A stretch of 16,466 nucleotides of DNA, taken from positions 1 through 16,466 of the forward strand of contig CAXIUT010000304.1 in the NCBI GenBank assembly GCA_964035545.1, in the 5' to 3' direction. Source of the stretch: Bugula neritina (Eukaryota; Animalia; Bryozoa). The translations under genes were made by a program, and so were the position numbers. The notes under the pieces were generated by a model that ran no database searches, was not told the DNA's origin, and was given only the letters and a program-made list of their open reading frames with translations. Below, piece after piece: positions 1-16,466 of this stretch; within the stretch, counting starts at the first letter, position 1, and each line of letters begins with the position of its first letter.

Positions 1-810
1 AAAGTTCTTCTTATCTGAGTTTATCAACAACTCTTCTTCCAAGAAATCCTTTAATGGTCTTTTGTATCATGATCACTTGTTATTTTTTGAGGTTTTCAGT
101 ATCATCAGGATCAAAGTTTTATTGTCCTTGAGCTTCTTTTTTCTTGGCCAATTTTTTGATCTATCTTTTTTGATAATAAGCAGCTTTTAATGCTCTAACA
201 ATTCCCTGTCTTCCTCTTTCTATTTTTTGAATAATTCTAATTGCAGTTTCCATATTAGTATCGAGAGCTGATCTTTCTTAAATAACTTCTTCTTCTGGTA
301 AGTTAGTCTATTTGAGGTCAATAAGAAACTTTTCCACAATTTGATTTCTTTTAGATTTATCATCATTGCGGTCATGAACGAAGTATCTTGGAATGTGCAT
401 CTATATTTCTGAAGGTCTCATTCTCATATCAAGTAGAAATTCATCCAAGTTGACATATTAACTACGAACTGAGTTGGTAAGAGTATTGTATCTTATCAGA
501 TTTAATTTAAGTTACACAACTCTGAGCATAGTTGATTCCAACATATCTTTGAGTAACATTCTTTTCTGAGGGTGAACCATTTGGTCGTAAACATCTTAGA
601 GAACCTTGTAGCAGTGAACATATTTAACGTAGAGGTGAGCGTAGAATCGGAACCATTCTTGATCATTTCTTTCGTAAGTTAACTGGATAGAAAAAGAAGT
701 ACTTGGTTCTTGGCAAGATTCTAGTCTAGAGGGTCAAACTACTAGTGAATGTTCTCAAGAAGCTAGTTTATCGCCTCTTTCCAGAGGTTATTATAGTAGG
801 AACTTGACAT
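1..810 (-). CDS. DRC11: Dynein regulatory complex subunit 11 / IQ and AAA domain protein (IQCA1-like), 5' part; continues beyond the window's left edge; 20-nt intron 683..702
   Basis: ATG at 810 gives MSSSYYNNLWKEA... After removing the intron GTACTTCTTTTTCTATCCAG it reads LYVKYVHCYKVL[TAA]DVYDQMVHPQKRMLLKDML, then IQKIERGRQG and the IQ motif IQKTIKGFLGRR...LR[TAA]EEL. These match the IQCA1/DRC11 N-terminal signatures. Confidence 0.9.
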
Positions 811-991
811 GAAGCTCCTTTGTCACTATAAAAAAACTATAACTTAAATAAAAATCAATGCATAAAACTCCAATATTCTATCATAAACATTAATAGTCCT
901 TACTCTATTAAGTATCATTCTTACATTCATTTGCAGTTTATAATTCTATCTGAGACTGATAGGTTAAGTGACTATAATATAATTTTAAGGA

Positions 992-1692
992 ATGGAACGG
1001 ATGCAGGGTCGTCCAGCTCGAAAAATAAAGCGTTATATGACTGATCCTTAGGAAATAGGTAATGATAATCGAATAAAATATAATCACTTAAATCTTCAGG
1101 AGTTAAAGCTACAAGTGAGTGCTCTGGATAGTATACATGAAATAAGCCTACCTCCTAAAACAAACAATGTCTTGAATACTCATAAGCCTCCATCTAACTT
1201 CATTCCTTTTCATTCTAAAATAAATAGCAAACGTAACCCTTTGAAACGTCTACCTGATTTGAATACGACTAATAGTACTGGTAACGGTTGCGATGTACCT
1301 AAAATAGCAATTGGTCCTCCGAATTTTAAAAGAAGTAATCCTTTATTTGTTGTCAATAGTCTATATGGTATATTCTTAATTATTTAGACATTCTCAAAGA
1401 AGATGTAGCCATTGATAAAAAATCATTAGACAAAAATAAAAAAATAATAGAATAAAAACAACACTTCCAGAGCAATTAGTTTAGTTAGTTTGAGGGAAAA
1501 AGTTTAAAAGTTCCAAGAGGACCTAAAATAATAGAGAGCTAACTGAGTCGTTTAACTCAGCAATCTAACTTTGCCAGAAGAAAGATATATTCATAGTAGA
1601 AATCAAGGCAGAAGACCCAGGAGCCTTAGTTGTTGACATTTTACAAGCCTCGGAATATGGGTTCTTCTGAGTCAAATTAATTTTTATGTTGA
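992..1692 (+). CDS. Hypothetical protein (~226 aa), probable 20-nt intron 1368..1387
   Basis: ATG 992 is in frame with the track ORF at 1115. GTATATTCTTAATTATTTAG fits the 20-nt intron pattern, and the spliced frame runs to TGA 1690-1692. The unspliced frame would stop near 1545. No recognisable domain. Confidence 0.6.
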
Positions 1693-1714
1693 ATTTTTAT
1701 TTTTAAAGTCTAGA

Positions 1715-2348
1715 TCAAACATTAAATAGATAAAGATCAATATCCATAGAATGACAGAAATGTTATTCTTACATTTTCATAGTTTTTTCAACATTTTAGC
1801 ATTCAATGCACTTACAAGCTGGTCCGCATCTTTTGCCTGCGCTTATGCATTCACAATATTTCTTTAAGCAGTGACTTTTAGGACATTTGCATTTTATTAC
1901 TTCTTATTTGTTTCTGCTGAGGAATAATTGCTATTTATTTCCACAGTTGATGCATTAGCATTCTTCTGTACAAGCTAGACCCATTTTAAAACACTAGCAG
2001 TAATTTTTTAGACATCGAGTTTTGGCACAAAAACACCGGCGGATCAAACCTTCGCTCTCATTGCAGGTCGAAGTTGATGTATTCGATGTTTTTAGTTCTG
2101 TTGTTTATGTTGTTTCAATCGTTTCTGATTATTGTTGAGAGGGAGTAGTTGGTTCGTAGTCATAGTTGAGTGATGATTTTTTCGAAGTTGTAGGTTCTGC
2201 TACTAGTTGTTCGTAGAGATCTTGGTCTTATTCATTCATGCCGTCTAGAAGGATCATAATCTGTTATTCTTGCTACATAGGCTCGTTTTATTCGTTCTAC
2301 ATAACCTTTATCGAAAAAATATTATACAAAGTAAAGGGAGTTAACCAT
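1715..2348 (-). CDS. Tesmin/TSO1-like CXC (CRC) domain protein, two CXC repeats
   Basis: Reads CFCAKTRCLKNYC[TAG]CFKMGLACTEEC[TAA]CINCGN and CKCPKSHCLKKYCECISAGKRCGPACKCIEC[TAA]N, with TGA at 1717-1715. The start is either ATG 2302, or ATG 2348 with a 22-nt intron 2306..2327. Confidence 0.88.
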
Positions 2349-2649
2349 TTAATTTATAATTTTGATCTTAATTGTTCAAGTATATGTTCTAATAGAGTAG
2401 ATTTTTAGTTCATAGAAAGTTATTGGAAAGAAAGTAAATATTTTTCATAAAAAGTTCATCATAGAATTTTAATAATGATGTTTCATTGATAGATTTCGAA
2501 CTAGCTTTCAAATAAACTCATATTTAGTGGATATCTTAAACATTTCTAATTTATTTTTTAGATATTGAATGTCAGATTTATATTAATTTTTATTGATAAT
2601 AATCCTTATAGATTATGTTATTAAAACAATTATCAAAAATTATAAAATA

Positions 2650-4478
2650 TCATTGTTTATCTGTCAAATCACTAAAATAAGAATTTTAACTTTGTTATAT
2701 AGGTTATTATGGTTCGACCAATTAGACTTTTTTCATCTATGTCATTGAATCAAATTATAAAAAATCTAATAGTTTGATGCAATGGTCTATCTAAAAGAAA
2801 AAGTACTTATAGATTATATCTTAAGAAGAGCTTTCATGTAGATAGCTAGTCTTACTTGTCTTGATTTTGGTGATGTTTTTGAACCAAAAGGTGAAAATTT
2901 TGGTGGTAAAGGGGGAATCTATTCAATATGTGGTTTTTTTATGTTAATGAACTTGCGAACGTGTCTATCTAGAGTAACAAATTAGCTAAATCTTTTTTTG
3001 AGAGAGATTCCTTTGTTAGTTTATCCGTAAGTGACAGATAAGAGATAGCAAGTATGGATTTTTCCATCTCCATCGAACACTACTTCATGTCCCATGACTT
3101 CAATAACCATATTTTTGAAGCCATATGCCAGGGATCAAAATAGTGATATACTTTATTTTAAGTTTGATGTCTAATCTTAGCCATGAAGCAAAAGATGGCC
3201 ATAGTGATTTTTTATTAACAACAAAATCAAAAAAAGAAAGAATATCTTGTTATGAAGGGATTTATGGAAGGATTTATATGGTTAATTTTTTTTATTACTT
3301 GAGTGTATTGTAGAACTGTAGGATTTCTATTCTGGTTTGATTGATAATTAGATTTAAAAAATCAACGTTCTCTAAGATTATTTTTCCTTTTTGCCTATAG
3401 ACTTTAAAAAAATGTTGTTTTTATTTTTATTATTCAGAAACAAGAGTTTATGTTCTTTTTATTCCTTTAAAAGAAGATTCATGGACAGTCAATTGATTTC
3501 TAAGGTTGGGAGGAACTTAGAGAAATTAAAGTAAGCAGGGAACTATAAACTATCCTGTTCTTGTTATTTCTAGAAGATATGTCTAATATGTTTTAAGTTT
3601 TTTATTAGCCGTATTTGATAAGATTACTATATTTATGATTTTGTTCTGGAAGAATGACTTCTTGTTTAAAGGAAATATTTTTCTCAATTCTAAGCTCATT
3701 TTGATAAAATCTTGATCTGATTTACTGATAATATTGCTTTTTTAGTCAACATAAACAGCTATTTTGAAGCGACAAGAAAGTCCTTCTTTGAGTTAATTGA
3801 CTTAGAAGTATTGATTGAATTAATATAAAGACGATTGGTGTGCCATTTTTTACCATCTATGAATGCTGTCTTCAATTGATTGATAGAAACACTATCATGA
3901 TTGAGTTTTGCTTTATTAAAGAGAGAAATACTTAAAAGATCTTCTGATCGTTTTTTTTTGTGGAAAAGAATGTCCAAAATGAGAACACAAAAATTAAGGA
4001 TTCCGATCACTAATGATAGGAATATAGTAAATTTCGGGTCATAGGCTAAGTCCTGACTTAAAGAAATATTTACTTAAATAACTATAACTTCAATAATAGC
4101 TACAATAGTACAATAGATCCAGAAAAGAATGTTGGGTAGAAACCTTTTTCCTATTCCTTTAGTAACAAGTTTAAGAACTATGTAGGACTGCATTGAATAG
4201 TTGATTAGGAAGAGAAGGGCAACAAGAGAAAAGTTGGGATGCTTATTGAGCCAGTATACAGATGAAGAGTATGAAAGGATGAGGTGAATTGTTTGTAGAG
4301 CCATTATGATGAGGATGATAAAGAATTTGATCCAGACTCTTCGGGGAAGTTAGATTTAAAGATTTTATCCTAGCTTATCAAGTTTCATGACTTTTCTGAT
4401 AAAGAAGATACTGAAGATGATGTTGAAGAAGATGTTGTAACCGAGCTGTGTGTACAAAAAAGTGAGAACGCTTGGCAT
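2650..4478 (-). CDS. Multi-pass membrane protein with C-terminal PX domain and a second, divergent PX-like domain; 20-nt intron 2787..2806; two unresolved frame switches (~3890-3780 and ~3135-3105)
   Basis: ATG 4478 leads into several hydrophobic helices (track ORFs 4074..4304 and the start of 3759..4010). PX-like 1: CRFKIAVYVD..IISKSDQDF..LELRKIFP...LLEFLE. PX 2: HTCYLLSVTY...KKRFS[TAA]FVTLD...IPPLPPKF...RQVRLAIYMKALL...LLDFLE. TGA at 2652-2650. Confidence 0.65.
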
Positions 4479-4539
4479 TATCCAACAATTATATTTCTAC
4501 CTTGATAAAACGAGTAAAATGAAATTATGTTTCGAATCA

Positions 4540-5860
4540 TCAATATTGAGATTTACCTTTTCTTTCTCCCAGAAGTCAGAGGCATATTCGTTTATTTTTT
4601 GATCATCAAGCAGTCTTTCTTACCTGTTTATCGAATCTATTCAAGCAGGCCTGGAGGACTTTTGGTATAACGGGTCACTTCTTCATGATAAACGTTCTTT
4701 GGGTCATCTTTGTAGTATTAATTGATGGTTTATTCAATTACACCTAGTGACTATGTAAGATTGACTCTAGATACGTCTTTATCGATTCCTAATTTTTTAA
4801 GTTCTGTTTGTGTGACTTATAAAAATATATCAACTTGATTGATTTGCTGGTTTAATTGATTTGATTAGACTGTTGAAGGAGAGATGCTTATTTTTTTTGA
4901 TGTTGATTAAGAAGTTAAAGATATTCTTGGTTATTGATACTTTGTGTTAATATTTATTTTTTGAGTTTGGATATTTCTTAATTGATATTTTATATATCTT
5001 TATTGAGTTTATTGCTGAATTAGTAGATGAATTGACTTTGTTCTTAGTGTTTTAGAAAAGAGGAGGTTATTTATTGGATATCATTTTATCCACTTTATTA
5101 TTTTATTTATTAAAAACTTTTATGAATTCCTTGCATTGTTTTTCTATATTGTTCTATTACTTTAGCTTTTTTATTTATTTTTAGATATTAGATTTCTTAA
5201 TCCTGTATCGTACTAGTGGAGATGTATCTGTTCCTTAACTCTTTTTATCAGCCTAACTTCTTCTTTTTAATATTTTATATCATTGTTATCTAATGATGCT
5301 TTTACTTAGTTTATATCATCCATCCATATTTTGGTTTATTCTTAATTTTTAGTTTTTAGGTTGATAATTTCTTATTTAGTTTGTTGTATGTTTTATTTTT
5401 GGTGATTGATTTAGATTTAAGAGTGAACAATCATTTGACTAAGATGTTCAATTTGAGATATTTTCTTTTTCTATACATCTGCTTGAATTAATTTCTTTTT
5501 TCTTAGTTCATTTATTTATGACTTTAGATCTTTATTTGATGAGATTACATGGTTAAATGAATTGATTGTTTGCTCTAATTGCTTTTATAATATGTGTGTT
5601 TTTGCTTTCATTTTGAATATCTAGGTTTTAAATTTACGACTTTTCAGAGAATCTAGCTCTTATACTTTTTTTGTGTATTATTTCATCATTTAGTTGCGAT
5701 TTTATTGTACTCTGAAAAATTTTCTTTATCCTTGCTACAATATACGAGTATAGTTATCGATTTCTCGTTCGAACATGATGCTGGGAGGTTAAGTTAGAAT
5801 TGAAGTATTAGCTGATTTATAAATTATTGATGACTCTTACAACCTTTTACCTTTGTACAT
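4540..5860 (-). CDS. Outer dynein arm docking complex DC2 / CCDC114-CCDC63-like coiled-coil protein; several frame switches, 3' end approximate
   Basis: ATG 5860. Segments LEKQLEQTINSFNHVISSNKDLKSEINELRK, SFEEIKEESGENDIQEITSSFLKHEEQSQFIYEFSNKLNKDIE and NLTESLGVIEETINE resemble the conserved blocks of ODA-DC2. A tandem TGA TGA at 4542-4537 is the likely end. Confidence 0.6.
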
Positions 5861-5918
5861 CACTTTCTATTATCGAATATATAATAGAAAATCTTATTAA
5901 TAATTAATATCACACATA

Positions 5919-7370
5919 TCATTCTATTCTTTGTAAAATAAAATATAAGGTTAACTCATCTTCACTCGATCCCATGAACTACCCTTCACATATCGCATCA
6001 GAAAAATAATACCAATCTTGTCCTCGTCTGGTGTAAGCAATATAATGACCTCATGAGAAGATCCACTGTGCTAGGTTATTGCGAATAATTAGTATACTAA
6101 AGGACCTTTGTTCAAACAGTGACCTTAAAGATATAGGTGATAGGGAGGACGAACAATTGCATTATTCTTAGAAAGGTTGTTATTAAATCTTTGAGACTGA
6201 TGACAAGGGTTTAAGGAGGATCTTTTAAGTAAAATATGCGTCTGCCTTTTGTTATCCACATTTTTAGCAACTATAGTAGTTTTTATGTGAAAGAGGTTAC
6301 GGTGAAAAGAAAGGGATCAAGAAAAGATTCTGTTTTTGGTTCAGGAGGATAGCTTAGGCCTTAAAGTTTAATTTATTATTTTGGGATATCTCCTTCAGGC
6401 AGTTTGAAGTTTTTATGTGATGTTTTTGATAGTTGTACAGGCAATTCTAAACAAAAGTCAAGACTCCAGCTAATTTGTAGACATTCCATACATTCTAATC
6501 TACTTGTAAGATAGAATCCAAAGAGTTGCTAGGTGGGAGTGATCTTTTAATGTTGTGTAAATTTGCAATTCATCCAGAATCTTTACCCATCGATTAGTCC
6601 ATTTACTAACACTGCTAGAAACTATTGTGCATCTTGTTGGTCAAAATGTTTGTAAGCTCCTTTTGTTTTGCAGACCCAGTTGAATAGAGTTTCGGAGTAT
6701 GACATTTCTCATTGTTTTTCAAATATTTGTTGAAAAGAAAAGTTATTTATCCGATACGTCCGAATTGTCTGTTTTTATCTATTTAAAAATTGGAACATCT
6801 AATATGTAATTCTTAGCATGCGTACAGACTTTGTAGAATGGAGTTAAAAAAACAAGTATTGCCTAGATTTTTCAAACCAAATACTTATAGCTTATGTTTC
6901 AGTTTTTTTTAATTATGTTATTATTCTTTCTTCAACATTGGATATTATGTCTTTTACATTTTGTAGGACTCCTTTATCATCTCTTTCTTCTCTTTTTTAA
7001 CTTTTTAAACAAACTTCTATCCCAATTTATCTGAATAGTTGACTATTTTATCATAAATTTCTTGAAGTTTTTACTTCTTATTCCCTTCCTCCATAAACTT
7101 TATACTATCTTATACCTTTACTTTACAATTGAAACAGTATATTTATTTCTATTCTATCTGAAAACACAGAGGATGCTTGGTTCCATAGCTATGCTGATAG
7201 GTGCAGAGATTGATTTCTGTATTACATCTGATTTATCCACAGCTGAGACACATACCTAGAACATTGCTCTAATGTTTTTTGTTGCCTGTGCATTGGCTGC
7301 CTGCTTTTGAGAAGTAGTTGGCTATTTTTTATGATTTAACTAGGAGTAGATGTTAACACTGTTTTGACAT
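5919..7370 (-). CDS. Ubiquitin-specific protease (peptidase C19) with N-terminal ZnF-UBP, USP16/45-like architecture; several frame switches in 3' half
   Basis: ATG 7370. ZnF-UBP: CEHL...CLSCGEIRC...H...HPL...YCFNC. Cys box: GLKNLGNTCFFNSILQSL. Also QQDAQ[TAG]FL, the zinc ribbon CMEC/CEKC, PPETLVISLK, His box HSGS..GHYIAY and terminal PYILFY. Confidence 0.85.
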
Positions 7371-7443
7371 TTATTATCAAGTATATACAAATAATTGAGT
7401 TTATGTTGTTTTATAGAGGCAAAATATCATAATTATAAGATTC
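7371..7443. promoter_or_regulatory. Putative bidirectional promoter region between USP and TERT
   Basis: Only 73 AT-rich bp separate the head-to-head ATGs at 7370 (-) and 7444 (+). Inferred from geometry, no motif identified. Confidence 0.5.
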
Positions 7444-10400
7444 ATGAAACTTGTCACCTTTATTTCTCACTAAGAAACTCTCAAGGATACTTTCGAAGAA
7501 GTCAAACCTAAATTCGAAACTCTTCTCTCACATATTCCTCAGAAGACACGCGAATAGCTCGGTCCAGCAGATCTTCATTTTTGTTAGAATTCATTTGTTT
7601 ATCCCAATGACGTGATATTTGATGTTAACTTACCTTAGATTCCTAAATCAATCGAAGGGTTTATGTAGGAGGTGATTCGGGAGTTGATTTATCGTAGAAA
7701 ACAGACATATGTGCAGTGTCTTGGGCAGGAGTATAAAGATTTTCATTTGATAATGAAATCTTTGAATTTCGGTAGGACTATCATTGAAACTAGTTCTACG
7801 TTCAAGACTTTGCTAGCGAAAATGAACTATAATTTATTTTACAAACTTTTGGTAAATTATATAGTCATTGTACCATATAAAGGATAGCATATTCAAGTTG
7901 CAGGAAAAGCTCTCAATGAAAAATACAATATGAAAGCTATAGGAGGGGCAGTTGTTAAAAGATTATCTGAACTACCAAATGAAGATGCATTAAGAAATAC
8001 CTAAAGCAGAGAAAATGTAGCATCAAGTAATTCTAATGCTCAACTACAAACACCTTCTGTCTCATCAGTGAATAATCCTCAGGTTAAATAATCTATTCCT
8101 AATCAAAAAAAGACAATGTAAATAGTGGAACCTTTGTCGAATCATAAGAAGATAGTAGAAACAGAGAGTTAGATCATCAATAAAAAGATAGTATAAACAG
8201 AAAATCAAATGAATTAGAAAGTAGTGGATGGAAATACAAGTTCTAACAGAACATCTCCTCCTCAGCCATCTCCATCATCTCAATCTAAGAGCATTCTAAA
8301 AACATATAGTTACAGTGCTGAATTAATAAACCGTATGCAGATATTTTACTGTTCTTCTATGAACAGGATGGCTGGTTTGTTTTGCAAGAGTACTTACGCT
8401 GATATTTAGATATATATTTCGATAGGAATCAGAGGAAGTCTAAATTCATTTATTAGATAGGCCATAGAACTACAACTATATTATAGGAACATTTTAAAAA
8501 GAAAATTAATATTCCATAGAAAGTTAGTGATAATTTAAAGGTGCTTCTGGTTACTTTATTCTAAAATACAAGATAATTCTTTTTTATAAGTTACAAAAAT
8601 GGAAAAGATACTTCCAAATTTACTAAATATCTGAGTCTGAATTGTCGTCTTCCCAAAGAATATCATGAGTTGAGATTGAGAGTTAAATTATATTTATAAA
8701 ATTAGTCAAGCAAGTAGAGTCGTACTGATGAGGCGAAGCAGATATTTAATGATCTATACAGTCATTATAGTGGATACTAGGGAGTAATTAACTTACTGAA
8801 ACAGGTGATAGTTAGTACAGTGCCTGAGAAGTTGTTGGGTAGAAATAATAAGAAGATATTTATGTAGATGATGGGAGGTTTTGTGACTATGAAACGTTTT
8901 TAAAATTATAAAATGGATGATTTCCTTGTAAGGATGAATGCTTTTGATTTGGAATGGGCTCTTTGTAAATATAATAGAAAATATCATAGAAAGATAGTCA
9001 TTAAAATGAGAAGATATCTATCTTTGGTCATTACTTTAATACTTAACTATCTGATAATTCCCGTTTTGAAGTTGAATTTCTATATAACAGAAAAGCATAA
9101 GGAAGCTAATAGAATATTTTATTATCGGAAACCTCTTTGGACTTTGATTAGTAAGATGGCTTTGGTAAAATTTAGTGAGGATAATTTGTAGCCGATTGCT
9201 GATGTGAGTGTATTGAAGATGAAAAAGAATATGACTAGTGCTATTCCTGAAGGCAAATTAAGAATATTACCTAAGAAAGGAACTTTTAGACCGATTATTA
9301 CATTTAATAGAAAGTTGTAGTTTATGTCTGATGTTAATCCTAATGCTAAATTAAAAGCCAATTTGAATCAAATTTTATCTGATACTCAGCTAGTTCTAAG
9401 AAATCTTAAACATATATTGGGTTAAAGTGTTGGATATTGCATATTTGACAATCGTCAAATAATGCATAAATATGATTCTTTTATTGAAAGATGGCGTTAG
9501 AATGGAAGTTACTAACTCAAATATTTTACTCTAGATATCAAGAAATGTTATGACTCGATTGATACTTCATTGTTATTAAAGATCATTGAAGATACAATCT
9601 ACATATAAGATCAATACTTTATTATGAAGTACAATCGATTGTATAGAAACAAAAAACCTCTCTATGGAAAAGGTCATTTTTCTTCTTATTTTAACTATAA
9701 AGAACGAGTGACTGCTGTAGGAATATCAAGCGATCCTATGTTAATTCGAGAAGAACATAAAATACCAGCTATTAATATATTTCCAGCAAAACAGAGATTG
9801 ATAACAAAAAAGAAGATCATTTAGTTGTTAAGAAATATTTGTGATGGATCCATTATTAATTATCGTAAAAACTTTTGGCTACAAAAGTTGGGGATTCCTC
9901 AAGGTCTCAATGTATCTGGTGTGTTGTGTTCTCTCTATTTCGCATATCTTTAGCATTAATATGTAAATGTCAAGTAAGGTCTTTTATTGAGGTTGACTGA
10001 TGACTATTTGTATATTGGTCCTTAGAGGGAAGCAGTTCAGGTGTTGGATAGTTTGTTGTTTTGTTCTTCTAAATTTGGATTTAAATTTAGCTAGGATAAA
10101 ATATCAAAGAATTTTGCACATTCTGTCCTGAAGGAAATGAGCGATAGTAAGGAGATTTATTGGATCGGTAAAAAGATCAATATATAAACTTTATAGGTTT
10201 TGCCTAACTTCTAAATGAACTAGAAGGTAGAGTATGCGATGAATGTTAATTTATCTAGAAAAAATCCTAAAAGTTTTTTGAAGAATAAGTTAAAATCTTT
10301 GTTAACTAATCATTTCTCTTCATATTTCAAGCCTAAGTATTATCCTTTAGATCATCAGACAACAGTGGTCCGTAGTTATGTGTAGATATCTTTATAAAAG

Positions 10401-10774
10401 TTTATGCCTTTTATAAATAAAGTAATAAAATAAATAAAAAGTCCAGAAAAAGTGTTAATAAGGGTATTTAAAAGTTGTTTTAGAGAATATCTTCTTTATT
10501 GCTGTATGTTAGCTGATAGAGAAGATGACATGTAGTACTATTACTATATTAATTTGTACATTTTTATTTATTTAGACAAATTTCATAATAAATTTTGGCT
10601 TTTTTTAATCGCAGACATCCTACTCAACCTCTTTTTTTGAGTATGAAAAAAATATATCGAGAAGAATGTAACAAAATTAAACAAGAATTGGCAAAAATAA
10701 AATCAAATGAAATAGAAATGAAAGTAGGAAATTAAAATGAACATTAAAGCTAAAATTAGAATAAAGACGATTGA
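7444..10774 (+). CDS. TERT: Telomerase reverse transcriptase (~1096 aa); 20-nt introns 8390..8409 and 10556..10575
   Basis: Continuous frame after removing two 20-nt introns. Motifs in order: TEN/GQ HIQVAG; CP2 INRMQIFYC; CP FTKYLSLNCRLP; QFP VPEKLLG...KRF[TAA]; T motif FYITEKHKEANRIFYYRKPLW (from 9078); motifs 1/2 GKLRILPKKGTFRPII; A FTLDIKKCYDSI (Asp 9534); B' QKLGIPQGLNVSGVLCSLYF; C LLRLTDDYLYI (DD 9999-10004); E WIGKKIN. TGA at 10772-10774. Confidence 0.97.
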
Positions 10775-10813
10775 ATGATACTAGAAATATAATTTGAATG
10801 AATAAGATATATA

Positions 10814-12813
10814 TCATCTTTCGAGTAGAAGTTACCACCATGATACTCTTTGATTGGTTGGTTTGCTCATTACTAATTATAAATATTTTTATATTCCTTT
10901 TCCATTTGGGTCAGCAAAAGGAGATCCGATAACTACATCATCAGGACTGATAAGTAAAAGTAACTAAAGACTTATCTTTTAAAGTTGTTACGATAGTTCT
11001 CCCATAAGCTGTTCTATCAAAGGGTGAGAAGTGATATCTAGGAATTAGTCTGTTCGATAGAGAGATAGCATCCATAGTTGAGTGATTATTTGAAGTAAGT
11101 TTTTGTTGGCTTTATTTTTGGCTTAAGCGATTCCTTATTTCATGACAGTGAGCATAGCAAGATCACCATAGATGATGGCTATTTATCTTCCTAGAAAGAC
11201 TTGTGAGTTATTCCAGATATCCATTAGAGGTAGTTTCTTTCCTTTCAGTTAAAGCATTCTCATTCCTGTTGCTTATATTTTTCTTATTAGTTTATATTGC
11301 ATAAATTCAATAGCTTTATCTATTGACAGTAGATTCTCTCGATTGATTTATATTAGATCTGATGGAGCCTATATATTGAATATTATACATCACTTAGAAA
11401 TTTAAGGAGAGAGTTTTTTGTTTATTTTCCCTTTTGCATTACTTTTTGAGCCTATTCCAAGACATATTTGGTGGTTTGTTGAATGAGGACATGATTATCT
11501 CCTTCCCATGTGAGGTTAACATCATTATCATTGTAGAGGGTACCTAGTTTGCTGTAGCTTGAGTATCCATGCCCGCCCATAGCAGTCCTACATTCTCTAA
11601 TGCAATCAGAAGTGAACCAACTGGTTCTGGCTTTCATTATTGAAGAAATTGCATGATGTTACTCAACCTATGAATCTTTTTCTTCAATGCTTTTTACAGC
11701 ATTTTTGTCACTTATTGAGACAAAATAGACATAAGATCGGTATTGTACGATATTAGTTGCTAGAAGAGGCATTAATCTTCTTTTCATCAAAGGATATGAT
11801 ATCAGTTTTCTTTATTAACTATCTTTTGGACCTTTGAATTGTCTTCTTTAATTGGCATATCTGATAGCTATGGTAAGTGCTTGTAAAGATATGGCTGAGC
11901 AGTTTCCAGCTATAGATATTCTTCCTCCTGATAGAGCTCCTAATTGTATTCCGAACCTTTAATTTTAATTGGTAAACTTAGTAGTAAATTATCCTTTTTA
12001 ATTGACTCCTGATAATCTATCTAAAAGATTATCTTTGGGTATTCTAACTTTATCGAAGAGCATAAAGCCATTGTCAACACCATTCATACCTCCTTTATGT
12101 CCACAATCTCCAGCTAGTACTCCAGGTAGTAAATTATATGTCTATCTATCTCTGATGGGAACGATAAAAGCATGAATTCCATATGATTTATTTTAGATTA
12201 TCAGTTGTGCCCAAATTAGACTCATAGTGGCTGTTTTGGCTGCTCCTCCTATCCAGAACTTCATGGCTTATTTAGTTGGAGAATTAATGATGAATTATTT
12301 AGTTGCGTGATCATAGTGGGCTTAAGTTTGCATTCCTTTGACGTTAGAGCCATGGTTTATTTATGTTAATCCAAAACAACCAATGTCTTTCAAACTAAAG
12401 GCACGAATAACTTTTTATTAATGTTTTTCTGTTCCTAAGGTATAAATAGCTCTGGCATAGAGATAGTTATGAACTCCTCCTAAAATTATGACATTCATAT
12501 CACTGAAAGCTAAACCATGACCATATGGAGTTACTTTTATATTGGCACTTGTGTTTAGTTTATGCACTTATGATAATTCAGGATTATTTAAAGTTGATAT
12601 AACTAGTTTATCGAAGGTTTTGCTTCGAATTTAATCAAGAGTGTAATCATTTAGGTGAAAATGATCTTGGAGAACTTTATTTTTATGGATTACTTACCAA
12701 GCCAATTCTCTATTTTTATAAAACTATCCAAAAAGAATAGTTTTTAGTTCATGGGCATCCAAAGATTGAGAAGAAGAGGTCAAAGCTGTTTGAAGTTGAA
12801 GTAGTCTGTTCAT
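10814..12813 (-). CDS. ACOX: Peroxisomal-type acyl-CoA oxidase (~659 aa); 20-nt intron 11369..11388
   Basis: ATG 12813. Motifs GCFGLT[TAA]INHGSNV, FIINSPT..AMKFWIGG, GIHAFIVPIRD, GDCGHKGGMNGVDNG, CRTAMGGHGYS and catalytic TWEGDNHVL. TGA at 10816-10814. Confidence 0.95.
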
Positions 12814-12867
12814 AGATTTAATATTTTATTAGGATTAATATGATGTCATATAAATAAACTTGATTTA

Positions 12868-13730
12868 TCACATGAAATGTCCATATTATAAGCTAGGTTT
12901 TAGAATATTTTAGTTCATTATTAATTCTTGTCGAATTTAGTTATTTCTTTTATTGACCAGAATATCATGATAGTTCATTCCATCAGATCTGACAAGTACG
13001 AGATTCATTTATTTCCATTCCCAGTAGAAAGATAAAACCCATAGTAGTCCAATAGTTACTGTATTCCATTCAACTATATTTACATATTTATCTGTTTTGC
13101 TTTCATATTCAAGATAAGAATAGCTTCTGGAAGATTCCTATAAAATAGAAACAATTATGATCATGGCTAAGCAGTACATCCAAAGAGCAACTAAGTAATA
13201 GGCTAGCAATTGCTTCCAAAATAGACTTGTTCGACTTATTGTTCTGGGATCATAATGATGGAGTTTTGTCAAAAAGATTGTCACCTAGATTGATAGATTC
13301 ATACTTCTATGACAGATAGAATCAGGATGAGAAAAAATATGACTGCACAAGGACTATGCAATGGTCCTGTACCTTTCTCATCGATAGTGCCTATAGTAAC
13401 CCCATAGAAACCGATTGAAACCAATGTTGTATAGAATAGAGTCTTTGATACACTTTTATCGAATTGTGAATCTTTGGATACTTTTTCAATCCATTTGAAA
13501 ATCATGAAGTAGATAAGAGCGAGGATGGAGGATGCTATAAGCATGAAATATCTGAATACTATGTCTTGAGGGTAATGGCAGGCTGTTTGAGTGATTGTTG
13601 CTGCTGGGAAGGGTTTTTCTTGGTGTTGTGAGACTGCTTTATGGTTGGAATAGAAAGGAGTGAGGATCATGATGGGGACATAGAAGAGAACTAAATATCC
13701 TACGTTGAGTTTTCCTTTATTTGAAGTCAT
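12868..13730 (-). CDS. Frag1/DRAM/Sfk1 (CWH43 N-terminal-like) six-helix membrane protein (~280 aa); 20-nt intron 13285..13304
   Basis: The track ORF's terminal TGA lies inside the intron GTATGAATCTATCAATCTAG, and the spliced frame continues to TGA 12870-12868. Motifs P.ATITQTACHYPQDIVFR, LHSPCAVIFF and IVEW are typical of this family. Confidence 0.72.
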
Positions 13731-14192
13731 AAATTGATAATCATAGTGATAAAGTAGAATGTAATCAATAAATATGTTAATAAATCAGATAACTTAGGCA
13801 TTCTTTTAGTTTTTTATGATTAGTTTGTTGAATTGGGGCTTTTTTATCAAATAAAACAGTATTCTGGGAGGTAATATGTTTTTGTCTACTTTTAGTAAGA
13901 TGGGAAAATACTTTTAATTCTGTCTAAATATATTGTAATTTTTATCAGAAGAATGAATTTCGTTCTAAATAATATTAAATACCGATATAAACCTCTTTTA
14001 TTTTCATTTTATTGAGACCCACTACATCAATAAAATAAATAAATTCAAAATGAAATAAGCATCAGCCTTTCTTATTGACGGTTTGAAATCTTGATAGTTA
14101 ATCTTATTTGAGTTTGGTTTATTTTTGAATTGAGGTGATTGATCTATTAATGCAACAGCAAAAACTGATTCAAATATCAATTAATCAAAGAG

Positions 14193-14612
14193 ATGCAAAA
14201 AGTGCTTCAATGTCTCTGCCTAACAGGCACTGCTTACAACTCAGCTTACTGCATTGATACTTGGCATGCATGTGAGGCCTGTGGCTTGGCCTACCTCTAT
14301 TGTGATGCTTGCTGCTGGACCTTATGTGCTCCTATCTGCATTGAGTGCAAGCTCGGAGATACTTCTGCTGCTTGTTCTAACTGCAGTAAGGGACTCAGGT
14401 ATTGCCTCTTTTCATGCGCTTTGGACTTCGTTGCTTGCGCTGATGGATGCATTAACTGTGTCAAGGTGATTGGAATTATCTGTGACTCTGGAATCAAGGG
14501 ATATTCTGATATGACAAAGAACGCCAAGTTTTGCCATGATAAAGTGAAGGACTGTTTGGGCTTGGAGACAGGAAACGAGCCAGACAAATCGATGGCAACC
14601 TATACCCCGTGA
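14193..14612 (+). CDS. Small cysteine-rich protein of unknown function (139 aa, 21 Cys)
   Basis: Intact ATG..TGA ORF, visibly more GC-rich than its AT-rich flanks, with no TAA/TAG codons and repeated CxxC/CxxxC spacing. Confidence 0.85.
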   Translation: MQKVLQCLCLTGTAYNSAYCIDTWHACEACGLAYLYCDACCWTLCAPICIECKLGDTSAACSNCSKGLRYCLFSCALDFVACADGCINCVKVIGIICDSGIKGYSDMTKNAKFCHDKVKDCLGLETGNEPDKSMATYTP

Positions 14613-14697
14613 TCCATCAATCTATTTGCAAATTCTTTCATTATTTGATAAATGTAACGTATCTAGTGATGAAGTAATCTAAATATAATTTCCATTT

Positions 14698-15381
14698 ATG
14701 ACATCAATTGGTAACTCACCTTCTATAGGGGACCTTTCTTTCAAACTGACAGAAAACATGATTATTTCTTAATCTCAACTGAAGCAGAACCACGTAAATG
14801 ATTCTTTGAACTACAGTTAGTCTAAAATATCTATTCAGGATCATGTTTAATAAAAATCAGACAAATTGTTACCTTTGGTTTAGTATTCAGGATTGTATAA
14901 AAACATTTCTTTTAAAACTATGTCTACTGGTATAACATAGAATTCTAAAATAAAGCAGGCATCTAAAGTATCATTGAGATCTAAAATAAGTTCTTCTAGA
15001 AAATGTTAATAAAGAACAGTTATTAACAAAATATTATCTAATCATTGTATTAATTTTACGAGAAGGGAGTTATAGAAGAAAAGTGAAAAGGAAATAGATG
15101 ATTCTTCTAATACTGTACTAATTAAAACAAAATAGAACAAACCTAGATGTTATTCTAACAGATAATTGCCTTCACTTAAAAAGAAGTAAAAGATAACTAA
15201 TATGGATTTATCACTAATGTGTATGAAGGTAAGGCCGATAACTCTTTAAAATAACTAATTGAGGTAAAAAAAGTATTTGAGAAAAATAACATAAAAAAGA
15301 AATAATGTTGTACATGCTCTTGAATAAGTTATCGAGTGTACTCCTCTTTGTAGTACTAAAAAAAATTATAAACGTCATTGA
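14698..15381 (+). CDS. Hypothetical Lys/Ser-rich protein (227 aa)
   Basis: ATG 14698 to TGA 15379-15381 with no internal TGA under TAR=Glu. It fills the gap between neighbouring genes. No recognisable domain. Confidence 0.6.
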
Positions 15382-15441
15382 TTATCATATTTGTCAATTA
15401 TTTTCTTTTATATATCTATATCTATCTATCATTTATCTCTA

Positions 15442-16296
15442 TCATTTATTTCTTATTGATTTTCTGCTTGAATGACTGGTTTATATTTTCTTTTCGATAC
15501 TTTTGTTTGTTTTGTTGACGCCTATTTTGAATCCTAGAGCTTTTGAGTATTTTTTCAATAGTTATTTTTTTATTGTTTATGCTGTTGTCACTATTCTATC
15601 TCTTTATTTTTATAATCTTTCATTTCTTCTATCAAAAACACTCAAACTGAATAATATCTATCTAACAAGTTTTCCTTTGCTTCTGTTTTATGGAAAGATT
15701 AGTTTTGTGTGTTCTAAAAGGATAGTTTATAGTTATTTTTATCTTTAAATTGATTTTCTTTTTTAGTTATTCTTTTTTATATTTTAGTTTATTGCTTGAT
15801 AGATTGCTTTATACTTTTTCTTCCAAATTTATATCTTATTTAGTTATCCATAGAGCATGTTGATGGTACTTTCCATGAGTCCTGATCGTCGATTATCAAG
15901 TTATATTTTTTACATATTAAGGATGAATTTGTGAAGCAGCCACTGTGTTTCTAAGACATTGGCTGTTTAGAAGTATAATCCTAGAGTTTAGTTGCAGTAG
16001 TCGCAATGTGCAAGTTGTAGATGAAGATAGAGGAAGGGTTCTTAGGTGTTAAATATTTAGTTTTAGGGTTCAATAAGGAGTGAGTAGTCATCATAGTTGG
16101 CCATAGTTAGAAAATGGTTGCCAAATCTGTAATTGGAGATATCTATGTTGAGGTACTATTATGCACATTGAAGAGGAGCGATGACGAATCCACAGGTTTT
16201 GCATATGATTTGAGAGAATCCTTAGTAGCATAGTTCTAGGTGGTATAGTTTTGATGGGTGTTGCTTTCTTTTTTGTTTTAGAGTTTATTTTAACAT
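15442..16296 (-). CDS. Yippee/Mis18-like zinc-binding protein with C-terminal charged coiled coil (284 aa)
   Basis: ATG 16296 to TGA 15444-15442 is open under TAR=Glu. IICKTCG...AHCDYCNETLGLYFE...KFILNMEKI matches the paired CxxC plus LGxxY/KFI pattern of the Yippee-Mis18 fold. Confidence 0.7.
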
Positions 16297-16379
16297 TGAT
16301 TATAGCAAGAGATGGAACTAATATTAGTCATTGTAACATAATCAATATGAATTATACCTATATTTAGTCATAAAATTGT

Positions 16380-16466
16380 GGGGTTGGGGTTGGGGTTGGG
16401 GTTGGGGTTGGGGTTGGGGTTGGGGTTGGGGTTGGGGTTGGGGTTGGGGTTGGGGTTGGGGTTGGG
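16380..16466 (+). repeat. Telomere, (GGGGTT)n, about 14.5 perfect units
   Basis: Uninterrupted GGGGTT hexamers run to the end of the sequence with the G-rich strand 5'->3' outward. This is the Tetrahymena-type telomeric repeat. Confidence 0.98.

Follow-up and report, generated by a model that had tools for sequence, protein, structure and literature searches.

A telomere-capped ciliate chromosome end whose genes most probably read TAA and TAG as glutamate

Known ciliate codes and the chromosome end

A nuclear code in which both TAA and TAG mean glutamate and TGA is the only stop (NCBI table 30) has been described in Vorticella, Opisthonecta, Carchesium polypinum and Campanella umbellaria (PMC11687900, PMC4967479, PMC10553269), and narrow intron length distributions have been reported for three sequenced peritrichs (PMC13685798). 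In table 6, the code of Tetrahymena, Paramecium, Oxytricha and of most stop-reassigned ciliates, TAA and TAG are likewise sense codons and TGA the sole stop, but the two codons are read as glutamine. Another close system is Oligohymenophorea sp. PL0344, in which TAG is glutamate and TGA a stop, while TAA is lysine and the introns have a median length of 57 bp (PMC10553269).

The stretch of DNA analysed here (16,466 nucleotides, hereafter the window) is AT-rich, with 30% GC. We consider it, with a probability of about 95%, to be the telomere-capped end of a ciliate macronuclear (somatic) chromosome whose nuclear genes read TAA and TAG as glutamate and use TGA as the sole stop. The code is identical to table 30, the rare and previously described peritrich nuclear code, with all other tested codons standard, and no new code is added. 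Set beside the table 30 peritrichs, the window DNA is AT-rich and has about half of its glutamate codons as TAA or TAG. It resembles PL0344 in its TAG, its TGA stop and its oligohymenophorean type, and differs from it in TAA, which is glutamate here, and in introns of 20 nt. Compared with table 6, the amino acid differs, while decoding presumably works in the same way, through cognate suppressor tRNAs and a UGA-restricted eRF1. Judging from established ciliate stop reassignments, TAA and TAG would be decoded by tRNAs derived from tRNA-Glu with UUA and CUA anticodons, and eRF1 would recognise UGA only. The features of the window are as follows.

2..733, minus strand: DRC11/IQCA1-like gene region, 3' part in the window (N-terminal part of the protein), running off the left end; 7 TAA and 3 TAG in frame
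1715..2308, minus strand: tesmin/TSO1-type CXC (TCR) gene, whose two CXC repeats both match Pfam PF03638; TGA stop at 1715-1717
2745..3500, minus strand: PX-like gene; TAA at 2982-84 in RFS[TAA]F, with an IPPLPPK motif after it
5900..7300, minus strand: USP/UCH deubiquitinase gene; Pfam UCH matches to the Cys box (E 3e-7) and His box
7444..10640, plus strand: telomerase reverse transcriptase (TERT) gene; ATG at 7444, 20-nt intron at 8390-8409, TGA at 10638-10640
10814..12837, minus strand: acyl-CoA oxidase (ACOX) gene; 20-nt intron at 11369-11388, TGA stop at 10814-10816; 34 TAA and 5 TAG in frame
12868..13784, minus strand: Frag1/DRAM/Sfk1-family membrane protein gene (Pfam PF10277); 20-nt intron at 13285-13304 with the sequence GTATGAATCTATCAATCTAG; no TAA or TAG among the 161 codons of the first exon
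14196..14609, plus strand: cysteine-rich gene of 138 residues; no TAA or TAG, TGA at the end
16379..16466, plus strand: telomere at the right end of the window, 14.7 perfect copies of GGGGTT

Database searches were made with stop-free pieces, and the joined coding sequences were used for local counting and alignment only. Most of the family names proposed by the sequence-only reading gained independent matches: ACOX with PDB structures of that enzyme, USP with Pfam UCH, the CXC gene with Pfam TCR, and TERT with Pfam Telomerase_RBD as well as with Tetrahymena TERT (6d6v), which was the best solved-structure match of the piece 9825-9950. The DRC11 pieces 599-733 and 515-595 match the Tetrahymena axonemal chain 8th8_L (best) and human DRC11 (8j07). 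The gene at 2745..3500 we presume to be PX-like from its family motifs. Other look-ups of short pieces gave little: Pfam found no match for stop-free PX and DRC11 pieces and several others, solved-structure searches with the pieces flanking the USP and CXC TAG codons returned chance matches or none, a word-index protein search with one USP and one DRC11 piece returned no candidates, and a TERT piece looked up in the ESM Atlas yielded nothing of use.

Glutamate at TAA and TAG

Together the six gene models hold 2,491 sense codons, with 107 TAA/TAG against 103 GAA/GAG, so that an in-frame TAA or TAG occurs about once per 23 codons. The sequence-only reading had named seven such codons as standing at glutamate positions, and all seven are indeed in-frame TAA or TAG at the positions it gave. 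Five of them lie in minus-strand genes (ACOX, PX, DRC11, USP and CXC), a strand which that reading did not state.

12361-63, minus strand: TAA in ACOX, GLT[TAA]INHGSNV; glutamate in 36 of 37 homologues
2982-84, minus strand: TAA in the PX-like gene, KKRFS[TAA]FVTL
8901-03, plus strand: TAA in TERT, MKRF[TAA]NYK; GAA, TAG and TAA in three relatives
596-98, minus strand: TAA in DRC11, KVL[TAA]DVYDQ
6622-24, minus strand: TAG in USP, QQDAQ[TAG]FL
1994-96, minus strand: TAG in CXC, NYC[TAG]CF; Pfam TCR column 17, the glutamate column of YCEC; GAA in the sister repeat and GAG in relative L003
9951-53, plus strand: TAG in TERT, AYL[TAG]H; TAA, GAG and GAA in three relatives

At the USP QQDAxEF motif and the PX RxxSEF/DF motif, glutamate is the residue presumed from the family motifs. 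The DRC11 codon lies opposite residue 65 of 8th8_L, which falls between the two flanking alignments.

The evidence that carries the assignment comes from distant homologues and from close relatives. The spliced ACOX model (667 codons, 39 in-frame TAA/TAG, no internal TGA) was aligned with 37 full-length homologues from a search of 1.84 billion proteins. Columns occupied by TAA have glutamate in 36/37, 36/36, 31/37 and 20/36 homologues, and three near-invariant glutamate columns bear TAA (12361, 11812 and 11659). Summed over 31 TAA columns, the profile log-odds were +11.0 for glutamate, -2.7 for lysine and -15.9 for glutamine, and the same test was right for all six control codons (GAA as E, CAA as Q, AAA as K, GAT as D, TAT as Y and AAT as N). 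The five TAG columns of ACOX did not separate lysine from glutamate, and therefore the assignment of TAG leans on TERT, the CXC repeat and ACOX position 10964.

Orthologous contigs from five related uncultured ciliates (L001, L002, L003, L006 and L007) allowed the same question to be asked at shorter distance for TERT, ACOX and the CXC gene, with several relatives per position, so that the counts are not mutually independent. Opposite TAA (51 positions, 100 pairs) the relatives have glutamate 43 times, aspartate 12, glutamine 9, TAG 8 and lysine 7; opposite TAG (32 positions, 81 pairs) they have glutamate 36 times, aspartate 8, lysine 6, TAG 6 and glutamine 5. The window's own GAA/GAG codons meet glutamate in 78 of 154 pairs, and the profile of TAA/TAG is like that of GAA/GAG and unlike that of glutamine or lysine codons. 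Accordingly, the log-likelihood is highest for glutamate at TAA (E -184.5, D -235.3, Q -273.1, K -308.3, Y -441.1) and at TAG (E -146.6, D -186.5, Q -218.1, K -237.5, Y -344.8), as it is when a single relative per gene is used (TAA: E -101.2 against Q -143.6; TAG: E -56.2 against Q -83.7). Both tests thus agree with the proposal that TAA is glutamate, and the same proposal for TAG is borne out by the relatives and by the CXC codon at a glutamate column of the TCR profile. The relatives share the code: their own TAA and TAG align with the window's glutamate codons, TAA or TAG, and TAA/TAG swap with GAA/GAG from one relative to another.

TGA as stop and the rival readings

That TGA is the sole stop, as had also been proposed, agrees with the six models, where TGA occurs nowhere among 2,491 sense codons, and with the anchored ends of three genes. 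ACOX, the CXC gene and the cysteine-rich gene have TGA at exactly the point where their orthologues end (only three anchored termini, a small sample): in ACOX the window's stop aligns with the TGA that closes the L001 and L002 orthologues, the CXC orthologue in L003 (49% identical) has TGA at the same aligned place, and the cysteine-rich orthologue in L007 (68% identical) stops with TGA at the matching residue of the alignment. Neither TAA nor TAG closes any of the three genes, and this and the lack of in-frame TGA led to the rejection of tables 27 and 28, in which TGA is also tryptophan and all three stops are ambiguous.

The oligohymenophorean look of the organism would fit table 6, as glutamine is the common reassignment in that class (PMC10553269), and glutamine stands in all relatives opposite TAA 9957, TAA 11123 and TAG 11452. 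Even so, glutamine is worse than glutamate by 89 (TAA) and 72 (TAG) log-likelihood units, TAA occupies the three near-invariant ACOX glutamate columns, and glutamine columns are served by CAA and CAG. The last point had been made from the sequence and holds up: the window's glutamine codons meet glutamine in 57 of 103 pairs, and CAA columns score glutamine. We therefore regard table 6 as extremely improbable. The split code of PL0344 has TAG as glutamate in common with the window, and TAA 11959 is lysine in both relatives, as it most often is in the distant homologues. As the sequence-only reading argued, this code is rejected, since lysine lies far below glutamate for TAA, by 124 log-likelihood units among the relatives and by 13.7 log-odds units in the distant-homologue test; its chance is just as slight. 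The minority positions where all relatives have glutamine or lysine (9957, 11123, 11452 and 11959) match ordinary substitution, and no single position proves anything. Table 29 of Mesodinium, with TAA and TAG as tyrosine, fares worse still (-441.1 and -344.8 against -184.5 and -146.6). Since the margin of glutamate over glutamine, lysine and tyrosine is above 70 log-likelihood units at both TAA and TAG, the split code and tables 6 and 29 are excluded.

Another possibility is that the genes are pseudogenes or the product of an assembly artefact, so that the in-frame TAA and TAG are genuine stops in DNA that has decayed or does not code. The USP gene of the window does differ from four other public runs by seven 1-base indels, which break its frame. 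These are confined to 5929-6689, however, while TERT (1058 sense codons, 18 TAA, 25 TAG, no internal TGA) and the 667 codons of ACOX form long frames without TGA, and orthologues are conserved at the protein level, those of TERT in L003, L006 and L007 being 53-60% identical. Among the 26 TERT coding differences listed against other runs, 22 are synonymous, and a further one, at position 8574, is TAA to GAA in three other runs (near-identical copies of the window DNA), a change that is synonymous under table 30. Decay is rejected for TERT, ACOX, the CXC gene and the cysteine-rich gene, and as an account of the window it has hardly any probability left. Programmed frameshifting in USP was likewise rejected because the four other runs carry 1-base indels exactly at the frame changes.

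Affiliation of the organism and consequences

The most likely source is a peritrich, or a ciliate very close to one within Oligohymenophorea, that was carried along in another organism's assembly. Membership of the peritrichs is likely but unproven, as the window has no tRNA gene (ARAGORN), no Rfam match and no rRNA gene, and no eRF1 gene. The same code in an organism outside Peritrichia, through a second origin or in an unsampled sister lineage, is in our view unlikely, though better placed than the rival codes. It gains from the lack of an rRNA gene that would place the organism and from the many times that stops have been reassigned in ciliates (PMC11687900, PMC10553269). Against it, glutamate at TAA/TAG has been reported as a single origin, in Peritrichia (PMC10553269), and the uniform 20-nt introns agree with the narrow intron lengths of peritrichs (PMC13685798). 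Also the telomere is of the oligohymenophorean G4T2 type, the TERT and DRC11 pieces are closest to solved structures from Tetrahymena, and relative L002 belongs to the metagenome of a marine biofilm, a setting where sessile peritrichs are typical. If the organism did stand outside Peritrichia, it would belong to a diverse lineage, with five relatives of 37-51% GC which all have this code and fixed 20-nt introns in common.

The choice of code has direct consequences for annotation. The standard code fragments every gene in the window, and table 6 puts glutamine in place of glutamate, whereas table 30 combined with 20-nt introns gives clean models of TERT, ACOX and other genes. In public assemblies, gene callers have left the relatives' ACOX and TERT as pieces of 80-460 residues. 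What the window contributes to the known users of table 30 is an AT-rich genome where former stops make up half of the glutamate codons, together with five environmental relatives that share the code. The GC-richer relatives prefer TAG over TAA.

Gene content and gene models

At its right end the window carries 14.7 perfect tandem copies of GGGGTT (16379-16466) and is therefore the terminal part of a ciliate macronuclear chromosome. The GC content of the DNA is 25-35%, and the genes are closely packed. Gene families were assigned from stop-free pieces, and the features are, from left to right:

Leftmost, truncated by the window start, minus strand: DRC11/IQCA1-like gene (DRC11 match of stop-free pieces)
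Second from left, minus strand: CXC/TCR gene (TCR match of a stop-free piece)
Third from left, minus strand: putative PX-like gene
Between the PX-like and USP genes, minus strand: membrane protein gene, then coiled-coil gene
Between the coiled-coil gene and TERT, minus strand: USP deubiquitinase (UCH match of a stop-free piece)
7444-10640, plus strand: TERT, telomerase reverse transcriptase (Telomerase_RBD and Tetrahymena TERT matches)
8390-8409, plus strand: TERT intron, 20 nt, GTA...TAG
12837-10814, minus strand: ACOX, acyl-CoA oxidase (ACOX matches of a stop-free piece)
11369-11388, minus strand: ACOX intron, 20 nt, GTA...TAG
Right of ACOX, minus strand: Frag1/DRAM-family gene (Frag1 match of a stop-free piece)
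13285-13304, minus strand: Frag1 intron, 20 nt, GTA...TAG
Rightmost, plus strand: small Cys-rich gene

Three frame changes in the gene models are due to these introns, all three of which are exactly 20 nt long, run from GTA to TAG and have A as base 15. With its intron removed, TERT consists of 1058 sense codons and a TGA, with 43 in-frame TAA/TAG and no internal TGA, and ACOX of 667 sense codons and a TGA, with 39 in-frame TAA/TAG and again no internal TGA. Introns of exactly 20 nt occur at the same position in contigs of related uncultured ciliates, for ACOX in L001, L002 and L008 and for TERT in L003, L006 and L007. Across these six contigs the length is fixed and the intron sequence has diverged.

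Assignment of TAA, TAG and TGA

In the window TAA and TAG are both Glu and TGA is stop, which is NCBI table 30, a code already known and described for peritrichs (Sanchez-Silva 2003, cited in PMC4967479; PMC11687900; PMC10553269). The sequence-only reading had proposed these assignments and named seven codons as examples (ACOX 12361, PX 2982, TERT 8901 and 9951, DRC11 596, USP 6622, CXC 1994), all of which lie in frame and in the protein context it described, five of them on the minus strand. Six gene models contain 70 TAA and 37 TAG against 84 GAA and 19 GAG, so about half of the Glu codons are former stops; Glu content is 8.4% with TAA/TAG read as Glu and 4.1% without them.

A search of 1.84 billion representative proteins with a stop-free ACOX piece of 68 residues supplied the distant homologues. 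Its 37 full-length matches went into an alignment with the ACOX model in which every TAA/TAG was written as X. The TAA at 12361, in the TE-x-x-GS motif, is Glu in 36/37 homologues, and the columns of those at 11812, 11659 and 12295 are Glu in 36/36, 31/37 and 20/36, respectively. Summed over 31 ACOX TAA columns, the log-odds were E +11.0, K -2.7 and Q -15.9, and the same calculation recovered the control codons (GAA=E, CAA=Q, AAA=K, GAT=D, TAT=Y, AAT=N). For TAG, with only five ACOX columns, the log-odds were K 1.2 and E 0.6, too close to decide between the two residues.

For five related uncultured ciliates, orthologous contigs were reached via fragments from protein searches and allowed a codon-by-codon comparison within exact coding bounds, a pair being one window codon against one relative. 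L001 and L002 (ACOX) are about 88-90% identical to the window within the query piece, and L003, L006 and L007 are 53-60% identical in TERT; the CXC and Cys-rich genes come from this second group. L003, L004 and L005 are the same organism.

Table. Window codons and what the relatives carry opposite them
Window codon; positions; pairs; relatives
TAA; 51; 100; E 43, D 12, Q 9, TAG 8, K 7
TAG; 32; 81; E 36, D 8, K 6, TAG 6, Q 5
GAA/GAG (control); pairs only; 154; E 78
CAA/CAG (control); pairs only; 103; Q 57
AAA/AAG (control); pairs only; 420; K 244

Table. Log-likelihoods of residues, with substitution frequencies drawn from the same alignments; with one relative per gene (L003 and L002) no position is counted more than once
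Codon, relatives; E; D; Q; K; Y
TAA, all five; -184.5; -235.3; -273.1; -308.3; -441.1
TAG, all five; -146.6; -186.5; -218.1; -237.5; -344.8
TAA, one per gene; -101.2; -123.1; -143.6; -155.2; -216.6
TAG, one per gene; -56.2; -79.5; -83.7; -90.3; -127.2

Glu is the best residue for each codon, as had been claimed. Of the positions aligned in two or more relatives, 14 TAA and 9 TAG show nothing but Glu or TAA/TAG in every relative and Glu in one or more; the all-Gln equivalent comprises 2 TAA and 1 TAG positions. The relatives' own TAA/TAG are aligned with window Glu, TAA or TAG, and the code is therefore common to them and the window.

Table 6 (both codons Gln) is rejected by the homologue and relative tests, and table 29 (both Tyr) by Y having the lowest of the listed log-likelihoods for TAA and TAG. 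The split code PL0344 (TAA Lys, TAG Glu), which the earlier reading had excluded, fails likewise, with K below E for TAA in the homologue and relative tests (-308.3 against -184.5 with five relatives). Codes that have no dedicated stop are ruled out by the absence of in-frame TGA (0 of 2,491 sense codons in six gene models) and by aligned TGA ends: ACOX ends ...LLLER-TGA, with TGA at the aligned place in L001 and L002, CXC ...LFNV-TGA against ...FFNI-TGA in L003, and the Cys-rich gene ...TYTP-TGA against ...TFTP-TGA in L007. The proposal of TGA as the stop thus held.

By analogy with other ciliates, decoding would involve a UGA-only eRF1 together with UUA and CUA tRNAs derived from tRNA-Glu. 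Within the window we found no tRNA gene, no Rfam match and no eRF1 gene.

Use of the reassigned codons is uneven. Neither the Cys-rich gene (14196-14609, plus strand, 138 codons) nor the first Frag1 exon (13305-13784, minus strand, 161 codons) contains any TAA/TAG, against one per ~23 codons in neighbouring genes, which may reflect expression-linked codon choice or simply low Glu content. L001-L007, at 37 to 51% GC, have more TAG than TAA (43 vs 25 aligned codons), and the window, at 30% GC, has the opposite preference (70 TAA vs 37 TAG). Preference for one or the other reassigned Glu codon follows base composition.

The organism, its relatives and near-identical copies

The evidence is consistent with an oligohymenophorean, specifically a peritrich. 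The code itself has a single reported origin, in Peritrichia (PMC10553269). The telomere is of the G4T2 type, the best solved-structure matches of the TERT and DRC11 pieces are Tetrahymena proteins, and the uniform tiny introns agree with reports that intron lengths are narrowly distributed in three peritrich genomes (PMC13685798). One relative comes from a marine biofilm metagenome. The sequence-only reading had also allowed an independent origin of the code; that the organism lies outside Peritrichia is, in our view, unlikely.

Gene order is partly conserved among the relatives, and the genes in between differ. The TERT 3' end is convergent to ACOX in L001 (1-430, minus strand), as in the window, the CXC gene lies directly upstream of TERT in L003 (7875-8324), and the Cys-rich gene follows TERT in L007 (4828-5214). 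L003 has a tRNA-Asp(GTC) gene (7579-7650) between CXC and TERT, and the corresponding place in the window is without a tRNA gene.

Copies of window DNA (5850-11800) with 95-99% identity turn up in contigs from four public runs. The runs belong to three studies and carry three distinct organism labels, which indicates that the ciliate is a recurrent associate or contaminant and not a one-off. Within the coding part of TERT, 26 differences between copies are listed, of which 22 are synonymous, three change an amino acid and one is TAA to GAA, at 8574 in three runs. Between 5929 and 6689 the minus-strand USP gene has seven single-base indels relative to these runs (5929, 5992, 6051, 6189, 6246, 6313 and 6689), a difference shared by all four runs at three of the places and by three runs at the other four. 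These break the frame, for example on both sides of the His box, and reflect either an assembly error confined to this region or a copy of the gene that is decaying in this strain. The 5 kb beyond is free of indels except for one at 10566 in a single run.
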